Assembly (NCBI RefSeq): GCF_037042905.1
Contig: NC_087258.1
Coordinates: 7,626,001-7,690,000, forward strand
Length of the DNA: 64,000 nucleotides
Direction: 5' to 3'
DNA from: Lytechinus pictus
Taxonomy: Eukaryota
A model generated the notes under the pieces. That model did not search any database and was not told the DNA's origin. It saw nothing but the letters and a program-made list of their open reading frames with translations. The position numbers and the translations under genes are program-made. This document shows, piece after piece, positions 1 through 64,000 of this stretch. The number at the start of each line of letters is the position of its first letter. Within the stretch, counting starts at the first letter, position 1.

Positions 1-92
1 TTGAAACGCTAACCTTTATCTAAGAATTTGATTTCGTCACCCAGACCGTCCACTTATACTTGAGATCCCGGTGATACTACGGCTTTATCTTT

Positions 93-1107
93 AAACAAGT
101 GGAATGCCTCTGGCGGTCTCACCTGCATCACGCGATTCAATATAGCAGCAGTGCTGACTTTGAAAACTACTATAAAATAATTATTCACAAAAAACACCAT
201 TCATATAATGATACAATACTACGTTCATTGATATTCGACCTTGATCATGTGACCTAAAACTTGTCAGTGATACTTGATTACCCCTATATCCACATTTTAT
301 ACACTATATCTATAAACTTTGAAAGTTATGACAGCAATCTAATAATTACCTCTAAAATGGCCAAAGTTCAATGACCTTAAATGACCTTTGACTTTCGACA
401 TGTGACCTAAAATTCGCATTAGATGTTCAGTGATACTTGACGACTCTTATGTCCAAGTTTTATAAACTAGACCAATATACTTACAGAGTTATGACGGTAA
501 TTCAACAAATACCCTCAACATGGCCAATGTCCATTGATCTTTGACCTTGATCATGTGACCTGAAACTCGCACAGGATGTTCAGTGATACTTGATTACTAT
601 TATGTCCAAGTTTCATGAATCAGATCCATAAACTTTCAAAGTTACCATGGTAATTCAACAGATACCCCCAATTTGGCCAAAGTTCATTGACCCTAAATGA
701 CCTTTGACCTTGGTCATGTGATGTGAAACTCATGCAGGATGTTCAGTAATACTTGATTAACCTTATATCCAAGTTTTATGAACTAGGTCTATATATTTTC
801 TAAGTTATGATGACATTTCAAAAACTTAACCTTAGGTTAAGATTTTGATGTTGATTCCCCCAACATGGTCTAAGTTCATTGACCCTAAATGACCTTTGAT
901 CTTAATCATATGACATGAAACTCAGGCAGGACTTTAAGTAGTACTTGATTAATCTTATGGCCAAGTTTCATGAACTAGGTCTATATACTTTTTAAGTTAT
1001 GCTGTCATTTCAAAAACTTAACCTTCGGTACAGATTTGGTGTTGACGCCGCCGCCATCGGAAAAGCGGCGCCTATAGTCTCACTATGCTATGCAGGTGAG
1101 ACAAAAA
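93..1107 (-). mobile_element. Non-autonomous Helentron-like (HINE/DINE-type) repeat with internal ~125-bp tandem units
   Basis: Subterminal inverted repeats GTCTCACCTGCAT (~116-128) / ATGCAGGTGAGAC (~1090-1102), a GCCGCC hairpin near 1045-1072, T-run flanks on the - strand and repeated GACCTTTGACC...CAGTGATACTTGA units. A second, inverted copy lies at ~7010-7870. Confidence 0.65.
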
Positions 1108-1184
1108 CGAGTCCCCCAACGACTGTTGGTTAGTTTGCCCATTGGTTTTCCAATCGTGGCTTTCGACACATCTTTTTCATCTCC

Positions 1185-1353
1185 GATGTTTCTGTCCTTG
1201 GTAGTGTCCTCAAGACATCTGGTCTGATCCTTCTCCTGTTTATCATCTACGACTTCTTCCAGAAAGACAGTCAGTTACCCACCAGGACCAAAGGGTCTAC
1301 CGTTCCTTGGCAGTCTTCTTAGTTTCACCTTCAGCAGGAAGCATCCTCACGAG
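1185..1353 (+). pseudogene. Cytochrome P450 (clan 2-like) pseudogene, first-exon remnant
   Basis: Hydrophobic anchor (GLILLLFIIYDFF) is followed, after a frameshift, by YPPGPKGLPFLGSLLSF...HPHE, the CYP proline-rich hinge. The segment ends at donor GAG|GTAAGT (1353/1354). Confidence 0.8.
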
Positions 1354-1366
1354 GTAAGTCAAACCT

Positions 1367-1596
1367 GGGTCCCGTCTTACAAAGAGTTGCGATTGATCCA
1401 ATCAACCTCAAATAAGCTCTATGGAAATCCATCAGAATCATATTTTTTTGTACCGGACATTATCACAATGTCCTATGTTAACAAAAAGGAAGCACAGGTA
1501 TATCATATTTGGGAAAGATTTCTAGATGTTGGCGTTGCTGGCTTTCTGTAGTTGTAGTTGATCAGATAAATCACAACTCTTTGTAAGATGGGGCCC
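1367..1596. mobile_element. MITE family A (TIR GGGxCCCGTCTTACAAAGAGTT)
   Basis: Terminal inverted repeats; the same family recurs at 26853-27125 and 62433-62703, with a partial duplicate at ~1941-2030. Confidence 0.8.
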
Positions 1597-1612
1597 ATCC
1601 GGAGTAGAATTT

Positions 1613-1942
1613 CCGCCCTTTCACACGGTAAAAAAATCGTAATTTGAATGATGATTCTAGTGAAAAATACGGCTAATGACGAATATTTAGCACGTGTGAA
1701 ACCAAACTAGAACATGATTAGAATCACGAACGCTAATCACAGTCACGATAACAATAGCAATCATTACAATGATGATTCAAGATTCACTTGTGAAAAGGCC
1801 CTTACGATTCGTGATTAGTGTTAGCGTTCGTGATTCTAATCAAGTTCTAGTTTGGTTTCACTTGCTAAATATTCGTCATTGGCCTTATTTTTCAGTGAAA
1901 TCGTCATTCAAATTACGATTTTTTAACCGTGTGAAAGGGCGG
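1613..1942. mobile_element. Palindromic (foldback) MITE
   Basis: CCGCCCTTTCACACGGT...ACCGTGTGAAAGGGCGG, with near-perfect ~130-bp inverted arms. Confidence 0.8.
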
Positions 1943-2285
1943 TATATCATATTTGGGAAACATTTCTAGATGTTGGCGTTGCTTTCTATAGTTGATCAGA
2001 TCAATCGCAACTCTTTGTAAGATGGGGCCCATCCGGAGTAGAATTTCCGCCCTTTCAAATGATAACAAAAATCGTAATTTGAATGATGACTCTACATTAG
2101 CAACATAGAATGTCCAGACGAAATCATTTTTTCAGTTATTTAGTAAGTTATTTTTCCTTCTTTAGACCATACTTTCCAACCAGCTCATACACCTAAATGC
2201 AAATAGAAATGAAGGTAAATAAACAAACGAACATTTTCTTTATTATTATTGGGGTTAACCGTATGTATCTTTACTCCAATTGTAG

Positions 2286-2465
2286 GTCGAAGGGTTTGTC
2301 CAGGACAGCAGTTGGCAAGGACTGAGATATTTCTCTTCCTCACGTATCTTCCCCAGTTTTCCCTTCACCCTGGCCGAAGGCACACCGAAGGATCTACCTA
2401 CTCACTACTTCAGTCTCACCAATCAATCGAAAACCTATAGGACTCACGCGGTTAAAATCGCATAG
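2286..2465 (+). pseudogene. Cytochrome P450 pseudogene, last-exon remnant (heme-ligand Cys)
   Basis: Acceptor TTGTAG| at 2285, then GRRVCPGQQLARTEIFLFLT (C-terminal half of the FxxGxRxCxG heme motif and L-helix). A frameshift precedes FTLAEGTP...KIA*. Confidence 0.85.
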
Positions 2466-4389
2466 GTTATTCATGAATGCCAGAGGCATGTGAAAGATTA
2501 CCTTGTCTTGAATGTGGGTGGGTGTGTTTGTGTTTGTGTGTGCGCGCACTTTGCTCTTACCCATGATGGAAAAAAAAAAACAAGGACGCATGCAAGAACT
2601 TCACATTTATACCGAGGAGACAAAACACAGCTTGGGCGTCCTTGATAAGTGGAGTGTCTCAAATGGTCCCAAATTCATATGCTCTTACTTAGATCTGGAG
2701 GAATACATAAAAAAGAGTTTCCTCTAGTAAAGTTACGTTTTGATCCTCGCTGTACGACATTCCAGGTGACACATAAGTCCTAGCTCGGTTATGAAGTGGC
2801 ATACGTTTCTGAAAAGAAAAAAATAAAATGCCCTTTATTTCCACCATGAACTTTTAGTGAGTGTGTGTGGTGCTTATTATTCATAGATCATATTTACATG
2901 ATGTGTTTATTTTGGTGTAATTCTGTACCGCTTTGAATACTGATGTAAACTCTTGTAGAATTTCGATAAAAATGAATTGTCATTAGCTAAAGAAAAACTG
3001 TTTGTGACAATAGCACTTTATTAATTTAAGAATTGAATTAGACAAGCAACGATTATATTTTTTTAAATGTGAACAGTGATAAGAATTCAGTATTTGAGTA
3101 ACACTGTTCAATATCCTGCCCATCATTCCAATGTTTTAAGTGCATTACGAGTATTGAAGGTCAAACATTCACTCCTAAACACCATCGTTACGCCCAAGAA
3201 TGAGGAGAATTTACAATTACGATGATTATTTATACATTATATATATATATTTTTTTTAACCGCGACGCCTTCAGAATGAACTACCTTTCACCTTTAACGA
3301 GATTCTGTTTATCACAAAACTTCCAATAGATCTGAATTTGATATTTCTGGGCAAACAAAACCGAATATATGACTTTTATCGTTTCAAAATGAGCGAGATG
3401 TTGTTTGCATAAAAGGTAGAGATGTTTGTTTCCTGATATCAATCCACCAAGACTGGCCATGACACCTGAAAAAAAATCTGTTAACGGTCAGTCTCAAATT
3501 TTGAATTTTAAGTCGATCTTCGAAGTCTGTTTATATAGTAAAAATTGATCTCGAAAAGATATAGGGCCTTTTCACACGTGAATCTTGAATCATCATTGTA
3601 ACAATGATTGCAATTCGCCTTTAGAATCATCGGACCATATTCACGCTCACTCGAAAACTGTGATTTGAATTCGAATTCCCGAGCAAAGGCGGAATGTGTC
3701 CAATGGTGGCTTGTTGGAAGTGATACTAAAAATAATCATAAAGAATAATTACGAATGCTAACAATGGCAGCAATAATAGTAAAATAACAATTTAATGATA
3801 GTGCCAACAATAATGGGACCATCCGATTTTATTGGTGCAGTTTGTCTAATTATTGTGTTATTAATCTTATTTAGGACGTTCCTCATGGCGCAGTCAAAAT
3901 TCCCGTACGGCGAGTCGAAAACAGCCATTTTAACATTTTTGTACCAGCAACATAATGGTGGTTTGAATAAAAATGAATAGAAAGGCTGTTTTCGACTCGC
4001 CGTAGGACCGCCGTAGGAGAAATGTGACTGCGGCATTTAAGTGAAGTCGATGTCATTATCAACAAAGTTACCACACAGTTAATTGGTCTGTTTGAATGCA
4101 AAATATCATTGCAAACAATAATAAGACCTTATATGCTTATTAGTTTATTGAAATATTTTAGATAATAACTGCTACAAGTAAATTTCTACTCCTTGCTTAT
4201 TTTCTTCTCTCACAACGTGAACCGGCATCGTTTGTAAAAGATTAATGTGAAAAGCATTATCTGTTCAATTATTCTTTCAATACTCATGTTTTTATTAAAT
4301 AATTTGATATCATGAATAACGCGCTTTTTGGAGTAAAAATCATGTCATTTGTAGAAACATAGTCAAATGTGTCTTTTTTATATGTCCAT

Positions 4390-4658
4390 TTATGTAGCGC
4401 AGTTACAGTGAATATACTCAACTGCGCTTGGATACTTGGTATATTATTATTACCCCGGCTGTAGCTAAGCCGCCATATTAATAGGCGCTAAAGCGTTCAA
4501 GGAATAAATCCTACAGGGTACCCATTCATCACACCTAGGTCGAGCGCAGCACAATTTGGATAAATTTCTTGACAAAGGAATTTACGCCATTGCTGGGATT
4601 CGAACCCACGACCCTTTGTTTAAAAGTCCGGAGAGTAATCCACTGGGCCACAACGCTC
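4390..4658 (-). mobile_element. tRNA-derived SINE
   Basis: B-box GGGTTCGAATCCC on the - strand (~4595-4608). The body (TACCCATT...CACCT..GTCGAG.GCAGCAC) is shared with 22245-22525 and 51345-51550. Confidence 0.75.
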
Positions 4659-7009
4659 TACTGTTGATGGATACGGATGTTTTGCACAATGATATAGGAA
4701 GGAATCGATGCGAGACAGGCAAATTGAAAGAGAAAAAGACAAAGAAAGACATTGCCTGTATGTGTGTGAGGGTGCACACGCGTGTGTATTGGTGCGTGAA
4801 TGTGTGGTGTGCTCGTGGGGAGTATGCAGCAGATATAGATAGATGAGAAGAAATGCTGTTTTTCAATGGATGAATGAATGGAGGGAGAATTAAAGAGAGA
4901 GAGAGGGAGAGAGGCCACAGAAAAGAAGAAAGATCAGGAAGGTAGAGAGAGAGAGAGAGAGAGAGAGTAGACAAGAAGGGGGAAACGAGAGGGAGGGGGA
5001 GAGAGAAAGGGAGAAAAACCTGTGATATTTTCATCACATTTCTTTTTATGTTTTCTGTATTTCTTTTTTAGATTAGCAATCATTCTCACGGGCACTACCA
5101 ATCAACTTGATTGCCATAATAAATTGACTTTAAAGATATCATTTTGCAAACATTTCGCAACTTTCACTGGCGACGTACGGAGTTACGACCAATGATAAAA
5201 TCACTCGTGGTATCATCATGGGAAGCAAACACCACTCGGAGTGGCAATTGAACATCTTCAATACAGATAAGTATGCTATGGAGGTTTCGAGGAGCTCCTT
5301 TTCTGTCTCATCTCCAGTCATTTACTGGTACTGATGATAATGATGAAAACAAAGAATCATTTCCAACACGACACACCATTTTCATGAATGGACATTCATT
5401 AGGGTAAGAAACTCCATCCAAATGGGGTGTCATTGTGATCGCATTTATGTATTTAAAACGTCCACAAAATATTTATCAGTTTTTCTTTATGAGAAACTTC
5501 CAGGCATGGACGGTTGGATACAAAACGAGGTTTCCCGCTATCATAAACTCCTTCAAAATAAGACGTATCTCAGTCTTAAGAAAATTAATAACTGACCAAC
5601 CAGATAGATGGTCAGTGTACATGGTGTAATGTCATAAAACGCTATCTTCTTACACCATTAAACCTCACTAAGTAATTTCCACTCTTCAAACTGAATTCGA
5701 AGGTCTATATATAATTTGAAAGCAATATATCTATTTCAAACAATAAAGTTTACATTTTGATAACGTATAGGTCCAAATATTAAAAAAGTGTGTCCCTGCA
5801 CATATTTCATTACATTCTAATTGTTAAGAATTTGTTACAATTCGCATATTTTTTAAAGTTTATAAAGTTTAAATGAAATGTGCTCCATCACCGCCTAATG
5901 AAAGAAACACTGGATGTTTTAGAGTAAGTTTTCTGCTATAAAAGAAATTTCAGCAATCCTGCACCCTAAATGAAAAAAGGTGCAAAAAATGCACCTTTGT
6001 GAGACTGTTTGCATCTATGAATGACTGTTTGCACCATAAAAGGTGCAAAGGTGAACCTCTTAGGAAGCAATTATTACTGCGTTCAAAATACGTTTAATTT
6101 GCACCTTAAAATTGTGCAATATAAAGCTAGTTACTGAAAAGCTTCTAAGAGTGCGACTCCAAATGCATTTCAAAGGGTGCACAATTGCACCTTCTTTTCT
6201 TAATGTGTACACTTTACATGTTTTATACCTGAAAACCATCAAAGAATTAGTATCAAATAGAATCACAACAAGGTTCTAAAGGAAGAAGAATATGACACCG
6301 CGATCAAAACATATGAACATTTAGAAAATAGATCAAAAAAAAAAAAAAGAGGAAGTAAATACGAAAGGGAAAAGGGAAAATGTAATAAGACAGTCGTGTA
6401 TTAGTTATGGTTGGTAAATGCACTCTCCACAATGACCATAAAATCGAGAAACAAATAAAGTGATATCCACTTCAATTGTCAGTCATTCTTAAAATGATTC
6501 AAATTCAGGAAAAATGTCTACTCGTTAAATAAATTCAAAAATTAGTCAACCTAATAAGAGATAATCTGTTTGAATGACATGTTCAAGGAGTTCCAGATAT
6601 TACCAGTATAAATCGAAATTTAGCAGGTTTCCTTACAAAAGGCTTCAATTTTGTGTAAATGCGTAATTTTCTGTTGGATATCAAATGTCACAATCCCTAC
6701 CAACCCCCTCAATAAGCCCCCAAACAAAAAAAAAGACAAAGGGAAATTTGCGAACAGTTATTTGCAATGTCTTTAGTTAATAAGAGCGACACAGTGCTAA
6801 GTTTCAATAATGAGAGAGAGAGAGAGAGAAAAAAAATTACTCCAATGTTATTCTCCCTTGTAGAAAGGGAATGTATTTTTGTATAGATTTTTTTTTCAAT
6901 GTATACAATTTTATTGATTTAAAGAACACTTTTCCTCTTCTAATGAAGCCTGTTGCTCGGTAGAGGTTTCCTGGCATGCAAATGAGCATCGACGTTTGGC
7001 AATTAACCG

Positions 7010-7870
7010 AAGGTTAAGTTTTTGAAATGACAACATAACTTAGAAAATATATGGACCTAGTTCATGAAACTTGGCCATAAGGTTAATCAAGTATTACTTA
7101 ACATCCTGCCTGAGTTTCATGTCACATGATTAAGGTCAAAGGTCATTTAGGGTCAATGAACTTAGACCATGTTGGGGGGAATCAACATCAAAATCTTAAC
7201 CTAAGGTTAAGTTTTTGAAATGTCATCATAACTTAGAAAATATATAGACCTAGTTCACGAAACTTGAAAATAAGATTAATCAAGTATCACTGAACATCCT
7301 GCACGAGTTTCACATCACATGATTAAGGTCAAAGGTCATTTAGGGTCAATGAACTTTGGCCGAATTAGGGGTATCTGTTGAATTACCATCATAACTTTGA
7401 AAGTTTATGGATCTGATTCATGAAACTTGGACATAATAGTAATCAAGTATCATGCACTGAACATCCTGTGCAAGTTTCAGGTCACATGATTAAGGTCAAA
7501 GGTCATTTAGGGTCAATGAACTTTGGCCAAATTGGGGGTATTTGTTGAATTACCATCATAACTTTGAAAGTATATTGGTCTAGTTCATAAAACTTGGACA
7601 TAAGAGTAATCAAGTATCACTGAACATCCTGTGCTTATTTCAGGTCACATGACCAAGGTCAAAGGTCAATGAACTTTGGCCATAATGGGGGTATCTGTTG
7701 AATTACCATCATAACTTTGAAAGTTTATGGATCTGACTCATGAAACTTGGACATAAGAGTAACCAAGTATCACTAAACATCTTGTGCGGGTTACAGTAGT
7801 TTTCAAAGTCAGCACTGCTATATTGAATCGCGTGATGCAGTTGAGACCGCCAGAGGCATTTCACTTGTTT
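7010..7870 (+). mobile_element. Second copy of the Helentron-like (HINE) repeat, inverted relative to 93-1107
   Basis: Reverse complement of 93-1030, including tandem GGTCAAAGGTCA units and the 3' end ...GAGACCGCCAGAGGCATTTCACTTGTTT. Confidence 0.75.
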
Positions 7871-9704
7871 TTTGTTATTTCCCTCATTTTTAGGTTGCTG
7901 CTTATTTTTAAACAACATGATTTATAACTTCACATTATCTGTACTGGTAATCGGCCGAGAAGGGATAGTGTCGTAACATGAAAAAAAAATATATTTTTGT
8001 TTTAATTTCCCGAGGTATGGAAGGTGGTAGCTCGTCCCGCATGGTCCTATCCCGTCCAGCTCGACCACCCATCCCCTCTACCGAATCTACCCGTTTTTTC
8101 ATTTATCAGGGTTGGCAAATATGTTTATGTTGATCTCAACTTTTCTTTCTCCGTATATTGTGCAAAAGTCTTTCATGTAATATATTATACAAATATATCA
8201 GGCTTTGAGAAAGTATAGTGGGAATTATTTATCCGGGGTTGGACTGGCAATTACTATTTTTCCCGAGGAGCGAAGCCCGAGGATTAATAATTCCCACTAT
8301 GCTTTCCAAAGAAACGCATGATATATTTGTTTTATATCCCTCTTCAACTTTGTGGACCTAGTCCTTGCTGATTTTGAACCAATCTCGACCAAATCTAACG
8401 TTGCCGGAACTAGTCCTAATCTAGGCCTGTCGAGCTAATTGCTGGACAGTTCATGGGTAGGCTGCGCGCGGCTTCTACCCGACTGCACTTTATGAGAGTT
8501 CCGCTGCGCTGCGTTGGCCGTTGCTGCAGTGGCACTCAAAATAGATACGCGCAGTTAAAATGTATGCTCTAAAAATTAGTATCGGATCTTGACTCACCTT
8601 GTTATGTATGTTTATTCCATATTAAAGGATCATGTATGAGTGGCCGTTGGAATTAGATTTTCTGCTTTGTAATCTAGACCAAATTCCACACTGTTTTTCA
8701 GATTGTTGGTACGGTAATTTGGACGAGAGCTTGTATTTTACTTTATTTACTTTTTGCGGATGATCGATATCTGGTGGGTCAAGTCAGGGAGCATGCGCAA
8801 TTCAAAGTTGAGAGAAAATATCGAGCATGAGCATGCGCAGTTCTGCCCATGAAAGTATATCGAAAAATATACGGAGCTACAAGAAAACTATACGGAGCTA
8901 ATTGCAGCGATGTGTTTTCCTATTGAAATTATACTTTGTCACATGATCACGAATTGACCAATCGTTAATCTAGAATACTCATGAATATTCATAAGAGGGA
9001 CATAAATATATATATATATATATATATGGGAAAGTGAATAAAAGAACTTGTTGGTATTGCAAACTTGCATTACTCGTGAATATCATTTGTTTCGCATTTC
9101 TGATGTCTTATGTAATTATATATGTATATATATATATATATATAATATGAAAATATTGATAACAGCGTCATATGAGAGATATATTAACATAGAAATCCAA
9201 AATTATACGTTTAGTAATGCTGATGAAAAATAAAGCCTGCAGATAACAAAATTGTTATAATGAGTAATGTAAATGAAAACATTTCAACAATAATCTAGTA
9301 GATTTTTATAACTTAATATCTACATGATATTGAATACAGAAATATGTTTCATAATTTGAAATCCTAAAGCAAATCAACGTCAGCTTTTACATTGCTCATC
9401 ACGTATTCAATGCATGATTCAAGTTTTGTTATAGAACGTATCGAGAAGGTCCGCGTACTGTTATTACTGATCATGATTATAATTAACAATGATCGTAAAT
9501 CGAGCTTGCCCTGCGGAATACTAATTCTTTGTGATTTGAATAGGTTTTTAATATCTCCCTTCTCTAACATGATTGTAATTCACATTAGCCTTGGAGTTCA
9601 GAGAGAACTGAATAAACCATTATGATCATATAATTGGCCGTACAAAGTCAGCAGCAAGTGCACAAACGATCGCTTCATCTGTGATGTATTCAATTTGTAA
9701 TATG

Positions 9705-9925
9705 ATAACTATAATAATGATGATAATGATAATAATAAAACAAAGAAGATAATAATAGTAATAATAATGATAACAAATAATGATAATAATAGTAACAATT
9801 ATAATACTAATGATGATACTACTACTTCTAATAATACTACTGCTACTGCTACTGCTACTACTACTACTACTTCTATTACTGTAACTACGACTAACTATAA
9901 TGATAATGACAAGGATAATAAAAAA
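9705..9925. repeat. (TAA)n/(CTA)n degenerate microsatellite
   Basis: Read directly. Confidence 0.9.
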
Positions 9926-11413
9926 TAACCATATGTATCATTGAGTACTAAGTATAATGTTCTACACAATGCATAATAATATTTACTGCTGACTAATATT
10001 GGGTTTTCTGAAGTTATAAAATGTATGGTCGAAGCTATCAACCCTTTAAACACCGTCAGTTAGGCCTACTTCGTGAATACCCTCGTCTATCTTTTAAACA
10101 TGCCTTTTTGGTTGCATTGCCTGCTTTTATACCTTCCATGACCTATACCACATTTTATGATACATTAGTTTGAACATTAATCATAGTTTCTTGCGTATTT
10201 GCAATTCCTTTGAAAATTATTAATAGCAAATGCAATAGAAATCTAGGCACCACGGCCGAGAGAATTAAATAAAATACATCTTGGGTCTGGAATCTAAAGA
10301 GCAATTATGACATAAAGGGCCTACACCTTCTAAAATTCATCTCCACGCAAATTGTATTCGAAATCGCGTTAACAAGTTAACTTCTGAATTTTGTAATTGT
10401 CATAGGACTTGTTCAAGTTTAAATTATCCCTGAAGACATCAGGTTAACTTTGAAGTCAATAGCAACAGTGGATTTATCGCCTTAAAAAATGAATTAATCT
10501 TTATATATACAAAATACGCTGGTATACCCTCAGCTGAGAAAAATCCTGCATTCGAACGGTGTGATTTATATCAAGCTGTATAAAGTCAGCTTCCTGATAT
10601 TAATTTGTTCATATCTTACTGGAAATAATGATAAAGAGTATTAAATCTCCAAAGGTACGTCAACGATTGCCCTTGAATACAGCAAAGACCGGAAAGTCAT
10701 AAAGAGCTGAATATTGAGATGAACTTTAAGAAAACTTTTCCATCTCTCTCATGTCCTTAACCTTTATAATGTATGCGATTTATTGGTATCAAGTGGTTGC
10801 CATTTGTCACGTTTTTCCTTTTCTAGACTGAAGCGAAGAGTTTATTCCAAAGGGCGTCAAATAAAAATGTAGGTCCTATATTGCGCGCGCACACAACTTC
10901 AAGAGTGATAAATTGTACACGTTGTATCTTGTCAAACGATTGCTGTGCTTTCACCTTTCAAAAATTAATTATCATAAAATGAACCAAAAAATTCCTTGAA
11001 TTCTAAAGTCGTCAAGAAATAATTCGAATGGGCAACTATTATTCCCTTTTCTTTTATTAAATAACTTGCCATGAATTATGCCTCTTGTTATATCAATCAT
11101 CCATCCTTAAACATGTTAAAACATTTTCAATTTCATTAACGGGTTTTGTGTTTCTTTTTATCAGTGTAGATTTTATTCATCGTCCTAGAACCCCCTAAAT
11201 GATTAATTTTTGCAATCATCTCTGAAAACCACAATGTCTCGTGAAACCTCCTTAATATCATGACAAATGTAATCACTGGTATTGAAAAATTGGAATTAAA
11301 TGTGGAAAGAAAAATATAGGCCTATTTCTGTTTTTCAAAATTACACCAGTGAATCACTTAACGCAAGAGTTGACAACATGGGAATTGTTAGCAACCCTTT
11401 TCAGATCGAAAGA

Positions 11414-11640
11414 AGTCCAGATGCTGGCCCTTCGAGATTTTTTCCCCTCCACTCTCTGCGCACCATCCACTGCACGTTTTCCTCCACACTGCACATACCC
11501 AATGATCGCGCGACCCTCGAATTTATCCCTCTCCCTTCGAGGGTAAATTCGGGAGAGGGGTAAATTCGAGGGTCGCGGGATCACTGGGTATTCGGGAGAG
11601 GGGAGGGGAAAAAAATCTCGAAGGGCCAGCATCTGGACTC
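11414..11640. mobile_element. MITE with ~35-bp TIRs and a 9-bp target-site duplication (Mutator-like)
   Basis: AGTCCAGATGCTGGCCCTTCGAGATTTTTTCCC ... GGGAAAAAAATCTCGAAGGGCCAGCATCTGGACT, flanked by ATCGAAAGA at 11405-11413 and 11641-11649. Confidence 0.8.
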
Positions 11641-13299
11641 ATCGAAAGAAGTAATATAATTGTTACTGTTTTAAAGCCACATCAACCCAACAAAAAGTTC
11701 ATTCAGACAAAGACAGAAAAATCACACAAGCATAACAATGAAAAAAAAATTATCGAGAACAGATCGAAAATAAACTTTACAAAACAAAGTATAAAGAAAA
11801 CAGTGACATGCACCGGGCTGTCAGTTGTATAAGTAAGTATGGGAGGAGTCAATGTTTCACACTCAATTTTCAATAGTATTTTTATTGAATAATACCTGTT
11901 ATTTTCGACTCAAAACTACAGCTAACTTTCTTCTTCTTATTTTTTTTTTTTTTACAGATTTTGGCTAATTGTAATTGTAAGAATACACGTCTGAATAATT
12001 TCACGTCATCTGCTTTTTACATCATTATACTTTTATTGTAAATTGCATGTTTTTAATTATCACTTTAGCTTTAAGATTCCTTCACATGTACTTACTAATT
12101 TATGCCTCTCTTCCGATGTTGTTATGTAAATGAATTGCTATATTTGTTGTGTTGTGCTATGTACATTGTCACAGGGCCCCACGGGAGACCAACACAGTGT
12201 TGAATGGGCTTCCCTGTTTTTAACCAAATAAATAAATTAATTAAACAAATGAATAAATAAATCATCGCTTGGGTAGACGAGTAGCCTGGGCACCGACAAT
12301 ACCTAACTCACTACTATACTGGAGGTAGCCTGAATTTGAGACCTTATATGCTATGCAGTAGATATCAAAACTGTAAGTTATCGAGAGGGAATGGTTGTTT
12401 CAAGTTCATGGACAGAGGTGTCGGCTAAAGCCACTCTTGAACGCAATTTTAGCAGTGATAGATGCAGTTTAACAAGAAATCAAAATCAAAGAAGTAGGGA
12501 TTCTGTCTTTTCACAACCTACGAGCAAGATTGATTTCTAAGGTTTATTAGAGTTTGCTCACTTTCTTTTAGGTCGGCGTGATGGAAACAATATATTACAG
12601 CCCAGCACATCGGGTATAGTGGCGACGGGCACGCATTTGAAATAAGTACCCACTGCCATGACTGCGAAGAATATCAATTTAACAATTCCACTCTGCGTGC
12701 AACCGTGAACGCTCCCAACATTGACAAGATCGAAATATGGGTATAGGAATCAGAGCAGGAGAGATGACGCGACTTTTGTGGAAGTGTGGACGTAGATGTA
12801 CATTAACGCCAAAGCTTCGTCAGGGAGTGAACGGCTTAGTTTGCGAAAGGGTGCATACTCAAACAAAATCTATGTATCTGCGTCACGCGAGTCGTGTAAT
12901 TGTTGCCGTGGCGGAAATAATAACTTGCAATCCGACAAACTGGGAGTATTTGTTAGTGGAGCTTTAGAGTGTGGAATGTGAGGAGATGCAGGTAGTTCAT
13001 CTTGTCAGTTTGCCATCGGTGATTTGTCTAGAACACTTGCTTTCTTTTTTTGCTTTCCTCCTCCAACATTTTGATAAGTCGCAAGCTGTGCATCCAGCAA
13101 CTTATGAACAGTTGAGTTGTTGCATGTCATCTTCGGTCGAGAAAGTAATTCTTTAAAAGTGACATCTTTGAATAAACCCATCAGACGAGAAATGGTCGTA
13201 TAGACGCTGTTGATACAGAACTAATCCGGAAATATTCATGGTTTTGGATAAATTTCCAGGCATATTCTGGTCAGGAGCCTAAACATAACGTTTGCAGAC

Positions 13300-14709
13300 A
13301 TGGCAAATAATGGTCTTACCATTCCCGATGACGGATATGACTTTTCGAAGAAGAAATTGAGTGTCAACCTGAGCCATGTGTCTCTGACAAGTATCCAAAC
13401 ACCCAGTAGTGACAAGAAACAATCTGCCCTGGTATCCGTCAAAATGGGCCTTTGTAATATCTCGCCCTATTCCAAAAAAGGAAAACACCTCCAAATCCTG
13501 AAGATGGTTTTGTTTCCACTTCTTCCTGCTGCGGCATTGTTGATCTTTGTCAGTGTTGAACTGGACTCTACATTGCGCGAACGGGACAAACTAGAGGCAT
13601 CCAGGAGAGAAATAGCTCTCTCGAAAAGCGTTGGAGAACTGATCCACAGCATACAGGTCGAACGCTCGGAAGTTACCCTCTTTATCGTAAAATCCGAAAA
13701 CATGACGTCCACAGAATCCATTGTCTGGGGGGAACGTCTTCAAGACTGTTACAATAGAACAGATGATGCCCTTGCCAACCTACTTGAATGGCCTCTGAAA
13801 AATTCAGAAGAGTCTAATATGTACGACTCGAAGGGGACGTTTCAGTTGTATTTGGATGAAGAACGAGACATTTTATCTTCCGTTGACGTTGCAGAGGAGA
13901 TCCTTTTTTATTCCAATATCAACAAGGTTTTGATTGATTGGTTCATTGATACACTCCGAGAGAATGTCCACGAAGGTCTTTGGAATGAGATCGTATCCTA
14001 TCAATTCTTGGTCCAAGCAAAAGAGAATGTAGGACTTCTTATGGCCTACGGAGAAGAGGCGTTTTTGAATCGAACACTCCGAAATGAGGACTTTTTATCC
14101 TTCATGAAAAACGATATCCTTCTCACCTACAATCTCGCATCATCTTTTAAATTTTCCGGCGGCTACGCCAAGGACTTCTACGAGACCCTCATCATAACTT
14201 CTGGGATTGAAACTACTGTGCAAATCATGAGGGATGAAATCGTACGAACTCTAAGTGCTAACTCTTCAGGTATAATTACCTTATCATCAACAGACTGGTT
14301 CGGGAACCTCAGCGGGTATCTCAATGGCCTCAAGAAAGTCGAGGATGTCGTGATTGATCACATCGACGACATCATCGATGACAGCATCAGTGTTATCATA
14401 GACGAAGTAATCATTGACGGTATCCTATTCGGAATCATTGCCCTCGTGGCGCCAATCATCATATTCTTTGCCATCAGGACCACATCGAAGATCCAGGCCT
14501 ATGCCTTTGGACTAACCGTGAAGACCAAACAGCTGGCCAGTGAAAAGAAGAGAAGCGATTCCCTGCTTTATAGAATGCTTCCAAGAACAGTGGCTCAACA
14601 GCTCAAACTCAACATGACTGTCCCGGCTGAGAATTATGACAGTGTTACTATCTACTTCAGCGACATTGTGGGTTTCACCAAGCTTTCAGCCATCAGTAGC
14701 CCGATGCAG
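13300..14709 (+). CDS. NIT-domain transmembrane guanylyl cyclase (NIT-GC), coding exon 1 of 5 (TM1, NIT-like ectodomain, TM2, signalling helix, start of cyclase)
   Basis: First ATG after an in-frame stop (TAA 13249). TM1 MVLFPLLPAAALLIFVSV; NIT-like motifs ELIHSIQVERS and LVQAKENVG; TM2 GILFGIIALVAPIIIFFAI; EKKRSDSLLYRMLPRTVAQQL coiled helix; VTIYFSDIVGFT cyclase start. Donor CAG|GTAATT, phase 0. Confidence 0.9.
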
Positions 14710-14711
14710 GT

Positions 14712-14811
14712 AATTCAAATTCAAATTGAAATTGACATTCAAATTTCAAATTCAACTTCATATTCAAATTCGAACGGAAACTAAAATTCAAACTCAAATT
14801 AATATCAAAAT
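14712..14811 (-). mobile_element. Tail-only retro-insertion, degenerate (TTTGAA)n, flanked by a 19-bp direct repeat
   Basis: TCAGTAGCCCGATG(C/G)AGGT at 14693-14711 and 14812-14830. The insert uses the same hexamer as the LINE tail at 45139-45160. Confidence 0.65.
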
Positions 14812-14899
14812 TCAGTAGCCCGATGGAGGTGAATGTTATTCATTTCGCTTTCTGATTTTGATATGTAGACTAGAGCCATTCTGGAAAAGAGGCCTCTGT

Positions 14900-15360
14900 A
14901 AACTTAATGGCTGCCAAATTGACCATTCAGAATCTTATCCCTACAGAATTCTTTCATAATATTCGCTTTCACAGACATGAATACTGCAAAAATATGCATA
15001 CACAACGTATACCATTTGTAAAATCTGTTTGCGGTTAATGAATTATGCAAATGTATGCATATTTTGCAATATTATGCTATAATTTGATAATTTCAGCTCA
15101 ATGTTTATAATTTTTGGTACAAATAGCATTTGCATTATTATGAATAATTATACGGCCTTTTGAATATGATATCACAATCAATGTTTATGTAGTTCATTGT
15201 TTCTTGAATTTCTGATGTAACACCTTGTATTTTTAACCAGTTGTTTTGTAATGTTTGTTATGAGCTCTGTCAAAGTATTGATTATCAAAGACAGAAAAAT
15301 AATTAGCTTCAATTATTTCATTATTTCATAACGCTTTTACAGCAACTTTTAATTCATTTA
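14900..15360. repeat. Left arm of an inverted repeat pair (partner ~18250-18690), probably a foldback DNA element
   Basis: AATGGCTGCCAAATTGACCATTCAGAATCTTAT (14907-) is the reverse complement of ~18652-18684, and similarity continues for ~450 bp. Confidence 0.7.
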
Positions 15361-15583
15361 ATTATATCCAGGGACATACACACATGCACCCACACCCGCA
15401 TTTGCATACAAAGTAAAATGCTTGCAAGGTGGGCGTTCCCATATAAAAGCACACTGGTGATGATCTAATCAGTTTCGTGAATATGTTTGTATTCAAAGCA
15501 AAGGTGGTATTAATTGGCTCAATTTCAATTATAAAATGATTTCTTGAATTATGTTGTTCGTTCATATTTAGAAGTTTAGATGA

Positions 15584-16081
15584 TTAAAGGGGAAGTTCTT
15601 CCTGACAAACAGTTTATTGTAAAAAAAATAGCAGAAAAATAACAAAATATATGGCGAAGGTTTGAAAAAAATCCATCAAAGAATTAAATAAAGGTTATTA
15701 GAATTTCAATTATTTGAATTGTGACGTCACATGCGAGCAGCTTTCCTACATATCGCTTGGTGAAAAATCAAATAAATGTCATTTTCCCAGAAAATTGAAA
15801 ATAGAATATTTACTGTATCCTCAGTATATCATTAATCGGTCATTAAAAGAAAACAAAAATAAGTGATCACGTACCATTAAAAAATTGAAATGTATGCATT
15901 TTATATGACATAACATATGGGGCAGCTACGCGTTTATGACATCACAAATCCAGAACTTAAAATTATAATAAATTTCTCAATCTTTTATGGATTTTCCTCA
16001 AACCTTCAACAATATTAATTATTATTTTCTGACATTTTTACAACAAACTTTTCTTCAATCAGAGTGAAATTCCCCTTTTAA
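15584..16081. mobile_element. TTAA-flanked MITE (Kolobok/piggyBac-like)
   Basis: TTAAAGGGGAAGTTC...GAAATTCCCCTTTTAA with long imperfect inverted arms. Confidence 0.65.
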
Positions 16082-16289
16082 TGCTCACATTTAAATCATG
16101 ATAATACTGTGTAATAAATTCTCAATTCCTTTATTGGTTTACCCAATCAGTGGCAGTTAATATCCGTAGGTGTAATTATGTTCCCTGTTCAACACAATCT
16201 GATTACATACATTTAGAGTATTTTTTTTCTTTTGCAATATTAAGTGGAAGCATTCTGCTGAGATTTCCTGTGTGTTTCTACACTACATG

Positions 16290-16452
16290 CAGGGGCCGCG
16301 GAACGGTTTTCAAAGTGGGGGGGGGGGGGCTGACCATGCAAAAAATTACAATCATATGGTCATTTTTACGTTTTTGTACACGGTTTTGGAAAAAAAGTGG
16401 GGGGGGGGGGGGCTGAAGCCCCCCCCCCAGCCCCCCCGCTTCCGCGGCCCCT
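16290..16452. mobile_element. GC-rich MITE (hAT-like TIR CAGGGGCCGCGGAA)
   Basis: CAGGGGCCGCGGAA ... TTCCGCGGCCCCTG with internal poly-G/poly-C. Confidence 0.75.
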
Positions 16453-16649
16453 GACATGTATGCTGGTCAAATTGCCCAAATCTGTCAAAACTTCTCAGAA
16501 CTAATTAACCCACCCACGAAACCATATAATATCTCATTTTGTCTATCGAGTAGACCTTTTATAGGCCAGGCTGTGATGTTCTAAAGTTCAACAACGAACA
16601 ATTTACTCCATGTACTTCTAATAACAAATTTTGATCATTAGAGTTCATT

Positions 16650-17900
16650 AAACCTTTTTTAACGTATTGCATGTGCATCCACACGTATTTTCAATGTGGT
16701 ACCCCCCTGTCCTCTCAAAGGCTGTCACTTCATCGAACTTAGAGGCAGCCAGCTTCCCCAGCTTGATATACCTTTACATTCGGGATCCTGAATGATCAAT
16801 GTCAGCTTTCCTCGATTTGGGGTTCAATTAGATGGCTTGATTGGGAGGGCAGGTAAATGAGAGTCATCTGTAATTGTTTTATGCCATTCAATTTAGTATA
16901 AAGTATTCTGCGAAGGCAGTTCGTATCGAAGTCATCGTGTTTGTGTTTTTGAGATGTGTCTGATTCTCGATCATGTGACAGGTCCGTAGAGAAAACCTAA
17001 GATTTAGTCTTGAGAGAGAATCTGCTGACCAGATTAATTTTAGGTGTTAAAATGCTCGGAGAGCAAATTTCCAATACTGCAGCGAATTTCATGGGTAATG
17101 TCCCCTTGGCCATTATATAGAACTTCAAATATTCACATATGTAGTTGACGTCTTTAAAGGATAGCCTTTTTCTTTTACCTAACGAAGAGATATTTCAGAG
17201 GATGATGGGTGCCTGACATGTTTGGTGTTCCTTTGGTGGATTATCAATCCACTTCTGTTGCCCGGCTTTCACCACAACAGCATCCGATAGCTTCCTTAAT
17301 AGCTCTAATACGCTGCATGCAAGTCTGAGATATCATCACCAAAGTCTAGGTCGGGAATTTCTTCGATTATAGAGCCTAGAGATGCCTCTCTCTACAGTTA
17401 CCGTCTTGCTCATGACAAAACAAATTGGCGAAAGTATGCAACCTTGACGCACTTCTATAGTACCTTAAACCAAAGCTTAGCAAAGATCGTATAGAAACAC
17501 TTTTCTACGATTGATTCCACTGACTACAATACACAATAAATCGTAAAAATCAAGTGTACGATTAATCGCTAGCCTTTGTGCTACGGGACTCAGGAATGGT
17601 GAAAGATTGTATTGATTGTAGGGAGCATAGTTTACGGGGGTCCGGAAAAGTGAGCACCTTCAGCAGTGACGGACTGTTAATGCTATCAAAAGCCTTGCTG
17701 AGATAAAGTTCATTGCGATGGGAATATGACATCCCTAGCACTTTTCAATCATAGGACGCAGTGTGAACATTAGTTTCTACATTTGCTAGGCTGGAAACCT
17801 GCTTGTTCTTGCCCATGTTTTTATCATGGAGCTCTTCTGTTATTAGGTCTATGTTCTTATAATTTCCTATTCTATATTCAGAATCGTCTGCCAAAGTATC
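16650..17900 (-). mobile_element. Decayed RTE-clade LINE reverse-transcriptase relic, interrupted by a small insertion (~17460-17595)
   Basis: Minus-strand motifs in the correct order: IEKC..HIPIAMNF.LSKAFDSIN (~17675-17748), VRQGCILSPI (~17421-17455), LDFGDDI (~17329-17349). Stops and frameshifts throughout; outer boundaries approximate. Confidence 0.75.
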
Positions 17901-18249
17901 TTCCAAGGAATGGATTGAAGCCGTATTCATTTTTATTGTTGACTGGGGGAAATAGTTACAAGGATGTTAACAAAAAATTGATACTTATATCCGATTGATA
18001 GATCACACGTTTACTTGATTATTACTACTATCTAATTATAAAGGATTAAAAAAATATTGAATATTCAAGTTGAATAAATAAATAAACTTCTTATACAAGT
18101 TATCAATTTATAAACTATTTATAACTTATTGTCAATATTATATGATCAGCATCAATGTGGTTTTATATTGGGCATGCCTGATGTACTTTGTAAGAATATT
18201 ACTGTGTATACAGATGTGGGTGTGGGTGCATGTGTGTGCTTGTTTCAGA

Positions 18250-18841
18250 GTACAATTAACAGTTCTGGTAAAAATGTTTATGAAACAATTTAATCATTGA
18301 AGCTTGATATTTGCCCTTGATATTTGCCATTTTGTTTATGAAAGATCTCGTTAAGGTATACAAATAAATACATAAAACAATCAAAGTACAATGAAATGCA
18401 TGAAAATTATATGTTGTATTAAGGGCCATAAAATTATTAGTAATGATGCAAATGCTATTTGTACCAAAAATAATGAATGTTTCGGCTGAAATTAACATTA
18501 TAGCATAATATTGCAAAATATGCATAAATTTGCATAATTGATTAATTGCAAACAGAAATAACCAATTTTCCTGAACGGTATACGTTATGTATGGAGGATT
18601 TTGCAGTACCTTTGTCAGTGAAAGCGAATATTATAAAAGAGTATTGAAGAAATAAGATTCTGAATGGTCAATTTGGCAGCCATTTTGTCTATGCAAATTA
18701 GATGGTCAAAGTATGAGAAATTGGGTTGGAAACTGGTCTTATCAGATTCAGCACATTAAAATTGTGTGAAATAGACCGGTTTCCAACTTTTTCACCAAAT
18801 TGCTTTTACAACTCAAATTTTCCCTTTATTGGTCTTGTCTA
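18250..18841. repeat. Right arm of the inverted repeat pair with 14900-15360
   Basis: Reverse-complement similarity, as described for the left arm. Confidence 0.7.
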
Positions 18842-18961
18842 ATGGTTGGACGAATTTGATTAAATCACGGTGGCCAATGGCTGTTTTTTTTCATGCAGGG
18901 AGGCCGTGCATAAAACATACCCCAAAAATAAGAGTACAGATAAAAAAAATAAAAAAAAGGT

Positions 18962-18964
<3 letters not shown>

Positions 18965-19033
<69 letters not shown>
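18965..19033. repeat. (TA)n microsatellite
   Basis: Read directly. Confidence 0.97.
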
Positions 19034-19035
<2 letters not shown>

Positions 19036-21928
19036 AAGGACACAAGGACGAGGAAAAAAACCACTAATACTCCCTTAAGAAACAAATGAAAGTAAAATGG
19101 AGAATTCAAATTTCAAGAATTTTCAACTTCAGATTCGAATGATTTCAGATTAATTATTGTGGTATTATATGATAGAAAGATAAAGGTTTCTATTTACTTC
19201 AAAGTCTATATTTGGACTTTGTAAACCTATTATACTTGTTTTCTAATCTTTGCTAAAATCATTTGGGAATACAAAAATCCATTATAAGATAAAAATAGCA
19301 AGCCTTTACTACTTTGGCGGATAAAAGTAATAACATATTGCCGAATCCAACCTATATAATCCGTTGGCAATCATTATCCAAGCGCTTTTAAAATTGTGTT
19401 CCCTTTCAGTTTATGAATATTTTATATCTTAAGTAACTTAATATTCTTTACCTCAGAATGCACCACATTATAAAACAGTGGTGAGAAGCGCATTCAATGA
19501 ACACCTTAAATACACATGCCCTACTTCTTTCTTTCGGAAAATGTGATCAAATTTATGAAAGGCCTTTTCCCCTCTACAAGATTCTTTCAAATAAATTTCA
19601 AGATAAATTATATAAAATACATTCTTCTGTACACAGATACCATAGAAAACCGCTATGAAAACATAATGTTATTAAACAATCATCATGGTCTTTTGCACAA
19701 CTACGTAATTTGATTTGAGGCAAAAAAACCCATCATATAAACAAAGATTTTCAACGTTAAATTGAAATAAACGAACGAAGATACATTGGATGTATAATAA
19801 TTTTTCATATTTGTGTTTGGGCACTGCCCACACCATAAAAAAATCCTGGAATGAAACCATTGATTTTATTTTCCTTAAGAATAGCTTTGTATATGTATCC
19901 TTCCATTTCATAAATATAGTCTTCCATTTTTAAATAAGGCTTGGTATAAACATAAGGTAAAATAAGGCTTGGTATAAATGTCAAGGCGATGAGAAATATA
20001 TATCATAATGGATACTTCAAAACGGAATGTTTGGGTAAATGGGAGATGGTTTTGATCTCTAAAGTTGGTTTAAGTATTCGGGATGTTGGAAGTGCTTTAC
20101 GCAGGCCCCAGATTTTAAAAGCCAGGCTAAAATCAAGTACATAATTTCATGAAAAGATATGACATAGTTATTGCCTTCAAGTTGGATTAACATGATTAAG
20201 TCGAGCTACTATTGGCGTTGTAGATGAGGGAAGTGCTTTTCGCACGTCCCAGACTTTGAAGGCAACAAGAACATGAAGAAGTAAAGTTGGAAAGTTAATC
20301 CTTCTAATAATTCTTATGATGGTTTGATTATTAAACCATGCTGCAGAGAACACAATGTCGCAAAGTGTGATCTCAGGATGTTCACATAGTGGACAATGTG
20401 GAAATATCATTATTATTATTTTGAAATTTTCACAACTTGTAATCTAGAGAAATTATATAAGAAATTATTTTGGAAACGAAAAACACCAGACTCATGCTAT
20501 TTATTTTATGAAAGACCTAATCTTATTCAAAATGTATAGAAAATTTAATCAGAAGAGACCCGATTTAAAACAGGTCTCCAAGATTCTTTCAATCCTTAAT
20601 TCCTACTTCATGTCTCATCATTTTATTTATGTTTTTTATGTGACTTTTGTATATAACGATTATGAATATTATATGAACAAATAAAGTCGCTCTTATGAGG
20701 ATTAAAGAAAAAAATGTGAAAATATTATTGACACTCTTGCTCAAATACAACAGTGTAGAGATATTTTCACACTGTGGACACCTCGACAGTGTGACTGTTC
20801 ACAGCGTGTTAACATGGTCGACAAAGTGAGTATGTGATTCACAATGTTGAAAGTTTAACAGTGTGAATGTGATTTTTACATTGTGTTCCACACTGAATCA
20901 CACACTTTGGGACACTGTGTTCTTTCCAGTGGCGAAGGGCTTCTGGAATTTTCTAGTCCCTGAAAAGAATATTGCAGCTTATTGCAAGCTTTATGATCAT
21001 GATCATAATCTAATATCATAATGAAGGTCATTGGTGATTCTAAATGAACGCAGTGTGCATTACATGGAACGTCACGCACAAAAAGACTCGATAATAAACA
21101 TCGCATGACTTTACAAAATGTACTAATATAATTAGACAATTTTAGAGATAAGTGAACATTGTGGCCTTCCAGTGTAACTACATATGTATTACGGCGACAC
21201 TCAGCAATTAATATATTCGATGACATGATGAGGATATGAACAATTGATCATGCGGTAGTATCGCAATATAACGTTTTGTCGCCTAAAGGTACAACCGTAA
21301 AATAGCGCTAAGATGAAAAGTTAATAAAGATTAATTTGAAATTCACCAATAATGCAGCAAAATTACCAATTTCGTCATCCATTGTGCATTTCTTTTTCTA
21401 TCACCGTGTATTAGGCCCATCTATTTCATAAATTCCGTCAAGTAACATCGAAACCACCTTAATTAAGGTGATTTGTCAATTGACAGATCAACTCTTCGTT
21501 TCGTATGAATTTTCTTTTTTTATTTATTATTCATCAGGTGATCTGTCAATCGACAGATCAACTATTAATTTCGTACGAATTTTCTTTATTATCAATTATT
21601 TATTTATTTATTTTTCCACCTTTTTCTTGTTAGCAGAAAATTTCCAAAAACTCATCATCAATTTTTCTTCAAAATTTTATCAGTTATGCGGATCTATTAT
21701 GCAATGTTTTTTAAACGAGTTCAAACTTAAAAATTTACACTGACGTCGTAATTTTGTAAAATCACATTATCAATCATATCTCCATTATCAATAATAAGAA
21801 AAATCAGTCATATTTACATCATATTAAATTCAGGTCAAGGGTCAACTGTCCATGTCATCAAAAGTCATGTAGAGGTCACGACGCGCGCGTCCAATTTTTA
21901 AAATGCTCAAAATCACTTTTTGACCAAA

Positions 21929-22028
21929 GTAATACTACTACTTCTACTACTAATACTACTACTACTACTACAACTACAACAACAACTACTACTTCTAATT
22001 TTACTGCTACTATTACTGCTACTAATAC
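21929..22028. repeat. (CTA)n microsatellite
   Basis: Read directly. Confidence 0.9.
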
Positions 22029-22244
22029 TTTTAATAGAAATAGCGCCAGGTTCTTCCAGCTACCGAAGACCACGACGATCGGCAAATACAATCATGATAA
22101 CTTACGTCTTAAAGTAATATATACAGTCATAGATTAAAAAGACAATTGTAATAATCAAGATTGCAATTATAATCATCATCTTCGTCATCACCACCACCAA
22201 CATCGTCATCATTATCATCGTAATAATGAAAAGGAGTGATCACT

Positions 22245-22525
22245 ATATAATAATAATAATAATAATAGTTGGATTTATAAAGCGCTTTTTGCCAGAGGAT
22301 ACAAAGCGCTGCTATTATTACCCCGGCTTTAGCTCGAGCTACCATCACCGGCGCTCAGTGCATGCAAGGAAATACTCCTGCCGGGTACCCATTCACCTCA
22401 CCTGGGTCGAGTGCAGCACAGTGTGGATAAATTTCTTGCTGAAGGAAAATACGCCATGGCTACGATTCGAACACACGACCCTCTGTTTCAAAGGCGAGAG
22501 TCAGAACCACTAGACCACGACGCAC
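22245..22525 (-). mobile_element. tRNA-derived SINE with (TTA)n tail
   Basis: A-box GCGTCGTGGTCTAGTGG and B-box GTGTTCGAATC on the - strand, with a TAA-repeat tail at 22245-22267. Confidence 0.8.
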
Positions 22526-23953
22526 CCACTATATGAAGAGGAGGACGGTGAAATAATAGATAATGATAAATGGTTCATATGGGCCTACGGTCTCAGGTCG
22601 AACTTAACATCCTCAACACAAAAATTCAACCGGTAGTCAGCTCGTTTTGTTCTTACATTCATGGCAAAGAAAAGTAATTTCATATTTGTTTTATTTTTCC
22701 TCCCACTTAGGCCTCCTTGGCTCCCGCGTGTTTCCAGCTTATTTGATGCTGAATACTCCCGTATTATTTCTGAAAGTCGGAAGTTCTATGTTCATAGAAA
22801 GTTGGAAATATATCTCTTGAGACGATGGACTTGTTTGGAAGAATTTCATGGAGATTATGGACTTAAGTGTGATTTGCTTTCGCAATGTATGAGAATTAGG
22901 CCGGCTATTAGTAGTTGTCATGACAATGGAAGGATATGGAATAATACATACTGCGAAGTATCGTGTTAATGGAACTTAAGTTTTCAATTTGCATTGAAAA
23001 TTGAAGGGTTCGATAATGCGAGGGTCACACAAAGTTGCGGAATAAAAGTGCATGTGAGTTTATTGGTTTTAATTCATGGCTCAAAGGTATAGAACATAGG
23101 AGAGCAATGTTGAAAAAAAAACAACGAAAATTGGAAATAAGGAATAATAAGAAGATGAAGAAGGAGGAGGAGAAAAAGAAGAAGCAGACGAAGAAGAAGA
23201 AGAAGGAGAAGAAAAAAAGAAGAATAAAACGAAAAAAGAGGAGGAGGTACTGGAACATCAAGGTGACTCAATCATTTCCAAGATTCAGTTAAATAATTAC
23301 TATGCCATTAAAAGTGGTCTTGATTTTCTACGAATGTTAATTGCCCTTTGACTCGATGATAACCTATCCGTTTGGGGGATTTTGACTTCGATATACGCAT
23401 ACCAGAAAGTTGCACCTATGTTGGTCATCGTTTGTGACTGGAATATTTTTAACAATTCCATAAGATATTCATCGCCAAAAGAGGACAAAGAAATATAGCG
23501 TGACACGCTGAACGAGCCCTTTGACTCTTAAACATGCTACGAAAACAGAGGCTGATCTCTGTCATATTTCTGAAGCCATTATTGATTTTGTAAATGAGCT
23601 GATTCGAAAACGTCTTATAGCCTGAAATATGCTCTAAAAAAATAGCGAGGGAAACCAGGCGAGAAATATTATGAACATTGAAATCGATATCATAGAAGTT
23701 GGAACATTTTCACACTGAGATCGATAGAGAAAACGTAACTTTTGATTTCAGTCAAATGATTCAAGTGAAACACAATTACACATAAAATGCAAATGGAACA
23801 TTCATTTAAATATGACGATTTGCAGTGATACAAATACAACCACTGTTTAGGTGAACGAATATGAATTTTGGCCAAGTTCAAATACTCATGGTGGGTGGTA
23901 ATATTTACCTGATTGCTAAGAAAGCAAGAATATAATACACATCCTCAAGCACC

Positions 23954-24178
23954 TACACTGCAAAAACTCTGGTTTTCATTTAACACCAGCCCGGAATCTA
24001 TATCTGTCCACACCAGAGAAGTGTTAAACAACACCACTTTCGTTTTGGTCTAACACCAAATTAGTATTAAAACAGCATCGGTTTGATTCCAAACTGGTGT
24101 TGTTTCAATACTTCTCTGGTGTGGACATATATAGATTCCGGGCTGGTGTTAAATTAACACCGGAGTTTTTGCAGTGTA
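23954..24178. mobile_element. Palindromic MITE (TA-flanked, TIR CACTGCAAAAACTC)
   Basis: TACACTGCAAAAACTC...GAGTTTTTGCAGTGTA with ~90-bp arms. Confidence 0.8.
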
Positions 24179-26852
24179 CTAAAACCGAAACGCACACATC
24201 CAGTAAAAAAACCCTCGCAGACTCTCACATGCAACCACACACCCCAATATTTCTCTTTAACACACACGCACACCCACCTAACACATCCTCACAGATATGT
24301 TTATAGTTCTAGGATGTTCTACCAACATTACATTGGGAATCATATCTACATAGAAAAGTTACACGAAATAGTCTAGCAACTGAATTAGCTTAATCGTATA
24401 CATCTCTTCCCTTGAACTATTCGACATTTGATGTTGGGATAAAAAATTCTACATAGCATTCAAATCGACTCTCGTTCTATTTGCAAAGGTCAAGTGAAGA
24501 TGTTTACGACATATAATTCGAGTGTTTTGGTGTATTTTCTCTCCAATATCAGTTGAAATTGTGGCCACCGTGAATAAGATGTGCTTCCCAGGGTATGAAA
24601 TCTTGGTTTCAAAATTTATCTTCTACCTCTTCATTAGATGACGTATAGATTGTGCTTCTAGTTTACAAATTGACGTATCTGATCTGTGGGCTGTTTCATC
24701 AAGCTATTCTTAATGTTTACGCATGACCTTACAGAAGATGATAGTGTATATAAATTGGAGTTCTCAAAGAATTTTAATCACATTAGGTCTAGTAAAAACG
24801 TGACTATGTTTATTTTTACTGACATTAAGACGTTTAACGTAGTAATTAGTACGACATTTATAATTTGCTGCACTACATAGGAGACCATAAGAAAAAAAAA
24901 CACCCTAGGTACTTTCTTGTCATCACAAGACTCAGAGGGCTCCCATATATTTCAAAGAAATATATATTCTAGTTTTTTTGCGAAATTTTTTTTCGTGAAC
25001 CCGACAATAGAATAATGATGGGTATTTATGTAGCAATTTTAACTATATTTAAATTCACCTTTGTTGATGGAAACACAATTGAATTTCTTAATCAAATTTA
25101 ATTCTGGGTCTCGACGCAATCATTTTGCACAAACATGAAAAATTCGACAAAATAATGCAGACTTATCATTATGTGGCGTCTTGCTTGCATATACCCCCAA
25201 ACATGCCAAAGGTAAATTGTATACGTTGAGAGCGGGAAATTCGAGAATCCGATTACGAGGGTTTAAAACACTATGTAATGAGGTTGAAGTCGCTGGTTCG
25301 CTGAGCACGACGTTAAATTTATATATAAGTATGGCTATTGATATCGTTATATTGCCATTATCATCATCACCATCATGATCATCTTAAACATAATCATCGT
25401 CATCATCATCATCATCATCATCTTTATCATCATCAGTCATCGTCGTCGTCGTAGCCCTGGGAAGCGGGGGTGCTGCGTGTTTTATTCTCCATAAGCAACA
25501 CCCTCTGGAATTCTAGAAGGTGTGAAAAACGGAGAAATGTAACCAAATGACCTCCATTTTGAAGTGAAAGCTATTTTCTCCTTCTTTTTCTTCTTCTTTT
25601 CTATTTTTTTTTTGCTTTTCAAATTTCTCGAGACCAAATTGACCTCCACTTTGTAGTGATTTTTTATTTTTGCTTTTTAAATTTCTCGGGACCAAATTGA
25701 CTTATATTTTGAAATAAAAACCTCCTTTGTTTTATTTTGAAATTTACATCTGCACCAGTTAGAAAAAATCTTTTCCAGGGCCCTGCGTCATAGTCATAAT
25801 CATCATCATCGTCGTCATCATTGCTATCATCGCTACCACCACTCGATCAATTCTCCATGAAAAAAGTTTTTTTCTCCAGTACTAGCACTCGCATTTTACA
25901 ATGTTTGTGATCTAATATTCATCCTCTGAACTGAAAGATGGTGGCACCGAACCTGAGACCCCCCCAAAGAAAAAAAAAATCTGTATGCCTGGGCTCTTCT
26001 TTCGTTGTCATATGGCGTAAATACACGCCTACTGCCACGTGATCTTAATTAAGTCAACCGACCAAGAAGGAAATCTGCCACGATAATTTACAGAAATTAG
26101 GGATGAGAAAGCTTCTTCCCACCTCCGAATCGGTATCTGAGGCATTAATTCAACAAGGTTAACATCTACCCTTACACGTGCCTTGTTATTAGATTTCTTG
26201 CATTAAGTATATCAGCAGTCCAGGGGTCTGTTATACAAAATGATTGTGTTTTAAAAAAATCAAGCGTAAGTCCTGAATACGCGCACATGATAATTGGCTA
26301 AAGATCTCCTGACGTTTGATTTTTGGAGGTAAGTTTGGTTGTACCTCTTTGTGACAAGGGCCCCAGGAGTTAGGCGCCACAAAAACCACGTGGAAACTCA
26401 GCGCTGCAGTTCTCCGGTGAAAGGACTGACTGAATCCAAAGCGTTCACTGCTTAAGTGGTGCTTACTGATTCACCTTCTGAAAATCAGTGCTTTAAATCA
26501 GTTTTCTCCTGATGGATATGAAGTTGAAATCAAATTTCCTTCAAGGGCAAAAACGAACACTGATGAAGATTTCATTCTCGTTTAATTCGCGGGTCACGTG
26601 TATAGCCATGCTGGTATAAGTTGGTTAACTTCTTGGGCAAATTTGGCATGCCGGTCGACATACACTTCGTCATAGTGGCCGATCAATATTCTAGTATTAT
26701 AAAGTATGACATAAGAATCGCTACTTGCATAAGATTCTATCTGACCCAATTTGAGGAATCTTTCAATTTGATTATTTTTCTTTTTGAATGTGCATTTATT
26801 GTTTCGCGTAAGTGAATTCATGAATGTGGAATTGTTTCCCTCTATGATACCA

Positions 26853-27125
26853 GGTCCCCGTCTTACAAAGAGTTGAGATTGGTCGATCAATCGCTACTAT
26901 GGAAAGCCAGCAAAGTCAACATATAAAAATGCATGTTTTTCCCCCCAAAAATCTAGATATGAATGTATATCTATAATTTCATTGATTTCTTGACAATATG
27001 GTATATTCTCCTTTGTTTACAAAGGACATTTTGCAAATTTCCTGCAGGAAAAATTATGACACTGATGGATTTTCATAGAGTTACGATTGATTGGATCAAT
27101 CATAACTCTTTGTAAGACGGGGCCC
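26853..27125. mobile_element. MITE family A copy
   Basis: GGTCCCCGTCTTACAAAGAGTTG...AACTCTTTGTAAGACGGGGCCC. Confidence 0.8.
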
Positions 27126-27128
27126 AGT

Positions 27129-27298
27129 GGGCCGTTTCATAAAGCTGTTCGTAAATTAAGAGCGATTTTAAGAACGACTGGTGAACCCTTCTAACGCGCT
27201 AAACCATCGCCAATTCAATATACCATTTACCACAAGAAAGGATCACCAGTCGTTCTTAAAGTCGCTCTTAACCTACGAACAGCTTTATGAAACACCCC
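27129..27298. mobile_element. Palindromic MITE adjacent to the family A copy
   Basis: GTTTCATAAAGCTGTTCGTAA...TACGAACAGCTTTATGAAAC inverted arms. Confidence 0.8.
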
Positions 27299-28021
27299 TG
27301 GGTCATGATTATCTAACAAATCAAGATGTACAAAACTTTGATTAAAGTTCCATCTGACCCAGTTTGGGAGAGAGAAAGAGAGAGAGTGGGTGAGGAAGGA
27401 GGGTAGAATGAGATTGTCGTTAATAAGGATGTGTAAATGTATAAAACGTTTTTGATACTATGTATTTGCTACTGCCTTTAAATATATGTCAATTTCTTCA
27501 GTAAGCATAACTTAATTCCATTTTTTGTAAATGATTAGGTTAATAAAATACTCAAAGATTTGGTTTTATTATAGGATTCTAACACTTGTCATATTTCAAT
27601 GTGTCAATAACAGCAGGCATAAGTCTGTCTTCATGTGTTTTATCATAACTTTTTAACTAGATATCGATATGGGAATGTGTACTTATTTCTGATTAATGCT
27701 TGTCTGTGTTTATGAAAGTATTAAATAGATTTTATAAACGTTCTCCGTCAGTTTCTTCTCACACAAGACATGTCAGAGAAAAAAAAATAAGTACATGCAA
27801 TCATGGTCACAAAGTATCGAATTTCCATCTATGTTTGAACACGACCACTAACACGAAACAGACAGCATCATTGACATACTAGTAATTGAACAAAATACAT
27901 TGGTCCATGGTGGAGACTGGATGTGTCGCTCATAATTTGGCAAAACCGATATCGATCCAATCTTCATCGTGATCATCAAATAAGGATATGTTCAACGACA
28001 CGCGTAGATGTAACAACCAAG

Positions 28022-28424
28022 TTAAAGGTAAATGCTGGTTTTGGTAACGATATAAAAAAAAGTTCGTACAGAATCCAATGAAATGACCACCAAAGTGTCT
28101 GTTTGTATAAATAAAACGCATGTGCCAAAGGATTCTGGAAGAAATTGTGTAATTGCTGAGAAATCAGCAAATAAGCACAGGATTCGGGTAGAGCGTCGGG
28201 CCCGACGCTCAAAGCAATAATTATACACTGTCCCACGTGCGCTTATCTGTGTTGGGGAAGTTCAGTCTGAACATTTTTCAGCGTAGATTTCAAGATTTCA
28301 CAAAGTTCAGTTTATGTAACTGTACCAGATCTAGATCCTCGTTGATATACTGACAATTAAGCCTGGTTTTACAGACTTTCTCATGAAATCAGTGTTTACT
28401 GCAACTACTGGAATTTCTCTTTAA
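28022..28424. mobile_element. TTAA-flanked MITE, related to 30713-31092
   Basis: Starts TTAAAGGTAAAT..., and shares internal GACCACC.AAGTGT and AGACTTTCTCATGAAAT with the second copy. Confidence 0.6.
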
Positions 28425-29432
28425 AACTTAAGTCCGTCTGTGCCGCTTGAGTATGATTAGGCATACTGATGTAAAGGGACAATAGTCGGGATGGATGAGC
28501 TATTTTCTGTACTATTTAGTTCCACAATCCCTTTACTTTGCAGACAGAATGTTATTCTCATTTGTCAGTAGGAACACACAAACGCATTGCGGTCCATAAT
28601 TCCCAATGTTCGATATTGCATGATATTGTGAAAATATAATAAGATGTGTTAGTGCTAACTGAACAAACTAATGACCCCGTGAACTATATGAACCTTTTTT
28701 TTTCTTCAATATTTGGACTATTGAACCTTTGGGAAACAGAACTATTTTATTTTAGGATTTACAAACCATCTGAATGAGAAACTTTATTTTGATTTGGGAT
28801 GAACAAAGTTTGGGAATATCGAAACTTGTCTCATTTTTTTACTAACATACTTTTCGATTAATGAACATTCGGAATATCGATTATAATGTCGGTTCGGCTG
28901 TGTGAGTGTGTAAGCTCTTGAATAACCCGGAACATGGTTCTTCAATCAACCTTCCTTCGCTTTGATGTTGCCTATTATTCTTATTTATCCATCAACAGCG
29001 GATATGGACTAAAATTGTCATTTGTGAGAAGTTGAATTCTAAATTCTAAATAACAAATAATATTTGAATGTACTTTACCAAGGAGTGGAACAAACCAGTT
29101 CTTTCATGTGCAAATAGCCTTCAGACAATCACTTTAAAATGCTATTTAATTTAAGGATTATTTACGTATATGTGGAGGGAGAGTGATGAGGAAGGAAACG
29201 ATGGGTGTGCGTGAAAGGAAAACGGATATCGTTTGTTTTTGTTTCTATTGTTATTTCACTTTGAGCTATTTTGATTTTACGTTGCTACTAATTTGACTTT
29301 GTTTGCATCATTTTTCTGACTTTGCATTAAGACATGACACAAAAAGAGAGGGATTGATAGAGAAAGAGAGAAGTAGAGAGGGTGAGGGGACGTGAGGGTG
29401 TGTGTGTGCGTGAAGAAGTGAGATATAGATCC

Positions 29433-29474
<42 letters not shown>

Positions 29475-30712
29475 TGGGTAGAGAGAGGGGGGAGAGTATG
29501 TGTGGGGGCGTGAGAGAGACGCATACAAATCCTCACCCAAATGCACAAGGATTAGAAAAAAAATAAGAAGACAAAGAAAAAGAAAAAAACAAGAAAAAAA
29601 CTGAGATAGAAGAAGGAAGAATAAAAATATCAAGAAGAACAAAATATCTCTACACCTCTCCTACTTAATCTACTTTTAGGCTGTCGTATGTGAGAAGAAA
29701 ACTAAACCTGGATGTCACGATTGTCAAAATGAGGGAGGTCGAACTGTTTACTTTGGGTCTGTATCGATCTGATATCCTTATTCTGAGGGTTTTGATGGCA
29801 TTATCCACAATCTGTTCCTTTCAGACATCAGAAACTGGGTGACACAAGGACCCCTTGGCGTCCGACAAAATTATGCTTTGCAAACAGCATTGAAGAAAGT
29901 ACCTACACGCATTGCATGAATTATTGTATTTTTCTGTTTAATCATTAAAAAAAAACCTCTCACCTCTCCTCTCCCGTCCGTCTCTTAATGGAGTATCAAA
30001 GAATTTAGATTCACCCAACCCTTATACAATGCAAAAACTAATGGATTGGGGTGGGGTGAGTTGCAGATGGCATCGCTGCTCGCTCAGTTTGCGAAGGACA
30101 TCTCTGAAAGAATATTTGTTTCGAAACAATAAAACATGATTAAGTATAACATTTGGTACATGATTCTCTGACATGGCAAAAGTGATATTTTTCGTTGATT
30201 TTGACTTGACTATTGAACATAGCTTTCAGCTCCGATTCACTACAATGACGTCACGTGTGACTTGATGTAGCTAGCCATGTATGAAAAAATTTGAATCGCC
30301 TGTTCTCAAAAAGCTAGTATCGAAGTGTATTGTATTACACATGAATCGTGTTCATACTTAACACGCACAAATTATTCGATGGCAACAGGAACCGAGAAGG
30401 AGAAATGAAGGAGAAATGAGAAGAAGAGAGAGAGAGAGGGAGAGAGAGAGAACGTGTCCGTGTGTACGCGATACTACGTACGTGCTTTGTGTGTACGTGT
30501 GAGTATGTGGAGTTCCACATGGGAGCATATTAGGCCCAATTCTTATTATATACTATGTAACTGCTATGTTAAATTGTGTGAATGATATTCATTTTATGAT
30601 GATGGTGTCTTAATACATTACGGTACAAGTCAAAACCTGATATGGGAAAAAATATCTTATAGAATTAGGCCTATCAAATTGTGATAAATGAATAACAGAT
30701 AGTCAACTTAGC

Positions 30713-31092
30713 TTAAAGGTAAATACCAGTTGTGGTAACGATCTCAAAATGAGTTTGAAAGGAATCCAATATAATGACCACCCAAGTGTTTGTATGTACA
30801 AATAAAAAATATGTGCCAAATGACTATTGAAGAGAATGTGTAATAGCTGAGAAATAAGCACGGAATCCCATCAAATGCCGGGTATTTTTCCAAGCAATAC
30901 TAATACACTCTCCGACATATGCCTTTCGTGTTAGTGATCTTCAGAATTATATGTTTTCAACTAAGATTTCATGATTTCACAAAGATAAGTTTATTTCAAT
31001 GTACCAGCTCTATGATGGTGACAACTAACCTTGATTTTAAAGACTTTCTCATGAAATAATTGTTTGCTGCAACTACTTTCTTTTACCTCTAA
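30713..31092. mobile_element. TTAA-flanked MITE, related to 28022-28424
   Basis: Direct-orientation homolog of 28022-28424. Confidence 0.6.
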
Positions 31093-31459
31093 ATGTTGGT
31101 AAAAGAGAGTGTATTTTGCTTTGTTCGCGAAGTAGGTCGAAACATACAGATGATTTCAATTATAAAAACCAATTCATAAAACCAAGCGAAAGACGTCTGT
31201 GATTTTTTTTTTGGTATGAACGCATACTAGCGATCTAGTATGATTGACTGTATTGTCATAAATGCTATAAATGTTGTCTTGAATTTTCATGTCTTTATGA
31301 AAATTGTACAAACAAGAAATTGAGACGCATTTTAAGTTTCTCCTTGATGCATTGTTTATTTCAATACGGCATGTTGCAGTCTTGGTAAGGAAGATTAGAA
31401 AAAACAGGATGATTCAAAATAAGGTTGTAAGATCTATCATTTTTTTTCGCACGTGACAG

Positions 31460-31703
31460 GTTGTGACGTTTCTCAATCTGCTCTACCAGTTCTTCGACTC
31501 ATGCATCGAAAAATACGACGTCTACAAGGTGGAAACAATCGGTGACGCTTACATGGTGGTCAGCGGCGTCCCAATACGAAACGGTGATCGACATGCCTTG
31601 GAGATCGCCTCTCTTGCCCTCGATATGATCCAAGGGGTACAGACCTTCCGCATACCTCATCTCAAATCGGAGAGGGTGCTCTTAAGAATCGGTGCACACA
31701 CGG
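31460..31703 (+). CDS. NIT-GC coding exon 2 (cyclase catalytic domain)
   Basis: Acceptor GACAG|; [13 protein letters not shown]...[18 protein letters not shown]...LRIGAHT; donor G|GTAAG, phase 1. Confidence 0.95.
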
Positions 31704-32561
31704 GTAAGAGCTATCTTTAGTGCACCTTGCACCAATCTTTTCCTATTCCCGTTGTCCTCACGCTTTACGAAATAAGTTTCAATAGAACATTAAAGAATCT
31801 CATTGATTATAACACTCCTATTATTCACACTACTTAGGATATTTTGAGGATCTTCCATTTTATCCACATTTACTTCTACCTCACCAGCCCCTCTCTCTTC
31901 CCTCCCTCCCTCCCTCCCTCCTTCCTCTCCTTTCGTTTATTTCGCTTCCTTTCCCGTCTCTGTCCATTAGCTTGTTCTTTTAATTCTATCTACCTGTACA
32001 GCTTTGTTTTTTTGTATGTTTTTTTACTCGTTTTGTTTTGTCCGTTGTTTTATATTTTTATGTCTTTTCCGTTATTGTACTATATATGTTATGTTTTTTA
32101 TATAGTTTGTTAATACCTTGTTCTTGTATCGTTCCTTTCATCATTATGTCCTTTTTGTAACGTTTTGTTGCGTTTGTCCCTTTCGCTTTTCTTGTCATGC
32201 CTTTATCCAACCTTGTTTATCTCAGTTGGGAGAATATGATAAAAAAACATATTTTTAATAGGCATTTATTTTTAATATAACATGCAAGATATGATTCGTA
32301 AATTATATTTATTTTGAAATTCGTTCTCATATACTTATTTATTTAAGCGAACCTTCTTAAACGAGCTTTGCTTCCAAGAAGGTTCCCATTTCATTTCATT
32401 ATGTTGTATTACAATTCTTTTTACTTTGTATTTTCTTTTCAAATTTGGAAATGAAATATATTCGTTATGCTTATAAGCTTAAAATCCTATATATTTCGAA
32501 ATCGCAAACATACTTTTTAAAAATATCAGCAATTCATGCTTAATCATAATTATAACGAGTA

Positions 32562-32875
32562 GTATGGTGGCGCAGAAGTACGGTCGATCCCACGCATGGC
32601 ACACGAATTCAGTCGTGAAGTCTCCGGTTTTTGTTGCAAACTTAGCAATGTCAGTCGCAAAATTTTCGATTTTCGTTGCCAAAATTACAAGAACAGTCCT
32701 GAAGTTCGCGCTATTCGTGCAATTTTAGTCTTGGAGTTCGTAACTTTGCAATTTTTATCACAAATTTCACGATTTTCGTTGCAAAACTTATGTTTGCAAA
32801 GTTTGCAAAAAAAATCGCGAACTTCACCACTAGAAGTCGTATGTGATGGACCGTATTTCATAGCCTTCATACTAT
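32562..32875. mobile_element. MITE with imperfect TIRs
   Basis: TAGTATG...AAGTACGGTC at the left end is inverted relative to GACCGTATTT...CATACTA at the right end. Confidence 0.55.
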
Positions 32876-33112
32876 AGCGTGTTATAAGGTACTATACCGA
32901 CATATTGCACGACTTTGATGATGTATCAGGTTTTCCCATCCAAATGCAACCAAAATGCAAATGTTGCAAATACCATTGACAGTTATTTTGAATATGATTT
33001 TTCCTTGTTGTTTCGTAACAGTAGGCCTACAAAATATCAGCCCGAATTATATGATAACAGAAATTCTAAATGTACACATTTTTTTAAATTGTTAAACTAC
33101 AAGAGTAATTGA

Positions 33113-33250
<138 letters not shown>

Positions 33251-33556
33251 TAGAAACCGAATTCATTTATATCCGAAATGATTTATCCGGACGGGAAAAA
33301 TGGGGGGGGGGGGGGAGAATGGGACGGGATTTCTCTTATAGCTTCCTGGCCCAAAACACCTGAATTTCATTGGTCGACCCGATCGTTTCAGCCGTTTTAT
33401 TTGGTGTCATCCCATGCAGGCATTTGTGGAGGAAACAGTTCTTCAATATTGTTCGCACTTATTATGATAATAGTAACTCCCATCCTTTCTATAACCCTAG
33501 GCCTACTATCCCTTCGAATATATTGTTCATTATTTTGTCCTTTATTTTGTATCCAG

Positions 33557-33648
33557 CAATGAAAATCCACATCAGTGACGAGTTTAAGTCAGTCCTGGAT
33601 ACAATCGGAGGTTTCCGGACAGAGCCAAGGGGTATCATAGAGGTCAAA
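33557..33648 (+). CDS. NIT-GC coding exon 4
   Basis: Acceptor ATCCAG|; PMKIHISDEFKSVLDTIGGFRTEPRGIIEVK; donor AAA|GTAAGT, phase 0. Confidence 0.95.
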
Positions 33649-34356
33649 GTAAGTACTTCCGGTATCGGGGACCCCGCGGTGCTGAAAGAGTTGCAATCAA
33701 ACGTATGCAACTTGATTTTAAACCAATCAGATGCGCGTATTTAAGACTTGAGTTTGATTCTGACCCAGAGGAGCGTTTCATGAAAGGACTTGACGGACGT
33801 TTTACCCGACAAGTCCTGTCTTATCCTACATTTCAAATTGTAAGAGTGCTTCTCGGCCGTTTAAAATCAAAGAAAGTTGTCGGATCTGACGTAACTTCTT
33901 CAAGGCGTGGTTGATTTTTTTTTCAAACTCAGCAACTCCATATTGGCAGCAAAGTTGGCAAAATGAATCAATTTTATGACATGTAAATCTCACGGGAACT
34001 CACTTTTGCGAAATTACAAACTGTAACATTGTATCATAAGGACGTATTCTAATTAGGCGATATTAGATAGCCTACATGTCTCTATGCACAACATAAATGT
34101 ACTATAGAAAGCCAAATTTGAGTACAAACAACTAAATCTAATTATGCTAAAATTTAAAAGTTATTTACAAAAATAAAAGACAAAATTTGAAATAGGGATG
34201 CAATTGTGAGGATGGTCAAAATTACGTCAGATTAGGTCATATTGCACTGCTTATACTCGATCGTCGTTTTCCAGCGTTTCGAAAGTTTGTATTGCACATG
34301 TTTAACACGCATTCTCATTGCAAAATATATTGCTATTTTGATATTTTTCTTCACAG

Positions 34357-34533
34357 GGGAAGGGTAACATGTTTACGCACTGGCTCCTTGGAAAGGACCC
34401 TCCACAAGGCAACCATACACCTTGCCCTGAGGTAACCATCGGTCACCATGATGACCCCGGGTCAAGAAACGTGTCAAAGGTCAACGGAAATGACGTCCTC
34501 AACTATGGCTTCTATCGTGACGAAGAATGCTGA
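34357..34533 (+). CDS. NIT-GC coding exon 5 (terminal)
   Basis: Acceptor TCACAG|; GKGNMFTHWLLGK...YRDEEC*. The five exons sum to 2022 nt = 673 aa + stop. Confidence 0.9.
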   Translation, partial: GKGNMFTHWLLGKDPPQGNHTPCPEVTIGHHDDPGSRNVSKVNGNDVLNYGFYRDEEC

Positions 34534-36846
34534 ATTGATCATACTCAAACGACAGCAAGGACGATACCGATAGCTTGTGCATAAGATAGAGACGATAGAG
34601 AGAAATAGACTCATACTTGTGACGAAATAGCCCAGCGTATGACGTCATGATACCGTGCCTAAATACTGAAATATGTATAGCTATCTTGCCTAGAGTGTAA
34701 AACTGTGATATGTATTTGCAGCAACGATGATCATAGATGTATATTACAGCTCTTTCCGCTTAATCATGTTTTTCAACTTTATTCCGAATTAATGTTCAAT
34801 TTGTTGTGTTTTCCAGATTGTTATTTTTTCAGATGTTAGTGCCTGGTTTATTGAGTGCTGGTATCAATTTTATGAACTGAAGTGTCTACTGTTTTATCAT
34901 AGAGTTGTGGGTAATTATACAGTTCATATTTGTAGTAATGCATGTGTACCTGCTTTGATTATAACAAGCTGAAACGTATTTTCTTTTTAATCATTGCATT
35001 GTTTGCTTTGTTATTTTGTTTGCTTTGTTATATTTGACATTCTCGGTTTACCCATAATTTTGTACAGAATTAGACTGGTAATGGCCGAATTGAAACTGGA
35101 CTACGGGAAACGGACCATTACCCAGTTGCTGCCTGATGCATTATGTATGTTCAGGCGGAAGCTAATCATGATAATGGCATATTGCTACATAATAATGTTG
35201 ATATTATTTTTTATTTTTGTTTACCAGTATAATGAATTGCCATATTATTACGGAACTTACGAAACGCAACATGATGAGAATTAAGGATTAGAAAATGGTA
35301 CGACAAGGCATGATATTGGATTCCGTCAGGTTGATAGTGTGGAGACGAGAAGACAAAAATACATAAAGTGAAACAGAACCGAAATATAGGGCTGTTAAGA
35401 AATAAAGAGGTTTGCTCAAAAATGCATTTTTTAACTGTTTCATTGTGTGCCGGATTAACAGTAACGTTTAATCGATAACCATTGGTTGTGATTCACGACC
35501 CAGATCATCATGATCATCATTATCATAGGCCTATGCTCGAGTCATACAATAACCACAATGTACAGCGGGTGGCACACGGAATATGACCCTACACATCTGA
35601 CCCAACCCAATTTTGACTGGATGTCATAAAAAAATATGATAATGCAACAATACAAAAATCTATCATCAGATTTTTGGCTAATTATAAGGTATTTGAATGT
35701 CACTGAGTTGAAAGTCTCATTCATTGTCTTTGGCGTAAATCGCGACCCAACGGCATGACAAATACAATTTTTAATGGTTTGATAACATCAATGCATAATA
35801 AAATGTATAACGAGCTTTAGTACAGGCATGTAGTAGGGTCCATGGTACAGGAGATGTTACTTCAATTTGTTGTTGCCATCATGATGTACAATTCATCCAG
35901 CACCCGACATTTTCTCAAGGGGAGAGGGGGGGGGGTGTATTTTAATGTCCAATTGATGCAGTATTTTTTTATGTATAGGCCTAACACAAAACCATGCGTG
36001 TCAGTTTGTTTAAGTTTACTTGTAAATTCTAATATTTTTAAACTACAGCATTTTATATGTGATCTGTAAATTTGTCATCAATGTTATCATGTTAGGACAC
36101 CAAAAGGTATTTCTTGATAGGAAAACCTTCAATTTTATATGTAGGAATAACGAAAATAGCAATCAGCACAAAAAGAGATAGCCAATGTAACATCACCAAA
36201 CATTTCATTCACCACAGAATTTAAATAATTTGATGACAGAGATCATCAAATGGCAACACGGTCGTCATGCACGTCCCTGGAAGTCTGTTGAGTGTCCTTG
36301 CCTACCACCAAAAGCCCCTCCACACTTGACGATCCATTTCGAATGAACAAAAAAAACCAGTGGAAATTAAACCGTATAACTTTTTTTCTTTTTTAACACC
36401 AAGCAATTCTCAAGACGTGGTGGGCAACCGCCCCACCAATGAAAATATTGGGGGGGGGGGGCAAACATATTGTTTTGCCCCCCCCCCCAATAATTCCGCA
36501 TGTGCAAAAAATAAAATAAGATTGTAATGTTACATAGAAATCAGCAAGCGAGATTGAGATACACAACTCGTTCTTCATCTAAAATCGTGCTCAAAATGTC
36601 CGGTTTTCAGATTAGAATATAAAAAAATTTCAGCTCGCGCTTCGCGCTCGCATCATTTCTGTAGCAAAAACCCATACTTTTCATGATTGAATAGGTGAAT
36701 AGAATGTCCCGTTTTCAGTTCTATACCTCAAAAGAACTCCCACTTCGATAAGCAATAATCTTTTGCTGGATATATTTCTTGTTCTTTATTAAAAACGTCA
36801 ATTAAACTCTTTTTTTTTAAAGATCAAAATATCAAAATTTTCAGCT

Positions 36847-37032
36847 NNNNNNNNNNNNNNNNNNNNNNNNNNNNNNNNNNNNNNNNNNNNNNNNNNNNNN
36901 NNNNNNNNNNNNNNNNNNNNNNNNNNNNNNNNNNNNNNNNNNNNNNNNNNNNNNNNNNNNNNNNNNNNNNNNNNNNNNNNNNNNNNNNNNNNNNNNNNNN
37001 NNNNNNNNNNNNNNNNNNNNNNNNNNNNNNNN
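36847..37032. other. Assembly gap (N run)
   Basis: Ns. Confidence 1.
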
Positions 37033-38381
37033 CTGTTTGTTTTGTGTGATCGAGCGCCTTTGGAAAGTTGATTCATGATTTTGCCCCCCCCAATCTGAGA
37101 AATGGATCGACGCCCCTGACTGTAGTATGTCCACAGTGTGAAGCACAATGTGAAATCATCTTCACACTGTTAAATTTGACCATTACGGTGAAACATATTT
37201 TCACACAGTCAACTACGTGAACGCCCATTGAAGACTCAAACTGTAGAAGTGTCCACAATGTGAAAGTTTCTTCACACTGTGAAATTATTTTGAGCATATT
37301 GACAGTGTGGATCACATCTTTACCGAGTACATACTGCGACCATACCGTGGGACACTGTGACAATATTTTCTTTTTCAGCTGGGAAGGAACGCTGTATCAA
37401 ACACGGATCGTAAAGGATTTTAAATATTCGCCTTATGTCGTAAACAAAGATGCCATTATTCAAATGTTTGTTTAGAGGTTAATAAATGATAAAACTGTCT
37501 AAACGTTCATTAAATACAAAACATTATGACTGAAAAGTAATGATGTCAAGATTTGCAATTATTATGACGTGTTTCTTTTGAACTGACTCAATGGCAGAAC
37601 GGGTCATAATCATAAAGATTACAAAACTGAATATAAATTTATTATTTTAGTGTCCTAGGGAGCGTTTCGTCATTTCTTTTTGTCTGACAAGTTGTCAGAT
37701 TTGACAACTTACCATGATTCTGATTGGCTGAAAAGCGCAGATGTTTGAATGATGCTATTGTTACTATCGGATGAAGCAGACTTTGTCGACAAAACACTTG
37801 ACGAGTTCTTTCATGAACCGCTCCCAAGATCTAATGCGGAGACTGAGTGGTAACAGGAAATTCCCTCTGAAATTCTCTCACTTTTATACATTATAAATTC
37901 TACTGCATCTATATTATTTTCGAACTGCATGATGTAATAGCAGACTCAATGATTCCACATGACCATTTTGGGGACATGATTCGTCTTTATTAGCAACAGA
38001 TATTGAAGTTTTGAAATAGATTTGACTTGCTGAGTATATAAAACGTTGTACAGAGCCATTTTTATACACAGCAAGTGATGATCACTGACATGTGGACTCT
38101 GCTATAGCTAGACTGACAATGCCAGGATGATGCTTTACAATGAAGGCCTTAACTGTCGTTCTTCTGATCGATATCAATCTACTCATGGGATTACCTCATG
38201 TTCAACCTCATCTATTCACTGTTGGGGGCTAATGAAAGTTTGCCTAGTGTCGATTCCAATCAGTGCTACATGTAGGAGTAAGAATATTTCCGTGGTAAAA
38301 CGATTGCATCCGATATACAGCAATAGTGACTGCACACTAAGGATTGACCTTTTAAAATCAGGTGATGTATCCGACATTTAC

Positions 38382-38504
38382 CATCAATCAAACAATCAAG
38401 CAATATATCAATCGATTTATCAATCATTCAAGCAATTAATCATACAATCAATTTTTCAAAGAGTCAAGCGATCACTCATTCGTCCAACCTACTAATCAAT
38501 CACC

Positions 38505-38540
<36 letters not shown>

Positions 38541-38608
38541 CAATCAATCAATATATCATTCAATCAATAAATCAGTCAATCATCAATCCACTTACCAATC
38601 GATCAATA
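38382..38608. repeat. (ATCA)n microsatellite, degenerate
   Basis: Read directly. Confidence 0.9.
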
Positions 38609-39009
38609 AGGCAAACAATATAATATTTCCTCATGCGACATTCATCTGGTATTTTATCGATTATTAATTAACTAGCAATCACTGCCAAAGATGTATCAAA
38701 GCAAACACGGCTCAATTTGACACTCGATAGCTTAATCATGTTAATCACCCACTCAGTGACATCGTTAATGTAAACATCATTTACTCAGCTTTTCAATGAT
38801 CATATAAGGTAAGAAAACTCATACTAAATATACAGTTAATGCAATTAATACATATATGAAGGATTAAATTGAAAACATATTCAAACTATCTATGCAACAT
38901 TCCCAGTCAGAGTCGATGTATTTTTTTATTAACACTGATAAAAGTCTTGCTCGTCTCAGTTATTTCCACCTAAATATACCACAAAACAACAACAACAGTG
39001 GGGAATCAG

Positions 39010-39031
39010 TTTATTTTACCTGATATTTATT
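39010..39031 (-). terminator. Candidate polyadenylation signals (2x AATAAA) for the - strand gene at 40303-42903
   Basis: TTTATT on + at 39010-39015 and 39026-39031, ~1.3 kb past the stop codon. The motif is common in AT-rich DNA. Confidence 0.4.
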
Positions 39032-40302
39032 CAAACTTTGGTACTTCATGAGTTCTTTCATAACATTGCATTAACAGTGTTCATATCTTCTGTGTTTTGT
39101 AAAGACTGGTCATAATCATGATAATACATCTATAATGTGCATTTTACCATAACAAAGACAGAGCACAGTGCAAATAAAGGTCTAGATACGTCTTAAAGAA
39201 GATTATTAGATATAGTTGGAGGTTGTGAATGCCTTCTTTGAATGCTAGTAGTCCATTCTGAAGTACAGTTCTTGCAGAGGGTATTTCCCCAATATATTAT
39301 AAAAATCAAGGGCGTAGGCTGGTTTTAGCATGAGGAGCGCACATCCTGGGGAGGTGGAACTGAAGTGGTATGGGGGTGCACATCTTGGGAAATCAGCTGC
39401 TGAAAGCAGAAGAAAGGGGTATTTCATTTTGCTTGCCAGTGAAGGAACTCCTCTACCTCAGCGGGAGAATACACGTGCACCCAGTGCACACCCAGCCTAG
39501 GCCCTTGGAAATCTTAATCGGGAGTCACTGAAATGAAAAAAAGTGTATGTAGAACAATTCACAGAATATATATCTTCCTATAACTTTTCCGGCAAATCTT
39601 GATACCTACCATCGACAGGAAGCTAGACCATTCGGCTGGATCTTTTGACTTTTAGACATAGAGAAAGGTTTGATGAAGTAATTAGTTTCAAGACGAGAAA
39701 AGTAGCTAGTCGGTTTGTGGACCCAATATTCAGAGTACGGAGGTCAGAACCGATACAAGGCATGCAGATTTATATGTATATATATATAAACATTGAGAAA
39801 TTTTAGTTGTCGGAGTATTAAACTCCACAAATTAGAGATTTTTTTTCTGGTGAATCGAGCAATGATAATTGCATTGTAATGGATCATTTAGGTATTTTGG
39901 CGGATTGCATCATTGGGATATAGCAAGTGGTTTGATTCTGGAATTCTAAACTTTACAAGAGGAAGGTGTTCCACTTTCAATACTGAGAATGATGGAGACG
40001 AACTAGATAAAACTTTTGCAAAGATGATCAATGTTACCGTTTTCAACAAAGACAGTAAAGATCGCACATACAGAAGAAAGGATGAATATATTGTTGATTC
40101 TTCTAATTTATCATAAACAACCTTAAAGATCATTTATCCTGATACAGAGAGACGTAAGGGATTAAAGAAAAGCGATCCAGTAATCCTACTGATTATGAAC
40201 AAGAACAAAAGTTGTATATGTACATAACTCTATTCCTCATCATATCATAACCAGGAATATATCAGTGTATCAAATCCTCTATCAACAGGTATATCGACCT
40301 TT

Positions 40303-42903
40303 CTACATAGAAGGTGTAGGTGGCGCAGGATCAAGAGGTGCATTCTGTGCTGCCCCCGCACATTGACCTATAGCCGAAGAAGCGCCGTATTGGGAGATGC
40401 TGCAACTGGCTGCTGAGCGTGCAAGGAAACTCAAGTAACCACCCTTTTCTTGCCAGCAGGAGAGGTTCTTTCCGCATTCCGTGGACCACCTCTCCATGAT
40501 GGATGTCAATGGTTGCTCGCTGGCACTTTGGGAATGTCGAAGCCAAGGACAGGCAGCAGTTAGCTGATCAAATACGCAAGATCCCATGGATTCCTGGAAG
40601 CTCTTGCATTGGGGTGTGCCGAGGGCAAGTTGATCAGTTGCAGGAACCTCAGCTACGGGTCCACACTGTCCGGCCTGCTGGTCGAATACATCGACCCCAT
40701 TGACAAGTCCTTGGCGCTTGCGTTGCCAGTTGGTCATGTTGGCAATCTGGCTGCAAGTGTCACAGACGCGGTTTACGCTAATACCGGCTTGTTGGAGTTG
40801 ACCCAATAGATTTGTGAATGTGGTGTCACCGAGAAGGGCGCTGAAGAGAGCCATTTTGCTTTCTTTAACGTATCCTAGAGCCACATCTACGTTTGCAAGA
40901 CCCCCTCGTCGTTTCTTAGTGAGGAGGCTGCGAAGAGCATGTTCGGATGGCATGTGCCAAGAGAAGAGGTGGACCTTACGCGGGGTTTGTCCATATCGTT
41001 GGATCATACCTGGAAGATCACGAAGGACAGCAGATGCAGGATCCTGACCGTGGGTCTCCATACCAGAGCGGAAAGCGATATTGACTGGAGTGCGCCCGGT
41101 TGTTCGTCCATTCTTCGGCACATTACAGGGATTAAGTGCTTGTTTCATTCCTGCATAGTCAAGTGCAAGCACAGCGAGACTCTTCTGTCCTGATATTCCA
41201 TTGGCGCCAAGGAATCCACCACAAAGATGTTTGTCCATGTACGTATTGTCCAGTGCAGCTGTTTCGGCCGGAGTAAGTTGAGCGTCTGGTGCTTGTGCAA
41301 TAGGAGCCGGTGCAAAGGCTATGTTTGGCTCATTACGGGCACCGACATTGGTTGTCTCTGTAAATGAACTTCCGATGCTTTGTCCTACTCCGTCAACAAC
41401 GGAAGGGTTCGAATTTCCACTGTTTGTGCCCTGTGAGTTTCCAGCTGCAGCTTGAGTACCTGCCCCTCCATTACCATTCATTCCAGTTGATCCCGTCGCT
41501 CCAGTAGCTCCATTTGCCGTCCCATTGGTAGCTCCCCCTTTTGGTGGATAGGTTGCTCCGTTTGAAGTTGTTGTTCCATTTGATGTAGCTCCCCCTTTTG
41601 GTGGATAGGTTGCTCCGTTTGAAGTTGTTGTTCCATTTGAGGTAGCTCCTCCACTTCCTGCTCCGTTGCTACCTCCACTTGATGGCCAATTTGCTGCTCC
41701 ATCTGGAGCGGCACCGTTTGCTCCTCCAGTGTTTACCCCATTTGTCGGTGAATTTCCTGCTCCAGTCGCCACTCCTCCAGTGTTTACCCCATTTGTCGGT
41801 GAATTTCCTGCTCCAGCCGCCACTCCTCCAGTTGCTGCTCCATTAGAGCCAATGTTTCCACCTCCTGGTATATCCCCTGGGCCCGCGCCTGCTCCACCTC
41901 CTGCTCCGCCTGTTGCTCCCATCGCTCCACCCTGTCCCCCGTTTTGTCCCCCAGATGCACCTTGATACCCTCCGTATGAAAAGCTAACAGACCCTCCAGA
42001 CCCACCAGAGCCACCAAATCCTCCTGTTGGATCGTAAAATGATGGACCAGCTGACCCGCTTCCCATGGAAGGGCCATAATTGCTACCTCCTAAGGAGAAT
42101 GATGTCCCTAAACTCCCACCTTGTCCTTCTCCCGCTCCCTCTGCTGCTTCACCCTGCTCACCCATTGCCTCAGCGTCTGCTTCTGCTGCTTCAGCCTCTG
42201 CTTCTTGAAGGTCCTCCATTGCTTCAGCCTCGGCTTCTGCTGCTTCCGCTTCTAGTTCGGCAGCTTCTTCTGCATCCTCGGCCTCTTGTTCTGCTAATTC
42301 CTGAGCGGCTTCTTCCTCTTGTTCGGCCATTTCCTGTGCTGCTTCAGCATCTTGTTCTTGTTCCATCTCCTGTCCTGCTTCACCTTGATACATATTCTGT
42401 GCAGCTTCAGCGTCAGCTTCGGCCTGTTGTTCCCGCAATTCTTCCGCAGCTTCGGCCTCTTCTTCTGCTAATTCCTGTGCTGCTTCTGTATCTTGCTGAT
42501 GCATTCCCTGTGCGGCGAAGGCATTTTGCTGTCCATATTCAGCTTGCTGCTCTCGCATCTGCTGTGCATATTGAGCTTCCCTTTCAGCGGCTTCTGCCTG
42601 CTGTTCCTGTAATTTCTGTGCACGCTCTTCTTCTTGTTCTCGCAATTCCTCTGCGGCTTCGGCTTCCTGTTCCGCCTGCTCTGCCATTTGCTCTCGCATC
42701 TCTTGAGCAGCCTCAGGGTCTTGTTGCTGCATCCACTGATTGTTGGGACGGAATTGTTGCTGTCGTTGGCCGTTTGGCCGGAACTGTTGTTGCTGTCCCA
42801 GGCCAAGTCGCTTGATGGGCTGCCCTCTCCACCATGGTCGTTGGCAAGTTGCAGGGGCGATGGTCGCCACAAGAACAACGGCAAGGATGAATACCCCTCG
42901 CAT
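40303..42903 (-). CDS. Secreted 866-aa protein: signal peptide, Q-rich, E/A-acidic and G-rich repeats, degenerate AID/APOBEC/SNAD-like deaminase fold, Cys-rich C-terminal domain
   Basis: Uninterrupted GC-rich ORF. The true start is MRGVFILAVVLVATIAPATC (signal peptide), 15 nt after a splice acceptor (...CTTACAG| at 42919/42918), so the first 20 aa of the track ORF are intron/UTR. The CDS call is firm; the domain call is by eye. Confidence 0.9.
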   Translation of the reverse strand: MRGVFILAVVLVATIAPATCQRPWWRGQPIKRLGLGQQQQFRPNGQRQQQFRPNNQWMQQQDPEAAQEMREQMAEQAEQEAEAAEELREQEEERAQKLQEQQAEAAEREAQYAQQMREQQAEYGQQNAFAAQGMHQQDTEAAQELAEEEAEAAEELREQQAEADAEAAQNMYQGEAGQEMEQEQDAEAAQEMAEQEEEAAQELAEQEAEDAEEAAELEAEAAEAEAEAMEDLQEAEAEAAEADAEAMGEQGEAAEGAGEGQGGSLGTSFSLGGSNYGPSMGSGSAGPSFYDPTGGFGGSGGSGGSVSFSYGGYQGASGGQNGGQGGAMGATGGAGGGAGAGPGDIPGGGNIGSNGAATGGVAAGAGNSPTNGVNTGGVATGAGNSPTNGVNTGGANGAAPDGAANWPSSGGSNGAGSGGATSNGTTTSNGATYPPKGGATSNGTTTSNGATYPPKGGATNGTANGATGATGSTGMNGNGGAGTQAAAGNSQGTNSGNSNPSVVDGVGQSIGSSFTETTNVGARNEPNIAFAPAPIAQAPDAQLTPAETAALDNTYMDKHLCGGFLGANGISGQKSLAVLALDYAGMKQALNPCNVPKNGRTTGRTPVNIAFRSGMETHGQDPASAVLRDLPGMIQRYGQTPRKVHLFSWHMPSEHALRSLLTKKRRGGLANVDVALGYVKESKMALFSALLGDTTFTNLLGQLQQAGISVNRVCDTCSQIANMTNWQRKRQGLVNGVDVFDQQAGQCGPVAEVPATDQLALGTPQCKSFQESMGSCVFDQLTAACPWLRHSQSASEQPLTSIMERWSTECGKNLSCWQEKGGYLSFLARSAASCSISQYGASSAIGQCAGAAQNAPLDPAPPTPSM
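41529..41832 (-). repeat. Coding tandem repeats: 2x57 nt (GGATSNGTTTSNGATYPPK) and 2x51 nt (GGVAxGAGNSPTNGVNT)
   Basis: Near-identical nucleotide duplications within the ORF. Confidence 0.9.
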
Positions 42904-45140
42904 CTTTGCTTGAAAATTCTGTAAGTTTAGAGGGAAATAATGAAAAGGGAGGAAGAAAGTCATTATCTTCTTGTGACTCTACATATATCAAAGTTCTTTG
43001 CTTGAGAAATCAGCGAAATGTAAAACACGACCCTGAGCTTGATGGGCAAATCTGCAACTCATCACGCGATTCACTTTCACAAATTCGATGGCATAATTAT
43101 CATTGATTTTGCAAAACTAATCAAATAATTACCGTTGGTTAAGGTTATGGGGTGAAAAGTAAGTAACTATAAATTTTGAGGCGATTTGAATGTGGTTGTA
43201 AAAAAATGATAGTTCGGCTAAAGGATAGTATTTGCTTGTATTCGCCATTAAAAACTATTTAATCATATGAATAAAATTGTTTCTTCTTCTTTCTTAAGAT
43301 TGATTTTGGCATTTGAGTTTATGAGGGCAAATTCAAAACGTCTGAAATTACAATAGCCAATGGCGATATACCTTGATACCTAAATACAAGGCAAAACAAA
43401 GGGGGGGGGGGGGGGGAGAAGAAAGAACGGAAAAAGGGGTGAAAAATTGTATTCTTTTCTTAAAAAAATACGTCAGAATATAACACACGTTCAGATTTTC
43501 ATTTTACGAAGGTAACATTTCTTGGTTACAAGGTCATCACTTAAATTCATTTTATGTTTTATCAAAATTGTGCGCGAGCAAAGGTAGAGGGTCCATTTTT
43601 TTCATTTTTCATAAGTAATCCATTAAGATCCGTAGGAATTGAAATTTGCTAGAGAATCAAAGGATTTCGATGAAAGTATTTAAGTTGAAGAAGTAAATTA
43701 TCCAAGAGAAGGGGGGGGGGGTCCATATCCCTAAATCCCAAACGAGTTCATCAATGGAAATTAATGTTGTGAAGCTTTGACTTCCAAATGATTTACATAG
43801 TGTTTGCACCGACTCCCATCCGACGAGGGGGTTATGATGTCGGTAGTTTTCTTCATCCCACCCGCTCGAAGCGCGGAAGCTTTCATCATAAAATTTGTTG
43901 AAGCCTTTCAGGATAAGAAATGAACTTGATGTGCCAAGATTAGGAGCAGATATGTGCAGATAAGAGGTTGGGCGCTTTCCCCTCCCTATCTTGAAAAGTG
44001 CGCAATGTTTCAATTTTCCCCGTTTTTTTCGAATAGAAAAAAATATCGTGCCGAGGCTCTCTTGTTCTCCTCAATACCTACATCACTTTTATTTCATATT
44101 TCATGCAGATGGGCTTTGTATGATCAAGGAATTCGATTGTAAGAAACAGTGACCACCGGCCGGATGGGCATGCATAATCATTATGATGGAATTGACCAAG
44201 GAAAGAGGTGTTTCCATGCAGCTCGGACAAAAACTAAAGCTTTGAAATTATATCAGACTTCAAAACAAAGGGGTCGTCTTCTAGTACTCCCATTTTATTG
44301 CATAAATTTGCTTAAATGAAATAAAAATCTCTATAAAGAGATTTTGTTTGTTTGAGCGTGCAATAAGGTTAGGGTACACGTGCAGGATCAGACTTGATGG
44401 TTTGCATCATTTCTTAAAAGAAGGGAGATATCAATTTTCGGCATTAAGATATTTCCAAGACTTTGTTTTCCTTTGTTCTCATCTCCCTATTCTACCGTAT
44501 ACTTTCAATCTAATTCTTCCTATTCTTTACTGCAAACCCCCCCCCCGAACTTTTAGCAAGCCAATGGGAAGGGGTATCCTGCTCCCCCCGTATACTTTAA
44601 AATAATCTACTTAAATTTGAATATGAAGGGAAGGGGTACTTATTAGATTTTCTATCAAAACATGAAGAGTTTATCGGCAAAATGAAAATAATATTGTCAC
44701 TTTATTATAAAAAATAATATTAAGTACCATTTCCGTCAGCTATCTTTACACATTTGAGTAGGTTTGGTAAAATAACAGTTTCAAAAGCCTCAGGACACAT
44801 ACACAGTATGAAAATTTAACAATTGCAAGACAAGTATTTAAATGAATTATTGTATAAATAGCTTTATGAAAACTGTTAAAAATTGATTATTTTCAAATTA
44901 AGGTATTAAAACGATACAGTGGTAACACCATGGAATTACCGTGATGGTTTTTCCAGGGTAACAACATACAACTTGAATAAAGATAACATGTCATAACATG
45001 AACAACAAAAGCAATAACGATAACAAAAACGACCCTGTCGTCAAACTGGACTAAAAAAAGCAAATAGTTTGCTTAGTTATCCTTTTTTTAATACCAATGG
45101 TATTATATATCATCAATATTTACATAATGTAATCAACTTT

Positions 45141-47141
45141 CAAATTCAAATTCAAATTCATTTATTTCACTTCCATCAAACAAAAACAAATTGTATACCA
45201 TATATAAAACATAAATATTTGTATCCGTTGCAAACAAAATTAATTATACATATGTAGTGAAAAAAAAAAAAAACTTAGACGATTTGGGCAACACATTGTA
45301 GGTTTTAAATATATATACTATTTTTCAATAGAAATTAAATTAAGATGGAAATGGAGGGACCCACTAAAAAGCAATGCTTGTACAATGTGGGCCCCTCAAG
45401 AAATAACAAAATAACAAAGTATAAATACAGATAATCAAATGAGAAAAGAATGAATAAATGAGAGGGAAATACTCACAAAATAAATACAAAGTAATAAAAA
45501 ATATACAGTTTGGTGAAGGACAAAACAACCCGTCCTAAAAATATCTACCCTTCCCACCCCCCCCCCAGAAAAACTTGAGAAGAAAAAAAAAGGGAAAAAG
45601 GGGGGAGAATGCCCTGAGAAGATGGATGGGTGCTGCTGTACGTAGATAGAACACATGCCGTCGTGGACTCAAGCAAACTGGATTCAATGATGTGTATAAG
45701 AGGAGAAAAAATATATAAAATAACCTGGAAAGAATATAATGCACGAAAAATGTGATTGATGCCGTTAAACAAATAACCGGTAGGAAGGCGGATAAGCGGA
45801 CTGGAGAGGAGAAAATAGAGGAGAGGATAGACACAATAATGAGCACATCTGAGAAGGACTTGTGTCAGATTTTTTTAATAAAAAAGGATAATAACTTTAT
45901 GTTTTAATTTTAGTTTAAAGTAATAATGATGATGACTTGACATAATAATGATGATGACTTGACAGAAATGATGAATTAAAATTAATTTGGGAGTATATTA
46001 TAAGGTTTTAATAGAGATAATTTGAATTTAGTCTTAAAAGAATTCAAAGATTTTGCATTTGTTATATCATTATGAAGTGAGTTCCATAACTTCGGTCCAT
46101 CGTATATAAATGTGTTCTGAGCCCGCAAAGTTCTTAAAAGTGGTAAATGAAATTCACCCATTCGCCTTGTTGGATAGTTGTGAATGGATTGATTTTTTGG
46201 AAACATTGAATTGAATACATTTGGGAGGTTGTTGTTGTTATAGTTATACATAAACTGACCGAGATTAAACAAATATAAGTCCTTAATTTTCAATATTCTA
46301 TGTTAAAAAAATAATGGGTCAGTATGAGACAAATATGCCGTGTGACATATAATACGTAGAGACTTCTTTTGTAATAGGAGTAATTTGTCTAAGAGTGTTT
46401 GTTGTGTGTTACCCCACGCTAAAATTCCATAATTTAAATAAGGCAATATAAGGGATGAATATAATGTAAGCAGGGACGATAATGGTAAACAAAATTTAAG
46501 CTTGTTAATTATACCAATGTTGCGTGAAATAGTTTTACATATGTTATCTATGTGAAATTTCCATGAGAGCTTATTATCGACTGTTATTCCAAGAAACTTA
46601 ATATGGGATACATTTTCCAAGGGAGTTCCATCCAAAATAATATCAACAGGAAGTGTATTTATGGAGTTGCTAAACAACATGTATTTTGTTTTTTGAAGAT
46701 TTAGTGACAATTTATTTGCTCTTATCCATTCGGTAACATTTTCTAGTTCAGAGTTGATTATATTAGCAAGGTGAAGAGGATTTTTATGTGAAAAGAATAA
46801 GTTAGAGTCGTCCGCAAAGAGAATGAAAGAAAGAACGTCTGATGATCTACAAAAATCATTAATATAAACTATAAACAAAATCGGGCCTAAAATACTACCC
46901 TGGGGAACTCCACAATTATTTTTTTTCATTTGAGAATTGCAACCGTTTAAAAAGACATATTGCTTCCTATTCAAGAGGTAGCTCCTGAACCACTCCAAGG
47001 CATTCCCACGCACTCCATAATGATGTAATTTGTTAAGTAAAATATCATGATTAATGGTGTCGAAGGCCTTGGAGAAGTCCAGGAACAAACCAATTAAATG
47101 AGAAGATTTATCGATTGAATGTGCCGCTTTTTCAATGAAAC
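45141..47141 (-). mobile_element. 5'-truncated CR1/L2-group LINE (RT domain, 3' UTR, (TTTGAA)n tail)
   Basis: RT motifs FLDFSKAFDTINH, GVPQGSILGP, LFADD and KFLG. One frameshift in the A-run at ~46305. Tail at 45139-45160. 8-bp TSD TCAACTTT at 45133-45140 and 47142-47149. Confidence 0.93.
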
Positions 47142-47339
47142 TCAACTTTATAAAACAAGCATAAAATAAGTTACTTATAAAATACCAAATCTTTTAAACA
47201 AATCAATTCCTGAACAGAAGCGCAAATATTTTACACAACTCAAACAACTAGAGACCGATCCATTAAGTCATGCCTGAGTATGTTTTTAAAAAAGAGTGAT
47301 CGCACTTTAAAAGTGAAAACATTATTTGCTAACAGTAGG

Positions 47340-47492
47340 ATTAATATTGTTATCATTATTATCATTATTATTATCTTCATTATTATTATAAGCAGTAGTA
47401 GTGGTAGTATCAATGTCATTATCAATATCATCATGATTATTCTTATCATGATCATCATCATCATTATCTTCATTATCATCACTATCATCAAT
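47340..47492. repeat. (ATT/ATC)n microsatellite
   Basis: Read directly. Confidence 0.9.
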
Positions 47493-48285
47493 ATAGGTTT
47501 CCTCGTTCAACAATGTCTCCCATGATGTAAAACAACATTTTGAGCATCAAAATATCTGAGTTTTTTTTCATTTTGCCTAAAGCTAATGTATTTTAAAAAG
47601 CATAATTAAGAAATTCATAAGCGAATATGATTTAAAATTTGAAACCGGAGGAAGCTGATGGATAAGATTTTATAAATGTGAGGGTTTCGAATATTAGATG
47701 ATTAATAATACTAACGAAGCAAAGATGAACAAAAATTCCTGTCTATACCTTTTATGACCTCTGCAAAGTGAAAATTTGTCTTAAATATCCGTTCAGAAGT
47801 TATTCATTGAATTTATAAAAAATATTCCTGTCGATTATTTGCTCAAAAAGACCTTATTAACTTCTATTTTTGAAATCGTAAAAGTACCTTTTGTTGTCTT
47901 ATTTGGCAGTGCAGTGTATAATCTTAGTTGTCGAATACCAATCAAGATCTCTAAATTCAATACTAGCTTGAAGATGTTTAAATGCAATAAAAAATAGTTT
48001 ATTCAAACTAAGAACTTTTCACACTTACATAGATAATTTTAAAAGTCATCACACTTTCAACTATCACTCTTATCATTTTAAATGAAAGGTTAATGGATCG
48101 AACAGTAATTTGAACGTTTTGATGGTTCATGGTTCATAAGAAACATCGCATCTCAGAGGGCCCTAAAATATATGTTTATACAAAATATTCCTAAATTCAT
48201 ATTAAAACAACTTAAATCATGAATAGTAGAAATATGCTAAAAATTATAACACGCGTCAATAAAATAGGATACATTTTTCACTTAC

Positions 48286-48402
48286 CTCTAACTTGACAAG
48301 AAATAAAGCAAAAGTTGAGGTTACGAGGGAAGTCAAAGAAACCCCTCCAAATCAGCAGCAGACCAGCAAAATAGGAGGACTGTTAAGACCCATCTATTTA
48401 TA
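48286..48402 (-). promoter_or_regulatory. Candidate TATA box and non-coding exon 1 of the 866-aa gene
   Basis: TATAAATA on - at 48402-48395 and a perfect donor GAG|GTAAGT at 48286/48285, which would pair with the acceptor at 42919. Confidence 0.5.
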
Positions 48403-51344
48403 TTCATGCCAGTACTATCCGCCCCATCTCAGCCCCTCCCCTTATCAGCGACTCACGTAAGAGAAGTTGAACGATCTCAAGGCAAAATAGCGCGGTTGGC
48501 TGAATCAGTTGATTGACGCGGAGGTGCGTCACCGATCCGTCCAAAACATTTTCTACATCTCGGGGTCGACTTTTATTCCTCTTTGAAATTCATGGTGAAG
48601 TAAAGGGATACTGTAATAGGGAATATTGTTAGAACCTCCTCTTTAATTTCACGACAGGTCGTGTGTACTTTCCTTACTGCAGTAGCCGGTAGCGTGAGTT
48701 AAAAAAAAAGTGAAATGAGCGAGCGATAATGTTTGTCCTTTTCTTTCTTTTTTCTCCTTGATTTCTTGGTCGAGAAACTTTTGGGGGTCACTCGGCCCCC
48801 AAGCCCCCCATCTGTACCCCATTGCCACAGTATGTCCCACACGGTGGTCTTGGTGTGGAAAACAAGGTGAAATAAATTTCTCATCGTTACATTTTAGCAT
48901 TTCATACTACGAATCACATCTTTGCAGAGTCCACCATGTAAATACACTGTGAATACGCTCGCTGTTGAGGCACCCACGGTGTGGAATTGTTTCCACACTG
49001 TTGAATTTCATTAAAATCGCCCCACTTTATGAACACACTTTGAACACACAAACACTCTCAAGGTTTCCACAGTGTGAAATCATTTGCACACTGTTAGATT
49101 TAAGCATTTTAACTTTGTGTGTCACACCTTCACGTATTTCACTATGTCAACTCATTTTTTTAACACAGACATACTGTTTAGGCGTCCACAGTGTGAAATT
49201 ATTTCCACACTGTTACATGTGAGTACTTTAATAGTATGAATCACATCTGTGTTCACATAGTGGACTATGTGAACACACCGTGCGACTCTTTTCACAGCCA
49301 ATGGGCTTCACCTTATAAAGAATCTAAAAAAGGAGCGAAGTGTGCCATGCATGACGTCAAGTCGTATCTAATAAAAGCTGGGAAAAATATCTAAAAACTT
49401 TCACGATAATCCATCTAAAAATATAAGAGTCATGTTTAAAAGAAAACATTTTACCTCTTATGACAACGCGTCAAAGACGTCACGTATGTCCCACGATTTT
49501 TCTTTCAAAAATAAATCCTGAATGATTCTACCAATATACATTAAATATCAAACACGTTATTCCATCATGCTTGCATAAAAAAAAATCGAATAATTTGTCT
49601 AAAACTTTGTTTATAAATTGAAATTAATGAAATCGATAATATCAATATATTCAACCTATATATAGATTGAAATGAATGGAACTAATTATTCAAATATATG
49701 CAAAACAATAAAGGAGCCACTCGTAATTATGTCACATAACTTAAAAACAAATTAATTCATAAATCAGTAATATAAGATGTGTGACGTCATGGTGAATTTC
49801 TTCATATTATACCTGCAATAATGTAATAAGCTTTTTATTTAATTTCTTTTAGAAAAAAATCCCGCAGCAGAGTCTCGAGAATGCCTGTAATCTTACTGCA
49901 CTGTGTAATATTACATGCATTTGTGTAAAATTACAGAAAATTGGTATTTGGTGTATGTAACCTTACAAATTTATTGTAATAAAACCTCTTCCCCCTTTTT
50001 AAAACAGACCTATTCTGTAAAATTGTAGAAAATCTTTCCTGTTTTACCAATTTACAGAATGATTTGGTTATTTCTTTTTGTAAAATCAGTTTTTTTTTCT
50101 TCTGTAAAATCTTCTGTTTTTTCTAACAGTGTGCATTGGCGGATGAGTCGATGCGCAGGAGCGTGTTTTTTTATGGACATACGCCATTTTCTAACCCTAT
50201 TTTCTTAAAGTTCATACCGACACTAGTACTGTCAACTCCCTTTTTTAGCACCTACCTGATATGCCCAATATAATAACTGAACATACCAATAAGAGTTTGG
50301 ATCTTTCAACTCTTGATGATTTATTTTCTGATTACAGCGGAAGCAGGGACTAAAACATGTTGCCTAATAAGGTATCTTCGAAAAGGAGACCTGGGGCAGA
50401 AGATCTTGAACTTCAAGAAGACTGACAGAGAGTGATGGAGATGGAAAAAGAAAGAGGGAGAGAGAGGGGGAGGGATGGGGGATGAGGGCAGACGTGGAGA
50501 GAGCAACAGATGGAAAAGAGGGAGAAAGGGAGAGATATATCGATAAAGAGGGAGAAAGATAGACAGAAGGGGGGGGGGGTGTAAAGACATGGAGGGGGAG
50601 GGGAGAGAAAGGGGAGGGAGAGAGAGAGGGGAGAAGGAGATAGTGTGAGGGGGACAGGGAGGGAGAGAGGCGATAACTTAAGATGAATCTTTCACTCGCA
50701 TGTTTAAAAGAGGAAGTTCCATTTTCAAGGGCACTTGGTTGAATAATAATTCAATTATTGCATGTCATGTTCCTTTATCATTTTGTTTTTTTTATTTTTC
50801 ACATTAGGCATTTCGACTAATGCTTTGACGAGTGAAGGGGAATGAGCGTGGTTAGTTTCTCAAAAAAGAAGATTAAAACCTGTGCCAAAATATAATTGTT
50901 TGAAAGAACGAAGAAAGTCAACGATATACATCCTTCATTTTAGCCGGAAAAAAAAAGAACAGTAAATGAAAAGTAAAAAACTCTGAAAATCAATGCATTC
51001 TTGTTTTTATTTCTCTTTTTTCTTTATTGTTATTGATTTCACTCTTCATTTAATTTATTTTTGTCTCCTGTTTTTTGTTATCCTTTCAGTTTGTTTGGTC
51101 ATTTTGTTTATTTGTTTTGTGTTGATGTTATAAGAAATACAGGGAATAGCGCCTTAGCAATATATGGTTTTTTATTTTGACATTTTTGACACGCTTCGGA
51201 AAGACCTTATTTTTCTTTCATTTTCAATATCACAAGATTCAAAGTATTCAAATATTAAACTGAATTAATATTTGCATTTTTTCTCAACCTTCTTCGCGAT
51301 TATAAACAATCGTAATGTCAATTTCTCCACCTTATTAATAGTAA

Positions 51345-51550
51345 GGTTATTATGTGCTCAAGGCGCTCCTATATGATCCAGCTAATCCCGCATCCGGTGC
51401 TCCCAGCTATTCGAGGAGCTTCTTCCTGCGGTACCCATTTACCTCACCTGAGTGCAGAGCATTTTGGGTCAATATCTTCAGGAAATTACGCCATGGTTGG
51501 GATTCGAACCTACGACCCCCTGTTTCAGAGTCCGAGATTAATCCACCACC
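51345..51550 (-). mobile_element. tRNA-derived SINE, degenerate
   Basis: GGTTCGAATCCC B-box on -; body shared with the other SINE copies. Confidence 0.65.
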
Positions 51551-53990
51551 ATTAACATTTGTAAAAAATAATGGATCTCTAGTAGCCTATGCTGTCATGA
51601 ACGAGCATTAAAAGTTTTTTCCTTCTTCCGTAAACAAGTCCCGAAACCGAAAAATCACCTTCTTAAGTTTATGTATTCTCTTCCAACTTCTCAAAATGAT
51701 GTAATCACTTCTTTGGAAGTGTTTCTGTGATTTCTTTTTTAATTATCTGGTTGACTTCCCCATAGCATTTTTTCCTAACTTTCTTCATTAATTTTCCTAA
51801 AATTCTTATTTTCAAAACTATCCCATTTGCCCGTTATCATTCTGCTTCGTTTCTCCACTCGTTCTCTCCCACGTTCATTAATTTTCCCGACTTTTAACAC
51901 ATCTCCCCTTTTGCTATTTCTTTTCAAGAGTGATTAGTAGGCCTATACCCATACAAGAAAATCAATCTCCATTCAAGCAGGGGTAAGATTTCAGTTTGAG
52001 ATGGGATCTAGCGGCTTCTTGCGAGCAACCTACAGCATCACTCAACTCGTGTATTTGTTGCCATGGCCACAAAGCAAACTTCCCGCCAAAACAAAGTATC
52101 ATCGTCCGAGCGATCTGGTCCGAGCAGAGTTTGGAGAGGGCTATCCATTTCACTGCATCTGCCTTAATTATTTCATAACAGTGAAGTTAAACCAACAACA
52201 GCAGTGTCGGGGATAACAAGATCGCCAAATGAAAGTATAAGAACTTAGACACTTTTGTATTAGTGCCAGAAACACGTCTTTCAGAATATCGATATTTTAA
52301 TTTTTAGGTGGATATCTGATTACATTAGCATGATATGGCGTGAATCATTTGTGCAGGGAGGAGGGGGGGGGGGAGGTGGTGGTAATCTAAGACAGTGAAA
52401 CTTAAACCACGTTTAGGCTTCTCAATCGTATTTCGCAGCTACGATTCGCAAGAATAAGCGTGTTCATAAACACCCGTACAGTCACAGTAAAACCGATTTG
52501 AAAAATCCTGGTGCAGCCACTGCCGAAAAGTTGTTTCACACGACCAAGTTATATAAATGAGAGTCACTAATGCTTTGATCCATTTTGCAGGGGCGGCGCC
52601 TGGATGTGATGATGGGGGGGGGGGGCAAGACGCCCTTAAAGTGAGGTTTTTTTTTTCAACTGAATTACCGTGAGGGGTAATATTATAGTTACGCGACACA
52701 CTCCTCTCCTTTTTATACTCTTCTTTTGAGCCTTTTCTTTCTTTTATCTCCCCTTTTTGTTTTACTATTTGAAAATCATAGGGGATGGGTCGCCCTTTGC
52801 CCCCTCGTACGTAGCGCCGCCCCTGAAATCATAATGATGAGTCTTTTAATAAAAAAGATTCGTGGTTAGACCTGCACATTGTTCCACTTTCTTTCAAGGG
52901 TCATATCCATGATCCAAACCCATTCTCTTTAGACATATGTGCTCTTATTTGCGAATGATATCTTATATAGTCAGCTCAACATTTTTGAAGCTTTGTGCAT
53001 CCCGTAATATCTAAATTATGTATTGTCACGTTTTTTGTGTTTGCTTGAATTTAGAAAATCTGATTGACATTACTTGAAAGAAAACGAAACCAGCATGGTC
53101 ATGTTATCAAACCGTTTTAGACAATTCATTATTTCGTGGAAAATTTTCGAAAGTGAGGGCCAGGTACACTGGATTTAGCAACAATGTCTGAACGGTTTTA
53201 CTGAAAAGGAATAGGCAAATATTGATTACTTTCAATCTGATATGAGCAGGGGCTGTTCCAACGGGGGTGGGGAAGAGACATGGTCGTGACAAAAGGCAAA
53301 AATTGTAAACAGTCAAGAATACGCTTAGAAAAAGAGGTTCAAGTCATGTAACCCTGGTGAGGAAAGATGACGTCACCATCAGGTTTCTTGCCTCACCTCC
53401 CAACAAAATACCTAATGGTGCCCACGTTTTACGTATTTTATACAATTTTTTTTCCCGAAATATCACGTCTTCTTGTCGGCTTGGATTTTTTCTGTGTGAC
53501 TGGAGAGCACATTATACTTTTTTTCTCCCCCAACTTACCGGTCAAAGTGTAATTGACTCAAATTTGTGACAATGCATGCCGCTCTTTTTCTACTGCGAGT
53601 GCCCTTGACTACCTCATCCCCAATGGAATCAATTCAAACTGGAGCTTGTCATATTAAATCCCTTGGAATAGACATTGGAAGGGATGACTTTGATGTCGTA
53701 CATCGGCGTAGTTCAAGGGTGGGGTAGAGACATAAAAATATATTTCTTTTCAGGGGCGGCGCAATATAGGGGTGGGGTGGTCAGGGGACGACCGCCCCTT
53801 TATGATTTTCAAGTATAGTGAGAGGGGATCGAGAAGAAAAAATATAAAGAAGAGGGATAAAAGTGAAAGGTAGACGAAAGAAAAGATTGAAAGCGATGTC
53901 GATCTGTGCTGTGCATGGAACCTTATAAGATACGATGATTATGTATTTTAAGCGTGCAAAAATGAAGTCGTGCACATTTGGGTCAACCCC

Positions 53991-54386
53991 CGGTTTATTT
54001 CCAATTCTTCTTATGCCAATTCGTCCAATTGCCAACTCGTCTACTATCATTTGGTCTACCATCAGTTCGTCCACTATCCACATGGTCTAATTACCAATTC
54101 GCACACTCACCATTTCGTCTGATAACCAGTTGATCCATTTAGTCCGTGTACCATTTGGTCTAATTTGACTCAGTGTCTGTTGTACAAAATAAATTAAATG
54201 AATATTAGACCAAGTGGTTATGAGACGAAATGGTGATAAGACGAAGTGATGCATGATTGGACCAAATGGTTATTGGACCAAATGGTTGTTAGACGAAATG
54301 TTGATGGACGAAATGGCATTAGACTACATGAAAGGAGACCATGTGGTGAGTGGACGAGTTGGCAGTAGACGAATTGGCAATTTACC
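53991..54386. mobile_element. MITE-like element with internal CCAATTCGTC/GACGAA tandem motifs in inverted halves
   Basis: TTGCCAACTCGTCTACT... is inverted relative to ...AGTAGACGAATTGGCAA. Confidence 0.65.
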
Positions 54387-55075
54387 CCCCCCCCCCCACT
54401 ATAATTTCCTGGTGCCGCGACTGATTCTGCTCAAAATTACTTTGGCATCATTGATGAAAGTCATGTTGGTATCGAAATTGATATAAAATACTTTAATTTT
54501 CATATTATAGTGTTAACTTGTAAACGCCCCTGTCGTATACCGATATAAAATCGGGTTGAGGGGGGAGGGTAGTACATTTTTTAAACAACAAATGGTCACT
54601 GCAATATCCGGAAGCAATTTCAACTTGAAAAATTATCCAAATTACGTGAGGGGGCACTTTGCCCTCCCCCCCCCCCCTATGACCAGATATGCTAAGTGCC
54701 CTGCCCCCTTTTTCGGAAAAGTGAAACGACTGGCTATACGCGGTTAAGAAATGTTTCAGACCCAACCGCTCGTTTTCATGGAAAGTGAAACCACTCATAT
54801 GTTGTGCATCTCCACCCCTCTCCACAAAGGACAGGAGTACAGTGTACAACAAAGCGTTTTCATTGTATTACCATCTTGATCTAACTCCCTGAACGTATTC
54901 CTAAGTTTCGTTGATAGTTTCATCTTCATAAAGGCCCACTGCCATGAAATAAGTCAGATCAGACTCTGATTTTGACAGAACCAAGACTGCTTGAAGGGAT
55001 TTCTGGAATACGGTGTTCATGTTTCCTCATTGATCGACCAGGAATTCATTGACGATGAGTACACATGGGAAGACG

Positions 55076-55340
55076 ATGAAGGCATTCCTCGTTCTCCTGC
55101 TCACGACCATGGTCATCGACCTCCCCGACTGTGTGGACGCTAAGGGTGTGCGATCACCAACTCCCACTGACGAATTTTTGGCAAGTTTCTTCGAGCCCAG
55201 CTCCTCGGCCTCGGAGGCGAACGATGGAGAGGACGGCGGTGCATCAACGACTACGGCTACGATGGCGACAACGACAGCGTCTAGTAGTGGTATGAAGGGT
55301 CGGGATGGCGTTGTTGATCTTGTCGACCAATTAGCTGAAG
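55076..55340 (+). CDS. Secreted coiled-coil / fibrinogen-like protein, coding exon 1 (signal peptide, S/T-rich linker)
   Basis: MKAFLVLLLTTMVIDLPDCVDA signal peptide (alternative ATG at 55055). Phase-1 donor at 55340/55341, with an alternative phase-1 donor G|GTATGA at 55289. Confidence 0.75.
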
Positions 55341-56257
55341 GTGATGTTGGCTATTATATTTGTAACTTCGAATTAGTGCTGAAATTCAATCAGAGTACTA
55401 AAAACGATTGAGCATGGATGGAAAGTTATATAGAAAGATTCGAAGTCAAGGATAAAGAGAGGGGGGTGCAAATACAGACAGAGAGTGTAAGTTGCTTAAG
55501 AATGTGCGTTTCGGGGGTATTTCTAGTAGAGCATTGACACACGAATAATGATAATTATTTTGGAAAGAAAAAAAATCGAAAATGGGGTAAATATTGAATG
55601 ATCAGCAAAGGCTGGTTAAAAGTGAAAGAAAAAAAAATCATGAACGTGATAGATGTGCTCGATACCAATAATAATTGAATTCATTGCAGTAATATACCAA
55701 TTATGTACTTTCACTGTCATGATTTATTAAAAAGATTTCTTATGAATATCGCACCGGTATGTAGGCCTACTGTAATTTGTATTTGGCCTTTATTGTATTT
55801 TTGGCCCCTTTTGAATTTGAATTCAGCACACGTTGATATTATCCTCTTCCACACGGGAATATTTTATGAAATGACTTCTTGGGCGTTTTATCCGACAAGT
55901 CCCATTTTATCCTACAGTTACCATAGTAACAATGATTCATCAAAATCAAGGGAAAATGTCAGATCTAAAAACCTGTCAGACAAATATGTAGAAAAAGTAC
56001 TCCCGAAGTAAACACATCAAAATATCTAAGGATGATACTTATGAAAATAGATACATTTTCATCAATCTCTATCTTACACAGAAAATGATATTAAAATGAC
56101 GGCAGTAAATATGTGATAATGAACATGATATCATAGCCCTTTAAAAAGTGATTTGTCCCAGTTATGGGCGTCTCTGCATGGACATTTCACCAAAAAGGGT
56201 ACTAGTAGATGAACATTTTTGTAGGATTATCTTTGATTTTTTTTAATTCTCCCACAG

Positions 56258-56449
56258 AAATTGTGGACTCAGTCAAAGTTGACGAGATGCAGGAGAAGAT
56301 GACAAGATTAGAGTCTAGGGTTTCTGATCTTGAGCGATCGACTAACAAACTCAAGAAGCTAGCCCTGGCGGCAATGAGCGTAGCTCTTGCTGATGATGGC
56401 GAGACGTGTTCGGAGGCAGAAGCACTAGGTGTCCACAACTTGATGAAAG
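56258..56449 (+). CDS. Same gene, exon 2 (coiled coil)
   Basis: Acceptor CCCACAG|; VDEMQEKMTRLESRVSDLERSTNKLKKL heptads; donor G|GTATTT; phase 1-1. Confidence 0.8.
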
Positions 56450-56851
56450 GTATTTATTATTTTATTTATTTCCGGTATTAACCTATTAAATACTAAATTT
56501 AGATATTCCCATTGACTTTGAAGGGGCAATGTTTGGTTCCAGTAGTAAATGGGCTAAATAATCAGGGTAGCCCCTGTCACAACCGATATCTCACACCAAC
56601 GCATAATGTCGCAGTCAACGCATATTGTCGTTACTTTTCTAACGCATAACGTCACATGTCGCAACGCATACTGTCGCAGCGAAAATTTCTAATGCATGTC
56701 ACACGTCACAACGCATAATGTCACAGCGGTATTTGCTCCAGGACTCGATAAGATAATATTATAAAACATGTTTCACGCAGTATTTTGTTCAAGTTCATTC
56801 ATCCGAACGTTTTTTAGAGTGTGTGTAAGGGTGTGTTGGAATGCATGGTTG

Positions 56852-57029
56852 NNNNNNNNNNNNNNNNNNNNNNNNNNNNNNNNNNNNNNNNNNNNNNNNN
56901 NNNNNNNNNNNNNNNNNNNNNNNNNNNNNNNNNNNNNNNNNNNNNNNNNNNNNNNNNNNNNNNNNNNNNNNNNNNNNNNNNNNNNNNNNNNNNNNNNNNN
57001 NNNNNNNNNNNNNNNNNNNNNNNNNNNNN
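56852..57029. other. Assembly gap (N run)
   Basis: Ns. Confidence 1.
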
Positions 57030-58255
57030 GATGTGTGAGTGTGTGTGTGGATATATAATTACTTCAACATATTTCACCATTTCACTACATTTCTTTCACA
57101 ATATACTTTGTTTAACTGTTTTTTTTTTTTTTTTACAATTGAGAAAAAGTGAGTATACACCCTGTAGGTTCACTCCTCGTGTGGGACGGCCGATTGTACC
57201 TTATATCATTCTCTTTTCCAGGCTTTCAATTGTGAAATATTGGTTTGTAATGGCAATATAATTAATTTTCTCAACCCGGACCTAATGATGATGTATTATG
57301 TGTATTTTAACGAAATTTCTCCATTCTAATCTAATCTCTGACGTACGCGAGTGTTGATTCCACGGGCGTAAATCCAGGGGATTGGGGGATATATGTTCAT
57401 TCATTTTTCGGAGAAGGGAATGGCCTGTGTAATCATCCCCAAAAAAATTACCGTCGAACATCACAATAAATTATGATAAATTATAATGATTAATAATAAT
57501 TATAATAAAAACAATAATATTGATATCAGATGATAATAATGATGATAATAATAATTATGAAAGTAGAATTTCAATTGATCCAGCGGGACCGAAGGGTCCG
57601 CCCCTTTCCCCTTATTGGCGACACAAAGAAGATAAAGGGGGAGTAAAGGGGGAAAGGAGGTGAGAAGAAAAAAAAAGAGTTAAACTAAGAGGGAGAAGGC
57701 AAGTGAATAAAACATGGTGAGGGAAAGACGTGGAAAATGAAAATTCTTCCATGTATCATATAAAGATTTTCGGCTCGACTCTGCGCTTGTATAATTTAAT
57801 TAGGAAGATATCCATCATTTTCATGATTACTAAACGAGCTCAGAATGCCCCGTTTGTTTCTAGGTCAAATTCTTGGTCTAGATTTGTAAAAAAAAAAACA
57901 GTTCTCGCTTTACGCCCGTATTGTTTGTTGAGTAACTTTGAAATCTGCAGTTTCAAATCGGAATTTTCAGCCCGCGCTTTACGTTTGCATAGTTCATTTA
58001 AGAAGAAAATCGTTCTTTTCAATGTTACAAAATATAAATAAGTGTTCTTTTTGTAAAAAAAAATCAGATTAATCATCTTGTTTGTAAGAATAAAGCCAAT
58101 AAATCACTAATGGGATTACCCCTTCAGAGAAACCAACAAAAACAACTCTTTGCGGCCGATTTGGTTAAAATTTGTGGATAAAAACGTTTTTCCACCCTAC
58201 CCCTATTGTCGAAAACTGGATCTGCCCCTGACAGTATTGCTACTACTACTACTTC

Positions 58256-58443
58256 NNNNNNNNNNNNNNNNNNNNNNNNNNNNNNNNNNNNNNNNNNNNN
58301 NNNNNNNNNNNNNNNNNNNNNNNNNNNNNNNNNNNNNNNNNNNNNNNNNNNNNNNNNNNNNNNNNNNNNNNNNNNNNNNNNNNNNNNNNNNNNNNNNNNN
58401 NNNNNNNNNNNNNNNNNNNNNNNNNNNNNNNNNNNNNNNNNNN
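58256..58443. other. Assembly gap (N run)
   Basis: Ns. Confidence 1.
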
Positions 58444-58580
58444 TGATTAGCCCATTGGCAATTAGTAAATGGCAATTGGCTACCCTGATTGCGAAATGAT
58501 CTGGGATACGATTTACACCGATATTGCACAAAAAGTAACATCTATAAATATTATTTTGTGGTTCGATAAAGGATTCCCAG

Positions 58581-58744
58581 CTATGACATTTAGTCCATCC
58601 CAGTCGTCACCGACCACCAGTCTCCATCAATATTGCGATGATCTAGGTACGTCCATGAAGCCAGCGGTCTCCTGCAACCAGCTCAAACTGACTTGTAACA
58701 AACCATCCGGACACTACTACTTGGAAAACGGATATTTCACAGAG
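58581..58744 (+). CDS. Same gene, exon 3 (start of fibrinogen-like N-subdomain)
   Basis: Phase-1 acceptor at 58580 (alternative 58571); LGTSMKPAVSCNQLKLTCNKPSGHYYL; donor GAG|GTACGA, phase 0. Confidence 0.8.
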
Positions 58745-59028
58745 GTACGAGAAACTTTTACAATGATTTTTAAAAATTTGCAATGTTATAGGAAGATATG
58801 GAAAGTTCAAGAAAATTGCTGAAGGCTCCACAAGGATGTTGCGTATAACTTCCAGACCTTGCGAATTTCTGCAACTTATCCAACTTGATGAAAACATTGA
58901 CAGTGTTGAAGGAGTTATGGAAAGTTCTTGCTTCGGATGCAGTACTTTCAGCAGCATATTAATGTCATCCGTGAATATCAAAATAAAAAAGTTAACGCTT
59001 TGTAATATACTATGTTCAATTTCGACAG

Positions 59029-59219
59029 GTTTTCTGTGAGATGGAATTGTTTGGGGGCGGATGGGCCAGGTATGGTAAGGCGGGTAAACAGAACGTATGG
59101 AACTTCATCGACGAAGACCTAATTGAAGTACGACTACAGGTTATGGAGCCATCAGACATAAAGGAAATGATAGATATGAAGTATAATACATTCAAGATCC
59201 ACACAGATGTCACATTCAG
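59029..59219 (+). CDS. Same gene, exon 4
   Basis: Acceptor CGACAG|; VFCEMELFGGGW (FReD motif VxCxM..xGGW); donor AG|GTAATG, phase 2. Confidence 0.85.
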
Positions 59220-59886
59220 GTAATGGAAGAAGGAATGGAGAGAGAGAGAGGGGGGGGGGTAGATAGGGGCGGGGGTATGCAGATTTGAAGGAAATTATAC
59301 TACTGGAAGCACTTTGCTTATCCCCATATTTGGTTTGAAAAGCATTCTCTCGTAAACGGTTTGATTCGGGATTTTCCCCAATATGGGCCACATTATTCTC
59401 TGCCATTTATTTGAAAGTACCCGGGACACCATGCACCCCCAAAGGGTTTTTACTCCAAATTTGATTATTCCTCTGAAATCTTTTTTCGTTCATAAAAGTT
59501 ATAAGTGGGGGTTAGAACCCTTCTACCCGATAACTTCCACGGAATCATTCTGGTTATCATTCAAGTAATATTTATGCGACGGGGCGTAGTTGATGACCTC
59601 CTCCACCCCCAGGACAATGTTTTTTCTCAATTAAAAAACTACAACATTGCTCTCAAGAAAACAAGTGAACACTTAGTCGGAGAGGGGCATTTTTAACATA
59701 TGTTGGAAGCTGGGAGTGGACGTGGCCCTGTGCTGCTGTGCCCTTTGATCTGTCACTACTCACGTTGGTCTATATAATTAGTCGATTTCCTCCCCTTACC
59801 ATTTTCGGATTGGGCCGGTCAGTTGGATCTTTCAACATTATCTTTTCTTATTGAAGCTCTATATATTTCACATATTTCTCATGAAG

Positions 59887-60014
59887 CGTTCAAGCGGATG
59901 ACAGCACGAACCCATCCCGTATCCACGCCCGAATCCTTCCTTGGTTTAACCGTGCCCCTTTCTACATCGATGGATTCGGAGAGAACTTCACCAGGCTTGA
60001 ATTCCTACCAGGAG
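59887..60014 (+). CDS. Same gene, exon 5
   Basis: Acceptor TGAAG|, phase 2; SVQADDSTNPSRIHARILPWFNRAPFYIDGFGENFTRLEFLPG; donor G|GTGGGT, phase 1. Confidence 0.7.
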
Positions 60015-60032
60015 GTGGGTTGTATATTAGAG

Positions 60033-60455
60033 GGTTCCATGATATTTGCTCCGGCGACAATTGCTCCGCTGTAAATTTCACACACTAACGAAATTACCAA
60101 ATTCAACCCCCGGGATTTAACCCTTGATGTGTACTCTACCCTATCATAACCCCCGGGCATAAACTAGTCTGCAGGCACAGACCCTGATTGAAACTTTGAT
60201 CAACAAGTGAGTCTCCACGCAAAGACTAGCACATACAAAACTTGCTGTGTCAATACCTGAGCGAGAGGGCCTTCAGTACACAAGGCATGAGTAGGCTGCA
60301 ATTCAGACCCTTTACTCGAGTGAAGGGTTTGCCCAGCAGACTAGGCATAAACCCCGGTCATAAATCTAATATAAAACCCTATTGCAACCCTAACCCTATA
60401 TCTTATACCAACTAAACCCGGAACAATTGTCGCCGGAGCGAATGTCGTGTCACCG
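60033..60455. mobile_element. MITE (TTTGCTCCGGCGACAATTG TIR) carrying a nested second MITE at ~60164-60344
   Basis: Outer inverted repeats; the inner CTAGTCTG...CAGACTAG is flanked by a GCATAAA duplication. Confidence 0.65.
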
Positions 60456-60699
60456 AATAGGGCCTACAGATTGCATTTATAATTGTCAAGAAAGGAAAGC
60501 CAGTAAAATAAGGAAGAAGGGAAGAAGAACAGGATGGTTAGATATCGAGAAGGGCAAAGGTGTGGGTGAAGAAAATGAAGGATAGCAATAGAGGAAGAGG
60601 GGCGGAAAGGGACAGAGAGAAAGAAAAAAAAAGAGGTAGAGAGAGTAAACATTTGCAGGGAGGAGAGAGAGAGATAGTGTGTGTGAAACATATCAAAAT

Positions 60700-60830
60700 G
60701 GTGCCGTGGCCGAGTGGTCTAAGGCGCCTGGCTATACATATAACGTCCGGGGTTCGATCCCCGGCCGCGGCACCTATGCCCGTGGGCAAAGCATTTAATG
60801 TACAATGCTCTTTTAGCTTGCTTTCAAATA
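60700..60830 (+). mobile_element. tRNA-derived SINE head
   Basis: GTGGCCGAGTGGTCTAAGGCGC A-box and GGGGTTCGATCCCC B-box, followed by a SINE-like GCCCGTGGGCAAAGCATTT. No proper anticodon arm. Confidence 0.7.
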
Positions 60831-61137
60831 AATGGAAATGCTATATGCATTATTGGTATTAACTTGGTGTGCACTTGTTAAAAATATATATATATCGAGG
60901 CTATGGGTACTTGTATAGGGGCGGATAAGAGAAGGGGGTAAAATGAAACTTGCCACGAGGCCCAACTTAATTATCATTCTTATTTCATTATAAATTATCT
61001 TCAAATTTTTTACAATTTCTCTTCTCTGGTGGGGAACCAAATATAATTTTGTTTTATTTGATGGCCTTTGACTTGCTTGGAAGTAAATGTCAGGTACATC
61101 ACTGGGTCTCCACGGTCAACCTTTGATCTGTCTTTGG

Positions 61138-61342
61138 CAGTGGCGTACCTAGGATTTTCCACAGGGGGGGGGGCAAATTCATCCGCCAAAAAATTTGACA
61201 AGCAAAAAAAAAAAAAAAGGTCTTCAACCACAAATAAAGGATATCGTCCGCAAAAAAAAGAAAAAGAAAAAAAAAGAGTCTTGGGGGGGGGGGGGCAGTC
61301 TGCCCCCTCTGCCCCCCCCCCCCCACCGTAGGTACGCTAGTG
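61138..61342. mobile_element. hAT-type MITE with 8-bp TSD
   Basis: CAGTGGCGTACCTA...TAGGTACGCTAGTG flanked by GTCTTTGG at 61130-61137 and 61343-61350. Confidence 0.85.
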
Positions 61343-61428
61343 GTCTTTGGGGTAAAATATTTCCCATAGATCAAATAACATGTTTTGCTTATCGATTTGA
61401 ATATCTTTCTCTTTTATTTTTTTCCAAG

Positions 61429-61643
61429 GTAATCGGATAACCTGTCGTAACACTGCTGGCACATCGCACAAGTGTGGATGGGGTGAAGTTCCAAAACCCA
61501 ATGAGGCATCGGAACAGGTCTTGATCGAGTCCGTCTACTTTGGTCCAAGATCAACATCCAACGGTGCCATGACGTATATGGGGTCCTGGCAGTCCAACAA
61601 ATACACTTGGAATGGGTCCTATTACTACGTCTATGCAAAATAG
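61429..61643 (+). CDS. Same fibrinogen-like gene, terminal exon 6
   Basis: Polypyrimidine tract and CCAAG|, phase 1; GNRITCRNTAGTSHKCGWG...WNGSYYYVYAK*. The six exons sum to ~1155 nt (~384 aa). Confidence 0.75.
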
Positions 61644-62432
61644 TTTGCTGAATACAATTAAAAAAAAGCACAACCATGACAGTTTTGTTTTTTTTTTTTG
61701 AAAATTGTATTTCCTCTCTACTGTATTCATCACAGAGTTCATCATGTAGTTCAGATGCGGCGCAATGGTATTTTAATGAGGCTGATCATTGAATAAAATG
61801 TCACTTTTATAGTTACATTAGTTACCCAGCAAATTTGTTACAAAACTCACGTTCGTTACTTTCTTTCATTTCTGTACTTTTTTCATAGGAGGTGCAGCCA
61901 CCCCCTTCCCCAAAGTGGCATCTCTCATGTTTGTAGCACGAATAAAATTGTCCCCCATATTTCATTCTTATAATGACTCTTTTGAAACTTTTTAAAAATT
62001 ATTCTTAAGAATGTACTATATCTGTTTTCTTCATCTTTCTCCCGATCATCCCATTTCCCTCCTTTTTCTTTTCTCATGCTATCTAACTTCCTGTTATTAA
62101 ATTTTGTTAATCAATTCAATTTCTTTCTCTCTCTCTCTCTTTTATTTCATATTCATGTGTCTATTATCATCCATTTTCACATACCAACACTTTTTACTTG
62201 ATTATAACCTTTGATTGTAACCTTTTTCTTCCTATCATGTCCCATCTCTTCCTCATCTTTGCATTCTTCAATTTTGGATATCTTTTAAAAAAATCAATAA
62301 TTCCATTATAGTCTCTCTCTCCCTCTAATCACCACTGTCTTTCCACATCCCATCCTTTCATCCTGCTTTTCCTATACCCCTACTTTTCCCCACTACAACC
62401 TCCACTTTCCAGAGTATGAATTAAACAGATCT

Positions 62433-62703
62433 GGGCCCTGTCTTACAAAGACTTACGATTGATCCGATCAAACACAACTATGGACGGCCAACAATGTCAA
62501 CATCTAAAATGCAAACTTGTTCAAAATTTTTCTAGATATGATGTACATTCATACATTCATTGTTCTCTTGAAAATTCAGTGTGATTCTCTTTGTTTACTT
62601 AGAAGATTGTGCAAAGTTCTTGTAGAAAAATTTATGCTATGGATTGATTTCCATACAGTTGAGACTGATTGGATCAATCGTAACTCTTTGTGAGACGGGG
62701 CCC
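62433..62703. mobile_element. MITE family A copy
   Basis: GGGCCCTGTCTTACAAAG...CTTTGTGAGACGGGGCCC. Confidence 0.8.
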
Positions 62704-64000
62704 TGTAAAATATTTTAAAATATATGTTTCATTATTTTTGTTTCAGTATTTACTTGTTATGCAAATTAATTGCCATTACCTTGATGTACTAGATACGAAA
62801 TTCAAACAGAATAAATGCTGAATTAAAAGATTTGCATATTTGTTTTGGCATGATTTATTACAAAGAGCAAAATACAGAAGTATATTCATATACCTTGGCC
62901 TATAATGTGTAAATACAAAAGAAGAAAAATTTAGGTACAGAATTTTAAGAGTAGATTCATCAAAGTCTGCACTCCAGTGATAGCCATGAATATCATATGC
63001 CTCACTTGTATATTGATTGGTTAATAATTCATAAAATTACAATCAAATTCATGAAAAGCAGCATGTACATGAGAAAAATATCCCTGAAAAGGACCATAAA
63101 ATTTATGGTCCTTTTCTGGGATATGAAACAAATGCTGCAAGATAGCACTGGACAGAAACAGATGGAAAACCATGACATCCAACCTCTTTAAAGAGAAGGA
63201 ACAGTGGTAAGGTAAGGTTTCTATGTATACGGCTGTGTAAGAAAACAATGATTATTCATGAAGCCCATTATTCATTAAACAAGGGGTTGCTGCAGATAAG
63301 AGAATGAATTGTTGTCATTCTGAACAGTCCGACTGCCAAAAAATTACTTTTTTTCATGATTTTCAAAGAGAACATCAGTTATGGCTTATTAACAATATGC
63401 TATTTGCTTGTGAAGTACAAAGAAATATTTTGTTTCAAATAGAGTATTCTTGATCAAGGAATCATAATTCATACAGAACAAGTACTAACTTGGCCTTCCC
63501 ATGTCAAATAATTATCACAAAAGATTACACTATCATTGTTACCATAAACAGTCCCACAAAGCTTTCAGAATGTTTAAGGCTATTTTGGAAGGTTTAGTAA
63601 GTGTGGGATTGAACTTAATTTTTGATACCATGATAGTACAATATCTAATGAATGGAGTGAGATCATTTAAGACCAAGACTGAGGTTATAGATATCCAACA
63701 TTCTCGTTCCAATATCTAAAAAAAAGGCATCTTCTGACACTTCATGAGTGGCCTCTGACGGAAGAAAACCAATGCTTTATCGCCATCTCCACAGGGAAGT
63801 CCATTCCTGTACGGGATCTAATTTTGGGGGGCATGGCTTCTGACTGAAGAATTAAGAAAACCAAGGTGTTATCACCAGTTCCTGAGGGAAGTCATTCCTG
63901 AAAGGGATTAGTTCTTTTAACCCATTGCCTACTGGAACCGACTGATTCCTGTACAAAGTCTATTTGAAAATTAAGAATACAGTTGCCAACGGGTTAAAAG

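What the first reader, a model, noticed from the sequence alone, without database searches (positions are those of the whole stretch)
40760..41240. Catalytically dead AID/APOBEC (SNAD-like) deaminase fold inside a secreted low-complexity protein
Seen in the sequence: the globular part of the 866-aa protein reads QKSLAVLALD ... PVNIAFRS...QDPASAVLRDLPGMIQRYGQTPRKVHLFSWHMPSEHALRSLL ... VDVALGY ... LLGQLQQAGISVNRV. Established knowledge: AID/APOBEC-type deaminases have the order beta1 - HxE-helix - beta3 (hhY/FSWxxPCxxC) - helix - beta4 - helix - L..AGV/I.V, and secreted versions (SNAD clades) and echinoderm AID-like genes are known. Inference: spacing and scaffold residues match this fold (LFSWxxP, AGISV), but HxE is replaced by DPA and PCxxC by PSEHA, so all three Zn ligands and the catalytic Glu are gone. 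The ORF is intact, which suggests a pseudo-enzyme kept for a non-catalytic role, such as polyanion/nucleic-acid binding or matrix assembly. Three His residues near the old site (ETH, WHM, SEH) might form an alternative metal site. I know of no described protein with this architecture.
Basis: partly seen in the sequence, partly recalled or inferred. Interest (0 to 1): 0.88.

Follow-up and report, generated by a model that had tools for sequence, protein, structure and literature searches.

The report
Secreted dead APOBEC-like domain protein
A single-copy sea urchin gene, shared with starfish, encodes a secreted protein whose most conserved part folds like an AID/APOBEC DNA-editing enzyme but has none of the residues needed for catalysis, so an immune mutator fold seems to have been reused outside the cell for a job that is not editing.

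Summary
Window 40303-42903 (-) is an intact single-exon CDS of 866 aa. It has a signal peptide, a strongly acidic Cys-free low-complexity half, a ~195-aa globular domain and a Cys-rich helical tail.

No sequence method links the domain to deaminases: Pfam, a PDB profile search, SNAD1/SNAD2 models and hhalign against Lytechinus's own AID-like genes all fail.

Structure prediction does link it. Two AlphaFold models give the order a1-b1-b2-a2-b3-a3-b4-a4-b5. Foldseek and VIA-align rank AID/APOBEC chains first (E 9e-5; Z 9.6), followed by about 35 other cytidine-deaminase-fold enzymes. The nearest ESM Atlas shape is a vertebrate SNAD1/SNAD2 cluster. The Atlas's own ESMFold model of the 30%-identical starfish homolog gives the same neighbours.

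All six homologs (Lytechinus, two Diadema, Acanthaster, Asterias, Patiria) lack the Zn-ligand His, the catalytic Glu and both Cys. Only the Pro of PCxxC is invariant.

The domain is the slowest-evolving part of the protein (dN 0.20, against 0.65 in the N-terminal half).

Function is unknown. My best guess is a non-catalytic binding or assembly module of an extracellular matrix-type protein. It is a new variant of a known kind.

The parts
40303..42903 (-). Complete CDS, 866 codons plus stop, in one coding exon
   Evidence: ORF list. 99% identical to nr L. pictus P0001. The CDS is also a single exon in Diadema, Asterias and Patiria.
42844..42903 (-). Signal peptide MRGVFILAVVLVATIAPATC
   Evidence: Seen in the sequence. 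Comparable hydrophobic N-termini occur in all homologs. No signal-peptide predictor was run.
42721..42843 (-). Short basic, Gln-rich segment (residues 21-61)
   Evidence: Composition scan.
42130..42720 (-). Acidic Glu/Ala/Gln block (residues 62-258)
   Evidence: Composition scan. The N-terminal half has net charge -59 and no Cys.
41344..42129 (-). Gly/Ser/Asn/Thr-rich low-complexity block with short repeats (residues 259-520). Its length is polymorphic.
   Evidence: The window gives 866 aa and nr P0001 gives 829 aa, and the difference lies in this block.
40693..41271 (-). AID/APOBEC-like deaminase-fold domain without catalytic residues (protein residues 545-737)
   Evidence: AF2 model with pLDDT 71.9 and pTM 0.76, order H-E-E-H-E-H-E-H-H-E. 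Fold searches. Starfish ESMFold replicate.
41035..41043 (-). DPA at the N-terminus of helix 2, where the HxE motif (Zn-ligand His and catalytic Glu) would be
   Evidence: Helix 81-96 in the model. Starfish have LSA, LNA or RSA here.
40936..40950 (-). PSEHA at the N-terminus of helix 3, where PCxxC would be. The Pro is invariant and both Cys are absent.
   Evidence: Helix 113-125. Alignment A2. D80 to P111 is 31 residues.
40753..40764 (-). Invariant CxxC (CDTC) directly after strand 5
   Evidence: C173 and C176 are invariant in six sequences. SNAD1/2 are described as having a Cys cluster that starts at the end of strand 5.
40714..40725 (-). Conserved multibasic motif (QRKR; RRRK, RRRN or RRRR in starfish) between the two C-terminal modules
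   Evidence: R187 and R189 are invariant. Reading it as a convertase site or a basic patch is inference only.
40306..40692 (-). Cys-rich helical C-terminal module (8 Cys) with no known family
   Evidence: Helices at 223-311 with pLDDT 62-74 in model 1. No Pfam or Atlas match. Its ECG..CW motif is repeated seven times in Owenia P0005.
42913..42960 (-). Pyrimidine tract ending in ...acag just upstream of the ATG: a probable 3' splice site after a 5'UTR exon
   Evidence: Sequence. Contigs of run X1 cover 39600-42874 and nothing further upstream. Inference only.

Best explanation
This is a single-copy gene, found so far only in echinoderms, for a secreted modular protein. The modules are a signal peptide, a fast-evolving strongly acidic low-complexity half, a ~195-residue domain with the AID/APOBEC-type cytidine-deaminase fold, and a disulfide-rich helical tail.

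The deaminase-like domain lost its zinc ligands (His, Cys, Cys) and its catalytic Glu before sea urchins and starfish diverged. It has been kept under strong purifying selection since then, so it is a pseudo-enzyme. This much is shown or directly inferred from the data.

The proposed function is inference. I suggest the inert domain is neutral to basic, probably disulfide-stabilised, and acts as a non-catalytic ligand-binding or assembly module. It would anchor or organise the polyanionic low-complexity half in an extracellular matrix or fluid. Because it is single-copy and slowly evolving, a structural or housekeeping role seems more likely than an arms-race immune role.
For: Gene reality:
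- Orthologs exist in 6 species of 2 classes, plus an 89%-identical AFDB entry.
- The gene is single-copy in the 812-Mb genome.
- The Diadema pair gives omega about 0.13. Between Lytechinus and Diadema, dN is 0.20 in the domain, 0.33 in the tail and 0.65 in the N-terminal half.

Fold:
- Domain model: pLDDT 71.9, pTM 0.76, with AAD secondary-structure order.
- Foldseek on the PDB gives 23 hits at E<=1e-3, and the top 39 are all AID/APOBEC chains.
- VIA-align gives A3G Z 9.6, AID 9.5, A3H 8.9 and A1 8.8, then about 35 other deaminase-fold chains.
- The Swiss-Prot and AFDB cluster lists are dominated by APOBECs and other deaminases.
- The nearest ESM Atlas shape is the SNAD1/SNAD2 cluster, TM 0.61.
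- Sequence-only language-model features of both the urchin and the starfish domain land in AID/APOBEC/SNAD clusters.
- The Atlas's own ESMFold model of Acanthaster P0004 gives SNAD1/2 at TM 0.67, then APOBEC4, APOBEC2 and SNAD3.

Dead site:
- Alignments A1 and A2 show no H, E or C at the N-termini of helices 2 and 3 in any member.

Secretion and architecture:
- All members have a signal peptide.
- The two C-terminal modules together carry an even number of Cys in most members.
- The N-terminal half has net charge -18 to -98, and the domain has pI 6.8-9.6.
Against: - No sequence-based method detects deaminase homology: Pfam at E<=10, a PDB profile search, SNAD1/2 HMMs on the genome, and hhalign against five Lytechinus AADs (probability <1%).
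- TM-scores are only 0.45-0.68, and Z 9.6 is modestly above the aligner's stated background of 7-8.
- The models rest on an alignment of only 5-6 sequences.
- There is no evidence on function, tissue, ligand or localisation.
- Three raw RNA runs of the species gave no reads at about 6% sampling.
- Model coordinates could not be inspected, so the residue-level mapping relies on secondary-structure positions.
Confidence: 0.7

Rival explanations
1. The domain has a deaminase-like fold but does not descend from AID/APOBEC-like deaminases. It could come from another 'helix-4' deaminase lineage, such as TadA/ADAT, dCMP deaminase or a bacterial toxin deaminase. The AAD-first ranking would then be noise.
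For: ADAT2/3 scores Z 8.5, and TadA and dCMP deaminases score Z 7.3-8.0, only 1-2 units below the AADs. A Buchnera TadA ranks second in the Swiss-Prot list. No AAD sequence signature is detectable.
Against: AADs head every list from two aligners and four libraries. The long N-terminal helix 1 fits AADs. The best shape neighbours of both the urchin and the starfish models are SNAD1/2, APOBEC4, APOBEC2 and SNAD3. Language-model features point to AAD clusters.
Confidence: 0.15
2. The fold assignment is a prediction artefact. The region would be a lineage-specific alpha/beta domain unrelated to deaminases, and the shallow-MSA models drifted towards a common three-layer sandwich.
For: There are only 5-6 sequences in the MSA. 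pLDDT is 56-72, TM is about 0.5, and sequence-level support is nil.
Against: Three models built from 30%-identical sequences with two different predictors converge on the same neighbours. About 40 of the top 50 VIA rows are deaminase-fold proteins. Foldseek probability is 1.00 for the AAD hits.
Confidence: 0.08
3. The domain is still an enzyme or a metal-binding protein that uses non-canonical residues. One version is the reader's three-His site (H77, H109, H114). Another would use the invariant H104, D88, C173 and C176.
For: H104, D88 and the CxxC are invariant. Krishnan et al. report gastropod AADs in which a relocated Glu may compensate for a lost HxE Glu.
Against: H77 is Arg in Diadema and absent in starfish. 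H109 is Tyr or Asn elsewhere. H114 occurs only in echinoids. No acidic or Cys/His residue is conserved around the canonical pocket. In a secreted protein the CxxC is more likely to form disulfides.
Confidence: 0.05

Closest known systems
[quoted passage not shown] 2018, PMC5889660; Pfam PF18744, PF18745)
   Same: Both are secreted through a signal peptide. [quoted passage not shown] The SNAD1/2 cluster is the best shape neighbour of the Lytechinus AF2 model (TM 0.61/0.55) and of the Acanthaster ESMFold model (TM 0.67/0.59).
   Different: SNADs keep HxE and PCxxC and are presumed active. They are small stand-alone proteins, often lineage-expanded and fast-evolving, and are reported only in vertebrates (SNAD4 only in sponges). 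The echinoderm protein is single-copy and slowly evolving, has no catalytic residues, and sits between a ~500-aa acidic low-complexity region and a Cys-rich helical module. The SNAD HMMs do not detect it.
Catalytically inactive AAD domains: the APOBEC3G/3F/3B N-terminal domains, and the Ciona and Evechinus inactive AADs noted by Krishnan et al.
   Same: They have the same fold used without deamination, and are proposed to bind nucleic acids or act as decoys. A3G N-terminal domain structures are among the top Foldseek hits.
   Different: The inactive A3 N-terminal domains still coordinate Zn through H-x-E and PCxxC, and they are intracellular. Here all Zn ligands are gone and the protein is extracellular.
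Classical echinoderm AID-like deaminases (Lytechinus genes on contigs C17 and C19 of the same genome)
   Same: They occur in the same genome, have the same general fold class, and their deaminase domain is also encoded in one exon.
   Different: They keep HAE and SPC..C, have no evident signal peptide in the open frames seen, and occur as tandem paralog clusters. Profile-profile comparison with the new family finds nothing (probability 0.7%).
ADAT3/Tad3, the pseudo-deaminase subunit of tRNA adenosine deaminase
   Same: It is a deaminase-fold protein retained for a non-catalytic, substrate-binding role. ADAT2/3 chains score Z 7.4-8.5.
   Different: ADAT3 keeps its Zn site and works as a heterodimer with an active paralog inside the cell. 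No active partner of the echinoderm protein is known.

Membership tests
AID/APOBEC-like deaminases (AAD) | Cytidine-deaminase alpha/beta/alpha fold with a helix between strands 4 and 5 ('helix-4' type) and an N-terminal helix 1, in the order a1-b1-b2-a2-b3-a3-b4-a4-b5-a5 | tested here: met
   Predicted models only. The elements are H4-26, E35-41, E66-72, H81-96, E102-109, H113-125, E132-139, H142-164, E167-171 and H176-189. AADs rank first with Foldseek and VIA-align.
AID/APOBEC-like deaminases (AAD) | HxE motif (Zn-ligand His plus catalytic Glu) at the N-terminus of helix 2 | tested here: not met
   Echinoids have DPA. Starfish have LSA, LNA or RSA. No H or E lies within the flanking residues in the starfish sequences.
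AID/APOBEC-like deaminases (AAD) | PCxxC motif (two Zn-ligand Cys) at the N-terminus of helix 3 | tested here: not met
   The sequences here are PSEHA, PSSSV, PANVD and PASRA. The Pro is invariant, and there is no Cys anywhere near helix 3 in six sequences.
AID/APOBEC-like deaminases (AAD) | Significant match to a Pfam AAD model or to AAD profiles | tested here: not met
   No Pfam family at E<=10. hhalign against Lytechinus AADs gives probability <1%. The PDB profile search finds no deaminase.
AID/APOBEC-like deaminases (AAD) | Zn binding and cytosine deamination | not testable with these tools
   Needs recombinant protein, metal analysis and deaminase assays.
SNAD1/SNAD2 (secreted AADs) | N-terminal signal peptide | tested here: met
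   By inspection only: MRGVFILAVVLVATIAPATC|QRP. All six homologs have comparable hydrophobic N-termini. No predictor was run.
SNAD1/SNAD2 (secreted AADs) | [quoted passage not shown] | tested here: inconclusive
   There is a 24-residue insert (residues 42-65) with invariant A43, G44, Q47, P51 and C52. It is modelled at pLDDT <50 with only a 3-residue helix.
SNAD1/SNAD2 (secreted AADs) | Four-Cys cluster (end of strand 5, CxxC in strand 6, Cys in strand 7) with a beta-hairpin replacing helices 5 and 6 | tested here: inconclusive
   An invariant C173-x-x-C176 follows strand 5 directly. The models show two short helices and then a short strand at 197-199, not a clear hairpin.
SNAD1/SNAD2 (secreted AADs) | Match to Pfam PF18744 or PF18745 | tested here: not met
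   A six-frame search of the own genome at E<=10 does not hit the locus. hmmscan finds nothing.
SNAD1/SNAD2 (secreted AADs) | Closest structural neighbour among annotated clusters | tested here: met
   ESM Atlas shape search gives the SNAD1/2 cluster at TM 0.61/0.55 for the Lytechinus model and at 0.67/0.59 for the Acanthaster ESMFold model.

The most novel reading that the evidence does not exclude
A secreted AID/APOBEC-like deaminase of the SNAD lineage already existed in the deuterostome ancestor. In the echinoderm stem it was stripped of its zinc site and exapted as a non-catalytic module of an extracellular polyanionic matrix or biomineral-associated protein. That would be the first AID/APOBEC pseudo-enzyme with a structural or extracellular ligand-binding role. 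It would also be a phylogenetic bridge between the sponge (SNAD4) and vertebrate (SNAD1-3) secreted clades.
Probability: 0.3. Interest if true: 0.8.

Novelty: new variant of a known kind. Interest (0 to 1): 0.62.

Why it matters
AID/APOBEC deaminases are known as intracellular mutators of immunity, and secreted versions (SNADs) are known only from vertebrates and sponges. Here the same fold appears in echinoderms as a secreted, zinc-less, single-copy, slowly evolving domain in sea urchins and starfish, welded to a matrix-like polyanionic region.

- It widens the known fates of the fold to an extracellular pseudo-enzyme.
- It gives a possible deuterostome link for the origin of SNADs.
- It identifies the only recognisable fold so far in a conserved but wholly unannotated echinoderm protein. 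In nr it is misnamed 'homeotic protein female sterile-like'.
- It can be tested directly, because Lytechinus pictus is a genetically tractable urchin.

Tried and rejected
1. Pfam hmmscan of the whole protein, the C-terminal 365 aa and all homologs found nothing relevant.

2. Sequence and profile searches of the PDB returned only TAL-effector (Hax3) chains at E 1e-6 to 1e-8. Each repeat scores i-Evalue 4.6 or worse, and the total is a sum over 34-aa repeats. I rejected this as a repeat artefact.

3. hhalign of the family against five Lytechinus AADs plus P0008 gave no alignment in local, global and low-mact modes. One low-confidence path placed the family's invariant P51-C52 on the AAD SPC motif. 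I rejected it because there is no HxE upstream and the models put P51-C52 in the strand 1-2 insert.

4. The SNAD1, SNAD2, SNAD4, NAD1 and APOBEC4_like HMMs run over the own genome find only the classical AAD clusters, never this locus.

5. My last homology search, seeded with a Lytechinus AAD to build a deeper AAD profile, returned a single hit.

6. Expression: three raw RNA-seq runs of the species gave 0 reads at about 6% sampling. Contigs of run X1 cover the CDS and the downstream sequence but nothing upstream of about 42874, which looks like a transcript. The run type is only guessed, so this is weak evidence.

7. Literature look-ups by accession and by annotated name found nothing.

9. The C-terminal module has no Atlas feature hit, and only generic helical-bundle matches at Z 5-6.7.

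10. No complex-prediction job was run, because no binding partner is proposed.
Full report
**1. What is at the coordinates**

The window has about 36% G+C and looks like eukaryotic DNA. One compositional island of 44-50% G+C lies at 40-44 kb. That island is a single minus-strand ORF, 40303..42963.

It is 99% identical to the nr Lytechinus pictus entry P0001. That entry is 829 aa and is auto-named 'homeotic protein female sterile-like'. The length difference lies in the Gly/Asn/Thr repeats.

DPA maps to 41035-41043, PSEHA to 40936-40950 and CDTC to 40753-40764.

A pyrimidine tract ending in 'acag' sits just upstream of the ATG. Contigs of run X1 stop near 42874. Together these suggest a 5'UTR exon further upstream, with the entire CDS in one exon.

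**2. The family**

Searches of 5.8 billion clustered proteins and of 1.84 billion representative proteins found only echinoderm relatives:
- Diadema setosum and D. antillarum, 65% identity over the C-terminal 325 aa.
- Acanthaster planci, Asterias rubens and Patiria miniata, 27-31% identity.

An 89%-identical, 810-aa entry heads the AlphaFold DB cluster search. The gene is single-copy in the 812-Mb genome. The CDS is also one exon in Diadema, Asterias and Patiria.

All members share one plan:
- a signal peptide;
- a Cys-free, strongly acidic low-complexity half, net charge -18 to -98, rich in G/A/E/Q in urchins and in S/D/P/E in starfish;
- a ~200-aa globular domain with pI 6.8-9.6;
- a Cys-rich tail.

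**3. Selection**

Nei-Gojobori counts give the following:
- Diadema setosum vs D. antillarum: 30 synonymous and 13 non-synonymous differences, omega about 0.13.
- Lytechinus vs Diadema: dS is saturated.
- Lytechinus vs Diadema: dN is 0.20 in the globular domain, 0.33 in the tail and 0.65 in the N-terminal half.

The putative dead-enzyme domain is therefore the most constrained part of the protein.

**4. Sequence-level tests for a deaminase all fail**

- Pfam gives no family at E<=10 for the protein or any homolog.
- A profile search of PDB sequences returns only TAL-effector repeats. This is a summed-repeat artefact, since each repeat has i-Evalue above 4.
- The Pfam SNAD1, SNAD2, SNAD4, NAD1 and APOBEC4_like models were run over the whole genome. 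They find five classical AID-like genes on contigs C17 and C19 with intact HAE and SPC..C. They never find this locus.
- hhalign of the six-member family profile against those Lytechinus AADs gives probability below 1%.

**5. Structure-level tests all agree**

*First model.* An AF2 model of the C-terminal 325 aa (5 sequences) had mean pLDDT 56 but already showed the order H-E-E-H-E-H-E-H-H-E. Foldseek on it returned almost only AID/APOBEC chains. The Foldseek-independent VIA-align scan of 48,161 chains ranked AID, A3G, A3H, APOBEC1 and APOBEC2 first (Z 8.4-9.2), followed by a long run of other deaminase-fold enzymes.

*Second model.* A domain-only model (6 sequences) reached pLDDT 71.9 and pTM 0.76, and all five models scored 67-72. 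Its results:

| Search | Result |
|---|---|
| Foldseek, PDB | 23 hits at E<=1e-3 (best 8.8e-5, probability 1.00); top 39 all AID/APOBEC |
| VIA-align, 48,161 chains | A3G Z 9.6, AID 9.5, A3H 8.9, A1 8.8, then ADAT2/3, TadA, dCMP deaminases and others |
| VIA-align, hairpin-type CDA and blasticidin-S deaminase | Z about 5, as expected for a 'helix-4' topology |
| Foldseek, Swiss-Prot models | mostly APOBEC3, AID, APOBEC4 and APOBEC1 |
| ESM Atlas shape search | best cluster carries Pfam SNAD1/SNAD2; TM 0.61/0.55, 154 residues aligned, rmsd 3.3 |

*Independent replication.* The Acanthaster domain is 30% identical to the urchin one. The Atlas holds its own single-sequence ESMFold model of that protein. 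Its nearest shapes are the same SNAD1/2 cluster (TM 0.67/0.59) and an unannotated 216-aa molluscan cluster (0.68/0.62). After those come APOBEC4, APOBEC2, SNAD3 and others.

Language-model features use sequence only. For both the urchin and the starfish domain they also land among AID/APOBEC/SNAD clusters, with scores of 0.78-0.88. Each such score is only a lead, but the two queries agree.

**6. The catalytic site is gone**

In AADs the Zn-ligand His and the catalytic Glu sit at the N-terminus of helix 2. The two Cys ligands sit at the N-terminus of helix 3. This is established knowledge of the family.

- Helix 2 of the model begins at residue 81. The urchin sequence there is G-Q-D-P-A. Starfish have G-L-S-A, S-L-N-A or D-R-S-A.
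- Helix 3 begins at residue 113. It is preceded by an invariant Pro111, followed by S-E-H-A, S-S-S-V, A-N-V-D or A-S-R-A.
- None of the six sequences has a Cys near helix 3. The starfish have no His or Glu near the start of helix 2.
- D80 to P111 is 31 residues. From memory, human APOBEC1 has the same spacing (H61 to P92) and AID has 30.

Since all members lack the ligands, the loss predates the echinoid-asteroid split. From general knowledge that split is roughly 480 Myr old.

'LFSW' and 'AGISV' are echinoid features, not family features. The residues that are invariant family-wide are V-N..R in strand 2, D-x-P...R-Y in helix 2, P..V-H-x-F in strand 3, P111, G-Y in strand 4 and C-x-x-C after strand 5.

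**7. Comparison with the literature**

Krishnan et al. 2018 (PMC5889660) divide metazoan AADs into classical and secreted (SNAD) clades.
- SNAD1-3 are reported only from vertebrates and SNAD4 only from sponges.
- Echinoderm AADs are all classical.
- Inactive versions are noted in APOBEC3, Ciona and the urchin Evechinus, and are proposed as decoys or nucleic-acid binders.
[quoted passage not shown] They also have a Cys cluster that starts at the end of strand 5 and includes a CxxC.

The echinoderm domain likewise has a 24-residue strand 1-2 insert and an invariant CxxC right after strand 5. The details differ, though, and the SNAD HMMs do not match. No paper in the searchable library describes this protein or architecture.

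**8. Other modules**

The C-terminal ~125 residues are predicted helical at pLDDT 62-74. They carry eight Cys and match no family. The 'ECG....CW' core of this module recurs seven times in tandem in an Owenia fusiformis (annelid) protein. Two Cys, C244 and one near residue 294, are lost together in Asterias, which suggests they pair. An invariant multibasic motif separates the two C-terminal modules: QRKR in Lytechinus and RRRK, RRRN or RRRR in starfish. It may be a convertase site or a basic patch; this is inference.

**9. Verdict**

*Shown:*
- The gene is real, conserved, single-copy and secreted-type.
- Its most constrained domain is predicted by two methods, on two divergent members, to adopt an AID/APOBEC-like deaminase fold, with SNAD1/2 as the nearest annotated neighbour.
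- The canonical catalytic and Zn residues are absent family-wide.

*Inferred:*
- Descent from an AAD rather than from another helix-4 deaminase: about 0.7.
- A specific SNAD relationship: about 0.3.
- A non-catalytic binding or assembly role in an extracellular, polyanionic, matrix-like protein. This has weak support, from the architecture and the mode of evolution only.

I do not file it as a member of any Pfam AAD family, because the defining motifs and the profile matches were tested and not met. It is best described as a new, catalytically inert, secreted variant of the AID/APOBEC-like fold in a new domain architecture.

Noticed in passing
window 13300-14784 (+): A 494-aa open frame carries a NIT (nitrate/nitrite-sensing) domain (E 9e-21), followed by the end of an HNOBA domain and the start of a guanylate cyclase catalytic domain. 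It is probably a large exon of a NIT-domain receptor-type guanylate cyclase.
   Followed up: partly
window 46303-47145 (-): A 280-aa open frame matches reverse transcriptase RVT_1 (E 5e-28). It is a retroelement fragment about 3.4 kb upstream of the gene.
   Followed up: partly
window 40714-40725 (-): A multibasic motif (QRKR; RKRK in Diadema; RRRK, RRRN or RRRR in starfish) has two invariant Arg and lies between the deaminase-like domain and the Cys-rich tail. It may be a proprotein-convertase site or a polyanion-binding patch.
   Followed up: no
P0005 (Owenia fusiformis CAH1800560.1), whole protein; matches window 40426-40497 (-): An annelid secreted protein is made of seven tandem ~70-aa six-Cys repeats (C..C....W..ECG....CW.K.G..A.KC..KC). 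The repeats match the ECG..CW core of the C-terminal module, so this may be an unrecognised, mobile Cys-rich domain.
   Followed up: partly
window 41344-42129 (-): The low-complexity region varies in length between the window (866 aa) and the nr L. pictus entry (829 aa). Copies of the NSPTNGVNTGG and TSNGTTTSNGATYPPKGG repeats are gained or lost.
   Followed up: no
G000 C17:2317701-2374481 and C19:1441255-1495640 (L002, L003, L007-L009): There are two clusters of classical AID-like deaminase genes with intact HAE and SPC..C motifs. The C19 paralogs carry a long Cys insert between the two Zn-ligand Cys. Two of them end in long EEDEYDGEEDEY acidic repeat tails.
   Followed up: partly
alignment A1, columns of Lytechinus C244 and the Cys near residue 294 of the 325-aa fragment: These two Cys are present in five family members and both are missing in Asterias rubens P0006. 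The co-loss suggests they form a disulfide with each other.
   Followed up: no
window 40927-41205 (-), fragment residues 26-118: phmmer against the PDB reports TAL-effector (Hax3) chains at E 3.5e-8. The score is summed over many weak repeat alignments (each i-Evalue >4), so it is a repeat artefact worth knowing about.
   Followed up: yes

What the first reader, a model, noticed from the sequence alone, without database searches (positions are those of the whole stretch)
41240..42903. Block-copolymer N-terminal half resembling biomineral or extracellular structural proteins
Seen in the sequence: the signal peptide is followed by Q-rich QQQFRPN repeats, then a ~200-aa Glu/Ala/Gln helical tract with a recurring QDxEAAQE[ML] motif and almost no basic residues in its second half, then ~250 aa of Gly/Ala/Asn/Thr repeats and an APAP linker. 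Established knowledge: acidic, Gly/Gln-rich disordered tracts joined to one folded domain are typical of echinoderm skeletal-matrix and adhesive proteins; the SM30/SM50 family uses a C-type lectin domain for that role. Inference: here the folded anchor appears to be a pseudo-deaminase, implying co-option of an immune-type enzyme fold as a structural, Ca-binding or phase-separating protein.
Basis: partly seen in the sequence, partly recalled or inferred. Interest (0 to 1): 0.7.

Follow-up and report, generated by a model that had tools for sequence, protein, structure and literature searches.

The report
Acidic disordered arm of secreted pseudo-deaminase
The stretch is the low-complexity front half of a real, transcribed sea-urchin gene for a secreted protein in which a strongly acidic helical tract and a glycine-rich floppy tract lead to an inactive deaminase-like domain; the block layout is real and its negative charge is kept in every relative found, but nothing yet shows that it is a skeleton or glue protein.

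Summary
Observation confirmed. Window 40306-42903 (minus strand) is one 866-aa coding exon, 99% identical over the C-terminal 325 aa to a Lytechinus pictus protein (XP_054769068.1).

Layout:
- signal peptide, residues 1-20
- basic Q/R-rich block, 21-60
- polyanionic E/A/Q tract, 61-250, made of degenerate 11-residue units and predicted as two long helices
- nearly uncharged Gly/Ser/Asn/Thr tract, 251-525, predicted disordered, with two length-polymorphic repeats
- APAP hinge
- deaminase-fold domain lacking the HxE and PCxxC zinc motifs
- Cys-rich helical tail

The gene is transcribed and spliced: a 5'UTR exon lies near 48286-48367, followed by a 5.4-kb GT-AG intron.

Only eight relatives were found, all echinoderm: two Lytechinus, two Diadema and three sea stars. 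All have a signal peptide, an N-half with 0-2 Cys and net charge -18 to -98, and a C-domain with 10-12 Cys. The N-half sequences are almost unalignable. dN/dS in the E/A/Q block is 0.18.

My reading is that the N-half is a charge-selected extracellular polyanionic arm. The pseudo-deaminase anchor is supported at fold level.

The biomineral/adhesive reading is untested and weakly disfavoured:
- no C-type lectin domain
- no peptides of the Patiria ortholog in the supplements held for the published sea-star skeletal proteome
- no ortholog in the S. purpuratus protein sets searched

Tissue of expression is unknown.

The parts
48395..48402 (-). TATAAATA box about 30 nt upstream of the 5' end of the RNA contig
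   Evidence: Read from the sequence.
48286..48367 (-). Exon 1, non-coding 5'UTR. The 5' end is approximate; the donor GTAAGT follows at 48285.
   Evidence: The 76-nt loose end of the X9 contig at 42924 maps uniquely to 48292-48321 and onward. The donor was read. The aligner absorbed the exon-1 end TTAGAG into the intron-end TTACAG with one mismatch.
42919..48285 (-). Intron 1 (5.4 kb, GT-AG), containing a LINE reverse-transcriptase fragment at 46303-47145
39022..42918 (-). Exon 2: 15 nt of 5'UTR, the whole CDS, and about 1.28 kb of 3'UTR. AATAAA lies at 39026-39031.
   Evidence: Contigs of runs X9 and X1 cover 39022-42924 and 39040-42842 respectively, and X9 has next to nothing and X1 nothing in 42940-44900.
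40303..42903 (-). CDS, 866 codons plus stop, with no intron
   Evidence: It is also intronless in L. variegatus, Asterias and Diadema.
42844..42903 (-). Signal peptide, residues 1-20
   Evidence: Sequence; conserved in orthologs. No dedicated predictor was run.
42724..42843 (-). Basic Q/R/W-rich block, residues 21-60 (net charge per residue +0.17), with two QQQFRPN copies
   Evidence: predicted disordered
42154..42723 (-). Polyanionic E/A/Q tract, residues 61-250 (net charge per residue -0.23, then -0.40). It is built of degenerate 11-residue units with one L/M per unit and is predicted as two long helices.
   Evidence: A 33-bp TRF period lies at 42281-42358. There is a weak compositional hit to TolA.
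41329..42153 (-). Near-neutral Gly/Ser/Ala/Thr/Asn tract, residues 251-525, predicted disordered, with 8 Phe/Tyr clustered in residues 269-313
41721..41832 (-). 51-bp (17-aa) tandem repeat, 2.2 copies at 98% identity; copy number differs between alleles and between species
41527..41649 (-). 57-bp (19-aa) tandem repeat, 2.2 copies at 96% identity; copy number differs between alleles and between species
41284..41328 (-). Hinge with APAP, residues 526-540
40729..41283 (-). Deaminase-fold domain without zinc ligands, residues 541-725
40306..40728 (-). Cys-rich, mostly helical tail, residues 726-866. Its 'ExW..ECG...CW' module also occurs 7 times in an annelid protein.

Best explanation
The stretch encodes the N-terminal half of a secreted, single-copy protein found so far only in echinoderms. 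This half is a polyelectrolyte arm rather than a folded domain. It consists of a short basic Q/R block, about 190 residues of polyanionic E/A/Q sequence that probably forms long solvent-exposed helices, and about 275 residues of uncharged Gly/Ser/Asn/Thr coil that changes length by repeat slippage.

What selection keeps is composition and charge, not sequence. I infer that the arm works through bulk electrostatics: it binds cations (Ca2+/Mg2+) or cationic partners, and it holds the disulfide-rich C-terminal module (dead deaminase fold plus Cys-rich tail) out as an extended, soluble binding head in an extracellular or secretory compartment.

Shown: gene structure, transcription, architecture, conservation of the charge pattern, purifying selection, and the fold of the anchor. 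Inferred: cation or partner binding, the spacer role, and the extracellular site of action.
For: - The gene is real and expressed. Spliced RNA contigs are confined to the gene, and orthologs are annotated.
- In all seven homologs analysed, the N-half has 0-2 Cys, net charge -18 to -98 and pI 4.05-4.5. The C-domain has 10-12 Cys and pI 6.2-8.9.
- The chemistry of the acidic block differs between lineages: E/A/Q in Lytechinus, E/S/G in Diadema, S/D/E in sea stars. The N-halves barely align. The shared property is therefore charge.
- Each ortholog also carries a smaller basic block (and the sequences).
- dN/dS between L. pictus and L. variegatus is 0.18 for the E/A/Q block and 0.33 for the Gly block, against 0.075 for the deaminase-like domain and 0.21 for the tail.
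- Codon usage in the tract is mixed (GAA 42 / GAG 17; four Ala codons), so it is not a plain microsatellite.
- AlphaFold2 predicts helices at 63-171 and 182-248 and coil elsewhere in the N-half.
- The only family-library hit is a sub-threshold compositional match to the long helical stalk of TolA.
Against: - There is no functional datum of any kind.
- The substitution counts behind dN/dS are small (8 synonymous and 6 non-synonymous in the E/A/Q block).
- The helices are predictions for a highly charged sequence, from a 5-sequence alignment.
- The phyletic pattern is patchy. No ortholog was found in Strongylocentrotus, holothurians, crinoids or ophiuroids, so the gene is dispensable in many echinoderms or is missed by annotation.
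- 'Acts by charge' is a broad statement that covers several specific roles.
Confidence: 0.5

Rival explanations
1. Biomineral matrix or adhesive protein. The acidic and Gly-rich tracts bind Ca2+/CaCO3 or drive phase separation in the skeleton, tooth or tube-foot glue, with the dead deaminase fold serving as the folded anchor.
For: - It is secreted, strongly acidic, repetitive, fast-evolving and has one folded domain. That is the generic description of matrix proteins given in PMC5460417.
- Diadema and sea-star orthologs carry 5-30 S-x-E/D motifs in the acidic block. From established knowledge, that is the Fam20C-type motif of secreted phosphoproteins.
- Aromatic residues set in a Gly/Ser context at 269-313 resemble sticker-spacer sequences.
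Against: - There is no C-type lectin or other matrix-type domain and no similarity to any other protein in the genome.
- The Lytechinus acidic block has no Ser or Asp-rich motifs (0 S-x-E/D).
- Six tryptic peptides of the Patiria ortholog are absent from the two supplements held for the P. miniata skeletal proteome. The authors also report no acidic repetitive proteins there. One of the two files was truncated when stored.
- A six-term search of the A. rubens footprint paper's main text gave nothing relevant.
- No ortholog was found in S. purpuratus protein sets.
Confidence: 0.15
2. Pro-region or packaging domain. The acidic half masks, chaperones or condenses the C-terminal module in the secretory pathway (granin-like, or a nucleic-acid mimic covering the old substrate face of the deaminase fold), and is cleaved off or displaced on release.
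For: - The acidic N-half is paired with a mildly basic C-domain in 6 of 7 orthologs.
- Sea-star orthologs have R/K clusters ('RKR', 'RRR', 'KR') between the acidic block and the domain.
- A deaminase fold is ancestrally a nucleic-acid binder (PMC5889660).
Against: - Sea urchins have no basic site between the Gly tract and the domain.
- The net charge of the C-domain is small (-2 to +8).
- 275 residues of neutral spacer are hard to explain for a mask.
Confidence: 0.15
3. A tolerated low-complexity expansion with no function of its own. Only the C-terminal half matters, and the N-half is slippage-generated filler.
For: - Repeat copy number varies between L. pictus alleles and between species.
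- N-half length ranges from 207 to 520 residues, and its sequence is unalignable across orders.
Against: - An acidic block with few or no Cys is present in every ortholog across the urchin-sea star split.
- The E/A/Q block is 97% identical between the two Lytechinus species, with dN/dS 0.18.
- It is not a DNA-level microsatellite.
Confidence: 0.1

Closest known systems
Sea-urchin spicule-matrix proteins (SM30/SM50 family)
   Same: Both are secreted, carry long repetitive Gly-rich or acidic low-complexity tracts attached to a single folded domain, and have repeats that evolve fast (PMC5460417).
   Different: The folded domain here is a deaminase fold rather than a C-type lectin. There is no sequence similarity, and this is a single-copy gene rather than a gene family. 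Presence in mineral has not been shown.
[quoted passage not shown]
   Same: Both have a signal peptide plus an AID/APOBEC-type fold. A SNAD1/SNAD2 cluster is the best Atlas shape match among named families (TM 0.56). Extra cysteines follow strand 5, including a CxxC.
   Different: There is no Pfam SNAD match. HxE and PCxxC are absent in all members. SNADs are about 200-aa proteins without a 500-residue low-complexity arm. The 2018 survey reports SNADs from vertebrates and sponges, not echinoderms.
Acidic intrinsically disordered secretory proteins (SIBLING/SCPP-type phosphoproteins, coral and mollusc acid-rich proteins, granins). This comparison rests on my own knowledge.
   Same: Signal peptide, pI near 4, no Cys in the acidic part, and conservation of composition but not sequence.
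   Different: In Lytechinus the charge comes from Glu in an Ala/Gln helical context, without Ser/Asp phospho-motifs. The C-terminal module is unrelated to any of those families.
TolA domain II / long Ala-Glu-rich helical stalks
   Same: Sub-threshold compositional match over residues 48-258 (E 5.9e-4, 19 bits against a cut-off of 59), and a predicted long helix.
   Different: There is no homology. TolA is Lys-rich as well as Glu-rich, whereas this tract has no basic residue after R157.

Membership tests
SM30/SM50 spicule-matrix proteins | C-type lectin domain | tested here: not met
   No Pfam family matched at E up to 10, for the whole protein or the C-terminal 325 aa. The fold is a deaminase fold.
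SM30/SM50 spicule-matrix proteins | Pro/Gly-rich acidic repeats related to the SM repeats | tested here: inconclusive
   A Gly-rich repeat tract is present.
SM30/SM50 spicule-matrix proteins | Expression in skeletogenic cells or occlusion in mineral | not testable with these tools
   Run metadata are coded. Only the Patiria ortholog could be checked against a skeletal proteome, and it was not found.
AID/APOBEC superfamily (SNAD clade) | Five-stranded cytidine-deaminase fold (a1-b1-b2-a2-b3-a3-b4-a4-b5) | tested here: met
   The AF2 model has this topology. Foldseek's top 50 are all CDA-fold deaminases, 47 of them APOBEC/AID. In the Atlas, a SNAD1/2 cluster matches at TM 0.56. With VIA-align, AID scores Z 9.7 and the top 26 hits are all deaminases. 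Core block pLDDT is 54-88, so this is a fold-level call only.
AID/APOBEC superfamily (SNAD clade) | HxE and PCxxC zinc/catalytic motifs | tested here: not met
   At the start of helix 2 the family reads THGQ / SRGQ / nothing. At the start of helix 3 it reads P-S-E-H-A or P-S/A-x. Neither Cys is present in any of the 7 aligned members.
AID/APOBEC superfamily (SNAD clade) | Sequence-profile match (Pfam SNAD/APOBEC models, solved deaminases) | tested here: not met
   No Pfam hit for any member. A profile search of the PDB found no deaminase. PF18744 found nothing in the genome, though that search also found nothing in its control genomes.
AID/APOBEC superfamily (SNAD clade) | N-terminal signal peptide (SNAD1/2/4) | tested here: met
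   A hydrophobic N-terminus is present in all orthologs. No dedicated predictor was available.
Acidic secretory calcium-binding phosphoproteins / acid-rich matrix proteins | Secreted, largely Cys-free, strongly acidic disordered region | tested here: met
   Net charge is -59 and pI 4.05 over residues 21-540. All orthologs range from -18 to -98. Disorder is predicted for the non-helical parts.
Acidic secretory calcium-binding phosphoproteins / acid-rich matrix proteins | Dense S-x-E/D (Golgi-kinase) motifs or poly-Asp | tested here: not met
   There are 0 such motifs in both Lytechinus proteins, 5-6 in Diadema and 9-30 in sea stars.
Acidic secretory calcium-binding phosphoproteins / acid-rich matrix proteins | Ca2+ or mineral binding | not testable with these tools
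   This needs a biochemical assay.
Coiled-coil or single-alpha-helix stalk | Regular hydrophobic seam or E/K alternation; self-association | tested here: inconclusive
   One L/M falls about every 11-14 residues, but there is no spectral peak at period 3.5, 3.67, 7 or 11. Only 8 basic residues occur in residues 56-262. The homodimer prediction gave no answer (score 0.00).

The most novel reading that the evidence does not exclude
An old family shared by sea urchins and sea stars, and found so far only in echinoderms, in which a catalytically dead, SNAD-like AID/APOBEC fold became the folded head of a polyanionic extracellular scaffold protein. Its arm is kept only as charge and is rebuilt with different chemistry in each lineage: Glu/Ala helices in Lytechinus, Ser/Glu in Diadema, Ser/Asp in sea stars. 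This would be the first deaminase fold recruited to a non-enzymatic role in matrix, cation binding or mineral association.
Probability: 0.2. Interest if true: 0.7.

Novelty: new variant of a known kind. Interest (0 to 1): 0.42.

Why it matters
Acidic, repetitive, disordered arms on one folded domain recur in biomineral, adhesive and secretory-granule proteins, so the N-half alone is a familiar kind of sequence. Two things are unusual here.

First, the partner is a deaminase fold that lost its zinc site before sea urchins and sea stars diverged. The protein is still kept as a single-copy, secreted, disulfide-rich gene.

Second, the arm is a clean example of selection on charge pattern with complete turnover of sequence and even of residue chemistry.

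L. pictus is a genetically tractable urchin, so a knockout and in situ hybridisation could settle whether this is an immune-derived fold co-opted for an extracellular structural or ion-binding job. The family is currently unannotated or misnamed in the databases ('golgin subfamily A member 6-like', 'homeotic protein female sterile-like'). Those names are compositional artefacts.

Tried and rejected
- TAL-effector (Hax3) hit to the C-domain (E 3.5e-8). Rejected: each repeat aligns at i-E-value 4.6 or worse, and the total is inflated by the target's repeats.
- Pfam, NCBIfam and PDB sequence or profile searches gave nothing meaningful.
- Atlas feature and structure search of the Cys-rich tail gave only generic helical matches.
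- Word-indexed homolog searches, at full length and with the domain alone, added only Diadema setosum and Patiria miniata. No shorter relatives were found.
- Paralog searches in the genome with the N-half, the C-domain, the family profile and PF18744 found only the gene itself.
- Literature searches by accession, LOC id and database name gave no relevant paper.
- The sea-star footprint paper has no supplements held and gave no relevant term match in its main text.
- Self-association of residues 60-250 as a homodimer: complex prediction returned no answer (score 0.00, controls not run). This is not evidence either way.
- Run X13 (bulk RNA, about 6% of the run read) had no reads on the gene. The sample type is unknown, so this says nothing about tissue.
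- The 'TYPPK' similarity to the mussel foot protein decapeptide was rejected. There are 1-2 copies only, and the motif is not conserved in L. variegatus.
- The antisense ORFs over the tract (for example 42027-42815 on the plus strand) are low-complexity artefacts.
Full report
**What is at the coordinates**

The window has one long ORF on the minus strand, 40303-42963. Starting at the Met at 42903 it gives 866 residues.

The genome is a Lytechinus:
- The C-terminal 325 aa are 99% identical to XP_054769068.1 of L. pictus (829 aa).
- The whole protein is 87% identical, gaps counted, to XP_041479334.1 of L. variegatus (840 aa).
- The assembly is 812 Mb.

Both database names ('homeotic protein female sterile-like', 'golgin subfamily A member 6-like protein 2') are evidently composition-driven. 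No Pfam family matches.

**Gene structure and expression**

Contigs of two public runs (X9, X1) cover 39022-42924 and 39040-42842. X9 has next to nothing and X1 nothing across 42940-44900. That pattern fits RNA, not genomic DNA.

The X9 contig continues past 42924 with 76 letters that map uniquely to 48292 onward. There the genome reads exon...TTAGAG|GTAAGT, and the acceptor is ...TTACAG|AATTTTC at 42919/42918.

The resulting structure is:
- a non-coding exon 1 at about 48286-48367, with a TATAAATA box 30 nt upstream
- a 5.4-kb GT-AG intron that holds a LINE reverse-transcriptase fragment
- one exon carrying the entire CDS and about 1.28 kb of 3'UTR, with AATAAA at 39026-39031

The CDS is also intronless in L. 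variegatus, Asterias and Diadema. The share of the gene's 31-mers differs several-fold between runs of the same study (0.77 against 0.25-0.27), which suggests stage- or tissue-specific expression. Sample descriptions are coded, so the tissue is unknown.

**Anatomy of the N-terminal half**

| Residues | Feature |
|---|---|
| 1-20 | Signal peptide |
| 21-60 | Basic Q/R/W-rich block, net charge per residue +0.17; QQQFRPN occurs exactly twice |
| 61-250 | E/A/Q tract, net charge per residue -0.23 in the first 100 residues and -0.40 in the last 90; no basic residue after R157 |
| 251-525 | Nearly uncharged tract (charged fraction 0.04), rich in Gly, Ser, Ala, Thr and Asn |
| 531-534 | APAP, conserved in Diadema |

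The E/A/Q tract is built from degenerate 11-residue units of the type EAAQE[LM]xEQxx, with one Leu or Met every 11-14 residues.

The Gly-rich tract has eight Phe/Tyr clustered at residues 269-313. It also has two near-perfect tandem duplications, of 17 aa (51 bp, 98% identity) and 19 aa (57 bp, 96% identity). These two units are exactly what distinguishes the 866-aa window allele from the 829-aa L. pictus RefSeq protein. They also differ in L. variegatus, so the tract is length-polymorphic.

AlphaFold2 on the full length predicts helices at 63-171 and 182-248, with 10-residue block mean pLDDT between 39 and 86, mostly 70-86 in the well-predicted stretches. Residues 21-62 and 249-544 are coil at pLDDT 22-36. 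Codon usage in the acidic tract is mixed, and TRF finds only weak periodicity there. It is therefore not a simple microsatellite.

**The folded half**

Residues 541-725 were modelled from a 6-sequence alignment (core block pLDDT 54-88). They show the a1-b1-b2-a2-b3-a3-b4-a4-b5 order of cytidine deaminases. Three independent structure searches agree:
- Foldseek against the PDB: the top 50 hits are all CDA-fold deaminases, 47 of them APOBEC/AID chains and 3 dCMP deaminases (best E 2e-3, TM by target about 0.5).
- ESM Atlas shape search: best matches are an unnamed mollusc cluster (TM 0.60) and a SNAD1/SNAD2 cluster (TM 0.56).
- VIA-align across 48,161 chains: AID Z 9.7, APOBEC3G 9.5, and the top 26 hits are all deaminases.

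At sequence level there is no match to Pfam or to solved deaminases.

The zinc and catalytic motifs are absent in every family member. The HxE position reads THGQ in Lytechinus, SRGQ in Diadema and nothing in sea stars. The PCxxC position reads P-S-E-H-A or P-S/A-x.

Ten to twelve cysteines (12 in six of the seven analysed orthologs) fit a disulfide-bonded extracellular protein. The tail (726-866) is helical and contains an 'ExW..ECG...CW.+K.G' module. That module also occurs seven times in a secreted protein of the annelid Owenia.

**The family**

An exhaustive HMMER pass over 1.84 billion representative proteins found only four related clusters plus the Owenia tail repeats. Word-indexed searches added D. 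setosum and Patiria and nothing shorter.

The eight members are L. pictus, L. variegatus, D. antillarum, D. setosum, Acanthaster, Patiria and Asterias, with two L. pictus alleles. There is no paralog in this genome.

No protein from Strongylocentrotus, holothurians, crinoids or ophiuroids was found. Whether that reflects loss or missed annotation cannot be settled here.

**What is conserved in the N-half**

The sequence is not conserved. Lytechinus against Diadema aligns only over the last ~80-100 residues before the domain (residues 457-537) and a few islands such as YAQQMR. Sea-star N-halves align neither with urchins nor well with each other.

The property is conserved. In all seven homologs analysed, the N-half has 0-2 Cys, net charge -18 to -98 and pI 4.05-4.5. 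It also carries a smaller basic block, which lies before the acidic block in urchins and after it in sea stars.

The chemistry differs between lineages: Glu/Ala/Gln in Lytechinus, Glu/Ser/Gly in Diadema, Ser/Asp/Glu in sea stars. S-x-E/D motifs number 0, 5-6 and 9-30 respectively.

dN/dS between the two Lytechinus species:

| Block | dN/dS |
|---|---|
| E/A/Q tract | 0.18 |
| Gly tract | 0.33 |
| Deaminase-like domain | 0.075 |
| Cys-rich tail | 0.21 |

dS across these blocks is 0.07-0.14, and the counts are small.

**Interpretation**

The evidence supports a charge-selected polyanionic arm plus a flexible neutral spacer on a secreted, non-catalytic binding module.

The mechanism I consider most likely is inferred, not shown. 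The arm binds cations or cationic partners and keeps the head extended and soluble in seawater-like extracellular fluid.

- There is no C-type lectin domain and no gene-family expansion.
- The Lytechinus acidic block lacks Asp/Ser chemistry.
- Six tryptic peptides of the Patiria ortholog are absent from the two supplementary files held for the P. miniata skeletal proteome. That paper also reports no acidic repetitive proteins in the sea-star skeleton. One of the two files was truncated in storage.
- A search of the main text of the A. rubens footprint paper for six terms found only 'acidic', inside a domain name.

A pro-region or masking role is a second rival. It is helped by basic clusters upstream of the domain in sea stars. 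It is hurt by their absence in urchins and by the small net charge of the C-domain. Pure filler is unlikely given the conservation of the acidic block and the low dN/dS.

**Comparison with the literature**

The 2018 survey of AID/APOBEC-like deaminases reports secreted SNADs in vertebrates and sponges. It places echinoderm members in classical clades, and it notes inactive copies only in another clade. A secreted, inactive, SNAD-like fold fused to a 500-residue low-complexity arm is not described there, nor in the SNAD1 paper I consulted.

I therefore rate the whole protein as a new variant of known kinds. The N-half on its own is an ordinary acidic or Gly-rich low-complexity region, apart from the clean case it makes for composition-only conservation.

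An earlier first-stage note on the same window (s1-313788) proposed the dead-deaminase fold. My tests agree with it.

Noticed in passing
window 13300-14784 (+): A 494-aa open exon with a transmembrane segment, followed by the start of a guanylate-cyclase catalytic domain. In L. variegatus the gene next to the ortholog carries NIT + HNOBA + Guanylate_cyc domains in the same convergent orientation (L002 18289-22523), so synteny is conserved.
   Followed up: partly
window 46303-47145 (-): A 280-aa ORF that looks like a non-LTR (LINE) reverse-transcriptase fragment, lying inside intron 1 of the gene.
   Followed up: no
window 39197-39393: This stretch of the 3'UTR has much higher contig depth than its flanks in all runs, and it is the only part matched by runs X2 and X13. 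It is probably an interspersed repeat shared with many other transcripts. No tRNA was detected.
   Followed up: partly
P0004 (Owenia fusiformis CAH1800560.1), residues about 30-560: A secreted annelid protein made of seven copies of a roughly 40-aa six-Cys module. The module shares the motif 'ExW..ECG...CW.+K.G' with the C-terminal tail of the echinoderm family (window 40306-40620). It appears to be an unnamed small extracellular module.
   Followed up: partly
P0005 (Asterias) residues 90-340; P0003 and P0008 N-halves: Sea-star orthologs share a short motif, DP[DPS][FY]VP[SP], inside the acidic block. It is tandemly repeated about eight times in Asterias within a roughly 50-aa unit. It is absent from the urchin proteins.
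   Followed up: no
window 36847-37032, 56852-57029, 58256-58443: Three runs of N (186, 178 and 188 bases).
   Followed up: no
window 42027-42815 (+) and other short ORFs over 41478-42991: Several ORFs of 78-262 aa lie in other frames and on the opposite strand of the low-complexity tract. They are by-products of the biased composition, not genes.
   Followed up: partly
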